Program-made: the position numbers and the translations under genes
Source: an uncultured Candidatus Saccharibacteria bacterium
GTDB taxonomy: Bacteria; Patescibacteriota; Minisyncoccia; Phycocordibacterales; Zambryskibacteraceae
DNA: 61,102 nucleotides
Assembly: GCA_964582295.1 (NCBI GenBank)
Contig: CAZOQP010000002.1
Span: 148,268 to 209,369 of the forward strand
Direction of reading: 5' to 3'
Part shown: one piece after another, positions 1 to 61,102 of the stretch
Position numbering within the stretch: the stretch's first letter is position 1
Layout of the letters: every line of letters starts with the position of its first letter
The notes under the pieces: generated by a model
What the model was told of the DNA's origin: nothing
Database searches by the model: none
What the model saw: the letters and a program-made list of their open reading frames with translations, nothing else

Positions 1-87
1 GTTCGCACCTCTGAAAGCGAAATATCCGCCCACTATTAATAGGGCTGCCAATATTACGCCCCAGGTTATTTTTGTTTGCTTTTGCAT
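1..87 (-). CDS. 5' end of a membrane-anchored protein running off the window edge
   Basis: ATG at 87 read by hand: MQKQTKITWGVILAALLIVGGYFAFRGAN..., a basic N-terminus plus TM helix, open to base 1. Confidence 0.7.
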   Translation of the reverse strand, partial: MQKQTKITWGVILAALLIVGGYFAFRGAN

Positions 88-158
88 ATCAACTAGGACG
101 GAAGGGCAGAGCACCCCTTACACCTTTCTTTAAGGGAATACCCGTGCCTTACCAGCTT

Positions 159-995
159 CTAGAAGACCACCGAAGTGTCGCTCTGTACTTCAAACTCTGC
201 ACTCGCCTCGCTCTCCGTCACAAGCTTATTTTTGAGTATGTTGTGCACGCGTGCCGATATCTCCGCTTGTTCACGTACCGAGAACACTCCCGTGGTGTTG
301 GCGGTCAGTATTTCATCTATATCGTTCCAGATAAGCTCTTCAAGTTCGGATGAAGTTGTGGTTTTTCCAGAGATCATGAAGCCGTACCATGGGAAATCCA
401 CGTCCACCTCCCCTTCAGCATCCACTGTAATGCCTACTGTGTAACTAACAGGTATGAGGGCTGCCAATCTTCCGCGTTCTTTGTATTTGGCTTCAACACT
501 TTCAGCAGTGAACCCCATTTCATCAAGCTTCTGGTCTTCCCGGATCATTCCGGTTACAAATGCCTTAAGATCAATTTCAGAAGAAACTTCGCTTGCCGCC
601 GCAGGCGTGCTTATTTCAACACCCGTGTTAGGTATCCCGACGATACCGCGTGAATCCGCTTCAGCACCCGCCTCGGCTTCAGCTTCCACTTGGGAGCGTG
701 TGACGATTAGATCCATTGCCCCGACAGCAGGAATGGAAACTGCGCTTCCTTGCCCGTTGCCAACACCCGAAATATTGCTTTCAGTGTCGCTTTCAGCCGA
801 CACCTCAGCCGAGGTGTCGGCATTCATATCTGTATCCAGATCGAGGTCCGTCGTCACATTCGTATCCACGTTAAGGTCCGCATCCAGATAATTCTGGGCC
901 AGGCCCACGTATTGAGTAAGAGAAGCCGCCGATGCGCCTATGCTAAAAGAAAGCGCAGCCGCAGGCAGCAATGATAGGAGAAGTATTTTTTTCAT
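159..995 (-). CDS. Secreted acidic low-complexity hypothetical protein
   Basis: 278 aa ORF with signal peptide (MKKILLLSLLPAAALS) and D/E/A/S/T-rich N-half. Confidence 0.8.
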   Translation of the reverse strand: MKKILLLSLLPAAALSFSIGASAASLTQYVGLAQNYLDADLNVDTNVTTDLDLDTDMNADTSAEVSAESDTESNISGVGNGQGSAVSIPAVGAMDLIVTRSQVEAEAEAGAEADSRGIVGIPNTGVEISTPAAASEVSSEIDLKAFVTGMIREDQKLDEMGFTAESVEAKYKERGRLAALIPVSYTVGITVDAEGEVDVDFPWYGFMISGKTTTSSELEELIWNDIDEILTANTTGVFSVREQAEISARVHNILKNKLVTESEASAEFEVQSDTSVVF

Positions 996-1098
996 AAGAG
1001 TTTAGTGGCTAAAAAAGTAATAGAACCCTAAGAGGGATCTATACCCCTAGACGGCCTGCCACGAAACATCTTTCAGTTGAGCAAAAAACGAACTGGTA

Positions 1099-1263
1099 TT
1101 AGGCGCACCTCAAGCATGAATTCTGCCTTGTCCTTGTTTTTATATATTTTTTTCCGCAGGCGCATGTCAAAATCTCCGTTTTTTGCGGGTTCTCTATCCA
1201 CTTTCCGTTCTTCTGGAAAGTTTTGGGGATTATAGGAACGGATGAGCGGTGTTTTATATTCAT
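1099..1263 (-). CDS. Small putative Zn-binding protein (54 aa)
   Basis: ATG 1 nt after the helicase stop; MNIKHRSS...TCACGKKY...SCLRCA with CxC and CxxC. Confidence 0.6.
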   Translation of the reverse strand: MNIKHRSSVPIIPKTFQKNGKWIENPQKTEILTCACGKKYIKTRTRQNSCLRCA

Positions 1264-1264
1264 T

Positions 1265-2455
1265 TTATTCAACAAATGTAAGCGCCTTACCTTTCTTTCC
1301 GCCGCGTCCTGTTCTGCCAATACGGTGAACGTAGTCGTCATGAGTAGCCGGAAGGTCAAAGTTGATGACGTGCGAAACGCCATCTATATCAAGTCCGCGG
1401 GCGGCCACGTCTGTCGCAACGAGTATCTGCACATGGTTCTGTTTAAAGAGGGTCAGAGCTTTCTGGCGTCTGATTTGGTTTTTATTGCCATGAATTGATT
1501 CAGCTTTGAATCCTTTTCCTGCAAGAGTGTGGGCCAGGCGCTCCACCCCGTGTTTAGTGCGTCCGAATATGAGAACTTTATCAAAGCCCACTTCGCGCAA
1601 AAGACCAAAAAGCACTTCAAGCTTGTCCTTTCCGCGCACATTTACGACATCCTGCTCAATATTTTCAGCAGTTTCGGCAGTTTTCACGGAAACGCTCACC
1701 GGGTCACGCAGGAATTCTTTAATAAGGCCCTCTACTTCGCGGGAAACGGTAGCAGAAAAGAAAAGTGTCTGGCGGTTTTTCGGTGTCAGAGCAAGCATGA
1801 AGCGCATGGTGGCGAGGAATCCCATATCAAGCATACGATCCGATTCGTCCAAAACAACAGTGTTGAAAATTCCAAGATTTAGCACTTTGCGATCCACCAA
1901 GTCTTTCAGGCGGCCGGGAGTGCCGATGACCATATTGTTGAAATAGCGAAGCTCTCTCATCTGGCGTCCAATATTCGCACCACCTATGCATGTTACGGAA
2001 TGAAACTGCATTCCCTTTGCAAATGCTTTGAATTCTTCTTCTATCTGAATAGCAAGCTCGCGGGTGGGCACCATTACGAGCACCGCTTCTTTTCGGTTCA
2101 AAATCATCTTGTTTATGAGAGGTATCAAAAAGGCCGCCGTCTTTCCGGTGCCGGTGTTGGCAATACCCACCACATCTTTGCCATTCAAAATATGAGGAAT
2201 AACCCCGTCCTGAATAGGTGTCGGAGTTATATATCCCTTGGCCGTAATATTCGCCTTCACTTTTTCGTCAACGGCAAAATCCTTGAAGAAATGCTTCGGT
2301 ACGAAAACAGGCGCTTCCGCCAGAGCTACAGCTTTATTTATAAAGCGTCTCGGGTCTATACGTTCGCCTCTATGGGGAGATGCTCTGCGGGAAGGCCCTC
2401 GTCTGAAAGACGGTCGGGCGCCGCTCGGGCGTCTGGAAAAACTTTGTGTATGCAC
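1265..2455 (-). CDS. DEAD-box RNA helicase (RhlE/CshA-like)
   Basis: Q motif (TPIQ), Walker A TGTGKT, PTRELA, TPGRL, DESD, SAT, ATDVAARGLD, HRIGRTGR. Confidence 0.95.
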   Translation of the reverse strand: MHTQSFSRRPSGARPSFRRGPSRRASPHRGERIDPRRFINKAVALAEAPVFVPKHFFKDFAVDEKVKANITAKGYITPTPIQDGVIPHILNGKDVVGIANTGTGKTAAFLIPLINKMILNRKEAVLVMVPTRELAIQIEEEFKAFAKGMQFHSVTCIGGANIGRQMRELRYFNNMVIGTPGRLKDLVDRKVLNLGIFNTVVLDESDRMLDMGFLATMRFMLALTPKNRQTLFFSATVSREVEGLIKEFLRDPVSVSVKTAETAENIEQDVVNVRGKDKLEVLFGLLREVGFDKVLIFGRTKHGVERLAHTLAGKGFKAESIHGNKNQIRRQKALTLFKQNHVQILVATDVAARGLDIDGVSHVINFDLPATHDDYVHRIGRTGRGGKKGKALTFVE

Positions 2456-2506
2456 TTTGGGTTTAGAGTAATCCTTCCCAAAGCGTCTGGTGAGGGAAAC
2501 CCCTCA
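2453..2506 (-). promoter_or_regulatory. Structured 5' leader of the helicase
   Basis: Minus strand CGCTTTGGG-N15-CCCAAAGTG pairs over the GTG start; upstream hairpin TGAGGG/CCCTCA. Confidence 0.45.
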
Positions 2507-2540
2507 GAGCAAGAAAACGAGTGAGATGTATTACCTTTCT

Positions 2541-2569
2541 AGTATATACCAAAGCTATATTCTTGTCAA
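2541..2569 (-). promoter_or_regulatory. Sigma70 promoter of the helicase
   Basis: TTGACA-N17-TATACT on the minus strand. Confidence 0.75.
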
Positions 2570-2632
2570 GTCCCCTTTTCTGTGGGGTTAAGGGGGTCTG
2601 CGGACTCTATGTAAAAGCATTTTACAGCAAAA

Positions 2633-2678
2633 CCTCCCCAGTGAGATAGTTCGCGGAAGCGCTATCTCACTGGGGAGG
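2633..2678. terminator. 17-bp hairpin downstream of the KGG gene (GTGAGATA family)
   Basis: CCTCCCCAGTGAGATAG-N12-CTATCTCACTGGGGAGG. Confidence 0.7.
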
Positions 2679-2721
2679 AAAAAGCAGAGAAGTTGCTTTT
2701 TTGTTTTAGGAGGAAGAAGGA

Positions 2722-2988
2722 TTACGACCTTCTACTTCCTGATGCCTGGCCGCCTTTTCTGCCGGCCTCACGAGCTTCTTCGGAGGTAAATTCGTGAGCG
2801 GTACCGCGTCTATGCGCTTCCACTCCGCCCTTGCGTGCTATTTCACGCTGGCGCTCGTCGTCCATCGAGGCAAACCCTCTTGTACTTGTGTTACTTGAGC
2901 TTCGGTTGGTATTGCTAGAGTCGTCGTTGTCCATGTCCACATCATTGATGTTATTTGTGTTGTTTGTGTTGTCTTCGTATCGTGGCAT
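2722..2988 (-). CDS. KGG-repeat general stress protein
   Basis: RGFASMD..RQREIARKGG and HEFTSEEAREAGRKGG motifs. Confidence 0.9.
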   Translation of the reverse strand: MPRYEDNTNNTNNINDVDMDNDDSSNTNRSSSNTSTRGFASMDDERQREIARKGGVEAHRRGTAHEFTSEEAREAGRKGGQASGSRRS

Positions 2989-3152
2989 ATTTTTTCAGGT
3001 TTTATTATTGTCCTAATAATAGGGAAACTTTCTCTATCATTTGGCTAATAATCCTCGACCTCGGTACTCCAAGATGACGGCACGCTAAATACTTCATTAC
3101 ACTAAAGACGAGCTTGACACGGGTGTGTTAATTTAAGAAAAAAAATTTCGTA

Positions 3153-3638
3153 CTATGCTCTTTTCCACTCTGTTTTTATTCCTTTGCGCTGATTATCAGC
3201 CATTTGAAGCTCATCATAAATACCGTCTATGAGCTCGTAATTTTTAGATTCCTCGAGCGTTACCCATTCAAATTTATCTGTCTCATTTTCCTGCAATCTA
3301 ACTTCCCCGTTGGCATAGTCGGCCATACATGAAATAACAAGAGAGGGTGCGCCGTCTGCATGCACTGTGGCTAAGCTCGTAACGTATTCAATATTTTTTA
3401 TCTGGAGTCCCACCTCTTCCGCCACCTCCCTTTTAAGCACTTGCTCCAGAACGTTGTACCAATAATCTTTTGTATCTTTAGGAAGATTTATATAATCGTT
3501 GGTTTCCAGTTTCCCTCCCGGGACTGTCCACATTCCAGGGAAACGTTTCTTTGTGAGCGCACGTCGGGTTATAAGATACTTGCCATCTTTGACAATGATA
3601 GCAGTAGTAACAACCTCATGCAGATATTGGTTTTCCAT
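3153..3638 (-). CDS. NUDIX hydrolase
   Basis: PGGKLE...LKREVAEEVGL Nudix box (with insertion). Confidence 0.9.
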   Translation of the reverse strand: MENQYLHEVVTTAIIVKDGKYLITRRALTKKRFPGMWTVPGGKLETNDYINLPKDTKDYWYNVLEQVLKREVAEEVGLQIKNIEYVTSLATVHADGAPSLVISCMADYANGEVRLQENETDKFEWVTLEESKNYELIDGIYDELQMADNQRKGIKTEWKRA

Positions 3639-3656
3639 ATCCCGATTGTATCAAAA

Positions 3657-4091
3657 TTAATTTTCAGTCTGCTTTCCCCTGTTTCTTAGACCCAATATGA
3701 CAAAAACAAGTGCGTAAACTATATGCTCATCAACTATAGGATTATTTTCCGGCGGAAGAAGAGCGAGCCACATAAGAATCATCATCACTGTGCCAGACAT
3801 AGCTCCCCAGAAAACAAATCTGTTCAGCAATAAAGTAAGCCCTATAAAAAGGAGCCCGAGCATAAACATCCAATCCACTACAGCCACTCCTGCCAAACTA
3901 TGAAAGAAATCTGCGAAGGGGCCCTTGACGGCATTGGTAAGGAAACCAAATGTGGGTGAGCCCCCATTTATCCATGCATTTGCTTTTTCCGTTGCAAAAC
4001 CCAGTCCGAAAGCTTTATCCACGAACGCCCAAAGAAAGATAAACGACATCACGAAACGCAGTTTCAAAAATGCGATATTTTGTATATTCAT
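3657..4091 (-). CDS. DoxX/DoxD-family membrane protein
   Basis: LRFVMSFIFLWAFVDK, W-x-NGGSPT-x-GFL, 4 TM segments, NPIVDEH; ATG at 4091 preferred over TTG 4097. Confidence 0.8.
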   Translation of the reverse strand: MNIQNIAFLKLRFVMSFIFLWAFVDKAFGLGFATEKANAWINGGSPTFGFLTNAVKGPFADFFHSLAGVAVVDWMFMLGLLFIGLTLLLNRFVFWGAMSGTVMMILMWLALLPPENNPIVDEHIVYALVFVILGLRNRGKQTEN

Positions 4092-4268
4092 ATGCAATTA
4101 TTGTACCACCACAAAAATAATGGCTGGGGTTTACATATCCCCCAATGGTGTTAAACTCCTTAGGTAAGCCTTATGGCTTGCTCGTGTGAATTATAAGTAT
4201 CTCGTTATAAGACTGGAGTAATCCAGTCATTGTCTTTCTAAGACTGGCGAGACTAACTATTGATTACA

Positions 4269-4421
4269 ATGGACGACGCACAAAATGTTCAGAATCCTCA
4301 ACAGGATCCGAACAATACTCCGCAGGCAACTCCTATAGAGGAGAACATCATGCCAAAGCCGGAAGCCACTACTCAAGTAGAAGAGGCCGCTCCGGAAGGG
4401 GCTCCACAGGCTCAGGCCTAA
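4269..4421 (+). CDS. Small acidic Pro/Gln-rich protein (50 aa), not in the ORF track
   Basis: MDDAQNVQNPQQDPNNTPQATPIEENIMPKPEATTQVEEAAPEGAPQAQA*, followed directly by a terminator. Confidence 0.65.
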   Translation: MDDAQNVQNPQQDPNNTPQATPIEENIMPKPEATTQVEEAAPEGAPQAQA

Positions 4422-4423
4422 GC

Positions 4424-4468
4424 AAAACAAAAAAGTGTCGACCTATCAGGTCGACACTTTTTTGTTTT
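4424..4468. terminator. Bidirectional intrinsic terminator
   Basis: AAAACAAAAAAGTGTCGACC-TATCA-GGTCGACACTTTTTTGTTTT between convergent genes. Confidence 0.85.
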
Positions 4469-4469
4469 C

Positions 4470-4503
4470 AGTAAATTTGTACGATATATCGTACAAATTT
4501 ACT
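4470..4503. repeat. Loopless palindrome, family A copy 1
   Basis: AGTAAATTTGTACGATATATCGTACAAATTTACT, perfect 34 bp. Confidence 0.9.
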
Positions 4504-4508
4504 ATTCT

Positions 4509-5684
4509 TCACACTTGACGCTCTATATCTTTCGGGCGTGTAGGCAGTGATCTGATAATAGTCTCGTAAAGATGCATAAGTTTTCTGGCAATGATATTAC
4601 TTGAAAACTGCCTGGAAGTTTCCATTGCCTTTAAGGAAATCTTTTCCCGTAATTTTTTGTCATTCAGTAGCTGTCCCGCTATTTCAATTGCTTCTTTTTG
4701 GGAGTTCACGAGAAATCCGTTTTCACCGTTTCTAATAATTTCTGGAGCAACACCGATAGGATATACGATAGGCACCAGTCCTTGTGACATCCCCTCAATA
4801 AGACTAAGTGAAAATCCTTCGTAACGGGACGGAATGAACAGAATGCCGCCCCGGAGCGGGCGAAGCATTTCAGGTAGGTTATCTTTTTTTGTATTTGCGA
4901 ATACCGTGTGATTCGGAATTTCTGACCGAAGCCATGCCACTAATTTTTTGTTCGTAGTTATGCAAAAGGTTGATTTCTTGATATTTGGAAATTGTTGAAA
5001 AAAGTGAATAAGGCGATCAAGTCCTTTCAATTTTAATGTAAACGCATCGCTCCCGAGTCGGCCTAGAAATACCAGAGATGGTTCAGGCGCAAATTCCTGA
5101 TGAGAGGGATCAAGCCAGTAATCTTCAATAGCGTTATGGATCAGATGGATTTTTTTCTCATCTACACCAATGGACAATAATTCCTGGCGTACATGCTCTG
5201 AAGTAGCTACAACTGCTGTGGCTCTGGAAGCCACATATTCTTCAATGTCTGCGATGTCTCTCAGTGGTCGTCGTGTCTTGATGTTCAATTCGCTTATGAT
5301 CCCCTTACTCTTAAGCCTATACCAGATCTTCCGGCTCCCATTCTCAATATCCTTTGCTTGGGGAGTGGATGTAAGAAAACCGCGCGTAACCGAGCCAAAG
5401 TGGCTGACTACAGGCACCGGATAAGCCAGAAAGGGTAGAGGTGTATATGTCGTGCCTTGGATGATATTAAATTTTAGGATCTCCTTTCTGTGTTCGAGAA
5501 GGGAGTAGAAGAAAAGGATACTTTTTAGACCACCCAGATGTAACGGTGTATCAACGAGAGAGGTTCGCGGATAGAAGTTTTTTATATCAACTCCGGCATC
5601 TTTTAATTTCAAGGCCATGAGGTCATTTATGTAATGTGCCCCTGTACCAAGCTTCTTTTCATTATGTATGAATGCGATTTTCAT
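4509..5684 (-). CDS. Glycosyltransferase family 4 (GT-B)
   Basis: PSRYEGFSLSLIEGMSQG and NGENGFLV motifs. Confidence 0.9.
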   Translation of the reverse strand: MKIAFIHNEKKLGTGAHYINDLMALKLKDAGVDIKNFYPRTSLVDTPLHLGGLKSILFFYSLLEHRKEILKFNIIQGTTYTPLPFLAYPVPVVSHFGSVTRGFLTSTPQAKDIENGSRKIWYRLKSKGIISELNIKTRRPLRDIADIEEYVASRATAVVATSEHVRQELLSIGVDEKKIHLIHNAIEDYWLDPSHQEFAPEPSLVFLGRLGSDAFTLKLKGLDRLIHFFQQFPNIKKSTFCITTNKKLVAWLRSEIPNHTVFANTKKDNLPEMLRPLRGGILFIPSRYEGFSLSLIEGMSQGLVPIVYPIGVAPEIIRNGENGFLVNSQKEAIEIAGQLLNDKKLREKISLKAMETSRQFSSNIIARKLMHLYETIIRSLPTRPKDIERQV

Positions 5685-5763
5685 GAACGTAAAAGAATTT
5701 CTTTTTGAATGTTTAGAGCAACTCCAAAGAATGCCGTGAGCGCTCCATGGGTCTGACTATAAG

Positions 5764-5967
5764 TTATTTCGGACATACGAATTCACACTTTGGTCCGGTG
5801 CGGCCGACATAAGAACCGTCAGGGCACTGCATTGCATCCATAGTGCAGGCAACCAGCCCGTCGTATCCCCCACCCTTGTTCCTTTCATAACCATGATCCA
5901 AACCGAGGTAGTACCCCACTCCAATACCAAGAGCAAGGATAATCGCCATAATAATCTTTATATTCAT
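5764..5967 (-). CDS. Small membrane-anchored Cys-rich protein
   Basis: TM helix + ACTMDAMQCPDGSYVGRTGPKCEFVCP module; leaderless-type promoter upstream. Confidence 0.8.
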   Translation of the reverse strand: MNIKIIMAIILALGIGVGYYLGLDHGYERNKGGGYDGLVACTMDAMQCPDGSYVGRTGPKCEFVCPK

Positions 5968-6014
5968 AAAACCATTCTAACACTTGATAGCATAATTTAT
6001 TTGATTACTAGCCC

Positions 6015-6052
6015 TCCCTCAATTTGTACGATATATCGTACAAATTGAGGGA
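6015..6052. repeat. Loopless palindrome, family A copy 2
   Basis: TCCCTCAATTTGTACGATATATCGTACAAATTGAGGGA, perfect 38 bp. Confidence 0.9.
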
Positions 6053-6081
6053 TATTATTTTGGAGTCAATATCCTCTTCTA

Positions 6082-7059
6082 TTATTTCAAATATTTATCC
6101 ACGTTCTCCACATGCTCCTCGTATGTAACTCCGCAATGGATATCCCCCGATCCGTCGTGGAGATAAAAAAGGCATTTCGTTTCTTCCGGATAAAGGACTG
6201 CTTCTATAGCATCAATTCCCGGGTTTGCTATCGGATGAGGCGGCAATCCTGTATGCAAATAGGTGTTATAGGGAGATATCAAATTCTTGTCTGAAGGCAC
6301 AACGGTCGCCCACCAGCCATCTCTCGTATTACCTTTTATGTACTGAAGCGTTGCATCCACCTGAAGCTTCATTCCTATTTCAAGTCTGTTCCAGAGAATT
6401 CCTGCAATGAGCGCCATATCTTTTTTGCCTCCCGATTCTCTTTCAATGAGCGATGCCATTTTCATAACAGTTGGCCAACGAATGTTTTGTTTTAGTGCTT
6501 CTTCTGCATATGGAGCGAATACTTCGTTGAAACGCGTATTGAGGCGCTTAGCGACATCTGCAGTACTCTCATCAATAGGTATGAGGTAAGTGTCTGGAAA
6601 ATACACACCCTCTTTTGTATTAAGTGTAAGCTCCGTATCCTTCGTTAAAAATTGCTTGGCCTGGGCATCGTTCCATCCGAGGGTCTCTTGCATAAGCTCC
6701 GCGATCTGCTCTTTGCGCAACCCCTCGCGCACTTTTACCCATTTCATATATGGCTCCGCTTTGAGCGACCTGGATACCTGAAATGCGTTCCAGTCTTTTT
6801 CCAGTTTATATCCGCCAGGCTCGATGGCCGCCAGGTGTATCAATCCGAAAGCCCAAACATGTTTGATGAATCCCTCTTCCGCAAGTTTTCTCAAAGCATC
6901 GCCGCGCGATGCTTCAATGGGCACCACGAAACGCTCCGCAACCCCCTCCGATTGCGGCGCCCCAAATATGGATGAATATGAAAAGAACAGGATAACTCCC
7001 AACACCAAGAAAATTCCCGCAATGATGACGAGAAGTTTCTTGTTTTTAGATCCGGACAT
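6082..7059 (-). CDS. mltG: Endolytic transglycosylase MltG (YceG-like)
   Basis: N-terminal TM, EGVYFPDTY, ASLIERE, LQVDAT, SPYNTYLHTGLPPHPIANPG. Confidence 0.9.
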   Translation of the reverse strand: MSGSKNKKLLVIIAGIFLVLGVILFFSYSSIFGAPQSEGVAERFVVPIEASRGDALRKLAEEGFIKHVWAFGLIHLAAIEPGGYKLEKDWNAFQVSRSLKAEPYMKWVKVREGLRKEQIAELMQETLGWNDAQAKQFLTKDTELTLNTKEGVYFPDTYLIPIDESTADVAKRLNTRFNEVFAPYAEEALKQNIRWPTVMKMASLIERESGGKKDMALIAGILWNRLEIGMKLQVDATLQYIKGNTRDGWWATVVPSDKNLISPYNTYLHTGLPPHPIANPGIDAIEAVLYPEETKCLFYLHDGSGDIHCGVTYEEHVENVDKYLK

Positions 7060-7090
7060 TAAAAGCATCGTTTTATTTGGTTACTAACTA

Positions 7091-7130
7091 AATCCTCAAT
7101 TTGTACGATATATCGTACAAATTGAGGATT
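7091..7130. repeat. Loopless palindrome, family A copy 3
   Basis: AATCCTCAATTTGTACGATATATCGTACAAATTGAGGATT, perfect 40 bp. Confidence 0.9.
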
Positions 7131-7152
7131 ATTATTTTGATGACTTGAACCT

Positions 7153-7938
7153 CTACTTTAAATATTTATCCAGAAAGGCAATGGTTTTCTCCCACGCATC
7201 CTTTGTTTCTTCTGGTGCATAGTTCATACCGGACGGGTTCGCAAAAGCGTGTCCGACCCCGGGATATATATGTATCTCATTCGGCACTCCGAGCGTATCT
7301 AATGCAGTATCGAATTGGTTCACACTTTCAACGGATATGGATTGGTCGTTCCCTGCGAAAATTCCGAGCACTGGCCATTTGATGGGAGAGAGGGCCTGGG
7401 TGGTGGTTGCGAGACGCCCGTAATAAATGATGGTGGCGTCAAGCGGCTCTCCAGATAGTGCCAGCTGGAGAGATTGTGCACCCCCGAAACACCACCCGAG
7501 TGATGCTACTTTGGTCGCACCCTTGGACTTCAAATACGAGGCAGCGGCCTGCATGTTCTCAATACCTTTGTTTTGGTCGTAATTTGCGGTAAGAGCACGC
7601 GCCTCGTCCTGTGTTTCCACAACACTTCCCAGAAGATCTACTGCAAGAACCATATATCCCTCACGTGCAAGTTGTTCCGCCGTTTTGCGTATCTCTGGGC
7701 GCAAGCCGCGATTTTCATGGATCATAACCACACCTGGGTAGTCGCCATCTGCCTCTGGTCTTACAAAATATCCGTTCGCTCCGGCTATGTACGAAACATT
7801 CTCGGAAATGATAGGCGTATCATTTCCGTTCTCAAGCATTTGCTCGTTGGTCATCTTCCCTGCCCGGCCACTTGCCTGCCACCACAAAAACCCTATCACT
7901 ATAAGGATCGCGATAATTCCTAAGATATTTTTAGTCAT
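7153..7938 (-). CDS. Dienelactone hydrolase family protein
   Basis: HENRGL, GWCFGG nucleophile motif, YPGVGHAFAN. Confidence 0.9.
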   Translation of the reverse strand: MTKNILGIIAILIVIGFLWWQASGRAGKMTNEQMLENGNDTPIISENVSYIAGANGYFVRPEADGDYPGVVMIHENRGLRPEIRKTAEQLAREGYMVLAVDLLGSVVETQDEARALTANYDQNKGIENMQAAASYLKSKGATKVASLGWCFGGAQSLQLALSGEPLDATIIYYGRLATTTQALSPIKWPVLGIFAGNDQSISVESVNQFDTALDTLGVPNEIHIYPGVGHAFANPSGMNYAPEETKDAWEKTIAFLDKYLK

Positions 7939-8068
7939 AAAAAAATTATATCAAATAAAGACGGACATTCAGGCTATTTCTTTTCTAGATAAGAAAAGTG
8001 GTTATTCGCGCAAAGGCTAAGTTCTTTATGAAGTAAATACACCCCTTCTACAGAGGGGGTGTATTTTT

Positions 8069-9319
8069 TTACTGAGTAAAACCAATAAAAGAGCTGACTG
8101 ATAAATTGGTGGGTTTACTTTGCATTGTCACAGTATCTAGGATTTCCGTTATACCACCTTTTAGCCCACTTACAAACAAACTTCGATTATCTGGTGCCCA
8201 GATGGTTTTAATTATTATAGGATTTTGCACCTCACCATCAAACCAATCACGCTGAATGTTATCAACCCGTTTTCCAATAGATCTCGAAGTATTGTTTTTG
8301 AGATCTAGTACAAAAATCTCTACTTCAACTTGAGCAGGGGTGCCGTTATCATCTTTTATGTCTATCCCTCTTGTGATTAAAATTATTGCTTTCTCACCGC
8401 TAGGGGAAATACTCTGTATCTGGACAGGGTTAAAGTAACTGGAATCAATTTTTGTAAAGTTACCCCAGTCAGTTTGGGTTAGATCGGTGACTCTCTCGGT
8501 GTTTACGTCAAAAAGCACAAGCTTGCTACCTGTCCAGGTAATAAACGACCTGCTATCCGGTAGCCACCTAATATTTTTTATATCTAAAGGAACTACAGAA
8601 CTAGTTATATTTTGAGCAAGTAGATTCACCTTAAGAAATACCGTCTTATTTTTTAATAAATCTTGATCATCAGAGCTGAAATACTTGGAAAGTATAAGAG
8701 TTTTCTTATCAGGAGACCATGATAAAACCCTGTATTGATAACAGGGAGCGGTTTTTGTATTTGAACACCCGTTATCAATAAGTAATCGTTCAACCTGATC
8801 CTCAAAAGAAATAATCTTTACCTCTCCCTGATCAGTATAAGCACTCATTTTACTGTCGTCAGACATTAGTATCCCATCAGTAACAAAATGGCTGTAATTA
8901 GGTGTGAAGGAAAAAACTTTCTCTTCACTATTATCTCGGAGATCTTTCTCGAAAACGGTATATGTTGAAGTGAAAGGATTTACTGAATAATCAGTCTTGC
9001 CACGATCCGAGTAATATATCTTCTCAGTTTCGTAGTTTAAACCAAGAAAGGTCTTATCGTGTCCAATATTTCCAAAATCTTCATCAAAGAGCAATTTTGC
9101 TTTCTTGCCATCAAGGTTGCTTATACAAATTGAACTCACGCCTCCTTTATAAATAAGCTTGTTCTCTAAATTGATATCCGATGAGCTATTTGTGTACGGG
9201 AAAGTTCGGGTACAAGACTCAAGATAAGCTATCAATAAAGGCCGCCCACCGTGGAATAGTACGATCACCGCAATAGCTCCTAGGAGCCCTATGAGAACTA
9301 TCTTCTTAAGGAGATTCAT
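8069..9319 (-). CDS. Membrane-anchored beta-propeller-like (TolB/WD40-like) protein
   Basis: N-terminal TM; repeated WSPD/WLPD/WAPD/SPSG blade motifs. Confidence 0.6.
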   Translation of the reverse strand: MNLLKKIVLIGLLGAIAVIVLFHGGRPLLIAYLESCTRTFPYTNSSSDINLENKLIYKGGVSSICISNLDGKKAKLLFDEDFGNIGHDKTFLGLNYETEKIYYSDRGKTDYSVNPFTSTYTVFEKDLRDNSEEKVFSFTPNYSHFVTDGILMSDDSKMSAYTDQGEVKIISFEDQVERLLIDNGCSNTKTAPCYQYRVLSWSPDKKTLILSKYFSSDDQDLLKNKTVFLKVNLLAQNITSSVVPLDIKNIRWLPDSRSFITWTGSKLVLFDVNTERVTDLTQTDWGNFTKIDSSYFNPVQIQSISPSGEKAIILITRGIDIKDDNGTPAQVEVEIFVLDLKNNTSRSIGKRVDNIQRDWFDGEVQNPIIIKTIWAPDNRSLFVSGLKGGITEILDTVTMQSKPTNLSVSSFIGFTQ

Positions 9320-9368
9320 TCACCCCACCCTACTATATCTCCAAGTCTTTGGGAAATTGGGATACATA

Positions 9369-9923
9369 TTATTCAATTTCAAAACTTAAGCTGACCTGCG
9401 GCCATCTTTCCTGCCATCTTTTTTTCTTTACGCGCTCTTTTATCATGGGCAATTTATTCAAAAAGGCGGGTGTAGGCCTCACCACAAAATTCACCAGATC
9501 ATCAATACCATATGGAGCAAAAAGCTTTAACTCACTACCTTTCATACTTACACCTATTGCTGTTACGGTTTCAGGCCACTTTGATATTGCATCCTCGGTA
9601 GAAAGGTAGGGCGACAAATCGTTCCATTTATGAGCGTAATATTCATTTACTATCTCCCAACTTTTATTGGTTTCCGTCTGTAATTTTTTTGATAACTCCT
9701 CATCTTCACTTTCATCATTCCCTTGTGGGTCAAAATACACCAGGTCAATATCACTGGTATCAACTTCGGCTTTTAAGTTTCCTGATAGATAATCCCAAAC
9801 TTTATTTCTTACAAACCCCGCACCAATTATCCAATCTTTCAAATTTTGTTTTTCCGCTATACGCAAAATATCCATCATCCATTTATCGCTTTTTATGATC
9901 TCCAAAATCCCCGCTTCGTTCAT
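9369..9923 (-). CDS. Nucleotidyltransferase family protein (DUF925-like)
   Basis: IGAGFVRNKVWD, DIDLVYFD, WPETVTAIGV, APYGIDDL; start moved to ATG 9923. Confidence 0.85.
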   Translation of the reverse strand: MNEAGILEIIKSDKWMMDILRIAEKQNLKDWIIGAGFVRNKVWDYLSGNLKAEVDTSDIDLVYFDPQGNDESEDEELSKKLQTETNKSWEIVNEYYAHKWNDLSPYLSTEDAISKWPETVTAIGVSMKGSELKLFAPYGIDDLVNFVVRPTPAFLNKLPMIKERVKKKRWQERWPQVSLSFEIE

Positions 9924-9982
9924 ATAAACGTATTTTACACCTTCTTCACAACACACCTCGAGCGTCGCACGGGTTGATTACT

Positions 9983-10627
9983 TTATCTTATACCCGTGTC
10001 GCAGGAAACGGTGGTTATTGTGTAGGAGTTGGTTTTTACTTCGATAACTTCACTTTTAGCGCAAGAAGGCATGGAAGGGCCGCCGGGTGCAGAACGTATG
10101 AGGTAAAAGCCAGGAGCAATGGAGACGCTGAATACTCCTTGAGAGTCCGAATTGAAGTACTTCAAAATTTTTGTTCCGTCTGTAGAGGTGAGGACGAGAT
10201 CGGTTTTAAAGGGTCTGTCAGCACACTCCGGGTCTGGCGGATTTTGCATCACGGGACAGGTAGGACCCAGCATGACTGTACCTCTCACACCGCTCTCGGA
10301 GGTATATGGAGGACAAACGAACTCACACTTCGACCCAGTCCGACCGACATAGGAGCCGTCAGGGCACTGCATTGCATCCATAGTGCATGCGACCGGCGGG
10401 ATAATTGGGGGTGTAATCGGATCAGGAATCTCTCTCACAAAGGTTCGACCATCTGGGGTCCGGCACTGCTCCGGATAAGACTCCATAATTGGATATCCAG
10501 TCGCCGCACACTCCTCAAATGTTGAGATGTCAGCTGCTCTATCCTGTTTTTTCTCTATACTTATAAAATATCCCCCAACTAGAACGGCAACTAACACAAT
10601 AATTCCTATAATAATTTTGTTTGACAC
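9983..10627 (-). CDS. Surface-anchored multi-module Cys-rich protein
   Basis: TM + FEECAATGYPIMESYPEQC + CTMDAMQCPDG module + GPTCP...C-terminal beta domain. Confidence 0.8.
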   Translation of the reverse strand: MSNKIIIGIIVLVAVLVGGYFISIEKKQDRAADISTFEECAATGYPIMESYPEQCRTPDGRTFVREIPDPITPPIIPPVACTMDAMQCPDGSYVGRTGSKCEFVCPPYTSESGVRGTVMLGPTCPVMQNPPDPECADRPFKTDLVLTSTDGTKILKYFNSDSQGVFSVSIAPGFYLIRSAPGGPSMPSCAKSEVIEVKTNSYTITTVSCDTGIR

Positions 10628-10645
10628 GAGCGAATTATATCATTG

Positions 10646-10716
10646 CTGCGGGACTTGGAATCGAACCAAAATTTTCTGCTTCAAAGGCAGACGTCCGACC
10701 ATTAGACGATCCCGCA
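10646..10716 (-). tRNA. tRNA-Gln(TTG)
   Basis: Acceptor TGCGGGA/TCCCGCA, anticodon arm TCTGC-CTTTGAA-GCAGA, GGTTCGATTCC. Confidence 0.95.
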
Positions 10717-10735
10717 ATACGATACAGTTGCTAGC

Positions 10736-11776
10736 TTATAGGTTTTGGCTGCCCGCTTCAAGAATCTTCATCAGTGCAAGCTCCAGAGGGAGCTCCGGAA
10801 TGACGAAACGGCCAGTTGAGGAATATGCGGAAAGGATCTCCAGAAGCGCGGCCGCGTTTATTTTTGAGGTTTTGTCTTTAGCTACTTTTTCAAGCACTTC
10901 TATATCTTCTGGTGAAAATCGGCTAGCGAGAGATTTTTTTGAGACCGGATCAAAGCGGAGCAGGAGCACAGCACGGATTTTGTATATAAGAAGCTTTAGG
11001 AATATTTTTACATCTGTGCCAGCTTCGGCTGATTCACGCACAGCATCCAAAGCTCTCGCAGAATCCCCTGCTGATATCGCCATAAGTGCTTCGTTAACTG
11101 TTTTATGCTTCGGTGCGCCTGTAACTTTCTCCACATCCTCGGCAGAAATTTCTTTGCCGGAAGAGACAGTTACAACTTTCTGCAAAATACCGTACGCATC
11201 CCGGAAAGAACCATCGCCCAAGAGCGCCATTAGCTCGGCGGCATCACTTGAAACTTTCAACCCTTCCTTTTTGGCCGCATCTTCAACTACTTTTTTAAGT
11301 ATGGCCTCTGATGGCTTTTTGAAAGAAAACGTCTGACAACGCGAGACGACAGTTTCCGGAACTTTTTCAAGCTCTGTCGTCGCCATTATGAAAATAACGT
11401 GCCTCGGTGGCTCTTCAAGTGTTTTCAAAAGAGCATTCCAGGCAGAAGCGGAAAGCATGTGTACTTCGTCTAAAATATATACCTTGTGTTTTGACTGAAA
11501 AGGCAAAGTGCTCACCCCATCTATAAGATCGCGCATGCTCTCCACTTTAGACTGCGAAGCGGCATCCATTTCGTAAATATCATTTTCGTGCGTACCTATT
11601 TCGTTCGCCAGAATACGAGCGATTGATGTTTTGCCTGTACCGCGCGAGCCGGTGAAAAGATAAGCGTGGGAAATACTTCCTTTCTCAATTGAGGCCTCAA
11701 GCACTGAAACTATCGTGTCTTGCCCGACCACCTCTTTGAATTTCTTGGGGCGATATTTTCTGTAGAGCGTTTCCAT
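10736..11776 (-). CDS. dnaX: DNA polymerase III gamma/tau (short form)
   Basis: LYRKYRP, GSRGTGKTS, ILDEVHML, NALLKTLEEPP; start moved to ATG 11776. Confidence 0.95.
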   Translation of the reverse strand: METLYRKYRPKKFKEVVGQDTIVSVLEASIEKGSISHAYLFTGSRGTGKTSIARILANEIGTHENDIYEMDAASQSKVESMRDLIDGVSTLPFQSKHKVYILDEVHMLSASAWNALLKTLEEPPRHVIFIMATTELEKVPETVVSRCQTFSFKKPSEAILKKVVEDAAKKEGLKVSSDAAELMALLGDGSFRDAYGILQKVVTVSSGKEISAEDVEKVTGAPKHKTVNEALMAISAGDSARALDAVRESAEAGTDVKIFLKLLIYKIRAVLLLRFDPVSKKSLASRFSPEDIEVLEKVAKDKTSKINAAALLEILSAYSSTGRFVIPELPLELALMKILEAGSQNL

Positions 11777-11794
11777 TGGAGTGATTATAACAAA

Positions 11795-11827
11795 AAGGGC
11801 GTACGACATAACATGTCGTACGCCCTT
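11795..11827. terminator. Hairpin between the lipoprotein gene and dnaX
   Basis: AAGGGCGTACGACAT-AAC-ATGTCGTACGCCCTT. Confidence 0.7.
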
Positions 11828-11860
11828 CACTCTTCGCTCCGCTCAACTACCCGCTCCGCT

Positions 11861-11879
11861 CCGTAGGACTGTCCTACGG
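11861..11879. repeat. Palindrome CGTAGGACWGTCCTACG, copy 1
   Basis: CCGTAGGAC-T-GTCCTACGG; second copy at 15695-15715. Confidence 0.7.
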
Positions 11880-12590
11880 TATCACATCCACCACACACTT
11901 GATTGACGGCACCCCGGTTACGTTCCTCAAGGAAACCGTTACTGTAACGGGACCCACAGAGCCCGTTGGGGCAATACCACGAAGCATTCCTGTCTCCGTA
12001 TTCAGAACCGCCACTCGAGTCCCGTCAGAGGAAGCCCAAATGAAAGACGGACTGAACGTCGGAAAACCGGCGTTCACAACCACTCGTGTTGAGCCGCACG
12101 CCCCAGCTTCCTGCCCCACCCTGATGGTGGTGCGCACGGAATCCGTGCCGTTGGTCCATGTGAAGGATTGGACGGGTGCGCTCGCAACCGGCTGTTGTAC
12201 CACCACTGTAATAGATGGGTTGGTACACACGGACGGCTGCTGACGGACACATGCCCTGATGTGGGCAGTTCCGACCGCATGGCCGTAAAGGACACCATCC
12301 ATAACAGATACGATGCCTGAAGCATCAGAGCTCCAATCCACCGGGAAATTGCATCCAGCGGGCGGTGTGCGTGTGGGCACTACCGTTACAGCTACAGCCA
12401 GACCACGGCTACCGCCGACATTCATTGGTATCGGGTTGATGGACGGCTGGACGGAGGAAAATCTCACGTCCGCACACGAAGCAGTGTTTCCGCTCGGTCC
12501 AACACCGCCGTCATCATAGTGGTTGTTGTACTCGCACCCCGTAATAAGGAACGAGAGAAACAGGAAAAACCTGCGGATCCGCTTTCGCAT
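11874..12590 (-). CDS. Lipoprotein with two Ig-like (Big_2-type) domains
   Basis: Lipobox LITG-C; two W-x-SSD...V...G-x-L-x-G/A repeats; SD GGAGGGG. Confidence 0.75.
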   Translation of the reverse strand: MRKRIRRFFLFLSFLITGCEYNNHYDDGGVGPSGNTASCADVRFSSVQPSINPIPMNVGGSRGLAVAVTVVPTRTPPAGCNFPVDWSSDASGIVSVMDGVLYGHAVGTAHIRACVRQQPSVCTNPSITVVVQQPVASAPVQSFTWTNGTDSVRTTIRVGQEAGACGSTRVVVNAGFPTFSPSFIWASSDGTRVAVLNTETGMLRGIAPTGSVGPVTVTVSLRNVTGVPSIKCVVDVIP

Positions 12591-12717
12591 CTTCCCCTCC
12601 GGGAAAGAATATGGGTGTTTTTAGGTGCATAGGAACAGAGAACTCTGCTCCTTATTTACCACATCAAGAAATGCATGTCAATGAGCCGCACCAAGCTCTT
12701 CCATAAACCAAGACGAG

Positions 12718-12777
12718 AAAAAGGCAGTACCCTTTCAGGATTGTGGAGTCCTGAACGAAAGGATACTGCCTTTTTTT
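12718..12777. terminator. Long imperfect hairpin with A/T tails
   Basis: AAAAGGCAGTACCCTTTC..AGGA/TCCT..GAAAGGATACTGCCTTTT. Confidence 0.65.
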
Positions 12778-13053
12778 GCACACCGGATGGCAGTGCCGCT
12801 GCGCCGAACGGGAGACTTATCAGCTCCGGGAGATGTATTGATGCGGGAGTGTTTTCCTCACTCACAGAGGACTCAACCAGCCCACCTTCCATCTTCGCCG
12901 AGCCGGAACATGACCACCTGCCAGCAACCACGCTCTACTGCACACACCTCATGCAGCCCACGAAACAACCTTCATAGGTTTTCTCCGTGTACGAGGGTTC
13001 TACCATCAATGCTACTCCCATTTAGTGAGCAGTCAACCCTGTAAAAAAAGAGC

Positions 13054-13095
13054 GTCCCCTATTCTAATGTTCTTAAGAACATTAGAATAGGGGAC
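13054..13095. repeat. Loopless palindrome, family B copy 1
   Basis: GTCCCCTATTCTAATGTTCTTAAGAACATTAGAATAGGGGAC, perfect 42 bp. Confidence 0.85.
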
Positions 13096-13109
13096 CAGAA
13101 AAAATTATG

Positions 13110-13305
13110 CAAAACAAAAGCGCGCCGCACTAAGAGGATTCCGGGCCTCCGTAATGCGAACGCGCTCCATCCCTCTCTGACACTTCGACAGAGCGGATGA
13201 TCTTGCGGGGGTGTCCGCGGTGCTAAGCTACAAATTGTCTAACTGTCAGAACCCCTGCCACGAGGCCGAGCACTACCTAACACCGCGGACACCCTTTTCG
13301 TTTCT
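13110..13305 (-). ncRNA. Putative stand-alone structured RNA (~195 nt)
   Basis: Consensus promoter upstream; long stem GGGTGTCCGCGGTGTTAGG/CTTAGCACCGCGGACACCC; two more hairpins, the last followed by TTTTGTTTT; no ORF. Confidence 0.55.
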
Positions 13306-13311
13306 TGTATA

Positions 13312-13340
13312 AGCTTAGCACAAAGCAGTATTTATGTCAA
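13312..13340 (-). promoter_or_regulatory. Sigma70 promoter
   Basis: TTGACA-N17-TAAGCT with extended TG. Confidence 0.75.
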
Positions 13341-13384
13341 TCCCCTACTAGATTCTGTCGTAGGTATCAATATTTATAAAAATG

Positions 13385-13740
13385 GAAAGGGACCAGCGAA
13401 TGCTGGCCCCTTTTGATGTCTTCGCACGTTTTTTTGCTTCTGTTTGGACTTACTAGGGATCCTTCAACTGCCCGTACCAACAGCGGTAGCGGCGCATGTT
13501 GTTTGGTCCTCCAAACGGTTGGCGGGGAAGGGGCGCGCTCCCGTGCTAGGAGCGGAGAAGGCGCATCTAGCTCACCGCATGCCGCGGCATGCTAGATGGC
13601 ACCACCAGCGGCGCAGAATCCACCATTGCTCGTGTCCGGCGAATTCATGTGAAGGTCGATTCTCATGATTGATCACCCCCGATGAAGGTTCATGGAGCCC
13701 CAATGACTCCGAAGTCCCCGTCTCTTGCGAGTGGGACAGC
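13385..13740 (-). ncRNA. Possible structured RNA (~355 nt) downstream of dusB
   Basis: TGa-TATATT at the dusB stop, CTC-GCAA-GAG and other hairpins, terminator at 13386-13414; only short ORFs. Confidence 0.3.
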
Positions 13741-13752
13741 ATATTTAATATA

Positions 13753-14706
13753 TCAGCCCTTTATGAATGTTTCAACGAGGTTTTCCACTTCCTGTGCATT
13801 AGAGGTTTCCATAAGTTTTAGCCGCAATTCGTGCGCACCCTCAAATCCGTTTACGTACGCCTTGTAATGCTTCTTCATTATTGAAAAGTTTTTTATACCA
13901 CCAAGCAATTCTTCAAAAAGTTTCGTGTGCTCCACCATCACCTTAAGCTTCTCCTCAACGGTCGGGATGTGTTCCGAAAAAAGCCAAGGGTTTCCGAAAA
14001 TAGCGCGGCCGAGCATCACGCCATCGCCGCCTGTTTCTTCGTGTTTCCTCCTCGCGTCGTCAACATCTACGACATCTCCATTTCCGATTATGAGCGTTTC
14101 AGGAGCAAGCTCATCTCGTATTTTTACGGCGCGAGCAACCGTGTCCCAACGCGCTGGAACTTTGGACATTTCTTTCCTGGTACGCGCATGAATAGTGACA
14201 GCTGCCACATCTTCCTTCAAAATTTCAGGGAGCCACGTCTCAAGCTCATCCTGGTTGTATCCTATGCGGGTTTTCACGGAAACGGGCTTCCCTTGCATCC
14301 CTTCTTTTGCGGCTCGTATCACTTCACGGGCAAGAGCAGGATTTTTAATAAGAGCCGCACCCGCTCCCTGCTTTTCCACACCCCTGTCCGGGCAGCCCAT
14401 GTTTATATCAAGCCCGTCAAAACCTAATTCGTGCACGAGCTTGGCGGCTTCAAGCATGTATTCAGGGCGCGAAGAAAAAAGCTGGGCCACGATAGGCCGC
14501 TCGGCTTCTGTGTATTCCAAATCTTTCAGAAGTTTTCTTTTACCATCCTCCCCAGCACGCACCAGGCCATCAGCAGAAACAAATTCCGTCCACATCACAT
14601 CGGGCTTTCCATATTTAGCAATGACACGGCGAAAGGCCGTGTCGGTAACATCCGCCATCGGAGCAAGTACGAAAAAGGGTTTCTTTAATTCCTGCCAAAA
14701 AGACAT
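13753..14706 (-). CDS. dus: tRNA-dihydrouridine synthase (DusB-like)
   Basis: LAPMADVTD, DINMGCP, VSVKTRIG, IHART, GNGDV, GVMLGRAIFGNPWLF; start ATG 14706. Confidence 0.93.
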   Translation of the reverse strand: MSFWQELKKPFFVLAPMADVTDTAFRRVIAKYGKPDVMWTEFVSADGLVRAGEDGKRKLLKDLEYTEAERPIVAQLFSSRPEYMLEAAKLVHELGFDGLDINMGCPDRGVEKQGAGAALIKNPALAREVIRAAKEGMQGKPVSVKTRIGYNQDELETWLPEILKEDVAAVTIHARTRKEMSKVPARWDTVARAVKIRDELAPETLIIGNGDVVDVDDARRKHEETGGDGVMLGRAIFGNPWLFSEHIPTVEEKLKVMVEHTKLFEELLGGIKNFSIMKKHYKAYVNGFEGAHELRLKLMETSNAQEVENLVETFIKG

Positions 14707-14726
14707 AAGTGACCAATATAACAAAA

Positions 14727-14751
14727 CTCCGCACCAATTTCTGGTGCGGAG
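14727..14751 (-). terminator. Hairpin upstream of the dus promoter
   Basis: CTCCGCACCA-ATTTC-TGGTGCGGAG, T-run on the minus side. Confidence 0.7.
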
Positions 14752-14805
14752 GGAAGATCGCCGGATCGTAGCATGCGAGTACGACCCGAAATAAATTTGA
14801 ATGAT

Positions 14806-14938
14806 TAGGGGTCATTCAAATCTATAGTTTGTTCAGCCATTGGAGAGCTAAATTAGCTCACGGAACCTGGATGTTCCACCCTTGCGGACGTACACCCAAG
14901 AGTAGACCGCTCGCATACCTGAAGCAAACTCAATCTGA
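14806..14938 (-). ncRNA. Candidate 6S-like RNA (short)
   Basis: TATAAT at 14943-14948; rod with closing stem AGTTTG-C-TTCAG/CTGAA-CAAACT, central bubble with GAGCTA/TAGCTC hairpin, terminal GCAA loop. Confidence 0.35.
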
Positions 14939-14977
14939 CAGTATTATAACTAGCGTAAATTAAAAAAACTAGCAAAG

Positions 14978-15017
14978 AAAAACGGCACCGTACCTTGGGA
15001 GGTAGTGTGCCGTTTTT
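14978..15017. terminator. Bidirectional terminator
   Basis: AAAAACGGCAC...GTGCCGTTTTT. Confidence 0.75.
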
Positions 15018-15603
15018 GTGGTCGTTCTGGTTTCTTCTGGTCTTCGCTCGTGATGAGGAAGGTCCATTGGATTCCAGAGGACCTGAAAATCAAGTTGCGT
15101 GTTTCCTTCCGAATGGAAACACATTGACGATTCCACAGCTTTCGGTGGAATGGGCCTTCTGTAGTGGTGCGAGGGCGAACTTTTTAGGGTCCTCCATCAC
15201 AAACCGCAGCTGGCTTTTATCTGAAAAGAGTTGCCCCTTTTCACGTCTCTAAGTATCCCTGATGCCGGATTCCTATATCGCGGAAGCGATTTTTGAGCTC
15301 GTCCGAAGACTTACTCTCAATCTGTCGTAGCGATTAGCATTTCCTTTCGGTCATGCTATTCACTAAGTCTGCCGCACTAGGAAAAATTTACCTTATCGGC
15401 TTCATTAGCATGCTTGCGCATTCTAATGAAAAAAGCATCGCCTTTAAGGTACGCTGGAGCCGAAGCCCCTGCGACGGTATCTTAGAAAAGACTTGCGTCT
15501 CTTCTTCGCTCTTTTCGTGAGGGTTGCCTCCATTGCTGGAGACCGCCTTCGCTACTAGGTGCGATCGGTGAGATACTTACAACTTTGAACGTACTGGGTC
15601 TGG
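14980..15603 (-). ncRNA. Large highly structured RNA of unknown family (core 15250-15579)
   Basis: Own promoter and terminator; closing stem TAAGTATCTC/GGGATACTTA; 4 GNRA and 2 cUUCGg loops on the minus strand only; no convincing ORF. Confidence 0.6.
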
Positions 15604-15609
15604 TGTGAG

Positions 15610-15638
15610 AGCTTACACATGTCGTTATCCACAGTCAA
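15610..15638 (-). promoter_or_regulatory. Sigma70 promoter with a DnaA box in the spacer
   Basis: TTGACT-N17-TAAGCT; TTATCCACA at 15625-15633. Confidence 0.7.
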
Positions 15639-15694
15639 GCGTTTAAAACTTTATAAAACAAATTGGACAATTCTGTCAAAACTATTGCAAAATC

Positions 15695-15752
15695 TACGTA
15701 GGACAGTCCTACGTACAAAGGTTTATCCTTTGGCAAAGGATAAACCTTTGTA
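15695..15752. repeat. Two abutting palindromes downstream of ftsQ
   Basis: TACGTAGGAC-A-GTCCTACGTA (15695-15715) and TACAAAGGTTTATCCTTTG-G-CAAAGGATAAACCTTTGTA (15714-15752). Confidence 0.8.
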
Positions 15753-15755
15753 ATG

Positions 15756-16565
15756 TTATTTATAGAAAATTTTGTTGCCGAATCGTAGATCTATATAAGA
15801 AACAGAAACTCCCCCCTTGCCATCCGCTAGGCGGTTTTTAGGGCTTGTTAAAAGCGAGGTCAGATTATTCACCGTCAAGCTGTCCTCTTGCCGCAAAGAG
15901 ACAAAGATATCGCCGTGAGAAAGAGTGAAAGTTACAAAACCGTTCTCACCAAAAGAAATTTCCCTCACTGTAAGGCCGAGAGTGGAAAAGCTTTGTACAA
16001 GGCGGCCCACGCGTGAGAATACTTCTTCGTCTGCCACTCGGCTTCCGATAGGTTCTCCATCAAGCACTGTACGGAAAGATACATATATAGGAGAGGAGAA
16101 AACGGGGGCCTTGTCGTAAATGAAACCGCTTTTATCGGTGAAATAACACACCTCCTTTGGAGCGCCGTCGCACCAAATAGAAAACGGTTCTCTTTCCGTT
16201 ACATTAACTTTAAGAGTATTCGGCCACGAAAAAGCTAGGTCCACATTTCCGGCGACCGGAAATGCACTCATGAGTGTTCGGGAAAGATTTCTTTTACCGT
16301 AAGTGAGAAGCGTCGCACGGGGAAATACCATAAATATTTTTCCACTGACGATCTCCACTATTTTTTCAGACACCACGGTACTTCCTATGGTTTGAGCACC
16401 TGTTACTTCCACTGTCCGGATAGCGAGCCATGGCAGGCGCACTACGGCAATAGGAAGAATTATCAAAATGATAAGCGTAAGCGCTGTGAGCGAGAATGCT
16501 CTTGTCCTTTTTTTCCTTTTTCGGTCAAGGATTTTCTGGGAACGAAGGATTGACTCTCCTTTCAT
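15756..16565 (-). CDS. ftsQ: Cell division protein FtsQ/DivIB-like
   Basis: Basic N-terminus, single TM, POTRA-like IRTVEVTG, V-x-EREP, C-terminal YIDLRFGNKIFYK. Confidence 0.75.
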   Translation of the reverse strand: MKGESILRSQKILDRKRKKRTRAFSLTALTLIILIILPIAVVRLPWLAIRTVEVTGAQTIGSTVVSEKIVEIVSGKIFMVFPRATLLTYGKRNLSRTLMSAFPVAGNVDLAFSWPNTLKVNVTEREPFSIWCDGAPKEVCYFTDKSGFIYDKAPVFSSPIYVSFRTVLDGEPIGSRVADEEVFSRVGRLVQSFSTLGLTVREISFGENGFVTFTLSHGDIFVSLRQEDSLTVNNLTSLLTSPKNRLADGKGGVSVSYIDLRFGNKIFYK

Positions 16566-16580
16566 GTAAATAAGAGCTGG

Positions 16581-17846
16581 TTAAGCGGACATTTTATCCC
16601 TGCCGCCCATGAAGCTTCGCAAAACTTCCGGGATGACTACACTGCCGTCCGCCTGCTGATAATTTTCAACGAGGGATACAAGAATGCGCGGCGTGGGAAT
16701 GGCTGTTGAATTGAGCGAATGAGCATATCTCATGGTGCCATCTACATCTTTATAACGGATGTTCAAGCGACGGGTCTGGAAATCATGGAAATATGAGGCC
16801 GAGCTTATTTCGCGGTATTTTTCTTCCAAAGGAACCCACAGCTCTATGTCATATTTTTTTACCTGCCCTAATCCCAAATCGCCTCCACAATTTGCAACAG
16901 TGTGATACGGGATGCCTAGAGATTCAATGAACTCCTCTGTGTTGCGATTCAGGTCCTCGTGGTGCTTCACCGATTCTTCATGGCTCGCTTCGCAAAGAAT
17001 GACCTGCTCCAGCTTGAAGAATTCATGAACACGGATAAGACCCTTCACATCTTTGCTGTAGCTTCCCGCTTCGCGACGGAAACATGGCGAGAAGGAAAGA
17101 TATTTTTTAGGGAGTTCTTCTTTGGATAGCACTTCGTCTGCATGAAAACCCATAGTGGCAACTTCGGCCGTGCCGGCGAGATAATCCCCATCCTGAGTTT
17201 TATAAAGATCCTCTTCGCCTTGCGGAACAAAGCCGGTACCAAGAAGAGATTCCCGGCGTACAAGAGATGGCACTATCATGGGAGTAAATCCCTTGCCGAG
17301 GAAAAAATTGAGCCCGTATTGCCAGATAGCATAGGAAAGCAGGGCTCCGTCATTCTTCAAAAAATATCCGCGAAAGCCAGCCACTTTGGTGCCGCGCTCA
17401 AGATCTACCATGTCCAATGCTTTCATTATTTCAATGTGGCTTTTTGGTGTGAAATCGAATTTAGGAAGTTCCCCCCATTTTTTTATTTCCTGGTTATCCG
17501 CATCGGATTCCCCGTCCGGCACCGAAATATCAGGAACATTGGGGACCTGAAGCATTAGCTTCTGCCATTCAGCCATTACGGTTTTCAACTTCTCTTCCTC
17601 CTGCGACAGTTCCTCTTTGAGAACACGCATTTCCGAAAGCAGGGCTTCTTTTTCCGTCCCCGACATTTTTACTATCTCTCCACCAACTTCATTCTGGCGG
17701 GCGCGCTTTTTTTCAACCGCATCAAGAAGTGCCCGGCGTTCGTCGTCTATATTTAAAAGCTCCTGAATATCAAAATTTATGCGCTTCTTTTTGGCTGCCC
17801 CGGCGATCAGATCTTTATTTTCACGTATAAAACGAATATCCAGCAT
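16581..17846 (-). CDS. serS: Serine--tRNA ligase
   Basis: MLDIRFIREN, GTAEV, CFRREAGS, GLIRVHEF, EISSAS. Confidence 0.97.
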   Translation of the reverse strand: MLDIRFIRENKDLIAGAAKKKRINFDIQELLNIDDERRALLDAVEKKRARQNEVGGEIVKMSGTEKEALLSEMRVLKEELSQEEEKLKTVMAEWQKLMLQVPNVPDISVPDGESDADNQEIKKWGELPKFDFTPKSHIEIMKALDMVDLERGTKVAGFRGYFLKNDGALLSYAIWQYGLNFFLGKGFTPMIVPSLVRRESLLGTGFVPQGEEDLYKTQDGDYLAGTAEVATMGFHADEVLSKEELPKKYLSFSPCFRREAGSYSKDVKGLIRVHEFFKLEQVILCEASHEESVKHHEDLNRNTEEFIESLGIPYHTVANCGGDLGLGQVKKYDIELWVPLEEKYREISSASYFHDFQTRRLNIRYKDVDGTMRYAHSLNSTAIPTPRILVSLVENYQQADGSVVIPEVLRSFMGGRDKMSA

Positions 17847-17908
17847 GGGCTATATTCTAGCAAAGAAAAAGAAAGGGCGGTTCCGGCATACGCCGGAACC
17901 GCCCTTAT

Positions 17909-19042
17909 TTATCTCGGAGACTTCCCTGCCGCAATTCCGCGACTTGAATGCCGCTCGTCACCGGTAACTTCCTTGTATCTACCAAGAAATCTGGGAATGG
18001 TAAGCGGCGCCGAAAGATCTGCCATTTCGCACTCGAGTTTAGCTGACCAACTCACTTGCGGACGAAGGAAACAATCCACTTCATACTTCTGTCCGTTAAT
18101 GTAAAAGATGAAGCGAGTCTTAACGATAGTTTGAAGTGATCTATCCTTCTCATTGCTAAGCAGGCGGTCATATTCGGCCTTGCTGATCGGCGGCTCATTT
18201 TCGTGCCGCGAACCCGGCTTCCCGGCCGGTCTCTTTTCCGCGTAGTAATAGCTCTTATGGTCATCAACGGTTTCTATTCGCACTCGCCGTTCCAGTTCAG
18301 GATCGTCACTCACTAGATAATCCTGAACAATATGCTTCATCACCGTATCTGATGGAAGCCTATTACGCTCGAAATTGTCCAGAATAAACCATCTCTCATT
18401 CTCAAGAGGTTCGGGCATGTTTAGCACTCGGGCAAAATGTGAAAGAGCTCGACGCTTCTTTTCTTCGAACCCCGTGGAGTTGTCTACTATGAACAGATGC
18501 CTGTGATCTTTCCACGCATCACGAAGTCTCTTATCAAGTGCGCGTGCCTCTTCTGGAGGCTCAGTGCGATACGGGTTATTGTCAAAACTGTAAAACTCCT
18601 CTGCACCATCGGCGGCCGTTACCATGTGGATCACCGCCTTGTAACGATCTCTTAACGCATGGTGATTGAGATTGAACTCTTCGCACATACGAAGGTAATT
18701 CTCTCTCCCCACATATGCAATACCGTCCAGGATCCCTCTATCGCACAGAAGAACGAGTGGTTTATCCGTGTCTAGTGCGGTAAGCATCCGATAATATCGT
18801 TCTTCCTTATCGAGGGAGTAGACCATGAGGTGCCGCTGGAAATCAAAGTCCCTTAGCCATTTGTCCCGTGGCGCAAAACCTGCATCCATGAACCCTGTGG
18901 CTACTTCCGACATGCATGCGACGCGCATGCCCCAATCTTCACACAATCGTTTTGCAGCAGAGAGAATATCTGATTTACCACTGCAAGGTCCGCCGCCAAA
19001 GGCAATTGCTGAAAACCTCGGATCAAACCCAAATGAACTCAT
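17909..19042 (-). CDS. P-loop NTPase (AAA_28/Ttd14-like) fused to a CYTH-like domain
   Basis: GGPCSGKS, LCDRGILDG, VIHMVTAADGAEEFY; C-terminal E-N-E-R-W-F and RVRI, KTR, YEVD; start ATG 19042 with GGAG. Confidence 0.75.
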   Translation of the reverse strand: MSSFGFDPRFSAIAFGGGPCSGKSDILSAAKRLCEDWGMRVACMSEVATGFMDAGFAPRDKWLRDFDFQRHLMVYSLDKEERYYRMLTALDTDKPLVLLCDRGILDGIAYVGRENYLRMCEEFNLNHHALRDRYKAVIHMVTAADGAEEFYSFDNNPYRTEPPEEARALDKRLRDAWKDHRHLFIVDNSTGFEEKKRRALSHFARVLNMPEPLENERWFILDNFERNRLPSDTVMKHIVQDYLVSDDPELERRVRIETVDDHKSYYYAEKRPAGKPGSRHENEPPISKAEYDRLLSNEKDRSLQTIVKTRFIFYINGQKYEVDCFLRPQVSWSAKLECEMADLSAPLTIPRFLGRYKEVTGDERHSSRGIAAGKSPR

Positions 19043-19122
19043 TATCGTCTCCGTAATGGAAATGTTCAGTCCTATCGTAATAGTAGGGATACGGGGAAGC
19101 GTGTCAATGTTAGAATAATTGC

Positions 19123-20040
19123 ATGTCATACGAGATCCGGGATTTGCCGGCATTTGAATGGCCTTTTCTTTTAAAGCAGATACCGGATCCCCCCAAAACT
19201 TTGCGAGTAGCGGGAGTGCTTCCCCCGGCTGATTTCAAACTGCTCGCCATTGTGGGCTCGCGCGCCATGACGAATTACGGCCGCGAAGCCATTGAAAAAA
19301 TAGTGGGCTGGCTTCGCGGGGAACCTGTCTCAATTGTTTCCGGCCTTGCTTTAGGTGTGGATGCGGCCGCGCACCGCGCGGCTCTCCGCGAAGGACTGCA
19401 TACCATTGCTGTGCCAGGTTCTGGTTTGGATGGACGTGTGATATATCCGCGCAATAATGAAGCTCTTGCACGGGACATATTGGAAGCGGGCGGCGCTCTT
19501 CTTTCAGAATTTCCTGACGACTTTCGCCCACGCCCTGAAAGTTTTCCACAGCGGAATAGAATAATGGCGGGAATGTCCCATGCAACGCTTCTTATAGAAG
19601 CACAGGAACGTTCAGGCACGCTTATCACAGCGCGGCTCGCTCTTGATTACAACAGGAACATAGGAGTGGTACCCGGAAGCATCTTTTCAGCCCAGTCGCG
19701 CGGAGTGAACCGGCTCTTGCGGGAAGGCGCCTCTCCGATCTTGGACAAAGAGCATATTTTTGAATTACTAAAACTTCCGATGCCGGATGAAAGTGCCGCC
19801 TCAACGCCGAAACAAATGCTCCTTCTAGGTCTTACACCTGAAGAACAGGAAGTGGTGAACCTTTTGGAGCAAGGCGGAAAAAGCGCAGATGATCTTATTC
19901 AGGAGGCGTCCCTATCTCCCTCAACGGTGCTTGCTATCATTTCTTCTCTTTCAATAAAAGGCATCATTAAAGAAGAATTGGGACAAGTTGAATTGCGCAC
20001 AACTAACAGAGAAAATTTGGACAACAAGGATGAAGCGTGA
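19123..20040 (+). CDS. dprA: DNA-processing protein DprA
   Basis: IVGSR, VSGLALGVD, FPQRNRIMAG, SGTLITA, C-terminal winged helix. Confidence 0.95.
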   Translation: MSYEIRDLPAFEWPFLLKQIPDPPKTLRVAGVLPPADFKLLAIVGSRAMTNYGREAIEKIVGWLRGEPVSIVSGLALGVDAAAHRAALREGLHTIAVPGSGLDGRVIYPRNNEALARDILEAGGALLSEFPDDFRPRPESFPQRNRIMAGMSHATLLIEAQERSGTLITARLALDYNRNIGVVPGSIFSAQSRGVNRLLREGASPILDKEHIFELLKLPMPDESAASTPKQMLLLGLTPEEQEVVNLLEQGGKSADDLIQEASLSPSTVLAIISSLSIKGIIKEELGQVELRTTNRENLDNKDEA

Positions 20041-20055
20041 TACAAGTAAGAGCTA

Positions 20056-22266
20056 ATGACAAAATTAGTAATTGTTGAGTCCCCGTCAAAAGCGAAGACT
20101 ATTGGGAAATATTTGGGAGAAGATTACGACGTTGTCGCATCCGTCGGCCACGTGCGCGATCTTCCGAAATCCCAAAAGAAAGCTATCGATATTGAGGGCG
20201 GTTTTATTCCGCACTATGAGATATCCAAAGGCAAGGAACTGATAGTTGAAGATATAAAAAGGAGAGCTAAAAAGGCAGACGAAGTACTTTTGGCAACCGA
20301 CCCCGACCGTGAGGGAGAAGCAATTGCATGGCACATTGTAGAGGCCACAGGCCTATCAAATTCAAAGCACGAAGCACGAAATCCTAAAATAAAGCGCATA
20401 GTTTTCCACGAGATCACAAAAGAAGCGGTGAACGAAGCATTGGAGCATCCGCGCGAGATAGATGAAAAACTTAAAACCGCTCAGGAAGCACGCCGAGTTT
20501 TGGACCGGCTGGTGGGTTACGACCTCTCGGGACTTATCTGGAAAAAAGTGCGCTACGGCCTTTCAGCAGGACGCGTGCAATCGCCAGCCCTTCGTATCCT
20601 TGCGGAACGCGAAAGAGAAATAAAAGCTTTCGTATCACATCCTTTCTGGATAATCCGGGGAATTTTCAAAACAAGTAATAGCGAAGAGTTCACAGCCGAA
20701 AGTCCTGAAGAAGTTCTGGATGAAAAAGAAGCGGAGAGAATAGTAGAGGAAGGAAAAAAAGCCACATGGAGTGTTGCAGATGTTGAAGAAACGAAAGTAA
20801 TGCGCTCTCCCCGCCCGCCCTTTACCACATCCACTCTCCAGCAGGCCGCCTCGAGCCGTCTCGGCCTTTCCCCGTCAAACACTATGCGTATTGCCCAAAA
20901 GCTTTACGAAGCGGGTTATATCACTTATATGCGTACCGATTCCACAAACCTCGCCAATGCAGCGCTCGGCATGATAGCGGGCACTATTGAAAAGGAATTC
21001 GGAAAAGACATGCATCAGGCGCGCACTTTCAAAACTAAATCCAAGAATGCCCAGGAAGCACACGAAGCCATCCGCCCCACAAATATGGGAAAGAAATCCG
21101 CGGGCGGAACGGATGCGGAGAAAAAACTTTATACACTTATTTGGTCACGCACTGCCGCTTCGCAAATGAAAGATGCGGAAACTATGCGCACGTCCATTAC
21201 TGTGACCGCGGACAGTAATTTGCCGAAGCTTAAAGCCGTTGGAACCCGCGTCATTTCAGACGGATGGCTTTTAGCCGACCCGCGTGCAAAAGGTGAAGAT
21301 GTAATATTGCCGAAAATAGCCAAAGGCGAATCTCTTAAGACCAAAACATTTGAAAGTGAGAGAAAGGAAACTACTCCCCCGCCCCGTTATTCCGAAGCGG
21401 GTCTGGTGAAAGAGCTTGAAAAACGCGGTATCGGAAGGCCGTCCACATATGCATCTATCATTAAAACTTTGCTAGATCGCGAGTACGTCACAAAAGAAGG
21501 GCGCTCTTTGAAGCCGACAGACACAGGAGAGGTAGTATCTCAATTTTTGGAAGATAATTTCGCCACGTATATTTCAGATACTTTCACCGCAGAAATGGAA
21601 GATGAACTGGACGATATCGCTCTAGGTAAGCGTGAATACGTGAAAACTCTTTCGGATTTTTATACGGTGTTCGCAAAAGATGTGAAGGAGAAATCAACGA
21701 GCGCCAAAATAACGAATCTCGGGGATGCGGATGCAAAATATGTCTGCCCTAAATGCGGAAGTGCAATGGTGGTGAAGCTTTCGCGTGCAGGCAGATTCCT
21801 TTCCTGTTCGCGTTTCCCTGAATGCGACGGAGCACTCACAATAGACGGCGAGGAAATGCCGAAAGATAAAGAAATAGGTGTGCACCCTGAAAGCGGACTG
21901 ACTATTTTTATGAAAACAGGACGCTTCGGTCCGTATGTTCAGGTGGGAGAAATGCCTACAGGAAAAGGAGCGAGCAAAAAAGAAAAACCAAAACGGGCTT
22001 CCATACCAAAAGACAAAAACCTTGATGAAGTGACACTGGAAGATGCGCTTGTTTATCTTTCTCTTCCGCGTCTCCTCGGTACTCATCCAGAAACGGGGGC
22101 GACTATCACGGCCAATGTCGGCCGCTTCGGGCCGTACATCGTGCATGAAAAAGATTTCCGCTCTCTCAAAAAAGATGACGTGTACACTATTTCCCTTGAG
22201 CGTGCTTTGGAGATACTTAAAGAACCGAAAAAGGTAGGACGCGGAAGATTTGCGAAGAAGAAGTAA
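20056..22266 (+). CDS. topA: DNA topoisomerase I
   Basis: LVIVESPSKAKTI, DPDREGEAI, AGRVQS, ITYMRTDS, Zn ribbon, C-terminal GRFGPY repeats. Confidence 0.97.
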   Translation: MTKLVIVESPSKAKTIGKYLGEDYDVVASVGHVRDLPKSQKKAIDIEGGFIPHYEISKGKELIVEDIKRRAKKADEVLLATDPDREGEAIAWHIVEATGLSNSKHEARNPKIKRIVFHEITKEAVNEALEHPREIDEKLKTAQEARRVLDRLVGYDLSGLIWKKVRYGLSAGRVQSPALRILAEREREIKAFVSHPFWIIRGIFKTSNSEEFTAESPEEVLDEKEAERIVEEGKKATWSVADVEETKVMRSPRPPFTTSTLQQAASSRLGLSPSNTMRIAQKLYEAGYITYMRTDSTNLANAALGMIAGTIEKEFGKDMHQARTFKTKSKNAQEAHEAIRPTNMGKKSAGGTDAEKKLYTLIWSRTAASQMKDAETMRTSITVTADSNLPKLKAVGTRVISDGWLLADPRAKGEDVILPKIAKGESLKTKTFESERKETTPPPRYSEAGLVKELEKRGIGRPSTYASIIKTLLDREYVTKEGRSLKPTDTGEVVSQFLEDNFATYISDTFTAEMEDELDDIALGKREYVKTLSDFYTVFAKDVKEKSTSAKITNLGDADAKYVCPKCGSAMVVKLSRAGRFLSCSRFPECDGALTIDGEEMPKDKEIGVHPESGLTIFMKTGRFGPYVQVGEMPTGKGASKKEKPKRASIPKDKNLDEVTLEDALVYLSLPRLLGTHPETGATITANVGRFGPYIVHEKDFRSLKKDDVYTISLERALEILKEPKKVGRGRFAKKK

Positions 22267-22353
22267 GTTGACTTTATAGCTAAAAAGCGTAGAAATGGGG
22301 GCGGAAGGTCTTTTATATCACTACAACTTCATCACCTACAACAGGAGTGCATC

Positions 22354-23823
22354 ATGCACGTCGATTTCGGCATCATGGGTAGAGAGCTTGGCATCCGTCC
22401 TGACGGCATCCGAATCGCCCTCGGAATCCCGACCAAACTTCAGAGATTAGTACGCTCTGCCATCGTCTTCGAAGACATCGCGGCACTGAATAACGAATTT
22501 GTGGAGGGGGACCGTTATAGAAATTGCGGCCCCAAGTTCGAGCAAGCTGAGAAAGAGGAGTATCTCGCCCGCAGGACCGAGCTCTTCCCTGCCTATCTCG
22601 CACGCTTTGAGACAATCGAGAGCTTCAAGGAATTCGGAATGAGTCCTGGGGGCTTCCGTATCACAAGCAACGAGGAGGCTTCAGAAGCATCAGAGAAATT
22701 CTGTGGGCTCTTCAAAAGTGAGATTGAAAAAGCTAAGAAGCTGTCTGAAGGAAAGCTCGAGCGTCTGATGGAAATCCGTGCATCAATCTCACTCTTCGTT
22801 CAACAGATTGAAGATGGCAGAGAGCACGGTGGAATTTCAGTCTATAGGGCTTTACAAAACGCTATGGACAGTATCCGAGACGCCTTCCGCGATGAACTCC
22901 GAGTCGCGAATGACAAGGGTGTCACCCAGATGATCCTTGTATTCAAGAAACTCGGCAACGGTCTCTCAAGAAGCGACCTTGGAGACAGGCATTCAGTTAA
23001 TCACGAACTTCCTTGGAGCATTCTCTGGAGGAGTGCTGCAACCATGGAGGAAATATTCCTCATTGAGAAGGAAGTTCCAAATAGCTTTTTGGACGAAAAA
23101 GAAATTGAGAATTGTCTCGCAAATCTGTCCGAGAATGCAATCGAGGGAGAAAAATCCTTTGAAGCAGCTTTTGCCAAAGCAAAGCTCCTAAGCGGGCGAG
23201 ATGGCTACCGAGCAAGTCGGGCATACAGCCGGGCATTGACCGTGGCAGCAGGAAAAATCCGTTTTAAGAGCCAGTTGCGGCAATTCATCGCCGTTTGGGA
23301 GACACGAAAAGAGGGCAGATCAATATCTGGCGACGAAAAGTATCCCACTCTCCCTGATTCTGTCCTCAAGAAGTGGAACTATTTCTTCCTCAAGCGTGCC
23401 GAGAGTGAGCAGAACCTCTCTAAGCTCGCCCAACTGATGGATGAATCGCCGTGGAGCTCGAAGACCAAACAAGTCGCTTCCAAACGACTTCAAGATCACT
23501 TCGCTCGGGAGCTCGCTCAAGCGCAGACCGAGAAGGAAGCTGAACGCGTATCGAAAGATGCCAAGGCTCTTTCAATATACATTCTTGTTCCTGCGTACCA
23601 ACGCAAAATGGATATTCGCGGGGAGCACAACGCAGAGCGGATCCGCAGTCTCTGGGAGACAATCGAACGCGGCGATACCGTTGATGATGAGAAGAAGGTG
23701 CTTATCGGCCTCTTCCATGAGTTCAAGGCGTCTGATCCGGAGAAAGCCCGAAATGTTCTTATCCGGCTAGCTCGGCACTTCCCGGCTGAGACGGTTGATG
23801 AAATTCCGACTGAAGCATTGTAG
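22354..23823 (+). CDS. Hypothetical helical protein (489 aa)
   Basis: Long ORF with SD AGGAG and its own downstream hairpin (CCCGCGCGGC-ACA-GCCGCGCGGG); no recognised motif. Confidence 0.75.
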   Translation: MHVDFGIMGRELGIRPDGIRIALGIPTKLQRLVRSAIVFEDIAALNNEFVEGDRYRNCGPKFEQAEKEEYLARRTELFPAYLARFETIESFKEFGMSPGGFRITSNEEASEASEKFCGLFKSEIEKAKKLSEGKLERLMEIRASISLFVQQIEDGREHGGISVYRALQNAMDSIRDAFRDELRVANDKGVTQMILVFKKLGNGLSRSDLGDRHSVNHELPWSILWRSAATMEEIFLIEKEVPNSFLDEKEIENCLANLSENAIEGEKSFEAAFAKAKLLSGRDGYRASRAYSRALTVAAGKIRFKSQLRQFIAVWETRKEGRSISGDEKYPTLPDSVLKKWNYFFLKRAESEQNLSKLAQLMDESPWSSKTKQVASKRLQDHFARELAQAQTEKEAERVSKDAKALSIYILVPAYQRKMDIRGEHNAERIRSLWETIERGDTVDDEKKVLIGLFHEFKASDPEKARNVLIRLARHFPAETVDEIPTEAL

Positions 23824-23877
23824 TGATCACAACATGTACATACAATCCCGCGCGGCACAGCCGCGCGGGGTTTCTTT

Positions 23878-24858
23878 TTATACCGTAAAGTTTTTTACGG
23901 AGTACAGATCGCTGTCGTCTTGTTTTATTTCCTCGGAAGAACGATCGTCAACAGGTGCTTGGGGAAGTTCTTCCGCAAGGGCGATTTGCTTTTCCTCGGC
24001 TTTGTCTAACATTGCATTTTTGTGAGTTGCCTGCCCTTTTCGCAAAAGCTCCGCGATACCTTCCAGGTCGTCGTAATCAAAAAAATCAATAAGTATCTTG
24101 CCGCCTTTTTCACGTCTTTCAATATAAACGCGGGTACCCAAAGCTTCCTGAAGTTTCTCTTCCATATCCGCAAGAGCCGGGTCCTTCATAAGTTCTTTTT
24201 TGCGGGCACGCTCAAAAGCGATAGAGCGGGATATCCTCTCCGCTTCACGCACAGACATCTTCTTTATCATAATCTCGCGGAAGAGTGTCATCTGCTCCTC
24301 CGGCTTGTCTATAAGCATCATCAAAGGGCGTGTGTGGCCTTCGGATATCTTGCCTTCCGAAAGCGCATCCACTATTTCCACGGGTAGTGTGAGGATGCGC
24401 ATGGTATTCGTAACGTATTCGCGGCTCTTCCCTACTTTTTTTGCTATCTCGTTGTGCTTGAAGCCAAATTCTTTTGCCAGCCGATCAAAAGCGCGGGCGC
24501 GGTCAACAACATTCAGGTCCTGCCTTTGAATATTCTCAATAATGGCAAGCTCCAATTTCATGAGATCAGATTCCTCCCCCACCTTAATAAGAACGGGCAC
24601 CTGGAAAAGTCCGGCCAGGCGAGCGGCACGCAAACGCCTTTCGCCTGCGATGAGCTCGTATTCAACACTTAGTCCACCATCTTCTTTTTGTAGCTCTTTG
24701 CGTGTTACCACAAGCGCCTGCAATACGCCATATTGGCGTATTGAATCGGCAAGCGACCGAAGCTCATCTTCGGAAAATTCCCGGCGTGGCTGGAAGGGGT
24801 TGGGTTTTATTTTCTCAACCTCTATCCAAAAAATCTTATCTTCATAGAAACGCGACAT
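23878..24858 (-). CDS. parB: ParB/Spo0J family partition protein
   Basis: PNPFQPRREF, IAGERRLRAA, IENIQRQDLN, HTH; true start ATG 24858 because the longer ORF overlaps tRNA-Leu. Confidence 0.92.
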   Translation of the reverse strand: MSRFYEDKIFWIEVEKIKPNPFQPRREFSEDELRSLADSIRQYGVLQALVVTRKELQKEDGGLSVEYELIAGERRLRAARLAGLFQVPVLIKVGEESDLMKLELAIIENIQRQDLNVVDRARAFDRLAKEFGFKHNEIAKKVGKSREYVTNTMRILTLPVEIVDALSEGKISEGHTRPLMMLIDKPEEQMTLFREIMIKKMSVREAERISRSIAFERARKKELMKDPALADMEEKLQEALGTRVYIERREKGGKILIDFFDYDDLEGIAELLRKGQATHKNAMLDKAEEKQIALAEELPQAPVDDRSSEEIKQDDSDLYSVKNFTV

Positions 24859-24912
24859 GGGAATATTGTAACATTGCGAAAAGGAATGTATCGTGTTCAA
24901 CGTAGAGTTATT

Positions 24913-24998
24913 GCTGGGATGGCGGAATGGCAGACGCGATGGACTCAAAATCCATTGTCCGCAAGGATGTGAGGGTTCAAGTCCCTCTCCCAGCACCA
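24913..24998 (+). tRNA. tRNA-Leu(CAA)
   Basis: GCTGGGA/TCCCAGC, ATGGA-CTCAAAA-TCCAT, long variable arm, encoded CCA. Confidence 0.95.
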
Positions 24999-25093
24999 AA
25001 TAAACTTCTTTGTTTTGGGTGATTTTTAGGCCCAAACTAAGCCGTTTTTGGGAGGTACTTGACAAATACCTTTAATGGGTGTATAGTGGTAAT

Positions 25094-25666
25094 ATGGATA
25101 CAGTTTTGAGAAATGACTTCCAAATACACAAGGAGAATAGCACTCCGGCGTGGCATGTGAGCCTTCAGGCCTTTCTTGCGCTTTTTGTGCTTATTCTTCT
25201 TCCTCTTGTTTTCAGCGCTAAATCTTTTGTGGTAGCGCTCCTTTCCCCTTCTCCTGAAAAAGAAACACCGAAAGAGGAAGTGGCTTCTGCCAATCCTACA
25301 TTCGCACGTTTTCTTGCGACCGTCGTATTCGGTGTGGGTGAGGAAAATATCGTAATGAATGAGGAGACCGGCGAGGAACATATCATTCTTCCTTATGGCG
25401 GAAACGTGGACAGCGGAGGAAATATTTCTGCAGGCGGTGCCGTGCAAAGCGGCGGGTGGACAACCCAGCCCACGACCGACGGAAGTTTTGACACTATCAG
25501 AAGCGGCGGACGTGTGCGCGATACCGGAGGCAATATTCCAAGTGGTGGTGATATAAGCAACGGTGGCACTGCGAACGCGGGTGGCAATGTCCCTGCAGGA
25601 GGTGGTATTTCTTCAGGAGGAAGCATATCCGCTGGTGGTTCAATTCCTTCGGGAGGCAGCATCTAA
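25094..25666 (+). CDS. Membrane protein with Gly-rich hexapeptide repeats
   Basis: TM helix then (x)GG(x)I/V(x) repeats; TTGACA-N17-TATAGT-N6-ATG. Confidence 0.75.
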   Translation: MDTVLRNDFQIHKENSTPAWHVSLQAFLALFVLILLPLVFSAKSFVVALLSPSPEKETPKEEVASANPTFARFLATVVFGVGEENIVMNEETGEEHIILPYGGNVDSGGNISAGGAVQSGGWTTQPTTDGSFDTIRSGGRVRDTGGNIPSGGDISNGGTANAGGNVPAGGGISSGGSISAGGSIPSGGSI

Positions 25667-25687
25667 CTCAAGCTTCTATTTAAGAGC

Positions 25688-25727
25688 AACACAAAAATCC
25701 TCCGCAATAGCGGAGGATTTTTGTGTT
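25688..25727. terminator. Hairpin (CACAAAAAT family)
   Basis: AACACAAAAATCCTCCGC-AATA-GCGGAGGATTTTTGTGTT. Confidence 0.75.
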
Positions 25728-25740
25728 ATAACATTCCGGC

Positions 25741-26646
25741 ATGAAGAAAATTAAAGTTATTGCGATAGTCGGCCCGACGGCACTTGGCAAAAGCGAACTC
25801 GCCGTGTTTTTGGCGAGGAAATTGAATGGCGAAGTGGTCTCGGCCGATTCTCGTCAAGTGTACCAAGGCATGGACATAGGCACGGGAAAAATCACACCCA
25901 AAGATATGAAAGGTATTCCTCACCACATGCTTGATATCGCCAGCCCCAAGAGACGCATAACGGTAGTGAAGTATGCCGCGCTTGCGCGGCGCGCGATAGG
26001 AGATATCGCGCGCCGCGGCAACGTACCAATCGTTTGTGGCGGAAGTGGTTTTTATATTGAAGAATTACTTTTCCCCTCTTCTCTTCCCAATGTTCCGGCA
26101 GATAAAAAACTTCGGGCGAAACTTTCCAAAATGAGTACGGAAAAACTTTTCGCCAAGCTTATGAAAAAAGACCCGAGACGCGCTAAAACCCTGGACCCGA
26201 AAAATAAAGTGCGTATCATCAGGGCGCTTGAGATAACTGAAGCTCTTGGCCGGGTACCAAAACGAAAGAAGGGGCAGAGCCCTTACAAAGTGCTCACTAT
26301 AGGGCTTGATGCGCCTATAGAAACCATACGCTCAAAAGTGCAGAGACGTCTGCGGAAAAGGATGAATGCGGGGCTCGTAGCTGAAGGAAAGAAGCTTCAA
26401 AAGAAAAGTCTTACTTTTAAAGCAATGGAAAGTTTTGGCCTTGAATATAAATGGCTTTCCCTTTTCATACAAAAGAAAATTGATAGGAAGGAATTCATGG
26501 AAGGGCTTGAAAAAGATATCGTAGCTTATGCAAAACGGCAAAAAACATGGTTCCGTGCGAAAAAGAATATTTATTGGCTTGAGGCGGATAACAAAAAGAT
26601 ACGTACAAAATCACTCACCCTCGCCAAGCAATTCCTGGACAAATAA
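25741..26646 (+). CDS. miaA: tRNA dimethylallyltransferase
   Basis: GPTALGKS, SADSRQVYQGMDIGTGK, PHHMLD, YAKRQKTWF. Confidence 0.96.
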   Translation: MKKIKVIAIVGPTALGKSELAVFLARKLNGEVVSADSRQVYQGMDIGTGKITPKDMKGIPHHMLDIASPKRRITVVKYAALARRAIGDIARRGNVPIVCGGSGFYIEELLFPSSLPNVPADKKLRAKLSKMSTEKLFAKLMKKDPRRAKTLDPKNKVRIIRALEITEALGRVPKRKKGQSPYKVLTIGLDAPIETIRSKVQRRLRKRMNAGLVAEGKKLQKKSLTFKAMESFGLEYKWLSLFIQKKIDRKEFMEGLEKDIVAYAKRQKTWFRAKKNIYWLEADNKKIRTKSLTLAKQFLDK

Positions 26647-26694
26647 AAATTGTACAGGTAATCTCTGTGAGGAAACCACCTTCCGGAGGGAATA

Positions 26695-26847
26695 ATGAAG
26701 AGGCAATTAGTGCTCGGTGCAATACTCGTATTGGTAGGTATCGCACCAGACTTAATGAGCGTCCTTTTTTTCGGGGTTGTAACGGTTCTTTTTGCCGCAT
26801 TGCTGACGACCATGATGCGGTCAAGCTCAAGAAAGGACACTACCTGA
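26695..26847 (+). CDS. Small two-TM membrane protein (50 aa), not in the ORF track
   Basis: SD GGAGGG; MKRQLVLGAILVLVGIAPDLMSVLFFGVVTVLFAALLTTMMRSSSRKDTT*. Confidence 0.6.
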   Translation: MKRQLVLGAILVLVGIAPDLMSVLFFGVVTVLFAALLTTMMRSSSRKDTT

Positions 26848-26901
26848 AAGACGGGGGTAACACGTCACACTAGCGAATTTGCTGGGTGACGTGTTTTCAA
26901 T

Positions 26902-27080
26902 TGGCGGGCGGTGGAGGAATCGGCGACAGCTCACTAATTCGCCCTGTCCATTTTGGCGGGGCTCATAAGTGGCTCCTGCCCGGGCTCGTCCCGCGTAGCG
27001 GGACTCCGCCTTTCGATTCCTCACCATCCTCGCAACGATGAACCGCTCAAATAGCCCCCGGCTATTCTCGCGGGTCATTG
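26902..27080 (-). mobile_element. tRNA-Trp 3'-anchored mini-element (176-bp repeat spacing)
   Basis: 19-bp direct repeat of the tRNA 3' end (26904-26922 vs 27080-27098) plus an inverted T-arm copy at 27012-27025. Confidence 0.55.
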
Positions 27081-27151
27081 CGGGCGGTGGAGGAATCGAA
27101 CCCCCGACAGCGGATTTGGAGGCCGCAGTTATACCATTTAACTAACCGCCC
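27081..27151 (-). tRNA. tRNA-Trp(CCA)
   Basis: GGGCGGT/ACCGCCC, GCGG-C-CTCCAAA-T-CCGC, GGTTCGATTCC. Confidence 0.93.
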
Positions 27152-27174
27152 AGTAAACGCGATTATAACAAATT

Positions 27175-27338
27175 CCGCTCGCCGTGCCTTTCGGCGTACA
27201 CGCATAAATTTGCCCAGCGGCAAATTTTGCTGTCTCTCAGCTCGCCAAAGTAAAGAGCCCCTCGTGATTACACTCGGGGTCATTGACTTACCTAGCTTTC
27301 TCGCTTCCGAGACGTACGGCGAAAGGCACGGCTCGCTA
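27175..27338 (-). repeat. GAGCGA-flanked palindromic element 1
   Basis: Arms GCCGTGCCTTTCGGCGTAC / GTACGGCGAAAGGCACGGC (1 mismatch); flanks TAGCGA and GAGCGG on the minus strand. Confidence 0.65.
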
Positions 27339-27349
27339 CAAAATCCTTA

Positions 27350-27473
27350 GAGCGAGGGGTGATGACGAAAAGAGGCAGTGCAGCGCGAGGGTGCCGTTGC
27401 TGAATGGTTGCATTCAGACGGTGAGCAAGCAGCAGATTTTTATGCGTACTCTTTTCGTCATCACCCCGAGCGA
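27350..27473 (+). repeat. GAGCGA-flanked palindromic element 2
   Basis: GAGCGA-GGGGTGATGACGAAAAGAG...CTCTTTTCGTCATCACCCC-GAGCGA; close copy at 56550. Confidence 0.85.
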
Positions 27474-27659
27474 CTTTTATTTCTTGGCTTCCTTGAAAAT
27501 CACCCTCTTTCGGAGCTTTTTGGAGTATTTTTTAAGCTCTATTTTGCGCTCTACTTTGCGCTTATTCTTGCGGGTGTAATACACCTCGCCCGTTTCCTTA
27601 TTGCGGAGAATTATAAGTTGGTCTTGTGACATGATGAGGGAAAGATACCACAGCTCTGT

Positions 27660-28802
27660 TTAATTGCAAACCGTCCGCCGAAGGTGGGGGGCTATATGGA
27701 CCAGTATCTCATGGGAGATAGTTTCTGAGAGTTTCGCCATTGATTCCACGGAGTTCTTATTCTCTCGGCATCGGCTTATGATGATTACCGAATCGCTAAT
27801 TTTGGCATCCGGAACTTCGCTAACATCGATTGAGGAAATATTCATGCTCACCCTGCCAATAATGGGACACATGATGCCTTTCAAAGAGACAAATCCCCTG
27901 TCTGACAGTCTCCGGTCAATACCCTCAAAATATCCCGCGGGAATGGTAGCAACGGACGTCTGCTTTTCTGTTTTGTAAGTGCAGTTATATCCCACGTGCT
28001 CTCCGGGAAGGATTGTTTTGACGGACGTAATGAGCGAGCGCATTTCAAGAACAGGTTTGAGAGGCAGATCTCCTGAGTGCTTGGACGAAATACCGTAAAG
28101 ACCAAGCCCTAGACGTGCGACATTGGTGCTTTCAGGCGCAAAACGCACTCCGGCTGTTGCCGAAATATGAAAAAACCGGATGTCCTCAAATTCCTTTTTA
28201 AAACATCTCACGGATTCTTCCCACTTCACTAATTGTTTATTTGTAAATGTATCTTTTTCACCATCTGCATCAGCAAAGTGAGAACATAAACCTTCAAGTG
28301 TTAATAAAGTCTGTCCTTTTATAATCTTGATTGCTTCGTTTATATCATTTTCGGAAATACCCTGCCGATGCATACCAGTATCTATTTTTAAGTGAACCAC
28401 CTTCGGACTTCTGGCAGTTTCAGCAAGACTCTTTAATTGTTCAATGCTTGTGATTGTAAATGACACATTAGAGAGAGACGACGAATTGATGTTTTCGGGG
28501 CTTGCATACCCAACGATAAGAATTTTTGATTTTATATCCTCACCACGCAGAAGCATTGCTTCATAAAGCGAATCAACTACGAAAAAAGGTACGTTTTCCC
28601 CATCAAGTACACGGGCAACAGGCACAAGCCCATGGCCGTAAGCATTACTCTTTAGGACTGGAGCAAAAGATATTTTTGGGTATGAAGATATGTACGTACA
28701 TAAATTATGAATGAGACTGTTTTTTGAAATAAAAATTTCAATAGAAGGACTATAGGGCGACAGAGACTTTTTGACAGTCCTTAACCACGAGAGAAATTTC
28801 AT
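27660..28802 (-). CDS. alr: Alanine racemase
   Basis: VLKSNAYGHG PLP lysine, HLKIDTGMHRQG, HVGYNCTY, GRVSMN. Confidence 0.95.
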   Translation of the reverse strand: MKFLSWLRTVKKSLSPYSPSIEIFISKNSLIHNLCTYISSYPKISFAPVLKSNAYGHGLVPVARVLDGENVPFFVVDSLYEAMLLRGEDIKSKILIVGYASPENINSSSLSNVSFTITSIEQLKSLAETARSPKVVHLKIDTGMHRQGISENDINEAIKIIKGQTLLTLEGLCSHFADADGEKDTFTNKQLVKWEESVRCFKKEFEDIRFFHISATAGVRFAPESTNVARLGLGLYGISSKHSGDLPLKPVLEMRSLITSVKTILPGEHVGYNCTYKTEKQTSVATIPAGYFEGIDRRLSDRGFVSLKGIMCPIIGRVSMNISSIDVSEVPDAKISDSVIIISRCRENKNSVESMAKLSETISHEILVHIAPHLRRTVCN

Positions 28803-28917
28803 ATTCTATGATTATATCAAGCAGATGAATATTCACGTAAGCTGACCATGTCTTAGGCTTGAAGCCCAACAAATTTGACGTATGATGGCCCTCGGCAACC
28901 TTTAATCAAGAGGCTAT

Positions 28918-29172
28918 ATGAGCAATCGCTCTGTTGGCAAAATGTCAGGCAAGGTATGGTTCAGAAGAGAAATTGCTGACCTGAAACGACGCCAAAAAAT
29001 AGACCCTCAAGAGTTCCGTGCACGAGTTCTTGTGGTTTACCAAGCTCTCCAGACAATTGTAAGTCCGGGGATGAAAATTAATCTGTCTAAAGGAGGCGAC
29101 GAGGTTTTGGATACCAAGATCAGAACATTGGTTCAATCTGTGAGCCCAGTTGATACAAAAGATGGAAAGTGA
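28918..29172 (+). CDS. Hypothetical protein (84 aa)
   Basis: ORF with AGAGG upstream, followed by palindrome TTTAGAGCGCTCATATGAGCGCTCTAAA (29178-29205). Confidence 0.55.
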   Translation: MSNRSVGKMSGKVWFRREIADLKRRQKIDPQEFRARVLVVYQALQTIVSPGMKINLSKGGDEVLDTKIRTLVQSVSPVDTKDGK

Positions 29173-29274
29173 AATATTTTAGAGCGCTCATATGAGCGCT
29201 CTAAACTTTTTAATATTGTTTTCCTTATAACAAATGAGGCCCGCCATGTTCTTTGGCGGGCCTCTTAGACGGTA

Positions 29275-29838
29275 CTATCGAAACAACGTAGCAATTTTCT
29301 TCCGCAAGTTTCTTTGTTGTGCAAGCCTCCAGCGGCGAAGTTTTTTCCATTCTACTTCCAAAAACTTGGGCGGCTCAGGAAGCGGACCATAGCCTTCAAG
29401 TTGGTCCTGCTGCTTCACGAACTCGCACATGCAATTGGGAACCGTGCGACCGTATCTGTCGCACAGACAAGGTCCATACTTAAGTGGCAGAAGTCGGAGC
29501 TCTCCCCGTCTGATTTTTTCCCGCTCCTCGAGCATCCGTCGATGCGATTCGATTGCCTTACTCTCAGTACATGCACAGAAACTGAGTTCGCGACCACAGC
29601 GACAAAACCTCGGCAATGGCGAAAGAAGCCTTGGATAGAAATCCGCACCGCCACCATAGACCCCGCGGATCTGCTCCCATCTGCCACCATTGTCTTCGTC
29701 GTAAGAAAGACCGATCTGCTTATCCTTGCAATACCACGGATCATGCAGGACTTTCGTCCCATCTTCGTTCAAAAGCTCTCGCCCGCAATTTTGGCAATAG
29801 GTTTTCTGAAATCGTTCAGCGAAATCCTTTCTAGCCAT
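29275..29838 (-). CDS. Cys-rich hypothetical protein, putative Zn-binding
   Basis: SD AGGAGG; CQNC, CRCG..CAC, CLCD..CMC clusters; own promoter TTGACA-N18-TAAGGT. Confidence 0.65.
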   Translation of the reverse strand: MARKDFAERFQKTYCQNCGRELLNEDGTKVLHDPWYCKDKQIGLSYDEDNGGRWEQIRGVYGGGADFYPRLLSPLPRFCRCGRELSFCACTESKAIESHRRMLEEREKIRRGELRLLPLKYGPCLCDRYGRTVPNCMCEFVKQQDQLEGYGPLPEPPKFLEVEWKKLRRWRLAQQRNLRKKIATLFR

Positions 29839-29948
29839 GTAGCAACCTCCTTTTTATTGAATTGACTGTTCTGGGCGCACCTTATCACATATTTAAAAAA
29901 CATGTCAATCTCATGTTTACACTGAACGATCTTTAGCGAGTCGAAGTG

Positions 29949-30030
29949 TGCGTCGGGAGGGACTCGAACCCACGATGCCCGAAGGCCGGAGATTTACAGT
30001 CTCCTGGAATAGCCGCTATCCGACCGACGC
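29949..30030 (-). tRNA. tRNA-Tyr(GTA)
   Basis: GCGTCGG/CCGACGC, GGAGA-CTGTAAA-TCTCC, long variable arm. Confidence 0.93.
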
Positions 30031-30083
30031 AGTGCTTCATAATCTAGCAGATTATGGTGTGATTTACGAGAGAAAGGGATTGA

Positions 30084-32792
30084 TTACTTCTGCGCCGATT
30101 CTTTAGGTTTGTCCGCTTTCTTTTTTGTTTCGGTGTTCGTCCACAGGCTTCCGCGGCGGCCTTTTTTGATATCAAAAATAAATTCGTCGTTCTTCACGTT
30201 CACTACCACTTCCCCGCCACGTGACAATCCTTTGGATATCATAAGAGACGCAATCGGTGTCAATATCTTGTTCTGAATAACACGCTTCAAAGGGCGCGCA
30301 CCGTATTGAGGACTGTATCCTTCTTTGGCTAAAAGCTCGTAAGCCGGCTCTGAAATAATAAGGGTCAATTCCCTATCTACTAGGCGCTTCTTCACTTGCT
30401 CCACCTGAATATCCACAATACTGCGGATGGCATCCTTCGAAAGAACATCAAAGAGAATGATGTCATCCAAGCGGTTCAGGAATTCGGGGCGGAAAAATTC
30501 CTTGAGACTTACCATCACTTTTTCCTTTGCAGATTCGTAATCTCCCCCGCCATCTCCCAAGTTGAAACCTACACGCTCCATTTTGTCTATGTATTGAGCA
30601 CCAATGTTTGAAGTAAGGATGATAAGGGTGTTCTTGAAGTTAACGGTGCGGCCTTTAGCATCCGTCAGGCGGCCGTTATCAAGCACTTGAAGCAAAATGT
30701 TGAATACCTCCGGGTGAGCTTTTTCTATTTCGTCAAAAAGAATAACAGCATACGGTCTGTGGCGCACCATCTCGGTAAGCTGGCCTCCTTCCTCGTGCCC
30801 CACGTAGCCGGGCGGCGAACCGATAAGCTTTGAAACAGAATGTTTTTCCATGAATTCAGACATATCCACGCGGATGAGAGCTTTCTCGTCGTCAAACAAA
30901 AATTCAGCAAGAGCTTTGGTGAGCTCTGTTTTTCCTACACCCGTCGGCCCGAGGAAAATAAATGAGCCGACGGGGCGGTTCGGATCAGAAATGCCCGCGC
31001 GTGAGCGCTTCACTGTGTCGGCAATTTTTTTCACCGCTTCGTCCTGGCCCACCACGCGTGCTTTCAGGAATTCTTCCATGCGGGAGAGGCGCTCGGCTTC
31101 CTGTTCAAGCATGCGGGTAACAGGAATACCCGTCCAACGCGAAACGATGTCTGCAATATCTTCTGCAGTTATCTCCTCGCGAAGCATTCTGCGCGAGCTT
31201 TGCATGCGCTTCAGACGCTTTGATTTCTGCTCAAGCTCCCGCTCCAAAAACGGTATCTCGCCGTAACGGATTTCCGCTGCCCGTGCAAGGTCTGCCCTAG
31301 CTTCCGCACCTTCCGCTTCCAGGCGAAGCTTTTCCAGGTTTTTCTTTATATCTTTGAGCCCCTCAACGGTCTGCTTCTCCCCCTTCCACTTCATTTCAAT
31401 GTCACGGGTCTTTTCCTTCAATGCCTGCACCTCTTCTTCTATGGTTTTTATGCGTGCTTTGGTTTTCGCATCTTTTGTGGTCTCTATTTCTTTTTTGAGC
31501 GCCTGCCTTTCTATCTCCAAACGGCGCACTTTGGTTGCTGTTTCCTCAAGAATAGGCGGCATATTTTCAAGAGAAATTTTCAAATGCGAAGCGGCTTCGT
31601 CTATGAGGTCAACCGCTTTGTCTGGCAAAAACCTGTCGGTAATGTAGCGAGATGAAAGATTAACTGCCGCCACTATAGCTTCGTCGGTTATACGCACCCC
31701 GTGATAAAGCTCGTATTTTTCCTTGAGCCCGCGAAGAACGGCGACAGCATCTTCAACTGTCGGCTCATTCACATGAACGGGCTGGAAACGTCTTGTTAAG
31801 GCCGGGTCTTTCTCAATATGTTTCTGATATTCCTTAAGTGTCGTGGCGCCAATTGCCCGCAATTCCCCGCGCGCAAGAGGCGGCTTCAGCATGTTTGAAG
31901 CATCCATGGCGCCTTCAGCCGCACCTGCTCCGACGATAGTGTGTATCTCGTCTATGAAAAGAATTATCTTTCCTTCGGAGCGCTCTATTTCTTTTATTAT
32001 ATTTTTCAGACGCTCTTCAAATTCACCGCGATATTTGGTTCCGGCGATAAGGAGACCGAGGTCAAGCGAGACTAGCTCTTTGTCTTTAAGCGACTCCGGC
32101 ACATTTCCCGATGACATACGCTGGGCGAGGCCTTCAACAATGGCGGTCTTTCCCACTCCGGCTTCTCCTATGAGTATCGGGTTGTTCTTTGTACGACGGG
32201 AAAGTATTTGTACGATGCGGGCTATTTCATTGTCTCGTCCGATGACCGGATCAAGCTTATTTTCACGTGCAAGCTTCGTAAGCGAGCGTGTGTATTTCAA
32301 AATAGATTTTGGTTTTTTCGGATCTTTCTCCCGTCCGTCCTTAGTGGTTTTCAATTCCTCAATGGTGCGCACTACCAGAGCTCTGTCCAGTTTGAAGCGT
32401 GCCAAAAGATCGCGTGCAGAACTAGGCACTTCAAGAATGGAAATGAACAAATGCTCAACAGAAACAAATTCGTCACCCAAAGATTTCGCCGCCTTGAGGC
32501 CGTTGTCTATTGTCTGAGCGAGCTCGGGGGTGAGATATATCTGATAAGAGGAAGAGAGGACAGAGGAGCTGTCGGAGCCTTCAAGAGACTCAAGTATGGA
32601 ATCCGTGAGGAGGATACTATCAACATCCAGGCGGTCAAGAATGAGCCCTACAGTGGACTCCTCCTGCAGAGTGAGCGCCGCCAAAAGGTGGAGAGGATTG
32701 ACATGATTCTGCCCACGCTCAATAGCAAGCTCATGAGCTCTTTTCAGGGCTTCCTTGGCTTTAGTTGTGAATTGATGGAATGGAGGAGGCAT
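30084..32792 (-). CDS. clpB: ATP-dependent chaperone ClpB
   Basis: Two AAA+ modules ([16 protein letters not shown]), coiled-coil M domain with AEIRYG, GARPLKR. Confidence 0.93.
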
Positions 32793-32848
32793 AACAGAAA
32801 AAATACATTCAAAGGAGGGTCAGGTCAAGCGATTTTTGGAAGTACTAC

Positions 32849-33628
32849 TTAACGAACGGCTTCCAGCAGAAGCGGGCTATAAATGAAGAAGCGCCCTGTT
32901 TCAAGATCTGAACGCCTGATGCCTACTATGTCGCCTGAAAGATCTATGAGGGGAGAACCGTTGGTGGCGCGGGTGCGGTCAAAATCCGTCTCTATTGTGC
33001 GCGGACTCGTGGAAGATGTCCCCTGAATATTGCTGATGTGCCCCACCAGCGCCACGTTGTCTATCTGCCCTTCAATAACGACAACCGTCTGCCCGAGTTT
33101 CGGAATGCTTTTTGTGAATGTGGCCGGGGTCACTCCGTTCACTGGAACAGAAGCTGCTCTGAAAAGAATGACGCCTGGTTCAGGTACATCTTTCTGTATA
33201 GCAAGATTCACAGTAGTGCCGTCTGCAAAGGTTCCGGTTGAAGCATATTGCGGAACGAAAAGCGGCGTGCGCTCCGCAATTATCTCGCCTTCTTGAGAAA
33301 TGACCACTCCGATTGCATAAAAAGTGGGAGAACCGTCGGGTCCGATCTGCCTGATACGCACAACCGAGCTCATATTTTTAGTAATAGCGGCCGTTACTTT
33401 GTCGTCTTCCGAGACCACCTGAACCTCTCTCACTGTGCGAGTGCCTTCCGGAGTGGTAACCACACGCTCAATGGTTCTCTCCACCACGCGGTTTATCGTC
33501 TGGCTCACAGTAGCAGGCGCTTCCTGTAAAAGAGAAACTGTCATAATGCCCGTCGCAATTGACGTGACGAAAGAAACAAGAAGAGTGAGGAGAACAAGCT
33601 GGGTCTTCGTAAGGTGCTCCATGTTCAT
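32849..33628 (-). CDS. Membrane-anchored trypsin-fold protein, catalytic triad apparently lost
   Basis: LTKTQLVLLTLLVSFVTSIATG anchor; trypsin-like layout with TNGSPLIDLSGDIVGI in place of GNSGGPL. Confidence 0.6.
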   Translation of the reverse strand: MNMEHLTKTQLVLLTLLVSFVTSIATGIMTVSLLQEAPATVSQTINRVVERTIERVVTTPEGTRTVREVQVVSEDDKVTAAITKNMSSVVRIRQIGPDGSPTFYAIGVVISQEGEIIAERTPLFVPQYASTGTFADGTTVNLAIQKDVPEPGVILFRAASVPVNGVTPATFTKSIPKLGQTVVVIEGQIDNVALVGHISNIQGTSSTSPRTIETDFDRTRATNGSPLIDLSGDIVGIRRSDLETGRFFIYSPLLLEAVR

Positions 33629-33645
33629 TTAATTATACATCACAC

Positions 33646-34863
33646 TTATTTACTGTGCGACAACTTAATGTGCGTACCTGTGGCTTGGGGAACCGCACGT
33701 TTCAGTGCCGCGATAATTACATTTAGGTCTTTTTCAGTGGTACCGCGACCGAATGAAAAACGCAGAGAAGAAAAAGCGCAATCCTTCTTAACCGCAGACG
33801 AGAAAATTTCATCCTCCAGATTCTCGCACGCGCTTGACGCTGACGCACTCACACCTTCCGAGTCAAGGATAAGGACTGCCTGCTCCGCGAGAAGACCGGG
33901 GAAGCATATATTCACATTGCCAGGGTGACGGAAAACACCAATGTCAGGGCCGTTCAAAACAGCTTCTGGAAAATGTTTGGTGATAAGGCGGAGGAAATTT
34001 TTCTGAAGCTTTGCCAAGCGCTTGTTTTCTGCGGGACGCTTTTCTTCGGCTTCTACAAGGGCTTCTGCAAAGCCAGCGATGCAGGAAACATTTTCAGTGC
34101 CTGCTCGCAGACCCCTTTCCTGTCCACCTCCCCGGAAGACAGCTTCCAAAGCAACTCCCCTTTTCACAAAAAGTGCTCCCACCCCTTTAGGTCCGTATAT
34201 TTTTCCTGAATCAAGGGTCATCATGTCAATTCCTAAAACATTTTTATCAAGAGGCAGGATACCTGCCGCAGCGCTTGCGTCCAAATGCACATACGGCATC
34301 CGGGTTTTGTTGTCCTTCCGATGGGAACGTACTATCTTCATAATGTCTCGCACTTTTTGGATTGTGCCTATCTCCCCATTTATAAGACCGAATGAGATGA
34401 TGATCGGTTTCCTTGAGAGTTCCTTTTTAAGAGCTTTAAGATCCAAATGTCCGGCATCATCGGCCGGAATTAAGGAAATATCCGTTTGCGAAAAATTATC
34501 CGCCGCACGAGTGAGAGACGGATGATCTATGGAAGATACCAGAATGCGGGGCTTTGCATTTTTATTCATATCCTTATGTACGTACATAAGGATGACACCC
34601 TGAATGGCAAGATTATTAGCTTCGGTGCCACCTGAAGTGAATACAATCTCATCCGGCTCCGCACCAATTACCTTGGCAATCTTGCGGCGCGCAGAGGAAA
34701 GGATAGTAGCCGCGGCAACACCGCCCGCATAAAGTGCACTCGGATTATGCCAAAAAGCTTTTTCAGCCGACCTCATAGCTTTCAAGGCGCGCGAAGAAAG
34801 AGGTGTTGCCGCGGCGTAATCCGCATACACTTTCCTCTTTTTCCTGTTATTACGAGCTTTCAT
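33646..34863 (-). CDS. Cysteine desulfurase (IscS/NifS-like)
   Basis: YADYAAATP, FTSGGTEANN, SGKIYGPKG, RAGTEN, SASSAC; start 34863 fits a leaderless promoter (34872 possible). Confidence 0.9.
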   Translation of the reverse strand: MKARNNRKKRKVYADYAAATPLSSRALKAMRSAEKAFWHNPSALYAGGVAAATILSSARRKIAKVIGAEPDEIVFTSGGTEANNLAIQGVILMYVHKDMNKNAKPRILVSSIDHPSLTRAADNFSQTDISLIPADDAGHLDLKALKKELSRKPIIISFGLINGEIGTIQKVRDIMKIVRSHRKDNKTRMPYVHLDASAAAGILPLDKNVLGIDMMTLDSGKIYGPKGVGALFVKRGVALEAVFRGGGQERGLRAGTENVSCIAGFAEALVEAEEKRPAENKRLAKLQKNFLRLITKHFPEAVLNGPDIGVFRHPGNVNICFPGLLAEQAVLILDSEGVSASASSACENLEDEIFSSAVKKDCAFSSLRFSFGRGTTEKDLNVIIAALKRAVPQATGTHIKLSHSK

Positions 34864-34959
34864 GGAAGTCATTGTGGCATTTTGGTGAAAATGAGGAAAA
34901 TTGCAAACGGGAAATAATAGTCATTTAATGTTAATATCACGAAACCGAAGTGAAAAAGC

Positions 34960-35445
34960 ATGGCTATATTTACTCCTTATCTTCCGTATATTGCATTAGG
35001 CGCGCTCGCGCTCGGCTTTTTGTCGCTCATATTTAGCATACTTATATATGTGAGGGTGAGAAAATTTTTCAGTATCGGCAAGGGAAATTCGTTCGAGGGA
35101 GCAGTGAGAACGCTTTCATCCGATGTTTCGGAGCTCGGAACATTTCGCGGTGAATTGGAGACATACATTGAAAAACTTGAAAAGCGGCTCACCAGAAGCA
35201 CTCAGGCCATTCACTCCCGCAGATACAATCCTTTCAAGGGCGCTGGGGAGGGAGGGCTGCAATCGCACTCAACGGCACTTTTGTCTGAGAACGGCGATGG
35301 TGTGATGCTCTCCGCTCTTTCCACACGCGACCGCGTAAGCATTTTCGCCAAATCTATAAAAAATTTCGCCTGTGAAGATTTGGAACTAAGTCCGGAGGAA
35401 AAAGAGATAATCGCCGACGCTAAGAAAACAATTTCAACGATATGA
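34960..35445 (+). CDS. DUF4446-like membrane protein
   Basis: TM, RRYNPFK..GG.QS.S.ALL.E.GDGV, ELSPEEKE. Confidence 0.75.
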   Translation: MAIFTPYLPYIALGALALGFLSLIFSILIYVRVRKFFSIGKGNSFEGAVRTLSSDVSELGTFRGELETYIEKLEKRLTRSTQAIHSRRYNPFKGAGEGGLQSHSTALLSENGDGVMLSALSTRDRVSIFAKSIKNFACEDLELSPEEKEIIADAKKTISTI

Positions 35446-36929
35446 CCAACACTCCACAAAGCCGCCCACCCGTGGTCGTAATCATGGGCCATATAGACCA
35501 TGGCAAATCAACACTTCTTGATTTCATTCGCCGTTCTAATGTTGCGGAAAAGGAAGCTGGTGGCATCACTCAGCACATCTCTGCTTACGAGGCGAGTGTT
35601 CCTCACGAAGGCAGTGAGAGAAAAATAACTTTTATTGATACACCGGGGCATGAAGCCTTCCGCTCAATGCGAGGATCAGGCGGCCAGGCCGCGGATATTG
35701 CAGTGCTTGTGGTTTCAGCTGAAGACGGTGTGAAGCCGCAAACTAAAGAAGCAATAGAGTGGATACAGAAAAACAAACTCCCATTCGTGACGGCCTTCAC
35801 TAAAACCGACAGACCCGAGGCAAATGTGGAAACAGCAAAGCAATCCCTCGCTGAAGCCGGCATTTACGTGGAAGGATATGGCGGAGAGGTGCCTTGGGTC
35901 GGTGTTTCCGGCACTACAGGCGACGGTGTTCCTGAACTTTTGGAAACCATTATTCTTTTGGCTGACATCCACGGAATAAAAGACGAGAACCCTGGTGAGA
36001 TGCTAGGAATTATTTTGGAAAGCCACCGCGACCCTAAAAAAGGCATCACCGCAACGGTCATCATCAAACAAGGAGTCCTTTCTAAAGGCGGCTTCGTGGC
36101 GGCCCCGGGCTCAATTGCTCCGGTAAGGATACTTGAGAACTTTTCCAGTAAAGCAATTGACGAAGCGGGGGCCGGAACACCTGTGAGGATAATCGGCTGG
36201 GAGAGCGCGCCTGAAGTGGGAGGAGAGATGCGAGCTTTTGAAGATAAGGATGCAGCCCGCGCATTTGCGGAAAAAACGCCCGCAGTAAAAGAGGCGGCAT
36301 CTGCAGGAATGCTGGGAGACAAAAAAATGGTTCCGCTCATTGTACGAGCAGACACTGCCGGAAGCCTCAATGCTCTGGTGTACGAGATAGGTAAATTTAC
36401 CCACGAGCGCGTGGCGCCCAAAATAATTTCTGCCAGCATCGGAACTTTGAGCGAAAATGACGTCAAAACAGCACAGACCAATAAGGACTCAATACTGGTA
36501 GCTTTTCATACGGGAATAGACAGCTCTGCAAAATCTTTGGCAGAGCGCCTAGGCACTCCGGTTCTTGCAGACGAAATAATTTACAAGCTCACGGAAAATC
36601 TTTTTGAAGAAATAAAGAAACGTGCACCTATCATTACTGCGGAGAAAATAATAGGCATCGGCCAGATAGTGAGAACATTCAGTGCCGCCAAAGACAAACA
36701 GATAGTGGGAGGCAAAGTGAAGGAAGGAGTGATACGTCTCGGAGCACAGGTGAACATTTTGCGCAGGGGCACTGCAATAGGCCAGGGAAAATTAAAGGAG
36801 CTTCAATATATGAAAGAAAGGATAAGCGAGGCGGCGGAAGGACGAGAATTCGGAGCGCTTATTGAGTCCAAAATGGAGATAGCAGTGGGAGACGAAGTGC
36901 AGGCTTTTGAGCTTGAGCAAATACAATAA
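35442..36929 (+). CDS. infB: Translation initiation factor IF-2 (minimal, no N-domain)
   Basis: RPPVVVIMGHIDHGKSTLLD, GGITQHI, DTPGHEAF. Confidence 0.96.
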   Translation: MTNTPQSRPPVVVIMGHIDHGKSTLLDFIRRSNVAEKEAGGITQHISAYEASVPHEGSERKITFIDTPGHEAFRSMRGSGGQAADIAVLVVSAEDGVKPQTKEAIEWIQKNKLPFVTAFTKTDRPEANVETAKQSLAEAGIYVEGYGGEVPWVGVSGTTGDGVPELLETIILLADIHGIKDENPGEMLGIILESHRDPKKGITATVIIKQGVLSKGGFVAAPGSIAPVRILENFSSKAIDEAGAGTPVRIIGWESAPEVGGEMRAFEDKDAARAFAEKTPAVKEAASAGMLGDKKMVPLIVRADTAGSLNALVYEIGKFTHERVAPKIISASIGTLSENDVKTAQTNKDSILVAFHTGIDSSAKSLAERLGTPVLADEIIYKLTENLFEEIKKRAPIITAEKIIGIGQIVRTFSAAKDKQIVGGKVKEGVIRLGAQVNILRRGTAIGQGKLKELQYMKERISEAAEGREFGALIESKMEIAVGDEVQAFELEQIQ

Positions 36930-36933
36930 AGAG

Positions 36934-37260
36934 ATGCCGATTCCGAAAAAACATAAAAAAGAAAAACTTTCCTCGGTACTTGAACACTTGGCTGCCGAGT
37001 TCATCGCGCGCGAAGCCAACCGCTCTCCCCTTGTGACAGTAACCGGCTCGCGCCTTTCAGATTCTGGAAGGCATATAGATATTCTTATTTCCGTCCTGCC
37101 CGAACATCAGGAAGAAGCTGCGATAGATTTCCTGACACGGCACAAAAAAGATTTTGCGAAATTCGTGGAAGAAAGAGCACGTGTGGGCCGTATGCCCGGC
37201 TTTGATTTCCTAGTTGACACCGGAGAAAAGAATCGACGCAGAGTAGAGGATATAATATAG
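36934..37260 (+). CDS. rbfA: Ribosome-binding factor A
   Basis: Follows infB; LVTVT..LS.D, R.P.F.F..D; start ATG 36934. Confidence 0.8.
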   Translation: MPIPKKHKKEKLSSVLEHLAAEFIAREANRSPLVTVTGSRLSDSGRHIDILISVLPEHQEEAAIDFLTRHKKDFAKFVEERARVGRMPGFDFLVDTGEKNRRRVEDII

Positions 37261-37269
37261 TCTGAATGC

Positions 37270-37344
37270 GGCGTAGTGGTGAAGTGGTAACACAGCGGTC
37301 TGCAAAACCGCGATGCGGGGGTTCGATTCCCCCCTACGCCTCCA
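37270..37344 (+). tRNA. tRNA-Cys(GCA)
   Basis: GGCGTAG/CTACGCC, GCGGT-CTGCAAA-ACCGC, U discriminator, encoded CCA. Confidence 0.95.
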
Positions 37345-37368
37345 GAAAACCCCGCGGGGTTTTCTAAC

Positions 37369-37449
37369 GCCCGGGTGGCGTAATGGCAGCCGCGCTCGAC
37401 TTAAGATCGAGTTCCGAAAGGAGTGTGAGTTCAAGTCTCACCCCGGGCA
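37369..37449 (+). tRNA. tRNA-Leu(TAA)
   Basis: GCCCGGG/CCCGGGC, CTCGA-CTTAAGA-TCGAG; preceded by palindrome GAAAACCCCGCGGGGTTTTC. Confidence 0.95.
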
Positions 37450-37472
37450 CCCCAAATAAAGCGGATACGAAA

Positions 37473-37505
37473 AGCCGCGTGATGTGTTGAACACATCACG
37501 CGGCT
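37473..37505. terminator. Palindrome between the tRNAs and gmk
   Basis: AGCCGCGTGATGTGTT-G-AACACATCACGCGGCT. Confidence 0.65.
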
Positions 37506-37520
37506 ATGGCCCGAAATTTT

Positions 37521-38114
37521 TCATAGGCCACGACTCCACATTGCCGCAAGTACGCGGTTAAGTGCGGATTTACCAGGAGTCCCCTCCTGCAGATTTTGCA
37601 CTAAAACGAAAGGGAGCCGCAAGCTCCGCATCTTCACCGGCGTCCAATCTTCTGCTTCTTTAAGGCGTGCGGCGGCAACCAGAGGATCATCTCCCCTTTT
37701 TATCATGCGCTCCAATTCATGATGCCCGGGATCTTCAATAAAAAAAGAAAGTACTCTCTCCGGGCCGGCGAATTCGTGCAGTTTTGCCACTGCTTCAGGC
37801 ACAAGCGTCATGACAGAAACCGTTTCTCCCTCGAGCGCTTTCTCTACATCCACTCTCCTGGTGGCGTAGAAATAGCCGCTATGGGATATGTTCCAGAGAA
37901 ATGAATGTTCGGACTTGAGAATCTGGAACTGACTAAGGGAAATGTATTCATATTCCCCCTTTACATCCCGCGGACTTTCAGGGCGTGTAGTAACGCTCCG
38001 TCCTTGAAAAATTTTAATGTCCGGTCTTGCTGTGAGAACCTTGCGAGCGATAGTGCTTTTCCCTACCCCGGGCGGTCCGGTAAACGTAACAAACCGCAGA
38101 AGTGCATCATGCAT
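37521..38114 (-). CDS. gmk: Guanylate kinase-like protein
   Basis: GPPGVGKST, SVTTRP, EYEYIS, YFYAT; start ATG 38114. Confidence 0.8.
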   Translation of the reverse strand: MHDALLRFVTFTGPPGVGKSTIARKVLTARPDIKIFQGRSVTTRPESPRDVKGEYEYISLSQFQILKSEHSFLWNISHSGYFYATRRVDVEKALEGETVSVMTLVPEAVAKLHEFAGPERVLSFFIEDPGHHELERMIKRGDDPLVAAARLKEAEDWTPVKMRSLRLPFVLVQNLQEGTPGKSALNRVLAAMWSRGL

Positions 38115-38252
38115 AAGCCCCCTATGGTTTTGAAGATTGCTTTCTCTGCTCCCATTCAAACATGCATAATCATCAAACACAATTAAGCTGTTCTATTTGA
38201 TGGAATAACAAGCTTGAAGCTTACAGATTTAAGCTATAAGCTTTATCAGTCC

Positions 38253-38325
38253 CCGCCCATAACTCAGTTGGTAGAGTAGCCGCCTCTTAAGCGGAATGTC
38301 GTTGGTTCGAATCCAACTGGGCGGA
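38253..38325 (+). tRNA. tRNA-Lys(CTT)
   Basis: CCGCCCA/TGGGCGG, CCGC-CTCTTAA-GCGG, GTTGG-TTCGAAT-CCAAC. Confidence 0.92.
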
Positions 38326-38417
38326 CATGTAGTGATAAGCTCCTGATAAAGACAGATTGGACAAAAGGACAACCTCAAGTAAAGTAACCGCAGAACCTCA
38401 CCCGGAGAAACAGTTCA

Positions 38418-39089
38418 ATGACATCCGACACAGTGAAAGAATCGCCTGCACGGCAGTTCCTGCGTGAGACATTCGAGAAAGTGGTCCTAAGAATGAACGG
38501 GGTAAGTATCCCTCTTCTGGGACGAAACATCTGGATAGAGGAAGGGCCGAAAAGGCATTTTCTTGGCAGTGAGCTAGTCTTCATCCGGACAGAGAAACAT
38601 GCCTGGGCTTTATGTTTTTCCGAAAAATCTGCGGGTAGATATGCCGAGGAGCGGGCTGCTGACATTTCTGCAGTTCTTGTTTTGCCGAAATCTCAGCAGA
38701 AAGGCAAATTGGTCGAAGCTAGAGATACACACGGCATATTCGGAACGTGCTATGCCGACGTTGATTCTCCGATCTTCGATCCCCAATCCATTCTGCAACT
38801 CCTCATGGAAACATTTGAGGGCGGTGAAGATCTTCGGAACTCCATCTTGGCGGGAGACAATCTTGGCCGCATCGGTACACGTGATACTTCACGCTTTGCC
38901 GACTTCATGCATGCACTGGGGCATAAGGCGTTTGAAAACCATCGTTACGATTCCTTCTCTGAATATCCGGAGGAAATGCAGGAGCTATCTATCAGGAATA
39001 TCTGCCGACTTCTTGCAGGAGAGAATATTTCTGCACAAAGTTGGGATGTCGGCGGTAACCTTCGGATAGGACTACCGAAAGGAGTTTGA
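38418..39089 (+). CDS. Hypothetical protein (223 aa)
   Basis: Long ORF between two tRNAs, followed by palindrome GAGGGAGCACGGCCGTGCTCCCTC (39100-39123). Confidence 0.65.
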   Translation: MTSDTVKESPARQFLRETFEKVVLRMNGVSIPLLGRNIWIEEGPKRHFLGSELVFIRTEKHAWALCFSEKSAGRYAEERAADISAVLVLPKSQQKGKLVEARDTHGIFGTCYADVDSPIFDPQSILQLLMETFEGGEDLRNSILAGDNLGRIGTRDTSRFADFMHALGHKAFENHRYDSFSEYPEEMQELSIRNICRLLAGENISAQSWDVGGNLRIGLPKGV

Positions 39090-39150
39090 ATAAGCGCGAG
39101 AGGGAGCACGGCCGTGCTCCCTCGAATTGTTTATGACACAATAGAAAAAC

Positions 39151-39231
39151 GGGCGGGTGGTGAAATGGTATACACGCTAGTTTTAGGAACTGGTCCCGCA
39201 AGGGGTGGAGGTTCAAGTCCTCTCCCGCCCA
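39151..39231 (+). tRNA. tRNA-Leu(TAG)
   Basis: GGGCGGG/CCCGCCC, CTAGT-TTTAGGA-ACTGG, long variable arm. Confidence 0.95.
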
Positions 39232-39391
39232 CAAATTTAACGAAGTGAAATTGTGCAGCGAGAAAGCAAACTGCTTTGCTTTCGTGAGAGGACTTGAAAA
39301 GGTTCTCCTAAATTTTTGAGTCTGCTATTGCGGATGAAAAAATAGGAAACCTGTACTGAAGCTGTAAGATTCAGGATCTCTCCCGCGCACA
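39232..39391 (+). mobile_element. tRNA-Leu 3'-anchored mini-element (158-bp repeat spacing)
   Basis: Inverted T-arm copy GAGAGGACTTGAA (39286-39298) and an 18/22 direct copy of the tRNA 3' end (39370-39391). Confidence 0.55.
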
Positions 39392-39468
39392 CTTGACTTT
39401 TATATGTATAGTATGATATAATAGTGGCAGAGCAGTACCTAACACACTACTCACACGAGGGTACTACA

Positions 39469-40482
39469 TTGTCTCCGTTTCTACTCCTGTCTCTGCTAAG
39501 CATAGTGGTCATTGTGACCCTCTGCTGGCTCATCCCTAACGCATTTGCGAATGAACACAAATTCTGGAATCGCGTCCATGAAAATGAGATTGTGTTCGTT
39601 AAGAAGGAAGGGAAAGTTGTCTTGGGCTTCTGCGGTGTCCCGGGAGTCCGATTCGCCGGAGCTATTCCCGGACACAGGCAGCCAAACAAACTGCTGAAAG
39701 GAGCGGATCCGTGCGGGTACTACGCGCTCGTCCCTGATTCCACACATCAAGGAGATCAGGGACTACACTGGATCGGAATTTTTCCAAGGTACCAGGTACA
39801 CAGTCATGTTTTTGCCTGGTCAAAGTTCGCTCAGGAAAAGGACAAGCCGGTTGAAGTAGTTGTCGCTCGGCAGGAAGAAGTTTTCTCGATGTACCATCGC
39901 TCTACATACGCGATTGTCGTCGAAGGCCGCACCAACGACAACATGCCCGGTCAGTCTATCCTCCAAGTGGAGATCGAGACCATTAGACCGTACGTCGCCC
40001 TCTTCGTAATACGTAAGTGGCTTGATGTGACAAAAATGTACATTGAGTCACGGGTCAACAAAGTCATCGGCAGGATAAACTTCGATGCAATCACGAGTGC
40101 ACGATGGAAGAGGACGTACGAACAAGAGCTCGTAAGCTCCATTCTCGCTCTCAATGACGACATCGGTTTTGACCCGAACAACGTGCGAACACTGATTGAT
40201 GAGGTCGGTGTGAGAATCCGCAACGTATCTTGGAGTCAGTTCGTTCCGACTCCGGGCCAGAAACTGGAGGAGATTTATCTTCTCGATGCCCGCGGGACTG
40301 CGGAGGCGAAAAACCTCAAGCGGCTCGTCAAGAGCGGTGGAGGAACACCTGAACAGGTGCTCGACTACCTGAAAAACAGGGAGTTGGCCGACGCACTCAA
40401 GAATACCAAAGCAAGTACCATTGTCGTCGGGAGTTCCGGCATCGGTGTAAATGTCGGCGGTGGAGGCAGCAAGAAGCCATAA
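39469..40482 (+). CDS. SPFH/Band-7-like membrane protein
   Basis: N-terminal TM, beta-rich insert, SPFH-like core (GVRIRNVSW), A..EA coiled tail; TTG start with GAGGG. Confidence 0.6.
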   Translation: MSPFLLLSLLSIVVIVTLCWLIPNAFANEHKFWNRVHENEIVFVKKEGKVVLGFCGVPGVRFAGAIPGHRQPNKLLKGADPCGYYALVPDSTHQGDQGLHWIGIFPRYQVHSHVFAWSKFAQEKDKPVEVVVARQEEVFSMYHRSTYAIVVEGRTNDNMPGQSILQVEIETIRPYVALFVIRKWLDVTKMYIESRVNKVIGRINFDAITSARWKRTYEQELVSSILALNDDIGFDPNNVRTLIDEVGVRIRNVSWSQFVPTPGQKLEEIYLLDARGTAEAKNLKRLVKSGGGTPEQVLDYLKNRELADALKNTKASTIVVGSSGIGVNVGGGGSKKP

Positions 40483-40646
40483 ATGAGCCTTTGTGGGCCA
40501 AGGCCCAGGATACTTCAAAGTATCCTGGGCCTTTTCATTTTTATGCCTATTTCTAAGCCCTATATAATAAACTTGACAAGAATGTTTTATATGCTATACT
40601 GTAGGGAGAGCCCGAGAAATCAATCATCTTCGCCTGGAGGGGCATC

Positions 40647-41348
40647 ATGTTCTGGATCTTTGAGATACTCTGGATTATCGCTTGCGGAGGGATTGCGATC
40701 TACCTCTTCGCGAACAGAGGAGAACAGTGGTACATCGACTACGTGGGGCCACGGCTTCATGTTCTCATCGGTATCGCGGTTGCCGGTTTCGTCCTCGGTG
40801 CTACTTTTATTATCATGGAAAATTTCTTTCCGGATAATATGAAATGGTTCCGTGGATATGGCCCCAACGACTATGGGCATATGCATACATTCGTAACGTG
40901 CATACTCATCGTTGGTGCTCTGCTCGCAACGCGAAATAACGTTGCCCGCAGTGTCGGCACGGTACTCTTCTCTGTCGCTTCCCTTTCACTTGCTATCAGC
41001 ATGAGTGATGCGTGGAGGCGGTATCCGAAGACCCCGAAAGAAACTCGGGCGGTGACAACGACTGGTGGAGCATTGGTGTCCAGACAGGAATTAAGACAGG
41101 ACACCATCACACTTGTTGCAGGCATGGAAACAACGGTGCCGATACCGGTGTGTCGCGAATCACGGGCAACGTACGTCGTCACCGACACTGTGGCGATCCG
41201 CGTCAACGGAAGAGCGGACACGGTATACGTCGCTCCCGGCGAACTTCCAGACCTTGGAAGGTCAGTATCGTCGTTGAGTGTCACCTCCAGGACGAACGGA
41301 ATGGTGGCGCTCACGTCATGGAAGTCAAATCATCCGGTATGCCGTTAG
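40647..41348 (+). CDS. Multi-TM membrane protein with C-terminal extracellular beta domain
   Basis: 4 hydrophobic segments; promoter TTGACA-N16-TATACT and SD GGAGGGG. Confidence 0.7.
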   Translation: MFWIFEILWIIACGGIAIYLFANRGEQWYIDYVGPRLHVLIGIAVAGFVLGATFIIMENFFPDNMKWFRGYGPNDYGHMHTFVTCILIVGALLATRNNVARSVGTVLFSVASLSLAISMSDAWRRYPKTPKETRAVTTTGGALVSRQELRQDTITLVAGMETTVPIPVCRESRATYVVTDTVAIRVNGRADTVYVAPGELPDLGRSVSSLSVTSRTNGMVALTSWKSNHPVCR

Positions 41349-41413
41349 AGAAAAGCAACAGCCGACACATTACAATGTGTCGGCTGTTTTTCTTTGGTTG
41401 GAATTTTATTTAC

Positions 41414-41677
41414 CTAGCGACCAAAGAGGAATGTGGGCAGGGGTAAACCAAAAGTTCCAAGTACTATCCTGATGATGCCGAATACCGAGAACATAATAAG
41501 AAGCCCTACAAGCCCCCACACTATGTTCCTCTGTCCTTCCTTACGTTTCTCCGCATCTGCAGGGTTTCTCATGAAGTTAAAGAGTCCCCAGAGGAACAAG
41601 AGAACCGCCACGGCAAAGCCGAATGTGATAAGAGGATTAAGGATAATCCCGTTTACCTTGTGGATGAATTCGGTCAC
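41414..41677 (-). CDS. TrbC/VirB2-like pilin (6 of 6)
   Basis: Two TM helices around a basic loop; GQRNIVWGLVGLLIMFSVFGII. Confidence 0.8.
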   Translation of the reverse strand: MTEFIHKVNGIILNPLITFGFAVAVLLFLWGLFNFMRNPADAEKRKEGQRNIVWGLVGLLIMFSVFGIIRIVLGTFGLPLPTFLFGR

Positions 41678-41698
41678 GAAGTACTCTAACGAGGAATG

Positions 41699-42055
41699 TT
41701 AATTGACCTGATTGACTCTCGGAACGTTAGGCAAGCCCTCTCCTTGTCTGATGCCCAAAGCGTTTCCCAGAAATGCCACTAATCCCCAAACAGAAACCAT
41801 CACGAAGAGGGCGACGATGCCCCAGATCATGGTGTCCTTTCCTTTCTTTTTTGCCTCCTCATCTCCAGCGGCAAGCACGAACCTTGCTAAACCATAGAAG
41901 AAGAACAGCAATGCCAGAGCCACTACTATAGGTAGGGATGTGTTGATAATTGAACCTATTCTCACTACAAATGTCTCAAGGTTACCCAACGGCTGTTGAG
42001 CAAGAGCGAGCATAGGCAATGCGAATGTGCTAGATGCGGCGATAAATCGTTTCAT
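41699..42055 (-). CDS. TrbC/VirB2-like pilin (5 of 6)
   Basis: Signal peptide, GKDTMIWGIVALFVMVSVWGLV; start ATG 42055. Confidence 0.8.
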   Translation of the reverse strand: MKRFIAASSTFALPMLALAQQPLGNLETFVVRIGSIINTSLPIVVALALLFFFYGLARFVLAAGDEEAKKKGKDTMIWGIVALFVMVSVWGLVAFLGNALGIRQGEGLPNVPRVNQVN

Positions 42056-42145
42056 ATTCTTAATATTATTCTTAAAACCCACTTATTTAGGTTTATAGCA
42101 TTATACCGCACATAGACAGCCCTAAGGGCTTCGTGGGGATATCTA

Positions 42146-42562
42146 TTAAAGAGCTCCGCCGAATATATCGTGCTGAATGAAAGCAACCAGTCCCCACACA
42201 GAAACCATTACAAAAAGGGCGATAATACCCCAAAGCATTGTTTTCCTTCCCTCTTCTATGGCTTTTGTGTCGCCTTGAGCGCGCACAACTTTAAATACGC
42301 CCCATAGAAATACCAGGAGGGCGGCTGAAACAGTGATGGGAATGAGGCGGTTAAAGAACTGACCGACACAAATTATTATCTCCTGGATATTATCATTGGA
42401 ACACGAGAGAGACGTCTGCGAGGTCTGCGGACAACCAACAGGAAATGGGCCGCTACCGCCAGTGCGGCAACGAGGGTCAATATTTATGCCCTGGGCAGAA
42501 GAAAAAAGAGGAAGAACGACAAAGACGAGAAGTAAAACTGATATGAACTTTTTTATTTTCAT
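42146..42562 (-). CDS. TrbC/VirB2-like pilin (4 of 6)
   Basis: GRKTMLWGIIALFVMVSVWGLV; start ATG 42562 (ATGA overlap). Confidence 0.8.
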   Translation of the reverse strand: MKIKKFISVLLLVFVVLPLFSSAQGINIDPRCRTGGSGPFPVGCPQTSQTSLSCSNDNIQEIIICVGQFFNRLIPITVSAALLVFLWGVFKVVRAQGDTKAIEEGRKTMLWGIIALFVMVSVWGLVAFIQHDIFGGAL

Positions 42563-42897
42563 TGAGGCAACTGGGGCAGTCCTATTCTTCCTCCGAAGAC
42601 ACTTACATGGAGCAGATTCACGATACCGAAGAAAGATATCATCACAAAAAGGATAATGATGCCCCATATCATAAGTTGCTTCCCTTCATCTTCTGCCTTT
42701 TCGCTTCCCGCCTTTTTTATGAAAATAAGAAGACCTTTGAAAAAGAACCACAAAGAAACCACAATGATGACGGGTATCAAAAGGTTTATGATGTTTATGA
42801 AAAGTGCAAGAAATCCTTTGAAATCAGTGGGAGCGTCCCCTACTTGATATATCGCAGGAAGCGCAGGCAAAAGTTTGGTTTTAAGTCTTGAACGCAT
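42559..42897 (-). CDS. TrbC/VirB2-like pilin (3 of 6)
   Basis: GKQLMIWGIIILFVMISFFGIV. Confidence 0.75.
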   Translation of the reverse strand: MRSRLKTKLLPALPAIYQVGDAPTDFKGFLALFINIINLLIPVIIVVSLWFFFKGLLIFIKKAGSEKAEDEGKQLMIWGIIILFVMISFFGIVNLLHVSVFGGRIGLPQLPQ

Positions 42898-43306
42898 CTA
42901 ATGTGTTTTGAATAGCATACGAAATGGCAAGCGCCCCCAGAAGAATGGCCGCTCCTATTACAGAATAAAGAAGACTGGCACGGGCTTTTTTAATTTTGTC
43001 TTCGCTTCCCATTGCTGTAACAAAAAGAAAGCCGGAATATATGATCATCAAGGTAACCACTATTCCACCTATAGGCATTATCACTTTTTCAAGGACTGCG
43101 TTTATAAGCTCACCCAGAGTGTTACCGAGCTTAAAGGGGTTTTCTATTTTTCCGGTACTCGGAATGTTCCCTTGGGTGGTACCACCTGGAATATTACCCT
43201 GATTGGTTCTCTGAGCGACTACCTCATGCACTGGAAAAAGCACCAATGAGAACAAAATAGAAAAACCGAAGAGGATAGACACGGTGATTGAAATATTTTT
43301 TTTCAT
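42881..43306 (-). CDS. TrbC/VirB2-like pilin (2 of 6)
   Basis: IENPF, YSGFLFVTAMGSEDKIKKAR..LLYSVIGAAILLGA; start ATG 43306. Confidence 0.8.
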   Translation of the reverse strand: MKKNISITVSILFGFSILFSLVLFPVHEVVAQRTNQGNIPGGTTQGNIPSTGKIENPFKLGNTLGELINAVLEKVIMPIGGIVVTLMIIYSGFLFVTAMGSEDKIKKARASLLYSVIGAAILLGALAISYAIQNTLDAFKT

Positions 43307-43307
43307 A

Positions 43308-43982
43308 TCAGTTGCGTATTCTTTCCAGAAGATCAATAGGCCCCCCTTCCCCGCTCGGTAATACGAATGTATTCATTATAGTGTACACCACCAAAAAGGC
43401 GGCCAGGATGATGATAAAGCCCTTGCCTATTTTCATAAGAAGTTCCTTTCCTTCCTTTATCTTTCCGGGATCCCCTTGAGATGTGAGTATCTTGAAGCCG
43501 GCCACTGCAAACCCTACGGCCGCAACGGGAAGAGAAAGCAGAATGAGGAATTCTATTATGTTATTCGCAAGAGTTACTAGGTCATTAAAATCACAAGGGT
43601 CTGCCTCCGTACCTTTGCAGGGAATAAGTCCGTTATCATCCGGAGTGCTTACGTCTGGCTGGGGAGCAGATAATTCTCCTGTATTCGGCTGTGTTTCGGG
43701 TAACACAAATACCGAGCCAGCTTCTCCTCCAGCATCGATACTGTCACCTGCCTCAATAATATCCCTCGTCTCTATGTCACCACCCGTTTGCACATCGCCT
43801 CCACCTGGAACACTTCCACCAGATCTGATGGCTCCGCCCGAGCGAGTGGAACCGCCGCTTTGAGTGTTTCCTCCGGATTCAATAGGCGGGGTGCCGAAAG
43901 GTGCCGTGGTTTGGGCAGACGCCTCAAGATAAGCAAAGGAGAGGACTGCGATGAGAATGGAGATGGCGAATATATTTCGCAT
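43308..43982 (-). CDS. TrbC/VirB2-like pilin with Gly-rich hexapeptide stalk (1 of 6)
   Basis: Signal peptide, SGGxxx repeats, GLIPC..C, AGFKILTSQGDPGKIKEGK. Confidence 0.8.
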   Translation of the reverse strand: MRNIFAISILIAVLSFAYLEASAQTTAPFGTPPIESGGNTQSGGSTRSGGAIRSGGSVPGGGDVQTGGDIETRDIIEAGDSIDAGGEAGSVFVLPETQPNTGELSAPQPDVSTPDDNGLIPCKGTEADPCDFNDLVTLANNIIEFLILLSLPVAAVGFAVAGFKILTSQGDPGKIKEGKELLMKIGKGFIIILAAFLVVYTIMNTFVLPSGEGGPIDLLERIRN

Positions 43983-43986
43983 AGTG

Positions 43987-45303
43987 TCAGATATTTTGGC
44001 CGGACGCCTGCGGGATCAAATTCTCAAGAAGTGTTTGGAACTCGGCTTGGCCACGATTCACCGCTTCTTCCACCCGCAGGCGTCCGCTTGTAACGTTCTC
44101 TATCATGTTCTTGAAAATAATGTCTGTGGCTTCTGTATCAGGATCCTTCCATGCAACGGCCCGGATGGCTGAATCATAAAATATGGCGGCAAAAGGATCG
44201 GCCGGAACTGTTTTCAAAAGATCGCGCCGTGCCGGAGGCAAAGCAACCATTCCTGAAAGTAAACTCACGGATGGTGTACTCATCATTTCAAAAGCAACAC
44301 CGAATGCGGCTGTGGGGTTGAATGTAGCTTTGGTTACTGCAATAGTCAGGAAACGCCCGTAAGTAATTTCCCGTAAAGAGCCGGATGATTGCGGAAGGCG
44401 TGCCGCATCAAAAGAAAGATTTGGATTTTTGTCGCGTATTTTCTGAAGGTCTGATGCAAGACCCACAAACATCGCCGAATCCCCCGCTGCGAATTGGGTC
44501 AGAGAATCTGGCAGAGAACGGTTCCAGGTGTAGAAGATCTTGGCGGGGTTTGAAAATTCAGTGAAGAAAAGGAGTGCCGCATTGCCAGGCCCATAAGGAA
44601 GATTATATGTGTTGGTAAGAGTTGCCCTTATATAGAGGCTGGTGTCTTCTACAATCCTTCCTCCCGCCTGCATCACCATGGTGGCGAGTATCGGCTTTGC
44701 ATAAAGCACGTTGTTGTAGCTTCCTAGAGGAATAGCTGATTGAGAGATGGCTCCCGTATTCACATTTTTAGTTGTGAGATTCGCCGCAAGAGTGTACATA
44801 TCTGCCCAAAGAGCAGGCGGCGAGATGAGCGAAGCATTAGTGAAAATATCTCGGTTGTAATAAAGAACCAAAGGATCAACAACGAGAGGCACACCAAGAT
44901 AACCTTTGGGTGTTGCAAGGACCGCCGCCCCTTCTATGAAATCATTCTGGAAATCTCTCTGCGAGAAAGACTCAAAAGGAATAACGTAAAGCTTGGCTTG
45001 GTTTTTAAGTATTCGCTCATGGAAAGCCAGTACTACGTCGGGCCCTCGGCCCTCGGCTATGGCATTTACGAGTTCGCTGTCAAAACCCGAGTCGGGAATG
45101 AAGGTGTAGCTTATGTTATAGAGCTTGTTCCCGTATATAGGAGAGGAGGCATACCAGCTGTTCCATAAATTCGTGGGTAGTGTGCCCCACACAGAAATGT
45201 CCGCCGTGGCCTGACCGCCGCCTTTGTACACGGAAAAGGCGATGACTCCGCCGACGATAGCAAGACCGAATATTATAATGACAGCGAGCTGAAACTTCGT
45301 CAT
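43987..45303 (-). CDS. Extracellular solute-binding-protein-like, membrane anchored
   Basis: TM anchor, ISVWG, GRGPDVV, PLVVDPLVLYYNRDIF (family-1 SBP pattern). Confidence 0.8.
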   Translation of the reverse strand: MTKFQLAVIIIFGLAIVGGVIAFSVYKGGGQATADISVWGTLPTNLWNSWYASSPIYGNKLYNISYTFIPDSGFDSELVNAIAEGRGPDVVLAFHERILKNQAKLYVIPFESFSQRDFQNDFIEGAAVLATPKGYLGVPLVVDPLVLYYNRDIFTNASLISPPALWADMYTLAANLTTKNVNTGAISQSAIPLGSYNNVLYAKPILATMVMQAGGRIVEDTSLYIRATLTNTYNLPYGPGNAALLFFTEFSNPAKIFYTWNRSLPDSLTQFAAGDSAMFVGLASDLQKIRDKNPNLSFDAARLPQSSGSLREITYGRFLTIAVTKATFNPTAAFGVAFEMMSTPSVSLLSGMVALPPARRDLLKTVPADPFAAIFYDSAIRAVAWKDPDTEATDIIFKNMIENVTSGRLRVEEAVNRGQAEFQTLLENLIPQASGQNI

Positions 45304-45364
45304 TTGCATACATACATATAGTAACCCACAACCAGCGAGCAACAATTCACACCATGAACTTAAA

Positions 45365-45504
45365 GAGCGAGGGGTATTCCTTGAAAATGTTTTTTGAGTA
45401 AAGCACTCAGACACGAAAAGAGACTCAGACCCGGGGCACGCCCCGGAGTGGTCTCTTTTCGTGTCTGAGTGCGTGCCTCCATTTTCAGAGAATACCCCGA
45501 GCGA
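45365..45504 (+). repeat. GAGCGA-flanked palindromic element 3
   Basis: GAGCGA-GGGGTATTC...GAATACCCC-GAGCGA with inner 20-bp arms ACTCAGACACGAAAAGAGAC/GTCTCTTTTCGTGTCTGAGT. Confidence 0.8.
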
Positions 45505-45508
45505 CGTT

Positions 45509-47983
45509 TTACAGGCACACGGCAGAGGCCAAAGAATCCCCCTCTCTCAATTTCATAATTCGCACGCCCTGGGTCTGGCGGCCAAGCGACGGTATCTCGT
45601 CCGTTCCTACACGAATGACCTGCCCCCTTTTGGATATCGTCACAAGTTCCTCTTCATCTGATACCACAATGGCGGAGGCCATTATTTTTCCTGTTTTCGG
45701 CGTTACCTGGGAGGTCTTGATGCCGGAGCCGCCGCGCTTTTGCACTTTGTATTCGCCAATTGGAGTTTTCTTTCCGTAGCCGTTGTTTGAAACTGTCAAA
45801 AGCTGGGCCCTGGATCCATCTTCTTTAGGTACCACTTGCGCACCTATGATGGTGTCGCCTTTTTTGAGGGACATCAAACGTACGCCGCCTGCGGTACGCC
45901 CCATCTCCCGAACATCATTTTCAGAAAAACGGATAGATTGCCCGGCTTCGGTCGCTAAAATGGCTGTGTCTCCTTTTTTGCATAAAGAAACAGATTCCAA
46001 TTTGTCTCCTGCCGCGAGTTTAATGGCAATGATTCCTGATGCGCGTACATCTTTGAAGCTGTCTGCAGAAACTCTTTTCCCTGTGCCGTTCTTTGTAACC
46101 ATAAGAAGAGACATTCCGCTCGCAGCTTTGGCTTCCTTTGGTACAGGTAAAATAGAAGTGATGCGTTCATCCTCCGTAATGGCAAGAAAATTCACGATGG
46201 ATTTACCTTTGGTTGCGCGCTTACCTTCAGGCAGTTCAAACATCTTGAGCTGGTAGGCCTTGCCCTTATCCGAGAAGAAAAGGAGATCAGCATGAGTGGA
46301 GGCGGAAAGAATATTGGTCACGAAATCCTCTTCTTTTGTATCAAGGTCAATAACACCGACACCTCCCCTTTTTTGTTTTCTATATTCTTCGGGTTTGGTG
46401 CGCTTCACATATCCGCCCGCCGTCAATACGAGCGTCTGTTCTTCGTCCGCAATGAGATCCTCAACAGAAAAAGATTTGGCAGCGTGCTTTACTATCTTGG
46501 TGCGGCGCTCATCGCCGAAAGTTGCCGCATGTGCCGCCACTTCCTTCTTTACTATTTCCGAAACTTTTTTAGGAGATGCCAAAATACTGCGAAGGTCGGC
46601 GATGAGCGCCTGCACCTCCTTCAGTTCGTTCTCTACTTTCTGCCTTTCAAGTCCGGCCAATTTCTGCAAACGCATTTCCAAAATAGCGACCGCCTGCTTG
46701 TCCGAGAATTTGAATTCTTTTATTAAAGCACCCTTGGCTGTCTCCACATCTTTAGATTTGCGGATAAGCGCAATGATTTTATCTATATGATCAAGGGCTT
46801 TTTTAAGGCCGAGCAAAATGTGTTCGCGATCAACTGCGCGCGAAAGATCAAATTCTGTGCGGCGCTTCACCACCACGCGGCGGTGCGCCACAAATTCTCC
46901 GATAATGTCTTTAAGCGACAATGTCTGCGGCACACCCGCAACAATCGCCACCAAGTTGTAATGGAAAGTGTCTTCAAGCTGGGTGTGTTTATACAAACTG
47001 TTCAAAACCTTCTGCGGCTGTGAGCCGGATTTGAGTTCTATCACAATGCGGATGTCGGAGGTTGATTCATCGCGCATATCCCGGATGCCTTCCACTTTTT
47101 TCTCGCGAACAAGCTCTGCGATGTTTTGTATAAGATCCGCTTTGTTCACGCGGAAAGGAAGCTCCGTTATGATTATCTGGAATTGCCCAAGCTTCGGCTC
47201 CACTATTTCAGCTACTGCCCGCACCACTACCCCGCCCCGACCCGTAGCGGACGCATGGTGAATATCTTTTTCATTGAAAGCGACGCCGCCCGTCGGGAAA
47301 TCTGGGCCTTTAATGAACTTCATCACGTCTTCCGCGGAAGCATCTGAATTATCCACAAAGTAAGAAACCGCATCCGCCACTTCGCGCAGATTGTGCGGCG
47401 GTATGTTGGTTGCCATGCCGACAGCAATACCCAAAGTGCCGTTCAAAAGAAGATTCGGAAGGGCTGCAGGCAAAACAGTGGGCTCCATTTTCCGGCCGTC
47501 GTAGTTGGGGCGGAAATCAACAGTATCTTTTTCAATGTCCGCCAAAAGCTCTCCTGAGAGGCGCGACATCTTGGCTTCCGTGTAGCGGTAGGCGGCGGCC
47601 GAGTCTCCGTCAATTGAACCGAAATTTCCCTGCCCCAGCACCAGCGGATAACGGGTTTTGAAATCCTGAGCAAGCTGGACCATGGAATCATAAACAGCCA
47701 CGTCGCCGTGAGGGTGGTAATTACCCAAGACTTCTCCGACGACTGTCGCCGACTTTCTGAATTTAGCCGAAGCGGTGAGACCCATTCCGTGCATAGCGTA
47801 AAGAATGCGGCGGTGAACGGGCTTCATACCGTCGCGAACATCCGGCAATGCACGCGCCGTGATGACGGACATGGCGTAATCCAGATACGACTCCTTCATT
47901 TCCGTAACGATGGAGCGCGAAACCACCCCTGCGCCACCGCGCGGGTCAATTACATTTTCCGGATTGTCCTTTTCTTTTTTCAT
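45509..47983 (-). CDS. gyrA: DNA gyrase subunit A
   Basis: [14 protein letters not shown] catalytic Tyr, GyrA box QKRGGVG, beta-pinwheel repeats. Confidence 0.97.
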
Positions 47984-48333
47984 TATTGGTTAACTCGTTC
48001 AGCTTCCGATTTTATCTTTTCGTACTGATTTTGCCAGCCATCCACATTAGATATCATTTCCGTTGAACCGCGAACCGCATCCATGAACCCTTTGTAGGCA
48101 GAACCGACTTCTGCTTTTAGAGATGCAAATGGCGACGGATTCACATTTTCCTCCGCTTTCGCCTGCCTTTCCGCTGATTCAAAACGGTAAGGCAGGATGA
48201 TGAAGGCCCAGACGGCAAAAAGTGCAAGAGTGAAGCCGCCCGCTATCCCTAAAGCTATGGCATGCCTTGCGTGGGCTGGCTTTTCCCGCGCCGATTCTAT
48301 GGCATTAAGGGTTTTGTCAATGAAGCGCTTCAT
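47983..48333 (-). CDS. Hypothetical single-TM protein
   Basis: ATG 48333; central hydrophobic helix; co-oriented between the MBL gene and gyrA. Confidence 0.65.
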
Positions 48334-48337
48334 ATTC

Positions 48338-48961
48338 CTATTCCACAGAAAGCACCGAGACATCGCTCTCTTTGCCTTCCAGGTCTTTTTTCTTCAGGGT
48401 CAGCTTTTCCGCCGGTTTCGCACTTTCCTCTCCCGCCTCTTTCAAAAAAGTCTTGAGAGTTTTCTCATCGTAATGCATCGGAATGATAAGAGACGGCTCA
48501 AGCTTCACCGCCATTTTATAGCTTTCAGCAGGACCAAGCACTCCTTCGCCTCCGATAGGTGTGAAAAGGATATCTATGTCTTCCAATTCCTCCGCGACTT
48601 TCGGATCAAGGGTGGTGTGCGAGAGCGCTCCTAAAAAGCAAAGGTTCATATTCTCAAGATTAACGAGATATATGGTGTTGCTTCTTTCCTCGCCGCCATA
48701 ATTGCTTTTGGACGGAAAACCTTTCACGAAAAGTCCGCCTATTTCATATTCTCCGGGACCCGAAATAACGAAAGGCATTTTGTCGGCACGCGAAACAGCG
48801 TCAGCGCCGTTCATGTCACGATCCTTAAGTGAGATAAGGGCCACATCCGCCCCAAAACGCGGAGCTTTGAGCTTTGAATCCTTGGAAATAGGGTTGAAAG
48901 CGATAGTTGTATCGCCGAAAGTCACCTTGAAGAATTCAAGGCCATGATATGTGATTACCAT
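48338..48961 (-). CDS. MBL-fold metallo-hydrolase-like protein (Lactamase_B_3-like)
   Basis: ITYHG..FFK, GPGEYEIGG, DILFTPIGG, IIPMHY; the metal-binding HxHxDH motif appears degenerate. Confidence 0.8.
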   Translation of the reverse strand: MVITYHGLEFFKVTFGDTTIAFNPISKDSKLKAPRFGADVALISLKDRDMNGADAVSRADKMPFVISGPGEYEIGGLFVKGFPSKSNYGGEERSNTIYLVNLENMNLCFLGALSHTTLDPKVAEELEDIDILFTPIGGEGVLGPAESYKMAVKLEPSLIIPMHYDEKTLKTFLKEAGEESAKPAEKLTLKKKDLEGKESDVSVLSVE

Positions 48962-49249
48962 TTGCCTATTATATCAAAAACGGCCCATTTTAGCCACATA
49001 TTTAACAATATATTCCCTCACTTGACAATATATCCACATATGGGTGTATAATCTAGAGTGGACCCTCAACGCAGGAGGATTATCGATTACACGAAAAACC
49101 AAGCGGATTTGTCATCACTGGGGTAAGAAAGAAGTACCGTAAGAAGGGAAGTACAATGTGGAAGACTGGGAACCAAGAGTGCGCGCCGTACTGTGGACGG
49201 CGCGCACTTTTCCTTTTTATACAATCAATAAAAATGTTATAAATTACCT

Positions 49250-49696
49250 GTGAACAATATTGTGCTCGCGAACGTTGTCGTCGCAGTCCATGCAACTCTC
49301 ATCTTCAGTGTCCTGGTGGGGATATTAATAAGCGTGCGCTATAAAAGATTCCGACCACTTGAAACTTTTGCACTTATCGCCTTCATTCTCATTTGGTCGC
49401 TTTACGGCGCTTGCCCTCTCACTAACCTGGAAGATTATTTAAGAGGAGGACCCCCGTCCGCCACATCGCTTACCAACACGGGATTCATTCCATATTATCT
49501 CCGCGACCTTTTCGGCATTGAGTTGCCCAGACGTTTCGTGGTAAACAGTATTTACGCGACAGGCGCGATCTTTTTCCTCATCTCCATAGAGTGGCTAAGT
49601 CCCTACATAAACATAGAAATTGGAAAGGCCAGGAAATTTTTTCGCCGTAAAGAGCGCAAAGAGAGTGGTCCACGCGGACGCCGCAGGAAGCGATAG
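49250..49696 (+). CDS. DUF2784-like membrane protein
   Basis: VVAVH..., CPLTNLEDYLR, GFIPYYL. Confidence 0.75.
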   Translation: MNNIVLANVVVAVHATLIFSVLVGILISVRYKRFRPLETFALIAFILIWSLYGACPLTNLEDYLRGGPPSATSLTNTGFIPYYLRDLFGIELPRRFVVNSIYATGAIFFLISIEWLSPYINIEIGKARKFFRRKERKESGPRGRRRKR

Positions 49697-49787
49697 CACT
49701 GGCAAACTATCGCTTTTTGTGATACATTTGCCCCGCCACACTAAAAAGTGGCTTTTTTAGAACTTATTATCAGTTAACCATTAACAG

Positions 49788-49844
49788 CCCGGGGTCATCC
49801 CGCTCAAGAGAGTGTGAAAGTAACGGCCATGAGCGGCCCCCGGG
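49788..49844 (+). promoter_or_regulatory. Structured rpsA leader
   Basis: CCCGGGG..CCGCTCA...TGAGCGG-CCCCCGGG stem ending 8 nt before ATG. Confidence 0.5.
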
Positions 49845-49852
49845 AACACCAA

Positions 49853-50938
49853 ATGACAACCAAAGAATTAGAAACAAGGGAGAACTCGGTGATGCATAAA
49901 TACCTCGCCGACTCCCCCAACCCGCCAACACCAGACGACATAGTGGAGGGTAAAGTTATAGGGATTGATAAAGCAGCCATTTATGTTGACCTCGTGCCCT
50001 TCGGCACAGGCATCATTTTCGGACGTGAATTTTTCCAGGCGCGCGACATCATAAAGAACGTGAATGTGGGCGACACCATCGCTGGCAAAGTGGTGGGTTT
50101 TGACAACCCTGAAGGATATATAGAAATATCACTCAAGGAAGCACGCCAGGCACAGATATGGCAGGAAGCAGAAGACGCCATCCGCGACAAAAAGCAGTTT
50201 GAAGTACTCATTGCAGACGCAAACAAGGGCGGGCTTATCATCAGCTGGCAGGGCATTCAGGGATTTTTGCCTGCATCACAGCTCAAACCCGAGCACTACC
50301 CTCGCGTAACTGACGGCGACAAAGACAAGATATTAGACGAGCTTCGAAAGCTTGTGGGCGAGCGTTTGGATGTCGCAATAATCGCGGCCATGCCGAAGGA
50401 AGGTAAGCTTATCTTCTCTGAAAAAGGCGAGATGGAAAAAAGCCGAAGCGAGCTGGTGGATAAATATGCGCTCGGCGAGGAAACAATGGGTGAAGTTACA
50501 GGCGCCGTGGATTTCGGAATCTTCGTGAAGCTTGAAGAGGGCTTGGAAGGGCTGGTGCACATTTCTGAAATGGACTGGTCGCTCGTGGAAAATCCGCGCG
50601 CAATGTACAAAGCCGGAGACCGTGTGAAAGTGAAAGTGATAGATATAAAGGACGGCAAAGTTTCGCTCTCCATTAAGGCCTTGAAACAGAACCCTTGGCA
50701 GGACGCTCTAAAGAAATACAAGAAAGGCGATGTAGTGAAGGGTGTTGTCATCAAATTCAACAAACACGGAGCACTCGCATCAATTGAAGAAGGTGTGGCA
50801 GGCCTCGTGCATGTTTCGGAATTCGGTTCAGAGGATAAACTTCGTGAAAAGCTGGGTCTTGGAAAGGTTTACAACTTCAAGATAGCCACCTTTGATCCGA
50901 AAGAGCAGAAAATGACCCTTAGTTTTGTAGAAAATTAA
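49853..50938 (+). CDS. rpsA: 30S ribosomal protein S1 (short, about 4 S1 domains)
   Basis: GFLPASQL, EGLVHISEMDW, SLSIKAL, GLVHVSE; start ATG 49853. Confidence 0.92.
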   Translation: MTTKELETRENSVMHKYLADSPNPPTPDDIVEGKVIGIDKAAIYVDLVPFGTGIIFGREFFQARDIIKNVNVGDTIAGKVVGFDNPEGYIEISLKEARQAQIWQEAEDAIRDKKQFEVLIADANKGGLIISWQGIQGFLPASQLKPEHYPRVTDGDKDKILDELRKLVGERLDVAIIAAMPKEGKLIFSEKGEMEKSRSELVDKYALGEETMGEVTGAVDFGIFVKLEEGLEGLVHISEMDWSLVENPRAMYKAGDRVKVKVIDIKDGKVSLSIKALKQNPWQDALKKYKKGDVVKGVVIKFNKHGALASIEEGVAGLVHVSEFGSEDKLREKLGLGKVYNFKIATFDPKEQKMTLSFVEN

Positions 50939-50955
50939 GAGCTCAACAGCCGGGT

Positions 50956-50991
50956 GCACAAAAAATGGCCGATATCGGCCATTTTTTGTGC
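50956..50991. repeat. Loopless palindrome (CACAAAAAAT family)
   Basis: GCACAAAAAATGGCCGATATCGGCCATTTTTTGTGC, perfect 36 bp. Confidence 0.8.
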
Positions 50992-51075
50992 TAACTATTG
51001 ACTTTTTACTGTTGAGTATGATATAATATAGAAAGAACAAAGAAGTACCATACCAATTCCTTTCCGGAGGAAACC

Positions 51076-51561
51076 GTGCAACGCACCGAGGAAGCAACCG
51101 AGGCCCGTGATCTGGTTTTATATCTGATCGGCGGGCTTTCTATCGTCGCGCTGGATCGAATGATCCCGAATCACAGGAAAATCCAGTGCGTCACAGAAGG
51201 AGAGCTCCACCGTGCCATTCTTCTCTTCTGTATACATATCGGTTACCCAACCGACTGTAACGAACTGAAGTGGGTTGCGGGACGGGTTCAAGCTGTCACG
51301 GATGCACTTGGTGAACTTGCACAGCGTGGTTTCCAAGCAAGAGAGTTTCGCCTCGGGGGGGAGAACTACAATGGTTTCCCACTCAACGACGCAGTGGAGA
51401 ACTATGCCAAAATACTCGCCGATCTCCGGGAGAAATGCCATGGCGATGTACGCTCCGATGTTTTGGTAAGGGCGTCGTCACTAGTCTCGCAAACAATGCG
51501 AGATGAGAATGAACGTCGCCGGAAGCCTGCCAAACAGCAGTCGGGAAGATCAGGATGGTGA
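51076..51561 (+). CDS. Hypothetical protein (161 aa)
   Basis: SD GGAGG, promoter TTGACT-N18-TATAAT, downstream 20-bp hairpin. Confidence 0.65.
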   Translation: MQRTEEATEARDLVLYLIGGLSIVALDRMIPNHRKIQCVTEGELHRAILLFCIHIGYPTDCNELKWVAGRVQAVTDALGELAQRGFQAREFRLGGENYNGFPLNDAVENYAKILADLREKCHGDVRSDVLVRASSLVSQTMRDENERRRKPAKQQSGRSGW

Positions 51562-51565
51562 TAAC

Positions 51566-51609
51566 ACCACCCCGTGAGATATCGCTTGCGCGATATCTCA
51601 CGGGGTGGT
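51566..51609. terminator. 20-bp hairpin (GTGAGATA family)
   Basis: ACCACCCCGTGAGATATCGC-TTGC-GCGATATCTCACGGGGTGGT between convergent genes. Confidence 0.8.
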
Positions 51610-51615
51610 TTTCAA

Positions 51616-51960
51616 TTACGACAAAATTTCGTTCAATCTTTCCAAAAATTCATTCTTCTTTTCATGGGTCGGTCTTGTCAGCCCACTTTTCATTATTACG
51701 TCCACCTCATCTTTTATATGAGAGATACCTGCATTCATATATTCGGCTTCCTCTTTTGATATTTCTCTGTCTTCCGCAGCCATTTCTATTTCTACATGAA
51801 GAGCTGCCATTTTATTGTTCAAAGCTCCGAACCAATTGTTGCGGTCCTCTGCGACATCATTTTCTAATCCGCCAAATAACTCCTGCCAGAGTTTTTTAAG
51901 GCGTTCTTTTCCTCCGCCAGCTGGCGGATCCACTTCAACCGGATTTTTTATTCCATCCAT
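51616..51960 (-). CDS. Hypothetical acidic helical protein
   Basis: 114 aa ORF directly downstream of pth. Confidence 0.65.
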   Translation of the reverse strand: MDGIKNPVEVDPPAGGGKERLKKLWQELFGGLENDVAEDRNNWFGALNNKMAALHVEIEMAAEDREISKEEAEYMNAGISHIKDEVDVIMKSGLTRPTHEKKNEFLERLNEILS

Positions 51961-51969
51961 AATTATTTT

Positions 51970-52557
51970 CTAACCATTATAAACGCTCGCCGCATGCATC
52001 GGAGATTCAGACACTACGGTCTCAACCGCCTCTAGAGCTCTCTTTATTGCTTTAGCCGCCGCCAATTTTTCAGGTGCACGGAACTCGCCTAGCACAAGTG
52101 CGATAATTTTATCCTTGCCTTTAGGCTTCTTTGGCTTGCCAGAGGGTGAAAGCGGCAAAACGCCAAGCTTTAATCTGTACATCGCTTCAGTTTTAACAGC
52201 CCGCACCACTGACTCCACTCCCCTGTGGCCGCCCGAGCCGCGATTGAAAACTATTTTCATTGAACCGAGCCCCATATCAATGTCGTCGTGTATCACAAGA
52301 AGATCCTTCGCCGCTTTAGCGCTCTTAACATATGCTCCCACCGCTTTGCCAGAAGCATTCATACCGACATCTGGAAGTATTAAAACGACACTTTCCTTGC
52401 CTATTTTGCCTTTCGCCACATCTGCTTTGGACTTTGCTTCTTTTTTGAATTCCATTCCATGAGCTTTGGCGAGCTTCAGCACAACATCGCGGCCGATGTT
52501 GTGCCGAGTGCCATCATATTCTTTTTCTGGATTCCCGAGCCCTGCTATATGCCACAT
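51970..52557 (-). CDS. pth: Peptidyl-tRNA hydrolase
   Basis: GLGNPEKEYDGTRHNIG, MNASG, HDDID, GGHRG. Confidence 0.95.
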   Translation of the reverse strand: MWHIAGLGNPEKEYDGTRHNIGRDVVLKLAKAHGMEFKKEAKSKADVAKGKIGKESVVLILPDVGMNASGKAVGAYVKSAKAAKDLLVIHDDIDMGLGSMKIVFNRGSGGHRGVESVVRAVKTEAMYRLKLGVLPLSPSGKPKKPKGKDKIIALVLGEFRAPEKLAAAKAIKRALEAVETVVSESPMHAASVYNG

Positions 52558-52631
52558 AATGAGCCGATTTTATCACGAAAAAAGATGTAAAACTTGTTCT
52601 CTTGCAGATGCCGTACTACAATGCCTTACAA

Positions 52632-53252
52632 ATGAATCCAGATAGTGAAGAAACAAAGATCTTTTCTCCCCCTCCTCCGCGAAAAAAATGGTACCAATAT
52701 GGTTTTATCCGGGACGTCGGCTCTTTCATCCTCATCGTGGTCTTCGTGGTTATTCCTTTCAGGATTTACGTGGCTCAGCCATATCTGGTGACGGGTGGCT
52801 CCATGGACCCTACATTTGAGAACGGCGAATATCTGATAGTGGACCAGCTTTCATATCGCTTTGATGACCCGAAGCGGGGCGAGGTCATTATTTTCCGTTT
52901 CCCGAAAGACCCTAGGGAGTTTTTCATCAAAAGGGTCGTCGGGTTGCCTGGCGAGACGGTCAAGCTTTCTATAGGTGGCGTCACCATAGTGAACAAAGAT
53001 AATCCTGAAGGATTTCTCCTCTCCGAACCGTACGTTGTTTTTGACAAAAAAGATGCACTCATCATGAACCTGAAAGATAACGAGTATTTTGTGATGGGAG
53101 ACAACCGTATAGCGAGCGCCGATTCACGCCTGTGGGGGCCAGTGCCGCGCGAAAATGTGGTTGGTAGACCATTCGTGGCTCTTTTCCCGCTCAGCAAGAT
53201 ACGCTTCATGCCGGGCTCGGTTTCCGCCTTTGAACAGACTTTGCAAAAATAA
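52632..53252 (+). CDS. lepB: Signal peptidase I
   Basis: GGSMDPT (Ser), FIKRVVGLPGE (Lys), MGDNR.ASADSR.WG; start ATG 52632. Confidence 0.95.
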   Translation: MNPDSEETKIFSPPPPRKKWYQYGFIRDVGSFILIVVFVVIPFRIYVAQPYLVTGGSMDPTFENGEYLIVDQLSYRFDDPKRGEVIIFRFPKDPREFFIKRVVGLPGETVKLSIGGVTIVNKDNPEGFLLSEPYVVFDKKDALIMNLKDNEYFVMGDNRIASADSRLWGPVPRENVVGRPFVALFPLSKIRFMPGSVSAFEQTLQK

Positions 53253-53264
53253 TATTCCGTTTTC

Positions 53265-54446
53265 ATGAAAGCCAAAGAAAAAATAAAAGAAGTGGAAATG
53301 GCTTATACGCCTAAAGCTCCTGCATTTCCCGTGCGCCCGTTCTCCCTTAAGGCAGATGAGACCGCCTCTTTTTTCGGCTTCAACTCAATGGATTCATTCC
53401 TGCCGGGAAGGCAGGACAGAGAATATGCACGTGAGCTTGCGGACGGCAATACACAGGCCGTGCCATTCCTTGATGAAGATGTGGCTTTCGTAAAAAAATA
53501 CCTTGCCGAAAGCTGGTTTGACAGGCCGCATCCCCTTCTTCTTTCATCCCACAACAGCATGGACAAGAAGAAAACTTCGGTGAGCTTGCGGCTGGTAGGC
53601 ATTGCAGGATCGGCCGCGGAAGCACTTGCTATAAGGACTTCCCTTTCGCTTTTGGAGGAAGCTGGGCACAAAAATCTCATGGTGGCACTTGGTTCTATCG
53701 GAGACCGCGAATCAATGAACGATTTCGACCGCGCGGTCGCCTCTTTCCTGCGCAAAAACACCCCTCTTATGCTGCCTGAAATGCGGAAACTTATGCGCGA
53801 GAATCCTCTTGCTCTTCTGACGGACAAAAAATATGTGGGCTCCCCTTTTGCTGAGCGTTTCCCCACACCAATCGCTTCCCTTTCGCCAACTGCACGTAAT
53901 CTTCTGAAAGAGGTCATTGAATATGTGGAAGCAATGGATGTTCCGTACTTTTTGGACACGGCGCTTGTGGGGCCACGCTCCATTTCGCACCATATTGTTT
54001 TTGAGATACGTGATGCGGAAAGCGGCGAGGTTTTCTCGCGAGGATTACGTCTTTCACCCCTCATAAAACGTATGGGAGGAAAAAGGGAGACGGCTTTCCT
54101 TTCTGTTACGGTCGCGGCCGGAGCCACCAAGGCCGTGCGGAAACTTGCTCCCGTGCCCAAGTTCCATTTCGTACAGCTCGGATATTCCGCAAAACTCCTT
54201 TCGCTTTCTCTTGTTGAAAGATTAAGAAAGGAGGGAGTGGCGGTACTTTTCCACATCTCACGCGACAAACTGCTTTCCCAATTGGGCCCCGAAGATAAAA
54301 CTCCATTTTTGATAATCATGGGTCACAAAGAAGCACTGGATAAAACTGTGGTCATCCGCGACAACGAAACCCGTGCCCAGATCATAGTCCCCCTCGCCGA
54401 CGCTCCAGCTTTCATAAAAAAGGTCCTCAAAAGAGGCCGCGTATAA
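53265..54446 (+). CDS. Degenerate histidyl-tRNA synthetase-like protein
   Basis: HisRS-like layout (PY.LD..LV, VFEI, C-terminal IIMG..E....V.IRD anticodon-binding domain) with eroded motifs 2 and 3. Confidence 0.65.
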   Translation: MKAKEKIKEVEMAYTPKAPAFPVRPFSLKADETASFFGFNSMDSFLPGRQDREYARELADGNTQAVPFLDEDVAFVKKYLAESWFDRPHPLLLSSHNSMDKKKTSVSLRLVGIAGSAAEALAIRTSLSLLEEAGHKNLMVALGSIGDRESMNDFDRAVASFLRKNTPLMLPEMRKLMRENPLALLTDKKYVGSPFAERFPTPIASLSPTARNLLKEVIEYVEAMDVPYFLDTALVGPRSISHHIVFEIRDAESGEVFSRGLRLSPLIKRMGGKRETAFLSVTVAAGATKAVRKLAPVPKFHFVQLGYSAKLLSLSLVERLRKEGVAVLFHISRDKLLSQLGPEDKTPFLIIMGHKEALDKTVVIRDNETRAQIIVPLADAPAFIKKVLKRGRV

Positions 54447-54447
54447 T

Positions 54448-54486
54448 CCCCCAGGATAAACCTGAGTCCCAGGTTTATCCTGGGGG
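54448..54486. terminator. 17-bp hairpin (AGGATAAACCT family)
   Basis: CCCCCAGGATAAACCTG-AGTCC-CAGGTTTATCCTGGGGG. Confidence 0.75.
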
Positions 54487-54542
54487 TGGCTTACAGCTTA
54501 AAGCTTGAAGCTTACATCTTTGTGTGTTAAAGTCTTCCGGCA

Positions 54543-54791
54543 ATGAGTATTAATGTTGAAGTAACACGTGGATCAACCGAGAACAGTCTCTCGGTCCTTC
54601 GCCGTTTCACCAAAAGGGTGCAGGGTTCAGGCGTCCTCCCCCGCGTACGCAGCAAGCGCTATTCCGAGCGCAGTATCTCCGAGAATGTGAAGAAAAAGCG
54701 GGCTCTCAAGCGCTTGAAGAAGCGCGCCGTTATCACCCAGGCCCTCAAGATGGGCAAAACCATTGAGAAAGTCCGTGGCCGCAGGCGCTAA
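54543..54791 (+). CDS. rpsU: 30S ribosomal protein S21 (divergent)
   Basis: V.V...EN..S.LRRF.KRV..SG.L...R..RY..R pattern, highly basic. Confidence 0.75.
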   Translation: MSINVEVTRGSTENSLSVLRRFTKRVQGSGVLPRVRSKRYSERSISENVKKKRALKRLKKRAVITQALKMGKTIEKVRGRRR

Positions 54792-55233
54792 AAAAGTTTC
54801 AGTCTCTTTTGTGGCTTTAAGCGCCGCGCGCGGAATTCCGCGCGCGGCGCTTACGCGCGCAGCCCATTTAATACTCTCCTCCTCATACGAACTCTCTGTA
54901 GTTTTCACTAATTCCGCTCATTCACAGCAACTGAATAAAAAATTCCGCCGCAAAAATTATCCTGCGAATGTGCTTTCATTCCCCCTTTCATCATCTTCGG
55001 GAGAAATATTTTTGGACATCAAAAAAATATCAAAAGAAGCGAAAGATTTCGGCCTTTCCGGCAAAAATGCTGTCATTTATATGTTTATCCACGCACTCCT
55101 GCATTTGAAAGGCCGCAAACACGGCGCTACAATGGACGCTGAAGAAAGGCGCACTTTGGAGAAACTAAAAATCCCCATGCCTTTCCACTTGAACCAACAC
55201 ACACATGGCAAGAAACATCGCCGTCGGCATTGA
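54763..55233 (+). CDS. ybeY: rRNA maturation endoribonuclease YbeY
   Basis: LNKKFR.K..PANVLSF, GEIF, HALLHLKG..H; start uncertain (GTG 54811 plausible). Confidence 0.85.
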   Translation: MRKSVAAGAKKVSVSFVALSAARGIPRAALTRAAHLILSSSYELSVVFTNSAHSQQLNKKFRRKNYPANVLSFPLSSSSGEIFLDIKKISKEAKDFGLSGKNAVIYMFIHALLHLKGRKHGATMDAEERRTLEKLKIPMPFHLNQHTHGKKHRRRH

Positions 55234-56389
55234 TTTGGGCTCTAGCACTGTAAAGGTGGTGGTAGCTGAAAGGGGCAACTCCGCCCCGCGTATTCTTGCG
55301 ACAGGTGTGGCGGAATCAAAAGGCCTGCGGCATGGCTACGTGGTGAATTCTGCGGAAGCGGCGCGCGCGGTGAAAATGGCAAAAGAGATGGCGGAGAAAC
55401 AGTCCGGCATCCGCATAGAATCAGCCATTGTATCTGTGGGAGGTGTCGGCCTTTCAGGTATCACATCTTCAGGCACCGCAACCATCACAAGACAGGATGA
55501 CGAAATACACGAAGGAGATATTGAAGAAGCTCTGCGCGCCGCCGAAAATGCCATTCCTAAAAGCGAGATAAAGAACCGCCGCATCCTTTACAACATCCCA
55601 ACCGAATACATTATTGATAAAAAACCTGTTTTCGGAAAAGTGCTCGGCATGAGAGGTAGCGAACTGACAGTGAAAGCTCTTTTCATAACCTGTCTCGAAA
55701 GCCATGTGAAAGAACTAGTGGAAACACTTGCCGAAGCCGGCATTGAAACTTTGGATGTATGTGCTGCACCCATTGCCGCAAGCTTCGTAACACTTACCAA
55801 ATCCCAGAAGATCGCCGGCTGCATTTTGGTAAACATTGGCTCAGAAACCACATCTGTCGCCGTGTTTGAAAATAATCTTCCACTTTCTCTTGAAGTTTTT
55901 CCCATGGGCTCTGTTGATATCACACACGCCCTTGCTTTGGGTCTTAAAATATCTCTTGAAGAGGCCGAGATGGTGAAGCGCGGCGGCATTACGAACGATG
56001 ATTATCCGCGTCGGAAACTGGACGACATTATCACTTCGCGCATGGGAGATATTTTTGATCTCGTGGAAGCGCATCTCAAGAAAACAGGCCGTGCCGGCCT
56101 TTTACCTGCAGGTGTAGTGGTAGTCGGTGGTGGAGCAAACTTTGCAACAATTGAGGATTTTGCGCGCGCCGCTCTTCGCCTTCCATCGCGTATCGCACAT
56201 ATTGAACTTGGCCACCGGGATAGAACTATCCGTGATTCTTCGTGGGCTGTTGCTTATGGACTTTGCTATCTCGGACTTGAATCCGATGATGACTTTCCTC
56301 TTTCACTTGCTTCACTTTCAGGAATGCTTAAAAAGCGAGGAAAACTTGAAGCTATCGCCAAAAATTGGTTTTCTAAATTCATACCCTGA
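55205..56389 (+). CDS. ftsA: Cell division protein FtsA
   Basis: GIDLGSS, S.GLRHG.V, LVNIGSETT, VVVGGGANF. Confidence 0.93.
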   Translation: MARNIAVGIDLGSSTVKVVVAERGNSAPRILATGVAESKGLRHGYVVNSAEAARAVKMAKEMAEKQSGIRIESAIVSVGGVGLSGITSSGTATITRQDDEIHEGDIEEALRAAENAIPKSEIKNRRILYNIPTEYIIDKKPVFGKVLGMRGSELTVKALFITCLESHVKELVETLAEAGIETLDVCAAPIAASFVTLTKSQKIAGCILVNIGSETTSVAVFENNLPLSLEVFPMGSVDITHALALGLKISLEEAEMVKRGGITNDDYPRRKLDDIITSRMGDIFDLVEAHLKKTGRAGLLPAGVVVVGGGANFATIEDFARAALRLPSRIAHIELGHRDRTIRDSSWAVAYGLCYLGLESDDDFPLSLASLSGMLKKRGKLEAIAKNWFSKFIP

Positions 56390-56394
56390 AGACG

Positions 56395-56486
56395 TCACTC
56401 AGATAACACCCTTTTTCAAACAGTTGCCGCTTCGGTGTTTACGAAATCACCTCCCGCGTGTGTGAAAAAGGGTGTTATCTTCGCTC
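56395..56486 (-). repeat. GAGCGA-flanked palindromic element 4
   Basis: 18-bp arms AGATAACACCCTTTTTCA/TGAAAAAGGGTGTTATCT; minus-strand flanks GAGCGA and GAGTGA. Confidence 0.75.
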
Positions 56487-56509
56487 CTTAAGTATTAGAA
56501 CTTAACTTA

Positions 56510-56687
56510 AAGCGAGCAGTACGGAGTTTTTCAAACTAGAGTTAATTTAGAGCGAGGGGTGATGACGAAAAGAGGCTGTGCAGCGCGACGGCGCGAGGGT
56601 GAGCAAAAAATCAGCAGATTTTTATGCGTACTCTTTTCGTCATCACCCCGAGCGAATGCTGTTTGAAAAACTCCGTACTGCGAGCGA
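56510..56687 (+). repeat. GAGCGA-flanked palindromic element 5 (outer)
   Basis: AAGCGA-GCAGTACGGAGTTTTTCAAAC...GTTTGAAAAACTCCGTACTGC-GAGCGA, perfect 21-bp arms. Confidence 0.8.
56550..56655 (+). repeat. GAGCGA-flanked palindromic element 6 (nested in element 5)
   Basis: Same 19-bp arms and GCAGATTTTTATGCGTA core as 27350-27473. Confidence 0.85.
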
Positions 56688-56775
56688 AATTTACAGCACA
56701 AAAAAGGTAAAAATCAAGGAGTTGCGCGGTTTTTAGGTTTAAGTAGTATGGGCGGCAATTAATAAAGAAAATCAA

Positions 56776-57948
56776 ATGCCGCAAATCAAACCAGACGTGG
56801 AATCGTTCGCTCGCATTAAGGTCATCGGAGTAGGCGGATCAGGCCGAAATGCCTTGAACCATATGGTCAATTCCAAGGTGAAAGGGGTTGATTTCATAGC
56901 GGTTAATACGGACGCCCAGGACCTTCATCATTCAACTGCCAAGAAGAAGATACACATCGGCAAGAACCTCACCCGAGGCCTCGGCACCGGTATGGACCCA
57001 GAGCTCGGAAAAAGAGCGGTTGACGAAACCAAGGAGGAAATCCAGGAAGCCGTCAAAGGCGCGGATATGGTCTTCATCGCCTGCGGCATGGGCGGAGGCA
57101 CCGGAACCGGAGCGGCTCCCGCTATAGCTCGCACAGCTCGCGAGGCAGGATGCCTTACTGTAGGTGTAGTTACAAAGCCCTTCTCTTTTGAAGGTATCCA
57201 GAGAATGCGCATTGCCGAAGTCGGATTGGAAGAACTTCGCGATTCAGTGGACGCTCTCATAGTGATACCGAACGACCGTCTTCTCGCTGCAATAGATAAG
57301 GACACTACCGCTAAAAGCGCATTCGCAATGTGCGACGACATTTTGAAACAGGCCGTGGAAGGAATTTCAGATCTCATCACCACCCCCGGTATCATCAACA
57401 TTGACTTCGCGGATATCAAAGCCATCCTTGAAAGCGCAGGGCCGGCCCTTATGGGTATCGGGCATGCTTCAGGCGACAACCGTGCAGTGGATGCAGCGCG
57501 TCTCGCTATCAATTCCCCGCTTTTAGAGGTTTCCATTGCAGGAGCAAAGGGTGTCCTCTTCTCAATTTCAGGAAACGACGACCTCACTATGTTTGAGATA
57601 CAGGATGCGGCTAAGGTCATCACCGAGTCGGTTGACCCGAACGCCAAGATCATCTTCGGAACTGTGAAGGACGAGAAACTGAAGAAGAACGAATTGAAGA
57701 TAACCGTCATTGCTTCGGGTTTTCCTGAAGGTACGGTTCGCAAAGAGATAATGAGCACAGCCGCTGACCGTGGAAAAATATTCAACATCGTTGAAACTGT
57801 AAAGAACGATAGGAAAGAAGAGGAAAAGAAAAATAATAAAGAAGAAAAAGAAATGAAGACGGAGCCGGTTCCTCCAGTAAAGAAAGATGACGATGACGAC
57901 AGGTGGGATGCGGTACCTTCGTTTTTGAGACGTTCACGACTTAAATAG
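56776..57948 (+). CDS. ftsZ: Cell division protein FtsZ
   Basis: IKVIGVGGSG, GMGGGTGTG tubulin signature, NIDFAD, C-terminal VPSFLR. Confidence 0.98.
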   Translation: MPQIKPDVESFARIKVIGVGGSGRNALNHMVNSKVKGVDFIAVNTDAQDLHHSTAKKKIHIGKNLTRGLGTGMDPELGKRAVDETKEEIQEAVKGADMVFIACGMGGGTGTGAAPAIARTAREAGCLTVGVVTKPFSFEGIQRMRIAEVGLEELRDSVDALIVIPNDRLLAAIDKDTTAKSAFAMCDDILKQAVEGISDLITTPGIINIDFADIKAILESAGPALMGIGHASGDNRAVDAARLAINSPLLEVSIAGAKGVLFSISGNDDLTMFEIQDAAKVITESVDPNAKIIFGTVKDEKLKKNELKITVIASGFPEGTVRKEIMSTAADRGKIFNIVETVKNDRKEEEKKNNKEEKEMKTEPVPPVKKDDDDDRWDAVPSFLRRSRLK

Positions 57949-57965
57949 TTAAACCACCATAAAGT

Positions 57966-58005
57966 GTCCACAAAAAATAGCGATATATCGCTATTTTTTG
58001 TGGAC
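57966..58005. repeat. Loopless palindrome (CACAAAAAAT family)
   Basis: GTCCACAAAAAATAGCGATATATCGCTATTTTTTGTGGAC, perfect 40 bp. Confidence 0.8.
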
Positions 58006-58071
58006 TTGACTTTTGGGTCAAAAATATCGTATACTATTAGCAGAACCTCCCACATCAACCAGGAGAGTCCA

Positions 58072-58503
58072 GTGCAAAGCCTTTTGAGAATGACCACCCT
58101 GTTTATGGCCGTCCCAGCATTTACGTTCTGGGTCGCCTCGGCATTTCCGATTAAGGGTTCCCTTGTTGTCACCTTTACAGCGATTGCCGGTATCGTGACC
58201 CTGATCAAAGCTTTTCTATGGGCCAACGGGCGGGACCAGATACTTGAAGAGCTAATGGCGAGAGAACCACGTTATCTTCGTACCTGGATAATGGCTCTCC
58301 TCCTGACTCCTGTTGTGTGGAGCGTCCTCATGTTGGCGAGTGTTGTAGGGGTACTTCCATTTGGGGCAACGTATGTGGTGATCGGCATCGGAGTGGTAGT
58401 AGGCGCCCATCGCTTGTACATGGGAAGGCCCGGAATCGGAAGGACCCGCTTTCGCTCACGTTCACGTTCACAGCCGAAATTCCGGCACGGGATATCTGGC
58501 TGA
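58072..58503 (+). CDS. Small multi-TM membrane protein
   Basis: GTG 58072 with SD AGGAG; promoter TTGACT-N18-TATACT; 4 hydrophobic segments; 16-bp hairpin downstream. Confidence 0.65.
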   Translation: MQSLLRMTTLFMAVPAFTFWVASAFPIKGSLVVTFTAIAGIVTLIKAFLWANGRDQILEELMAREPRYLRTWIMALLLTPVVWSVLMLASVVGVLPFGATYVVIGIGVVVGAHRLYMGRPGIGRTRFRSRSRSQPKFRHGISG

Positions 58504-58595
58504 ACCATGAAGTATCACAATAGAGCCGTCGCGCAAAGCGCGACGGCTCTATTTCATTTTCCGTTTTTTATACTTTTCTGATACTCTTACTCGTT

Positions 58596-59531
58596 ATGGA
58601 ATATGAACTCGCGATCATAGGCGGAGGGCCGGCAGGAGTTTCCGCAGCCGTATATGCGGCCCGCAAAAAATTAAAGACTATTTTCATCACCGAATCATTC
58701 GGTGGGCAGAGCTATGATTCCGAGGATATACAGAACTGGATAGGAACACCACATATTTCAGGTCACGATCTTGCAGAAGCTTTTGAAAAACACGTGCGCG
58801 AATATGCTGGCGGAACGGTGGAGATCACTCTTGGAGAAAGAGTAACTTCAATAAAAAAAGAGGGTGGCATTTTTAAGATCACTGTAGGCGGCACTGTGCA
58901 CGAAGCTAAAACCATTCTTATATCAACCGGCTCCTCGCGCCGTAAATTGGATATACCGGGTGCTGCGGAATTTGAGAACAAAGGCATCACTTATTGCGCG
59001 TCCTGCGACGGGCCTGTGTTCGCCGGAAAAAATGTAGCCGTTATAGGAGGCGGCAATGCCGGATTTGAAACAGCCGCCCAGCTCCTGGCTTACTGCCCTT
59101 CCGTTACGCTTCTTCAACACGGAGAGCGTTTCAAAGCGGATGAAATGACAGTTGAAGCTGTTTTGAAACATCCAAACATGAAAACTGTTTTGAATGCCGA
59201 CCCGATTGAAATAAAAGGAGATAAATTCGTGAACACTCTCGTGTATCGAGACCCAACAGGCAATCACGAGCTGCCAGTTGAAGGAGTTTTTGTAGAAATA
59301 GGCCTTCTCCCCAACACGGAGATTGTGAACGGATTAGTTGATCGCGATACATACAACCGCATTAAAATAGACCCGCGTACCCAAAAAACTTCCCTACCTG
59401 GCATATGGGCAGCCGGAGACGTGAGCGATGTCATTTACCACCAGAACAACATTGCCTCTGGCGACGGTGTACGAGCTCTGGAAGATATTTATATACACAT
59501 CCGCGCAGGCGGCTCCCCAGACATGCGTTAA
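58596..59531 (+). CDS. trxB: Thioredoxin reductase-like FAD oxidoreductase
   Basis: IIGGGPAG, YCASCDG, VIGGGNAG, WAAGD. Confidence 0.9.
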   Translation: MEYELAIIGGGPAGVSAAVYAARKKLKTIFITESFGGQSYDSEDIQNWIGTPHISGHDLAEAFEKHVREYAGGTVEITLGERVTSIKKEGGIFKITVGGTVHEAKTILISTGSSRRKLDIPGAAEFENKGITYCASCDGPVFAGKNVAVIGGGNAGFETAAQLLAYCPSVTLLQHGERFKADEMTVEAVLKHPNMKTVLNADPIEIKGDKFVNTLVYRDPTGNHELPVEGVFVEIGLLPNTEIVNGLVDRDTYNRIKIDPRTQKTSLPGIWAAGDVSDVIYHQNNIASGDGVRALEDIYIHIRAGGSPDMR

Positions 59532-59575
59532 TTTTCTATTCTGATGTTCGTACGAACATCAGAATAGAAAATTAA
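59528..59575. repeat. Loopless palindrome, family B copy 2
   Basis: TTAATTTTCTATTCTGATGTTCGTACGAACATCAGAATAGAAAATTAA, perfect 48 bp. Confidence 0.85.
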
Positions 59576-59629
59576 TAAGAAAACGCGCGGCCAGGAAAAT
59601 CCTGTCCGCGCGTTGTTTTTCTCACTTAC

Positions 59630-60631
59630 TTACTGACCGAACCTTCGTATGAGGTAAGACATTGTGTCCCAACTCATGCCGTTTGGACTATTCACTGGCC
59701 CATCCGACTTCTTTCCGTCGTCGCCAATGCATATACCATTACAATCGTCGCTATTGGCCCAGATGATGGCCGCCCCGATCAGCAGAGCTCCAACTACTAT
59801 AGCCAACCCCGTACGATCTTTTTTTACCGTTGCATGGTTACTACGCTTCTTGGAGCTACCTGTGGAATGTTTAGCAGCACTGTCTTCCACCTCCTTTTTC
59901 ACCCCTGCCGCACCGCCGGACACTTTGATATTCAGTGAGTCCAGAAAGCGGTGAAGTACGACGAGCGAGTCCGTACGACCTGTCACAGGCACTTGGACCG
60001 TACGCGGAGCGTCAACAAGAACCTCGGAGGTCCTTACTGCAGCATCTCTTGCGAGAAGCTCAGTATTGTTGACAGCGTTCCCACAAAGGAGCGAGAGTAT
60101 ATTCAATCCGGAGTTATTCTCCCGGAGGAACATCTCTTTCTGGCGACAAGTGCGGCGATAATTCATTCCAACCTTCCGCGAGATCTCCATGATGTACGAC
60201 AGTTCCACAGGAGTACCTGCCGCACATTCCACTTCTTCAAGCGTCCCGAGCCATTTCGCAAATTCTGCGCATGAAGAGAACTTGAAATTAGAGCCCTCCA
60301 GCACAGCCCCCATGAACTGCTCGGGTGTGCCCCGGCGAACAGACCAATTCCGCTTGCAAACGTTTTCCACAAGATCGGTTTTGGAAACTTCGCGCGTAAA
60401 TATGGCACGCGCGCGATCCTGCAGGGAGTCGGTGGGAGATGTCTTCTTTGCTGTATCACTTCTGGCAGTGTCTGCCAGGCGCTGTACTGAATCGGTAACC
60501 ACTTTGCAGTTCCGACGCAGCTGGTCCATTGCGCTACATGGCCGCGTAGCGGGCGGGGTTTGGCTTTGGGCGGCTCCTGTAAAGACCAGTGCCAGCCCCA
60601 GAGCCGCAGAAACCAGGAAACTGAAACGCAC
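59630..60631 (-). CDS. Secreted Cys-containing protein with C-terminal TM anchor
   Basis: Signal peptide, about 10 Cys, C-terminal LAIVVGALLIGAAIIWA; SD AGGAG. Confidence 0.75.
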   Translation of the reverse strand: MRFSFLVSAALGLALVFTGAAQSQTPPATRPCSAMDQLRRNCKVVTDSVQRLADTARSDTAKKTSPTDSLQDRARAIFTREVSKTDLVENVCKRNWSVRRGTPEQFMGAVLEGSNFKFSSCAEFAKWLGTLEEVECAAGTPVELSYIMEISRKVGMNYRRTCRQKEMFLRENNSGLNILSLLCGNAVNNTELLARDAAVRTSEVLVDAPRTVQVPVTGRTDSLVVLHRFLDSLNIKVSGGAAGVKKEVEDSAAKHSTGSSKKRSNHATVKKDRTGLAIVVGALLIGAAIIWANSDDCNGICIGDDGKKSDGPVNSPNGMSWDTMSYLIRRFGQ

Positions 60632-60743
60632 TTTGAGCTCCTTTCAGATTGTGAGAAATTTTCAGATGTACTTCTATCCTTTTTGGATTCTATCACATAT
60701 GACGGAAAAGTAAAGATGAGCTTACATAAGCACTTTAAGCGAG

Positions 60744-60816
60744 TGCGCGGTAGAGGACTTGAACCTCTGGCCCTCTCAACGTCAATGAGATGCTCTACCA
60801 ACTGAGCTAACCGCGC
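60744..60816 (-). tRNA. tRNA-Val(GAC)
   Basis: GCGCGGT/ACCGCGC, TCTCA-TTGACGT-TGAGA. Confidence 0.95.
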
Positions 60817-60834
60817 GGCATTTTTATCACACGG

Positions 60835-60921
60835 CGGAGGGGAAGAGATTTGAACTCTTGATACCCTTTCGGGTATGCCGGTTTTCGAAACCGGTGCCTT
60901 CAACCACTCAGCCACCCCTCC
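60835..60921 (-). tRNA. tRNA-Ser(CGA)
   Basis: GGAGGGG/CCCCTCC, CCGGT-TTCGAAA-ACCGG, long variable arm. Confidence 0.95.
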
Positions 60922-60978
60922 AATATCGTCGCCAATCCTAGCATTTTGGCCCAAAAATGCTATATTTTGGCCTATTAA

Positions 60979-61050
60979 GGCCCTATCGTCTATCGGTTAG
61001 GACACGAGCTTTTCAAGCTCGGAAGCAGGGTTCGACTCCCTGTAGGGTCA
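60979..61050 (+). tRNA. tRNA-Glu(TTC)
   Basis: GGCCCTA/TAGGGTC, CGAGC-TTTTCAA-GCTCG. Confidence 0.95.
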
Positions 61051-61102
61051 CAAAACGCGAGTTCAAGAAAAGCGCACTGCTGCGCTTTTCTGCGTTTTGT
61101 GA
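61048..61102 (+). mobile_element. Start of a third tRNA 3'-anchored element (truncated by the window)
   Basis: TCACAAAACGC/GCGTTTTGTGA arms around GAAAAGCGCA-CTGC-TGCGCTTTTC; same CTGC-loop hairpin as after tRNA-Leu(TAG). Confidence 0.45.

Follow-up and report, generated by a model that had tools for sequence, protein, structure and literature searches.

The tRNA-Leu(tag) gene in this 61,102-nt stretch of DNA (the whole stretch analyzed, hereafter the window) is followed by an inverted and a direct copy of its own 3′ end, which raises the question of whether these copies are a passive scar or parts of a structure under selection. The initial annotation had reported a perfect 13-nt inverted arm, an adjacent hairpin, a long hairpin and an 18/22 direct copy, all of which are present (Table 1), and, because the inverted arm is perfect while the direct copy has decayed, inferred selection on the fold-back as an RNA or ssDNA structure. 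Our analysis supports a selected fold, but the whole unit turned out to belong to a multi-copy element family rather than being a peculiarity of this pre-tRNA. The genome that contains the window (G000) comprises 568 kb in 7 contigs and is ~99% complete, and its IF-2 relatives are Patescibacteria of the Parcubacteria/Paceibacterota type.

Table 1. Positions of the tRNA-Leu(tag) gene, the parts of the element behind it, and related features of the window.
Feature	Position	Strand	Evidence or remark
tRNA-Leu(TAG), intact; gene to which the element is attached	39151..39232	+	ARAGORN; Rfam RF00005, 54.8 bits
DR1: T-loop, T-stem 3′ strand, acceptor 3′ strand, discriminator and CA of the tRNA	39212..39233	+	
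Spacer AATTTAACGAAGTGAAAT	39234..39251	+	direct reading, fold, relatives
Left arm, acceptor part (P0 5′ strand) TGTGCAGCG	39252..39260	+	MFE fold, family alignment
P1 hairpin GAAAGCAAA-CTGC-TTTGCTTTC, 9 bp with 4-nt loop	39262..39283	+	repeat search, covariation
Inverted arm, T part (P2 5′ strand) GAGAGGACTTGAA	39286..39298	+	perfect reverse complement of tRNA positions 54–66
P3 long hairpin, base AGGTT/AACCT, strongly covarying	39300..39352	+	fold, alignment
GTAC linker (conserved) and P4 hairpin TGAAGC-TGTAA-GATTCA	39353..39373	+	family alignment
DR2: direct copy of the tRNA 3′ end (18/22), P2 and P0 3′ strands	39370..39391	+	
Promoter-like site TTGACT-18-TATAAT with extended TG	39393..39422	+	11/12 consensus positions
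Second tRNA-linked element, behind tRNA-Trp (27080–27151)	26902..27079	-	type-B core GGCGGAG

The folded element behind tRNA-Leu(tag) measures ~140 nt (39252–39391) and comprises five helices, P0 to P4. P0 is an acceptor-like stem, P1 and P3 are a short-looped and a long hairpin, respectively, and P4 is a short hairpin with the loop CTGTAAG, in which C-TGTAA-G is nearly invariant across the family. Both arms copy DR1. The left arm repeats, in inverted form, the acceptor 3′ strand and the trailing CA, and its partner lies at 39383–39391; the T part of the inverted arm forms a perfect 13-nt inverted repeat with TTCAAGTCCTCTC (39212–39224), which reaches 16 nt at 94% identity (39212–27 versus 39283–98). 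P1 is placed exactly at the boundary between the acceptor and T-stem parts of the inverted arm and is both conserved and covarying. The direct copy is identical to the tRNA end at 20 of 25 positions (39367–39391 versus 39209–39233), or 18 of 22 when counted over 39370–39391, and its start shares bases with the 3′ strand of P4. Described at first as a mere decayed repeat, it is in fact the pairing partner of the inverted arm, the two being the strands of P2, the element’s closing stem; of three substitutions in its T part, two retain pairing as G-U. Its acceptor part, CCCGCGC, is that of tRNA-Leu(gag) in the same genome. The acceptor parts CCCGCGC (direct) and TGTGC-A-GCG (left) match each other, and also fit tRNA-Leu(gag), by one pair more than they match tRNA-Leu(tag), a difference that stems either from a single compensatory change or from an ancestral copy at a Leu(gag) site. 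In the spacer, the flanks CACAAATTT and AAATTGTG lengthen the pairing of DR1 with the left arm, and the ACGAAGTGA motif reappears behind tRNA ends and direct copies in relatives.

Given ~1e5 position pairs in a 450-nt region, we estimate that ~1e-3 perfect 13-mer inverted repeats would be expected by chance, with a similar value for the 18/22 direct match; the identical layout in hundreds of genomes settles that the arms are not accidental. The 137-nt insert behind the tRNA holds no credible gene. A decayed convergent duplicate of the whole tRNA was considered and rejected, as the bases that follow the inverted arm (AAGGTTCTCC...) bear no relation to the tRNA body in reverse complement. We likewise dismissed a tmRNA and a second tRNA of unusual or intron-bearing form, since ARAGORN returned nothing on either strand and neither a D-arm nor an anticodon arm can be drawn.

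To assess the fold, we aligned 13 copies of the element and tested P1, P2, the base of P3 and P4 against shuffled (n = 500) and slid controls. In this alignment, 88% of the cells are paired and 21 of the 29 pairs have changed on both sides, values reached by none of the 500 shuffles, whereas the slid controls were only 33–53% paired. Changes on both sides affect seven of the nine pairs of P1 (helix 1) and all five pairs at the base of P3 (helix 4), the latter being 97% paired. The proposal that the fold is selected, and not a passive scar, is therefore upheld. On the tRNA-sense strand, G-U/U-G cells number 45 and A-C/C-A cells 11, which identifies this strand as the one that folds; strand-biased C-to-T mutation could be a partial source of the G-U excess. 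Folded alone, the window copy forms P0, P1, P2 and P3 (−51.2 kcal/mol, z = −5.4), and in the MFE structure of the full precursor the inverted arm pairs with the tRNA’s own T-arm and acceptor strand (−91 kcal/mol, z = −5.1). P0 and P2 together make a duplex copy of tRNA positions ~54–76, built from the tRNA-sense strand and closed by the core. This duplex does not present a tRNA-like free end: the left arm pairs the discriminator and the trailing bases, and the T-loop sequence is buried in P2/P4. Neither ARAGORN nor Rfam found a tRNA-like match at 39233–39391.

A DNA search in 40 relatives showed that 39260–39391 is a conserved unit that occurs behind other tRNAs, independently of tRNA-Leu(tag). 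Its order is constant: a spacer, often with a terminator-like palindrome, is followed by the inverted tRNA copy, the core (P3, GTAC, P4) and the direct copy. The inverted copy extends from the T-loop to ~2 nt past the discriminator and is usually split by P1 at the T-stem/acceptor junction. From the 13 aligned copies we built a covariance model, R1 (136 positions, 28 base pairs), which matches 224 of 301 genomes of the same order with E-values down to 1e-31 and often finds at least 11 copies per genome. The window copy, with an intact core, scores 122.6 bits and is the second best of all matches. Applied to 120 genomes from the rest of the phylum, R1 produced only one weak partial match. A search against Rfam 15 gave nothing at E ≤ 1 over 36500–41500, and across the whole window tRNAs alone reached the gathering score; a covarying structure of ~135 nt is thus this abundant and yet absent from Rfam 15. 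The literature that we searched contains no description of the element, the nearest entries being tRNA gene fragments derived from integrating elements and unrelated bacterial tRNA mimics. The window copy is therefore apparently one member of a large, undescribed family in ultra-small bacteria of the Parcubacteria type.

Besides the core found at tRNA-Leu(tag), here called type A, a type-B core beginning with GGCGGAG and following the same arm logic lies behind tRNA-Trp in the window, tRNA-Leu(tag) in G005 and tRNA-Lys in G001. The tRNA-Trp element has the inverted arm GAGGAATCGAA and a direct copy that is perfect over 19 nt, with CCA behind it. At this locus, the functional gene end is followed by CAA, whereas the distal direct copy has CCA; the same pattern occurs at tRNA-Ile(gat) on contig C4, and both directions occur in relatives. 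Further arm-bearing structures were found in the window’s genome behind tRNA-Ser(gct), tRNA-Arg(ccg) and tRNA-Ile(gat). A hammerhead-like core suspected in the tRNA-Ser element (CGATGAGG...GAAAC) was dropped because the CUGAUGA box is absent.

Across 30 loci, nearly all copies follow, at a distance of 7–51 nt, either another copy or a co-oriented tRNA, whatever its identity. In one closed genome (G071), 17 of 18 copies stand behind 14 tRNA genes and the tmRNA gene, with arms matched to the respective neighbor. We compared both arms with the adjoining tRNA over 39 copies. In the T part (tRNA positions 57–65), the inverted arm is perfect in 24 of the 39 and the direct copy in 23; in the acceptor part (positions 66–73), the corresponding counts are 9 and 24. 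Both arms thus follow the tRNA, and the inverted one does not as a rule outlast the direct one. That the inverted copy is kept while the direct copy decays, as the initial annotation had supposed, is a trait of the window copy and not of the family: the direct copy is perfect in most relatives, including a perfect 20-mer at the tRNA-Leu(tag) site of G005, a genome of the same genus. The accompanying idea, that the inverted arm follows its tRNA, does hold, homologous arms reading GAGGAATCGAA behind tRNA-Trp, CGAGAATCGCA behind tRNA-Cys and ACTCGAA where the T-loop is TTCGAG. The inverted arm always retains GAA, the complement of T54–C56, and the direct copy often begins only at position 55–57. 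At their other end, the arms include bases past the mature tRNA (ACA, ACC, ATA, encoded CCA, or up to ~10 nt of trailer), and the left arm can carry TGG facing an encoded CCA. Such copying of post-mature bases points to a DNA-level process and not to selection for a tRNA-like free 3′ end.

Genomes of the same genus differ in occupancy. The tRNA-Leu(tag) site carries a type-A copy in the window’s genome, is empty or decayed in G001 and G003, and in G005 holds a hybrid, with P1 and the inverted arm as in the window and a core of type B. Orthologous copies can also be near-identical between species of one genus (L039 versus L043). Tandem identical units of ~182 nt each occur, and contigs often end in copies. 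Some copies are associated with cargo. At tRNA-Arg(ccg) of the window’s genome (C1:153300–154055), a terminator palindrome and an inverted acceptor copy are followed by a promoter, an ORF for a ~100-aa membrane protein and a terminator; a 15-nt direct copy of the tRNA end lies 621 nt downstream, past the ORF and terminator, so that the locus looks like a one-gene cassette. In G070, a 277-aa ORF separates tRNA-Ser from a type-A copy. The closed genome also reveals a modular composition: tRNA-Gly and tRNA-Pro are followed by the identical 60-nt P3 module but by different arms, P1 and P4, the two tRNA-Lys sites have the left arm and P1 in common and differ in P3 and P4, and four copies contain an extra small hairpin nested within P3. 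Modules thus spread or convert within a genome, whereas each tRNA keeps its own local arms. Of the 39 copies, 16 are preceded and 10 are followed by a terminator-like hairpin with a T-run; the window copy has neither. In the remaining 23 copies, which lack a spacer terminator and include that of the window, co-transcription with the tRNA is possible.

We looked for an associated enzyme by comparing 21 element-rich with 19 element-free genomes. Exactly one tyrosine recombinase gene, of ~320 aa, is present in every genome of either group and is hence not associated with the element; in the window’s genome, the sole PF00589 gene lies at C1:113847–114353, far from the element, and none lies inside it. 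Reverse transcriptases (9/21 versus 7/19) and the Y1 HUH transposase (PF01797; 15/21 versus 9/19) show no association either, the latter being absent from the closed genome with its 18 copies. Three word scans of viral contigs gave 71 loci, none of which contains a model match, and no free, circular or viral form was seen. An apparent orphan copy in G298 was traced to a tRNA-Asn 8.1 kb upstream, from which it is separated by an 8-kb island (L072, C1:86000–94200) encoding a large serine recombinase, a type III restriction helicase, a DNA methylase and two unknown ORFs. The island sits exactly at the CCA end of tRNA-Asn, has a short GAGCCA repeat at both junctions and left both the tRNA and its element intact. 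We considered it as the element’s mobilizer or autonomous partner and rejected this role, as it is an independent insertion with its own GAGCCA junctions. The window’s genome encodes two Y1 (HUH, RAYT-like) proteins of ~220 aa (C5:18391–18675 and C1:64344–64571), which could be related to its many hairpin repeats; the window itself contains nested perfect palindromes at 56395–56687.

The direct copy of the element spans the T-loop to the tRNA 3′ end, reportedly the classic identity block of T-loop-type integration sites. Direct copies of tRNA 3′ ends that start in the T-loop are what integrating elements leave behind (PMC9897764). The family thus resembles tRNA/tmRNA-targeting integrative elements and their CIME-type or cargo-only derivatives in its insertion at the 3′ end, its direct copy from T-loop to gene end, the intact tRNA, and the existence of arrays and cargo-bearing versions. 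It differs from them in that the element neither contains nor adjoins an integrase and the genome has no additional one, in its size of ~140–180 nt with a covarying folded core, in the added inverted copy of the target, and in that near-identical cores carry arms for many tRNAs. As in integron attC sites, an imperfect palindrome is conserved in structure over sequence and appears to be active as one folded strand, and the element closes the distal end of cargo (G070) and forms arrays. Unlike integrons, however, the family targets any tRNA or tmRNA end instead of a single attI and comes with no intI gene; by inspection, the window copy has no GTTRRRY/RYYYAAC core boxes at the stem base, and the arms are 20–22 nt target copies.

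The folded attP(+) of CTX phage and IMEX offer a further parallel, in that inverted copies pair within one strand to mimic the duplex target, no recombinase is encoded, and the integrated form consists of target copy, spacer, inverted copy, body and target copy; the family departs from it in using tRNA/tmRNA 3′ ends rather than dif and in having no phage genome attached. The 178-bp tyrT-rtT repeats of E. coli (Rfam RtT, RF00391) are tandem, lie downstream of a tRNA and each end in a copy of the tRNA 3′ end, yet they form one enterobacterial locus, lack an inverted arm and have not spread over many tRNAs; no RtT match was found in the Rfam search of the window. With REP/REPIN sequences and MITEs, the family shares its small size, the lack of genes, multiple copies, inverted termini and nested hairpin modules (in G071 and at the palindromes of the window). 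Its termini, in contrast, are not fixed and equal the neighboring tRNA end, there is no association with Y1/RAYT proteins, and it stands strictly behind tRNA/tmRNA genes in one orientation.

How should the element be understood? We see about an even chance that 39233–39391 is an ageing copy of a class of non-autonomous, site-specific, gene-free insertion cassettes for tRNA and tmRNA 3′ ends, in which the fold is the working and selected part and the enzyme acts in trans. The fold would most likely serve as a recombination substrate in the single-stranded state, like attC or the folded attP of CTX, and insertion in or beside the T-loop would rebuild the tRNA from the element’s copy and push the old end downstream. 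As the element itself has no coding capacity, the enzyme has to be provided in trans; these genomes contain just one tyrosine recombinase, an Xer-like gene, and that this host enzyme acts on the element is our conjecture. Against such cassettes, an ordinary integrase explains neither the arms matched to 14 tRNAs on near-identical cores nor the inverted copy, no linked recombinase was found, and the 23 terminator-less copies may have an RNA-level role. A further reading is a mobile unit that has no protein gene and in which the folded core (P1, P3, P4) is the sole heritable part, its ends being re-made from each new target upon insertion. As single-stranded DNA or RNA, this core would dock on the T-arm, a universal feature of tRNA and tmRNA genes, after which a housekeeping enzyme would copy the target 3′ end in both orientations. 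We regard such a unit as unlikely; in its favor, identical 60-nt modules carry different target-matched arms in the closed genome and no dedicated enzyme was found. Closest to the idea of the initial annotation is a cis-acting RNA device, co-transcribed with the tRNA, whose inverted arm would capture either the 3′ half of the tRNA (DR1) or DR2 while the conserved three-way junctions (P1; P3/GTAC/P4) bind a factor and choose the pairing; alternatively, P0, P2 and P1 could form a mimic of the tRNA top half that is processed by tRNA enzymes. This we hold to be somewhat unlikely. The covariation and G-U excess on the tRNA-sense strand and the terminator-less spacers, including that of the window copy, are consistent with an RNA role, as are the two partners of the inverted arm (the tRNA in the precursor MFE structure, DR2 in the element alone), the constant GAA of the inverted arm when the direct copy often starts at 55–57, and the location of P1 where the tRNA body would branch off the acceptor/T stack. 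It is harder to reconcile with the terminator-like hairpin and T-run that separate 16 of the 39 copies from their tRNA and with arms that copy past the mature end, the left arm pairing the discriminator, trailing bases and encoded CCA, which leaves no free NCCA tail. Moreover, tandem arrays, placement behind cargo, gain and loss in the genus and module swapping look like mobile DNA, and no tRNA-like or other Rfam family matches the element.

Two further readings were weighed. The element could be long-resident, vertically inherited structured DNA, with arms matched by co-evolution or short-tract conversion and cores homogenized by conversion, and could benefit the host, perhaps by providing a spare 3′ end or a decoy that protects single-copy tRNAs from integrating elements. 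Near-identical orthologs between species argue for this, the module mosaic of the closed genome agrees equally well with conversion and with transposition, the element has no associated mobility enzyme, and the serine-recombinase island in G298 spared both tRNA-Asn and its element. Nevertheless, occupancy varies in the genus, the core type differs at one and the same site, recent copying is suggested by the contig breaks and by identical units arranged in tandem, and the type-A core is restricted to one order although its targets are universal. The arms, moreover, measure only 20–22 nt, which is short for RecA-type conversion. On balance, we consider long residence quite improbable. Passive scars, that is, attL/attR remnants and terminators of departed integrase-driven prophages or islands, would leave direct copies starting in the T-loop as expected (PMC9897764), and real islands do use such sites, as in G298. 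This reading is nonetheless highly improbable and effectively excluded, as it is already contradicted by the heavy covariation, by the R1 matches in 224 of 301 genomes of the order (E down to 1e-31) and by the same core behind 14 tRNAs and the tmRNA in one genome; nor would scars be expected to contain an inverted copy split by a conserved hairpin, and no integrase exists beyond the single Xer-like gene.

The hosts have genomes of 0.5–1 Mb with mostly single-copy tRNA genes, up to a third of which carry the element, and this holds for the greater part of a large order. Should the family be a cassette system, it would be the tRNA-based equivalent of integrons in CPR bacteria and would let small accessory genes reach reduced genomes without an element-encoded enzyme. 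If the arms are truly templated by the target, this would be a new insertion chemistry of biotechnological interest, unlike transposases, integrases and known RNA-guided systems; if the element acts as RNA, it would add a per-gene control layer to tRNA maturation. How arms matched to many tRNAs came to sit on near-identical cores is the most interesting question. In practical terms, the repeats break assemblies and cause tRNA-fragment mis-annotations.

The promoter-like site noted earlier behind the direct copy is present, starts at 39393 and is a flanking feature for the downstream ORF, not part of the element. This ORF (39424–40482, 352 aa) encodes a membrane protein; its listed start, a GTG, is no more than 2 nt away from the −10 box, and a TTG near 39470 that follows GAGGG is the more probable start. 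The SPFH label previously given to it was not confirmed, as no Pfam match was obtained even at E ≤ 10 and the best PDB sequence match, to a fragment of a stomatin homolog, is non-significant (E = 0.62). A word search of 5.8 billion proteins returned only the protein itself, the syntenic gene in G005 is 26% identical, and no homolog was found in the 1.5-kb flanks of the site in G001 and G003. The lack of relatives together with the low identity in G005 marks it as a very fast-evolving surface or membrane gene. Further downstream, two adjacent genes with T4SS_pilin domains (PF18895) occupy 41699–42667 on the minus strand. Upstream, a 223-aa ORF without a Pfam match (38418–39089), which has its own terminator (39100–39123), lies between tRNA-Lys(ctt) and tRNA-Leu(tag); it looks like an insertion, since these two tRNAs are only 10 nt apart in G005.

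The end of the window, which is also the end of contig C2, falls inside the spacer of an element behind tRNA-Glu(ttc) (60979–61102), where it overlaps with a paralog of the unit on contig C5. Its final 56 nt are found again at C5:1241–1296 (within C5:1225–1390 of the same genome), after a decayed Glu-like 3′ end and before a type-B core; the assembly probably broke on this repeat.

Follow-up and report, generated by a model that had tools for sequence, protein, structure and literature searches.

Nested and stacked hairpin repeats between ftsA and ftsZ in a small Patescibacteria genome, and the hexamer that brackets them

What fills the gap between ftsA and ftsZ in this genome, and how did it come to be there? 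The gap measures 386 bp, from the end of the ftsA stop codon at 56389 to the ftsZ ATG at 56776, with hairpin elements and short hexamers occupying 56395-56687 and 88 bp remaining up to the ftsZ start. Patescibacteria (candidate phyla radiation, CPR) have genomes that are among the smallest and most streamlined of all bacteria. The genome concerned (G000) comprises 568 kb in 7 contigs, with 46% G+C and 99% completeness, and its relatives are small Patescibacteria/Paceibacterota genomes. The window, meaning the whole stretch of 61,102 nucleotides that was analysed, corresponds to C2:148268-209369 of G000; positions given with a contig name (C1, C2 and so on) refer to that contig and all others to the window.

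Layout of the spacer and of related units in the window

The features of the locus, in order, are as follows.

55205-56389, plus strand: ftsA, an open reading frame of 394 aa (Pfam FtsA and SHS2_FTSA) with its stop TGA at 56387-56389
56395-56400, plus strand: stop-proximal hexamer TCACTC, a sequence variant of TCGCTC, 5 nt past the ftsA stop
56401-56480, plus strand: unit E1, the first element (I1), with 22-nt arms and a short 36-nt loop; fold z = -7.1
56481-56486, plus strand: distal hexamer of E1, with the sequence TCGCTC
56487-56515, plus strand: linker CTTAAG...CTTAA with AAGCGA (56510-56515), which recurs in other stacks
56516-56681, plus strand: unit E2 (I2) in GAGCGA orientation, its loop being TAGAGTTAATTTA-slot-ATGCT
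56550-56655, plus strand: nested unit A (I3) with both GAGCGA hexamers; A proper spans 56556-56649, with 19-nt arms and a conserved two-hairpin core
56682-56687, plus strand: distal hexamer of E2, GAGCGA, whose right flank reads TAA-att-TCGCTC in reverse complement
56722-56749, plus strand: promoter-like box TTGCGC-N16-TAGTAT from the genus alignment, 27 nt before the ftsZ ATG
56776-57948, plus strand: ftsZ, an open reading frame of 390 aa (Pfam Tubulin and FtsZ_C)

The initial annotation of this DNA had placed three palindromic elements in the gap, and perfect or near-perfect hairpins are indeed found at 56401-56480, 56516-56681 and 56556-56649. The arms of E1 (56401-56422 and 56459-56480) are 22 nt long with 1 mismatch, while those of E2 (56516-56536 and 56661-56681) are 21 nt long, perfect and 124 nt apart. 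The perfect 19-nt arms of A (56556-56574 and 56631-56649) fall within the E2 loop, so that the arm coordinates also confirm the nesting of the inner element inside a perfect 21-bp-arm element. Copies of GAGCGA flank A at 56550-56555 and 56650-56655. The linker together with the preceding TCGCTC forms a small hairpin of its own, and the stack as a whole consists of two units set tail to tail, TCGCTC...cttaag...cttaag...GAGCGA. For each of the arm patterns 0 matches are expected by chance (100 shuffles), and folding gives z-scores that reach -10.6 for the complete stack, with -8.0 for I3 and -6.8 for the A copy beside tRNA-Trp, next to the value listed above for E1. Within E2, the inner stem is TTTTTCAAAC/GTTTGAAAAA, and the outer 11-bp arms GCAGTACGGAG/CTCCGTACTGC are found in no other copy in G000.

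Further units of the same kind lie elsewhere in the window.

27080-27151: tRNA-Trp
27175-27338, plus strand: unit F (arms GCCGTGCCTTTCGGCGTAC) in the bracket CCGCTC...TCGCTA, stacked beside A' behind tRNA-Trp
27350-27473, plus strand: A', the sister copy of A, including its GAGCGA hexamer on each side; the unit itself covers 27356-27467, and its arms are identical to those of A
45365-45504, minus strand: unit B with hairpin C in its loop (C2:193632-193771), bracketed and 4 nt past a stop codon

A close copy of the inner element near tRNA-Trp had been reported, and A' fits that description, with identical 19-nt arms and the GAGCGA bracket in a unit of 112 nt as against 94 nt for A. The A' loop is 18 nt longer and differs in the P2 region, a subfamily common to A' and a copy at C3:23380. 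Units F and A have a ACGCATAA-hairpin-TTTGCT motif in common.

The hexamer bracket and its placement

Unit A is present in G000 in about 11 copies or fragments. Four copies are 100% identical over 106 nt including the hexamers, two more differ at 1-3 positions, and the ends of contigs C3 and C7 fall inside A copies. Each hairpin unit stands between two hexamers of like orientation, (T)CGCTC...TCGCT(C), seen as GAGCGA in the flipped direction, and hairpin families of unrelated sequence (A, B with C in its loop, D, E and F) share this bracket. Among all 4096 hexamers, TCGCTC/GAGCGA ranks first as the exact direct-repeat bracket of terminal-inverted-repeat segments, both in G000 and in the related species G004. 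The conserved bases adjoin the hairpin foot, the pattern being nCGCTC towards the stop and TCGCTy at the far end, and about 10 nt at the ends, TCGCTCGGGG...CCCCTCGCTC, are common to the units. A separate hairpin repeat, GTAGGACwGTCCTAC, occurs in G000 in 8 copies and is different from the bracketed units. A search of Rfam 15 returned no family match, only a chance match to DicF (E = 0.68), and full-text literature searches turned up no account of such repeats in Patescibacteria.

Perfect terminal inverted repeats of 19-22 bp flanked by a direct hexamer repeat are what a classical miniature inverted-repeat transposable element (MITE) would leave; a DDE transposase acting in trans would recognise its double-stranded ends and insert it at a preferred GAGCGA target with a 6-bp target duplication. 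The units resemble MITEs such as Correia/NEMIS of Neisseria, ERIC and RUP in being non-autonomous, about 100-200 bp long, intergenic and furnished with terminal inverted repeats (here arms of 19-22 nt); in both kinds the elements share transcripts with adjacent genes and are present in some species and absent from others. Taking out A together with one hexamer also yields a plausible E2 loop, TAGAGTTAATTTA-GAGCGA-ATGCT, exactly as the initial annotation had pointed out. The supposition that one GAGCGA is kept, however, presupposes a target duplication, which the comparison does not support: hexamer variants differ between a unit's sides, TCACTC moves with its unit, and no empty E2 loop was found in the six genomes of the genus.

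The orientation of A relative to its hexamers bears directly on this point. GAGCGA stands on both sides of the unit, oriented with its asymmetric interior, in 11/11 A copies of G000 and in 4/4 from other species of the genus, an agreement with a chance probability of about 3e-5 (15/15). This coupling differs from what is expected of a transposon with symmetric terminal inverted repeats, which should enter an asymmetric target in either orientation. Furthermore, the flanking repeats are probably not true duplications, since the variants on a unit's two sides are unequal (TCACTC/TCGCTC, GAGtGA/GAaCGA, GAGCGA/GAGCGt) and are copied along with the unit, as illustrated by TCACTC. Young A copies carry identical hexamers on both sides, and older units carry differing variants. 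No bracketed inverted-repeat segments of 0.33-3 kb exist in G000 or G004, which suggests that there is no autonomous partner, and neither a longer element with the same ends nor a parent insertion sequence was found in these genomes. In addition, the arms that close the A core vary from copy to copy in other genera, unlike a transposase binding site. Taken with the inverted repeats in its favour, mobilisation as a MITE is very improbable.

The bracket is also tied to gene ends. In a census of the 25 bracketed units of G000, the stop of a sense-strand open reading frame lies 3-6 nt before the proximal hexamer in 15 units and the arrangement is reversed in 2 (15/17 informative), with most of the units in neither arrangement being nested copies. 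Just past the stops of open reading frames the pentamer CGCTC is enriched 5.1-fold in G004, where it is the most enriched 5-mer, and 2.7-fold in G000, where it is among the top ones. Solo hexamers past stops, the candidate empty targets, are rare because nearly all such post-stop sites already have a hairpin next to them. The tight placement could reflect selection in a very compact genome instead of targeting.

Another reading is that the units are primarily functional 3'-UTR structures (RNA stabilisers, terminators or sites bound by a lineage-specific protein) maintained by selection, with gene conversion between units, and not transposition, dispersing them as a side effect. Their fixed orientation relative to the upstream gene, 3-6 nt past its stop, would agree with this, and the shared ends of about 10 nt could guide conversion by short homology. 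A conserved structure is likewise apparent in the A core, which was traced across the order. The 15-mer of its P2 hairpin is present in 41 of 151 genomes, in up to 11 copies, with only two matches for the reversed control pattern. In an alignment of 17 A cores from at least 8 genera the core forms two hairpins, and for 12 of their 14 base pairs both sides have changed with pairing retained, for example GCGC/GCGC to AAAC/GTTT. The G-U and A-C counts in these pairs are equal and favour neither strand, a point against the 3'-UTR reading.

Several further observations speak against a 3'-UTR function. The spacer has no U-tract, the stems being followed by TCGCTCCTTAAG or GAGCGAAATT, so that the GC-rich stem with U-tract of a Rho-independent terminator is not what is found here. 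A terminator scan of 56200-56900 gave two terminator-like sites, both inside ftsA, and none in the spacer (56390-56775). The lack of an Rfam match counts on the same side, as do the perfect 21-bp stems, since perfect RNA stems of that length are substrates of RNase III. The comparison with relatives given below adds dispensability to this list, and a 3'-UTR function with dispersal by conversion is regarded as unlikely.

In other genera the A core is found in another setting. In G122 and G043 the core is near constant, every copy is closed by an individual, perfect stem of 13-28 bp, and the hexamer bracket is absent. From the sequences available the bracket is genus-specific and the A core order-wide, and the unbracketed cores suggest that the hexamer may be a lineage-specific feature instead of the mechanistic key. 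Viral carriers of the core were sought in IMG/VR, where the 15-mer matches were chance ones or stood in another context, and a scan with the G000-specific A arm gave only chance matches, inside unrelated genes.

Comparison with relatives and the history of the stack

In other genera the ftsA-ftsZ spacer measures 100-190 bp and contains neither hairpin nor hexamer. In three relatives within the genus (G002, G003 and G004) it extends to 820-920 bp and includes an opposite-strand histidine-phosphatase-like gene (Pfam His_Phos_1), of which G000 has no orthologue, the best match being a weak paralogue at C1:185811 (31% identical, E = 0.002). Directly behind the ftsA stop each of the three has one hairpin, of a different family in each case, with the hexamer 3-5 nt past the stop and a bracket of TCGCTC...TCGCT(C/t) in G002 and G004 or a degenerate CGCTC...TCGCTt in G003. 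The four species thus have four different hairpins at the same post-stop hexamer position. In a further relative, G001, the contig ends within this spacer, in an oppositely oriented unit of the A family. An identical nested structure in all relatives had been named as the outcome that would count against mobility, and none of them carries it. A scan of metagenome contigs with FtsA found no relative, and a strain-level search of genome contigs returned only distant genomes.

A wider comparison of 20 loci of G000 with the whole G004 genome, with synteny at 19, demonstrates the same pattern. Five of the orthologous sites in G004 are empty, short spacers, four have another family in the same place, and a single one retains the same family, namely F (locus 18), with fully compensated arm changes. 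This last case would suit a selected 3'-UTR structure; however, the empty G004 sites and the empty spacers of other genera indicate that the units are dispensable, and sister species have hairpins of unrelated families at one and the same site. At C2:142375, G000 and G004 have the gene-proximal GAGCGt and its flank in common while the hairpins between the hexamers are unrelated, as though, judging from the two sequences, one cassette had been replaced by another at a fixed position. No hexamer is present at the empty G004 sites, where the intergenic DNA is too diverged to align (FtsZ is 81% identical).

Within G000, alignment reveals that the ftsA-ftsZ stack and two others, at C1:24260 and C2:40555, are homologous throughout, from the base past the stop codon to the last hexamer. 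Homology over the whole length indicates that the stack was copied as a composite. The variant TCACTC and the preceding AGACG at ftsA are also found in the paralogous stack at C1:24441. Three independent arrivals, as the nesting could be taken to imply, are therefore not borne out, and on this sequence comparison the three elements are not necessarily separate arrivals.

The three stacks differ in ways that reveal later remodelling. Relative to the long-loop form, the E1 loop here lacks 97 nt, the deletion lying between the direct repeats (G/A)AAATCA. At C2:40555 the left half of E2 is missing, exactly between the hexamer-bearing direct repeats CTTAaAGCGA and TTTAgAGCGA, the sole precise breakpoint at hexamer-bearing repeats; half-E2 remnants cut at hexamers also occur, one of them at C1:86171. 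The outer 11-bp arms of E2 have been replaced on both sides in a complementary manner, the pair at ftsA being the one unique in G000. Content of the nested slot also varies, with A here and at C2:40555, and D at C1:24260. The A copies have 0 differences in 106 nt, whereas 4/38 positions differ in the conserved portion of their E2 host (Fisher p = 0.004; the aligned figure, an ungapped flank count being inflated by a 1-nt indel). An identical A in a diverged host indicates that A is either the most recent layer or a product of homogenisation. The mobility originally proposed from nesting and dispersal consequently holds in part: the repeats are dispersed, they are present or absent between species, and the inner A either came later or was homogenised, though not as one of three separate insertions.

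The initial annotation had further suggested that the stack may alter FtsA:FtsZ stoichiometry through termination or mRNA processing, which the comparison does not support. Between the stack and ftsZ lies a TTGCrmG-N16-TAGTAT box that all five species of the genus conserve just upstream of ftsZ, and the opposite-strand gene separates ftsA from ftsZ in three relatives. These two features together suggest that ftsZ has its own transcript throughout the genus, from a promoter predicted at the box on the grounds of conservation and position; a strict sigma-70 scan of the spacer called no promoter, the TTGCGC-N16-TAGTAT box included. The stack probably does not control ftsZ; at most it would end or insulate the ftsA transcript, with a possible influence on the 3' end of that mRNA. 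Its position, past the ftsA stop and before the putative ftsZ promoter, would be the one neutral slot in which insertions are tolerated.

A modular hairpin repeat and its possible mode of spread

The reading favoured here, with a probability of roughly 0.6, is that a modular hairpin repeat without genes of its own, dispersed in this Patescibacteria genus, has one of its copies in the spacer and is copied, swapped and deleted at hexamer joints by a hairpin-recognising, strand-specific process. The basic unit would be a hairpin between two co-oriented hexamers, a few bases past a stop codon and in the sense orientation of the gene. Two such units joined tail to tail via a CTTAAG-type linker would form a stack, and the E2 loop would provide a hexamer-bounded slot for a third. 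The stack was copied as a composite and afterwards remodelled, by the 97-nt deletion in the E1 loop, the replacement of both outer arms of E2 and the occupation of the nested slot by A, where a paralogue has D. We infer that the hexamer joints are where units become copied, replaced or deleted, by a strand-specific, hairpin-recognising process and not by a cut-and-paste DDE transposase, on the basis of the orientation coupling, the side-unequal hexamer variants, the co-copied TCACTC and the one deletion at hexamer-bearing repeats. The agent could be an HUH/Y1 enzyme, the single Xer-type recombinase or template switching at hairpins.

The first of these options can be given a more definite form, in which the units are REP/REPIN-like repeats mobilised by the genome's own Y1 protein (HUH, IS200/RAYT-type), cutting beside CGCTC on both sides of single-stranded hairpins. 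G000 encodes one intact Y1_Tnp (C1:64146-64796, 216 aa) with HFH and YIHLNP motifs and a Pfam score of 41.7 bits (cut-off 23), in addition to a second, frameshifted copy. The intact protein matches the NCBIfam REP-associated tyrosine transposase model at 46 bits, below the cut-off of 80. A same-strand motif at both hairpin feet, orientation coupling and BIME-like mosaics would fit HUH chemistry, and within the genus the numbers of A matches are higher in genomes with Y1 (11, 3 and 4) than in those without (1, 1 and 1). Across the order, however, this association vanishes, with Y1 present in 25/41 genomes carrying the A core (61%) and in 91/151 overall (60%), and the high-copy genomes G043 (8), G111 (7) and G122 (11) have no Y1. 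Bracketed units are likewise present in G002, G003 and G004, all lacking Y1, and G004 nevertheless has young short repeats of at least 97% identity. The Y1 gene itself is flanked by a small hairpin of its own, ACATAGGCAAGACCTATGT, found nowhere else, and not by hexamer units. Mobilisation by this enzyme is therefore doubtful.

With regard to other candidates, one Xer-like tyrosine recombinase was detected in 11/13 genomes searched, that of G000 lying at C1:113847-114353, with none found in G005 (69% complete) and G028. Small GIY-YIG nucleases were set aside as partners, as they adjoin tRNA fragments and do not lie inside brackets.

A bolder version, less likely than not, treats CGCTC...TCGCT as docking words past the stops of housekeeping genes, at which non-coding hairpin cassettes would be integrated, nested, replaced and deleted by strand-specific, hairpin-recognising recombination, with no dedicated transposase gene in or near the elements. 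The order-wide three-way-junction core, ACGCATAA-P3-TTTGCTC-P2, would be read by an enzyme or an RNA-binding protein, and the whole would amount to a new class of mobile DNA instead of a variety of REP or MITE.

The repeat system appears to be undescribed. The systems nearest to it in kind are REP/BIME/REPIN and the MITEs discussed above, although it departs from both in their defining features. REP, BIME and REPIN sequences of Proteobacteria are reportedly associated with RAYT (Y1 HUH) transposases. The likeness consists of many short extragenic palindromes placed after genes, mosaics of alternating orientation with linker motifs, a short motif conserved on a single strand at the foot of the hairpin and a Y1 gene in the genome, and the pairing typical of REPINs has its counterpart in the 25 bracketed units and tail-to-tail stacks of G000. 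REPs, however, have a 5' GTAG-type tetranucleotide, whereas the units here have CGCTC (5') and TCGCT (3'); the latter also nest in each other's loops, combine unrelated families under one bracket, and have a Y1 gene that is neither flanked by them nor phyletically associated with them.

Derivatives of IS200/IS605 (PATEs, 'peel and paste') resemble the units in combining a hairpin with a short, sequence-specific motif on the same strand, the cleavage motif in their case. The orientation coupling and non-matching hexamers seen here would be compatible with their orientation-specific insertion beside a fixed word without real target duplication. They differ in possessing separate sub-terminal left-end and right-end hairpins where each unit here has a single one; moreover, the same word stands on both sides and no association with TnpA was found. 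Integron attC sites and cassette exchange offer a parallel in the use of folded single-strand hairpins as substrate, in exchange at fixed short core sites and in different cassettes at the same docking place. The cassettes here, on the other hand, are the gene-less hairpins themselves, the core, a direct CGCTC word, lies outside the stem, and only an Xer-like recombinase is present in place of an integron integrase. Rickettsia palindromic elements (RPEs) are similarly hairpin repeats multiplying in a reduced genome without a known transposase, but they insert in frame inside genes, while the units here stay outside, behind stop codons.

For work on these genomes the repeats have practical consequences, in that they break assemblies, as at the two contig ends mentioned above, and inflate apparent operon spacers such as that between ftsA and ftsZ, which could be misread as regulatory regions. 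For the biology of the organism, it is notable that several percent of the intergenic DNA of G000 goes to modular hairpin repeats, which are copied, nest in one another and are swapped between species. If their spread is hexamer-guided and strand-specific, they would represent a tractable case of gene-less DNA moving without a recognisable transposase, and hexamer guidance would provide a handle on the enzyme or RNA-binding protein that recognises the hairpins.

Histidine-phosphatase-like gene between ftsA and ftsZ

The ftsA-ftsZ interval of G004, a species of the same genus as the source genome G000, holds a gene on the opposite strand:
G004 locus L011, 398-871, opposite strand: histidine-phosphatase-like gene, 157 aa, with an RHG motif and a Pfam His_Phos_1 match

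An equivalent gene, likewise on the opposite strand, occupies this interval in G002 and G003, giving three same-genus species in all, and no orthologue of it is present in G000. The orientation of G000 unit E2[A], the hexamer unit E2 of this spacer with unit A nested in its loop, is that expected for a unit behind a lost histidine-phosphatase-like gene.

G004 harbors hairpins of its own, the "G family", at at least 8 sites (e.g. the C7 ftsA site, C3, C9 and C10), with variable arms (GGrTnTTCGTTTTAAAwGC-like) and a constant loop, GCGAGCGnCnnAAGGyCACCAATGC, which contains a GAGCG word. Contig C7 of this genome also carries a 1.05-kb tandem duplication (2499-3550 and 3630-4681), the copies being 99.9% identical.

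Other palindromes and Y1 genes

Two further sets of perfect palindromes lie in the window, and two Y1 (HUH/IS200-type transposase) genes lie outside it:
Window 4470-4503, 6015-6052 and 7091-7130: three palindromes with the half-site AATTTGTACGATA|TATCGTACAAATT in common
Window 13054-13095 and 59528-59575: two palindromes, 42-48 nt, sharing the half-site TATTCT(A/G)ATGTTC
G000 C1:64118-64807, flanking hairpins included: intact IS200-like Y1 gene, 216 aa
G000 C5:18253-18930: second Y1 gene, N-terminus frameshifted within an A-run

The set of three looks like an operator or a further repeat family. The C1 gene is flanked by two identical copies of the hairpin ACATAGGCAAGACCTATGT, one 14 nt 5' of the ATG and the other overlapping the stop, and the whole is a minimal, single-copy IS200-like layout. 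Within the C5 gene an in-frame CTCCGAGGTTCAACCTCGGA hairpin is found, the same palindrome recurring just 5' of the gene.

Dispersed hairpins and the fold of unit F

The hairpin (aaaatatac)GTAGGACwGTCCTAC(gtatatttt) has 8 copies in G000 whereas G004 has none, and hexamer stacks (two units tail to tail) adjoin five of the eight. Examples are:
G000 C2:147887, ca. 380 bp upstream of the window start
G000 C1:48942
G000 C1:119429
G000 C3:23307
G000 C3:50221

At C2:147887 it takes the place of the variable hairpin within the ACACATAA-...-TTTGCTC motif, which is common to units A and F. Viral contigs of low GC (34-40%; loci L095, L106, L152, L198 and L207) share the conserved stretch ...GGCCCGGACCAGGxTGCACGCTGCA-CTCGCGCCGTCGCGC-TCGCTCCGCTAATGACC, which holds the P2 hairpin of the A core (the conserved two-hairpin interior of unit A) in another context, followed by TCGCTC.

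Two species retain unit F at orthologous positions (G000 C3:50055-50192 and G004 C1:~35250), and all changed positions in its arms are compensated (gccgtgcctttcggcgtac versus gctgtattctccggcgaac), a pattern of substitution which suggests that selection acts on the unit F fold.

Follow-up and report, generated by a model that had tools for sequence, protein, structure and literature searches.

For the tRNA-linked repeats of Escherichia coli, Egan and Landy in 1978 and Rudd in 1999 are reportedly the sources. These TLRs are short, gene-less sequences that lie directly behind tRNA or rRNA genes and whose last 18 to 19 bp are a copy of the 3' end of the gene upstream (PMC8144298). Small RNAs are produced by transcriptional read-through from three TLRs of rRNA operons, RrA, RrB and RrF, which lie downstream of a first terminator (Stenum et al. 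2021, PMC8144298), and it has been proposed that the 3' end repeated in TLRs is a signal for processing (PMC8144298).

The element family described here is built around a module of ca. 85 nt that we call M, and it resembles the TLRs in its position behind tRNA genes and in the 17- to 45-nt repeats of the host gene's 3' end that are found in relatives of the element at our locus. A terminal repeat of the TLR type (18 to 19 bp) is present in relatives at loci L006 to L011 and L027, whereas the copy behind tRNA-Glu that is the subject of this work repeats only 7 nt. Unlike the TLRs, to which it shows no sequence relation, the M element has no match in Rfam, and its family combines an inverted copy of the target, a hairpin with a CTGC loop, an 85-nt module with covariation across an entire order and copy numbers of up to at least 15 per genome.

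Patescibacteria have some of the smallest genomes among bacteria. The genome studied here (G000) comprises 568 kb in 7 contigs with 46.6% GC and is about 99% complete. The window, i.e., the whole stretch of 61,102 nucleotides that was analysed, covers positions 148268 to 209369 of contig C2, and this contig has 209,369 bases, so that the end of the window is also the end of the contig.

Results

Close to its edge, the window carries a tRNA-Glu(TTC) gene on the forward strand (60979-61051, called by ARAGORN), whose acceptor strands as read from the sequence are GGCCCTA and TAGGGTC and whose discriminator A is base 61050. Within the last 3 nt of this gene and on the same strand, i.e., directly at its 3' side, begins a long hairpin. 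Its outer stem is formed by an 11-nt segment, X1 (TCACAAAACGC, 61048-61058), that is made up of the final two bases of the acceptor stem, the discriminator and 8 nt of trailer and pairs perfectly with its reverse complement, rc(X1) (GCGTTTTGTGA, 61092-61102), which constitutes the last 11 bases of the window; contig C2 stops at the same base. A 7-nt asymmetric bulge (GAGTTCA, 61059-61065) is placed by RNAfold at the junction between the outer stem and an inner 11-bp hairpin, H (61066-61091), in which the arms AGAAAAGCGCA (61066-61076) and TGCGCTTTTCT (61081-61091) enclose a CTGC tetraloop (61077-61080). RNAfold reproduced the nested outer and inner stems at -29.3 kcal/mol (z = -5.1), and none of 200 dinucleotide shuffles of the hairpin folded equally well. 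The pairing of the tRNA end and trailer with the final bases of the window had been pointed out in a preliminary description of this DNA and holds in full, and the enclosed CTGC hairpin is likewise present, though with an inner stem of 11 bp and not the 10 bp given there. It is the trailer and the final 3 nt of the tRNA that the inverted repeat matches, and not the T arm.

In a scan of the identical copy on contig C5 (see below), H conformed to the consensus of intrinsic terminators, with an 11-bp stem that includes 5 G-C pairs and the tail GCGTTTTGTG, and by this consensus match H and the T-rich arm behind it look like a terminator. The 568-kb genome contains just three perfect CTGC-loop hairpins with a stem of at least 7 bp, namely at the element behind tRNA-Leu(TAG), at the end of C2 and in the duplicate of this end on C5. 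Since the CTGC hairpins of this genome occur only at tRNA-linked elements, H is not a generic terminator form here, and the earlier observation that it is of the same type as the hairpin at tRNA-Leu(TAG) is well founded. A metagenome scan with the 24-nt CTGC hairpin gave no matches.

The final 55 bases of the window (61048-61102, referred to as the 55-mer) are 100% identical to C5:1242-1296 (locus L004). On C5, the 55-mer is preceded by foreign DNA and not by a tRNA, and it is directly followed by M (AGACGGAGTGATGTTCTGCCAGCAGGCAGAACCGCGAGTCGGGGTCTACAACCGAGGCGAGTGACGACGAGCCGAGAGTTGTAGACC, C5:1297-1383), then by ACAAAAAATTG, with ACAAAA at C5:1384-1389, and by tsaD (C5:1437-2600; Pfam TsaD, E = 2e-79). 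M is 87 nt long at this site, GC-rich and composed of two helical domains, and it scores 100.6 bits with our covariance model R1. The stretch C5:1242-1400 folds into three independent domains, i.e., the long hairpin and the two domains of M, at -74.7 kcal/mol (z = -7.2).

The gene order of tRNA-Ser(CGA) on the reverse strand, tRNA-Glu(TTC) on the forward strand and tsaD downstream is kept in G004, a relative from the same genus, and in G006, G009 and G010 from the same family. At this site, G004 is empty, G006 carries a variant of M and G009 has an element of the T-loop type. The orthologous spacer of G006 consists of TCACAAATTGT, the hairpin GTAAAGCGAGTAAA-CTGC-TTTACTCGC, ACAATTTGTGA and the M variant (38 bits with R1) directly before tsaD, and its outer stem of TCACAAATTGT and ACAATTTGTGA differs in sequence from the one described here with complementarity retained. 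Given this synteny and the same hairpin-plus-M layout at the orthologous site of G006, contig C2 probably joins C5, with or without an insert between them.

The preliminary description had considered that the hairpin might be the third member of a tRNA-linked family, and this core idea is borne out by the identical 55-mer that runs straight into M on C5. The proposed layout of tRNA end, hairpin, inverted copy, module and direct copy is also seen behind many tRNAs in relatives. What had been predicted in detail for the bases beyond the window is not what C5 contains: in place of the complement of the T arm expected just past 61102, the 55-mer is followed by AGACGGAGTGATG, the conserved start of M, and not by GGGAGTCGAA, and a degenerate TTCGACTCCCTGTAGGGTCA expected some 100 to 130 bp further on is absent, with just (C)CACAAAA found about 86 to 93 nt further. 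An apparent similarity to GTTGTAGACC belongs to the conserved 3' end of M, which is present whichever tRNA is the host. Neither a T-arm complement nor an inverted copy of the decayed tRNA end described below was found in C5:1-1241 or across the genome. Should both the T-arm complement and the direct repeat be missing, the hairpin was to be regarded as an ordinary terminator; this situation is found nearly to the letter, but the conclusion is wrong because M follows and because the CTGC hairpin is family-specific in this genome. The form that had been predicted is real at tRNA-Glu(TTC) of a related genus, G009, as GGAGAGTCGAA, a module and GACTCCCCGTAGGGTCA. At this site of G009 (contig C12, loci L054 and L062), the module between GGAGAGTCGAA and GACTCCCCGTAGGGTCA is a shorter, M-like one of ca. 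62 nt, and further foreign-looking sequence stands before tsaD, where the IETSCD motif is found twice.

A BLAST search with the C5 stretch against 40 relatives returned a segment of 85 to 88 nt at 77% to 87% identity in several genera. The consensus built from 7 copies of M has two domains with 29 pairs, of which 9 show compensatory changes. When 54 copies were aligned by fitting to the model, pairing was found in 97.2% of cells and double changes in 25 of the 29 pairs, a level reached by 0 of 500 shuffles; sliding the partners by 1 to 3 columns as a control left 29% to 43% paired. Most copies conserve two G.U pairs, which exist solely on the tRNA-sense strand, and the orientation of M is always that of the upstream tRNA, indicating that the conserved structure is one of RNA or is at least strand-specific. 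By its strong covariation, M is a predicted structured RNA motif. A search of Rfam with C5:1150-1500 at E values up to 10 returned just spurious miRNA and snoRNA matches on the palindrome, and inspection of M by eye revealed no hammerhead, HDV-like or group II domain-V motifs.

Within the order, R1 detected M in 204 of 301 sampled genomes and in 132 of 190 genera, with one to at least 15 copies per genome in genomes of 0.5 to 1.3 Mb. Many copies in other assemblies lie within a few hundred bases of contig ends. R1 found no copy over the whole window, and the elements behind tRNA-Trp and tRNA-Leu(TAG) therefore carry other modules. The 55-mer together with M had no BLAST match among phage records. 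None of 54 IMG/VR contigs with a conserved 15-mer of M contains the module by R1, these being chance hits in GC-rich DNA, and a scan of genome contigs with the M 15-mer mostly returned chance matches in GC-rich bacteria and was used just for naming Patescibacteria lineages that have M.

Most copies of M that we examined (28/36) are located 19 to 379 nt behind a tRNA or tmRNA gene on the same strand, and two more lie at contig ends beside a tRNA-like 3' end. The general layout of the family is X1, spacer, rc(X), M and X2, where X1 is the 3' region of the host gene, the spacer is often a hairpin, rc(X) is the inverted copy of X1 and is often split by the CTGC-loop hairpin H, and X2 is a direct copy of X. 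In most cases, X begins in the T loop and covers the remainder of the tRNA, and it may extend into the trailer up to the axis of the palindrome, which is reached by the 43-nt repeat of L027; at L036 and L039, X is instead the terminal part of a protein gene, and at L026 a bare hairpin. The direct repeat after M usually comprises 15 to 45 nt, and rc(X) pairs with the start of X2. Exact complementarity of at least 6 nt was found between the 18-nt flanks of M in 24 of 38 copies compared to 7% of mismatched flank pairs, and in most such copies the 5' strand of the flank stem stops 3 nt short of M and its 3' strand begins with the first base behind the module. Among 40 examined copies, 15 from many genera have a CTGC hairpin at most 70 nt upstream of the module, ending 0 to 17 nt and mostly 10 to 16 nt before M, and 5 more of these 40 copies have a CTAC or CTGT loop in its place.

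At the tRNA-Glu copy, H ends 11 nt before M, and these 11 nt are rc(X1), which abuts M on C5 so that the inverted copy of the host gene stands immediately 5' of the module. Alternatively, TTTTGT(G) of rc(X1) can pair with (C)ACAAAA just after M and close a stem around it, with the same geometry as the flank stems of the family (ending 2 to 3 nt before M and starting at the first nucleotide after it). There is no direct repeat of 15 nt or more after M; (C)CACAAAA amounts to 7 to 8 nt, and a 7-nt repeat is close to chance when taken alone. By this layout, the tRNA-Glu copy belongs to a "short-repeat" subtype of the M-type tRNA-linked element of Paceibacteria-like Patescibacteria in which rc(X) corresponds to the last 3 to 6 nt of the tRNA plus trailer, H lies inside the resulting stem and 5 to 8 nt are repeated after M. 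The short-repeat form is common to L040 (Ala), L045 (Ile), L046 (Val) and L047 (Arg), and L014 (Arg), L015 (Glu-CTC) and the G006 orthologue look like it.

Several other sites show related arrangements. At L030 (G046:C18), three modules of different types stand one after another behind a tmRNA gene. A T-loop-like sequence accompanies every one of them in a separate inverted and a separate direct copy, which points to nested or tandem insertions. The element behind tRNA-Leu(TAG) in the window (39233-39391) and its counterpart L008 in G005 from the same genus share an identical 39-nt CTGC hairpin and T-arm complement; in G005, M and an exact 19-nt repeat follow, and in the present genome an unrelated, AT-rich module of 73 nt and a decayed repeat. 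Modules seem to have been exchanged within one frame at this gene, as judged from the two sequences. Downstream of tRNA-Trp (window 26902-27151) lie an inverted copy of 11 nt and a direct copy of 19 nt of its 3' end, and downstream of tRNA-Ser(GCT) (C1:35250-35339) copies of 18 nt and 15 nt, respectively, both without M by R1. A different small insertion type is found at the tRNA-Ile(GAT) gene of the rRNA operon (C4 ca. 330-485, reverse strand), where an exact 24-nt copy of the T arm and 3' end follows 53 nt on and the two copies are separated by a 50-nt insert with two hairpins. For a comparison of filled and empty sites between this genome and its relatives from the same genus, the flanks were too diverged.

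The DNA that precedes the 55-mer on C5 (C5:1-1241) has 60% to 63% GC (62% for the stretch) compared to 46.6% for the genome. A gene in this stretch, at C5:108-863, encodes a DUF429 (RNase H-like) protein for which 40 relatives have no counterpart; the most similar homologues share about 50% identity, with the few named ones proteobacterial or planctomycete, and the exact protein is on record solely on this one contig. No integrase is encoded in the 1.24 kb of C5 upstream of the 55-mer. The foreign DNA ends in TCCGAGTCCCGGTACGT, a 16/21 match to the 3' end of tRNA-Glu that starts in the T loop, and then the exact 55-mer follows; this is the one boundary of the foreign segment seen in the 1.24 kb assembled. 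Four mismatches in 19 nt compared to none in 55 nt disfavour simple decay and fit a recombination boundary. The most economical reading of these sequences is that a foreign segment bounded by a repeat of ca. 74 nt has been inserted at tRNA-Glu in all or part of the population, and most likely at least 1.2 kb of DNA with 62% GC separates tRNA-Glu from M in some or all cells. Contig C2 breaks because the 55-mer, after the decayed tRNA-Glu 3' end, is duplicated at the edge of this foreign DNA. Within the bacterial family, this may be a hot spot for the entry of foreign DNA, a suggestion drawn from genome comparison. We note that G010 (L049/L060) has a short, GC-richer coding stretch between tRNA-Glu(TTC) and tsaD and that G011 (L052/L061) has GC-rich genes after tRNA-Glu, a less clear case given that the whole region is at about 50% to 60% GC.

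Ten genomes with at least 10 copies of M were compared with ten genomes that have none for four families of potentially mobilising enzymes. Reverse transcriptases (PF00078; 5/10 of the M-rich versus 3/10 of the M-less genomes) and Y1 transposases (PF01797; 7/10 in both sets) showed no association with M, and TnpB (PF07282) and IS110 (PF01548) were each found in 0/10 of either set with control genomes giving matches. Among these four families in the 20 genomes, we thus found no enzyme able to move the M element. Open frames of Y1 enzymes (IS200/RAYT-type, 214 to 293 aa) occur in 14 of the 20 genomes of the order with up to 4 per genome.

Discussion

Taken together, positions 61048-61102 are probably the left arm of a gene-less composite element of ca. 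150 nt behind tRNA-Glu(TTC) whose right part is found on C5 as M and CACAAAA, followed by tsaD. This reading is supported by the hairpin, its exact duplicate joined to M, the covariation of M, the recurrence of the family behind tRNA and tmRNA genes and the conserved spacing from H over rc(X) to M. By analogy with the E. coli TLRs, M would be transcribed from the tRNA promoter via read-through of H and would be released or trimmed from the tRNA transcript by RNA-processing enzymes. On this analogy, co-transcription with the tRNA and processing are most likely for M, but efficient termination at H, if it occurs, would leave M without co-transcription and thus counts against this scenario. The element itself may have arrived through an insertion process by which a part of the target is copied in both orientations, inverted and direct, in which case the copy at tRNA-Glu would have received just a short copy of its target. 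One insertion event may copy the target both ways, given that the repeats of every copy correspond to the gene behind which it lies and that the palindrome axis can be the point where the direct repeat stops; we speculate that snap-back synthesis at the base of the compact fold of M would give both copies.

More ordinary explanations have to be weighed against this left-arm reading. In the simplest of them, the hairpin would be an intrinsic terminator of tRNA-Glu, with A- and T-tracts extending its stem as in bidirectional terminators, and M on C5 would be an unrelated, independent small-RNA gene. The hairpin with GCGTTTTGTG does pass the terminator consensus scan, both the T-arm complement and a long direct repeat are absent, and some copies of M stand after protein genes and their terminators (L012, L013, L036 and L039). 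We nevertheless consider such a coincidence improbable, given that CTGC-loop hairpins are limited to three in the genome, all at tRNA-linked elements, that 15 of 40 copies of M have one within 70 nt upstream, mostly ending 10 to 16 nt before the module, and that the G006 orthologue retains the hairpin-plus-M unit with a different, complementary outer stem. It is also conceivable that contig C5 misleads us: a chimeric join of DNA from a GC-rich organism with this genome would make the contig end biologically meaningless, and the shared stretch is exactly 55 nt long, which would be a common final k-mer size, while the exact DUF429 protein is on record on one contig only. An unrelated organism, however, would not share the family-specific 55-mer, and the similarity goes on to the left of it with mismatches (16/21), unlike in a k-mer chimera. 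On these sequence features, a chimeric join at C5 is unlikely, and an assembly artefact as the whole explanation seems very improbable to us.

The foreign DNA could also be the key to the locus, with the tRNA 3' end plus 55-mer as attL and attR of a GC-rich integrative island and the hairpin as part of its recombination site. The difference in GC content (62% in C5:1-1241 versus 46.6%), a DUF429 gene that is absent from 40 relatives and has nearest homologues of ca. 50% identity, the decayed tRNA-Glu 3' end that begins in the T loop (16/21) and leads into the exact 55-mer, and GC-richer genes directly after tRNA-Glu in G010 and less clearly in G011 all speak for an island. Against it, the available 1.24 kb contain no integrase and the left end of the island is absent from the assembly, and G006 has the hairpin-plus-M unit without an island, which shows that the hairpin predates any island. 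An island would account for the break of the contig and not for the hairpin, and we therefore find it doubtful as an explanation of the latter; it is compatible with the left arm of an M element at this site.

Beyond this left-arm reading, the family could be a new kind of small mobile element without an enzyme of its own in which the 10- to 16-nt segment between H and M is rewritten for each target, or M could be an RNA that is processed by itself or by tRNA enzymes; we hold these possibilities to be rather unlikely, if less so than the alternatives above. As part of a mobile element, M would be an RNA or single-stranded DNA structure recognised by some machinery, and as a processed RNA, its tRNA-like closing stem would be a handle for maturation. 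In that case, the copy at tRNA-Glu would represent a variant that targets the base of a terminator hairpin and not the T loop.

Besides the TLRs, three groups of known systems invite comparison with the M family. Like integrative elements that target the part of tRNA and tmRNA genes between T loop and 3' end, and like the cis-mobilisable elements (CIMEs) that remain of them without an integrase, the family has direct repeats that begin in the T loop and extend over the rest of the tRNA, makes use of tmRNA genes and forms tandem and nested arrays (L030, L041). Unlike these elements, the M unit of ca. 150 nt lacks an integrase and also has an inverted copy of its target, and the same module occurs behind at least 20 tRNA species and the ends of protein genes with repeats matched to each host gene. 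Because the repeats of each copy match its own host gene, a fixed attP cannot explain the family. With MITEs and REP/BIME palindromic repeats, it shares small size, multiple copies, richness in hairpins, the lack of coding capacity and a tendency to break assemblies, whereas the terminal inverted repeats of M elements are local copies of the target and not a conserved element sequence, and their sites of insertion are the 3' ends of structured RNA genes. In contrast to REP/RAYT systems, Y1 genes of the RAYT/IS200 type are no commoner in genomes with M than in those without. A variable, target-complementary segment of ca. 10 to 16 nt between the structured H and M is reminiscent of the omega RNAs of TnpB and IscB and the bridge RNA of IS110; unlike for these, a search of 20 genomes, among them ten with at least 10 copies of M, detected neither TnpB nor IS110, and no similarity to the Rfam models was seen.

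In the searchable literature, we found no description of the M element beyond the papers on E. coli TLRs. The family is thus apparently undescribed, and there is a real chance that its mechanism is new. In practical terms, it is a frequent cause of assembly breaks, and its members mark sites where foreign DNA has entered beside tRNA genes. The family further provides a large comparative data set for the old, unexplained tRNA-linked repeats of E. coli. For the organisms themselves, two thirds of the sampled genomes in an order of Patescibacteria with ultra-small genomes keep an RNA structure of ca. 85 nt that is tied to tRNA genes. The M family may be an unrecognised class of small RNAs that rides on the transcription and processing of tRNAs, or a mobile element that copies its target in an unusual manner, and either reading, if true, would be new biology in a poorly understood phylum.
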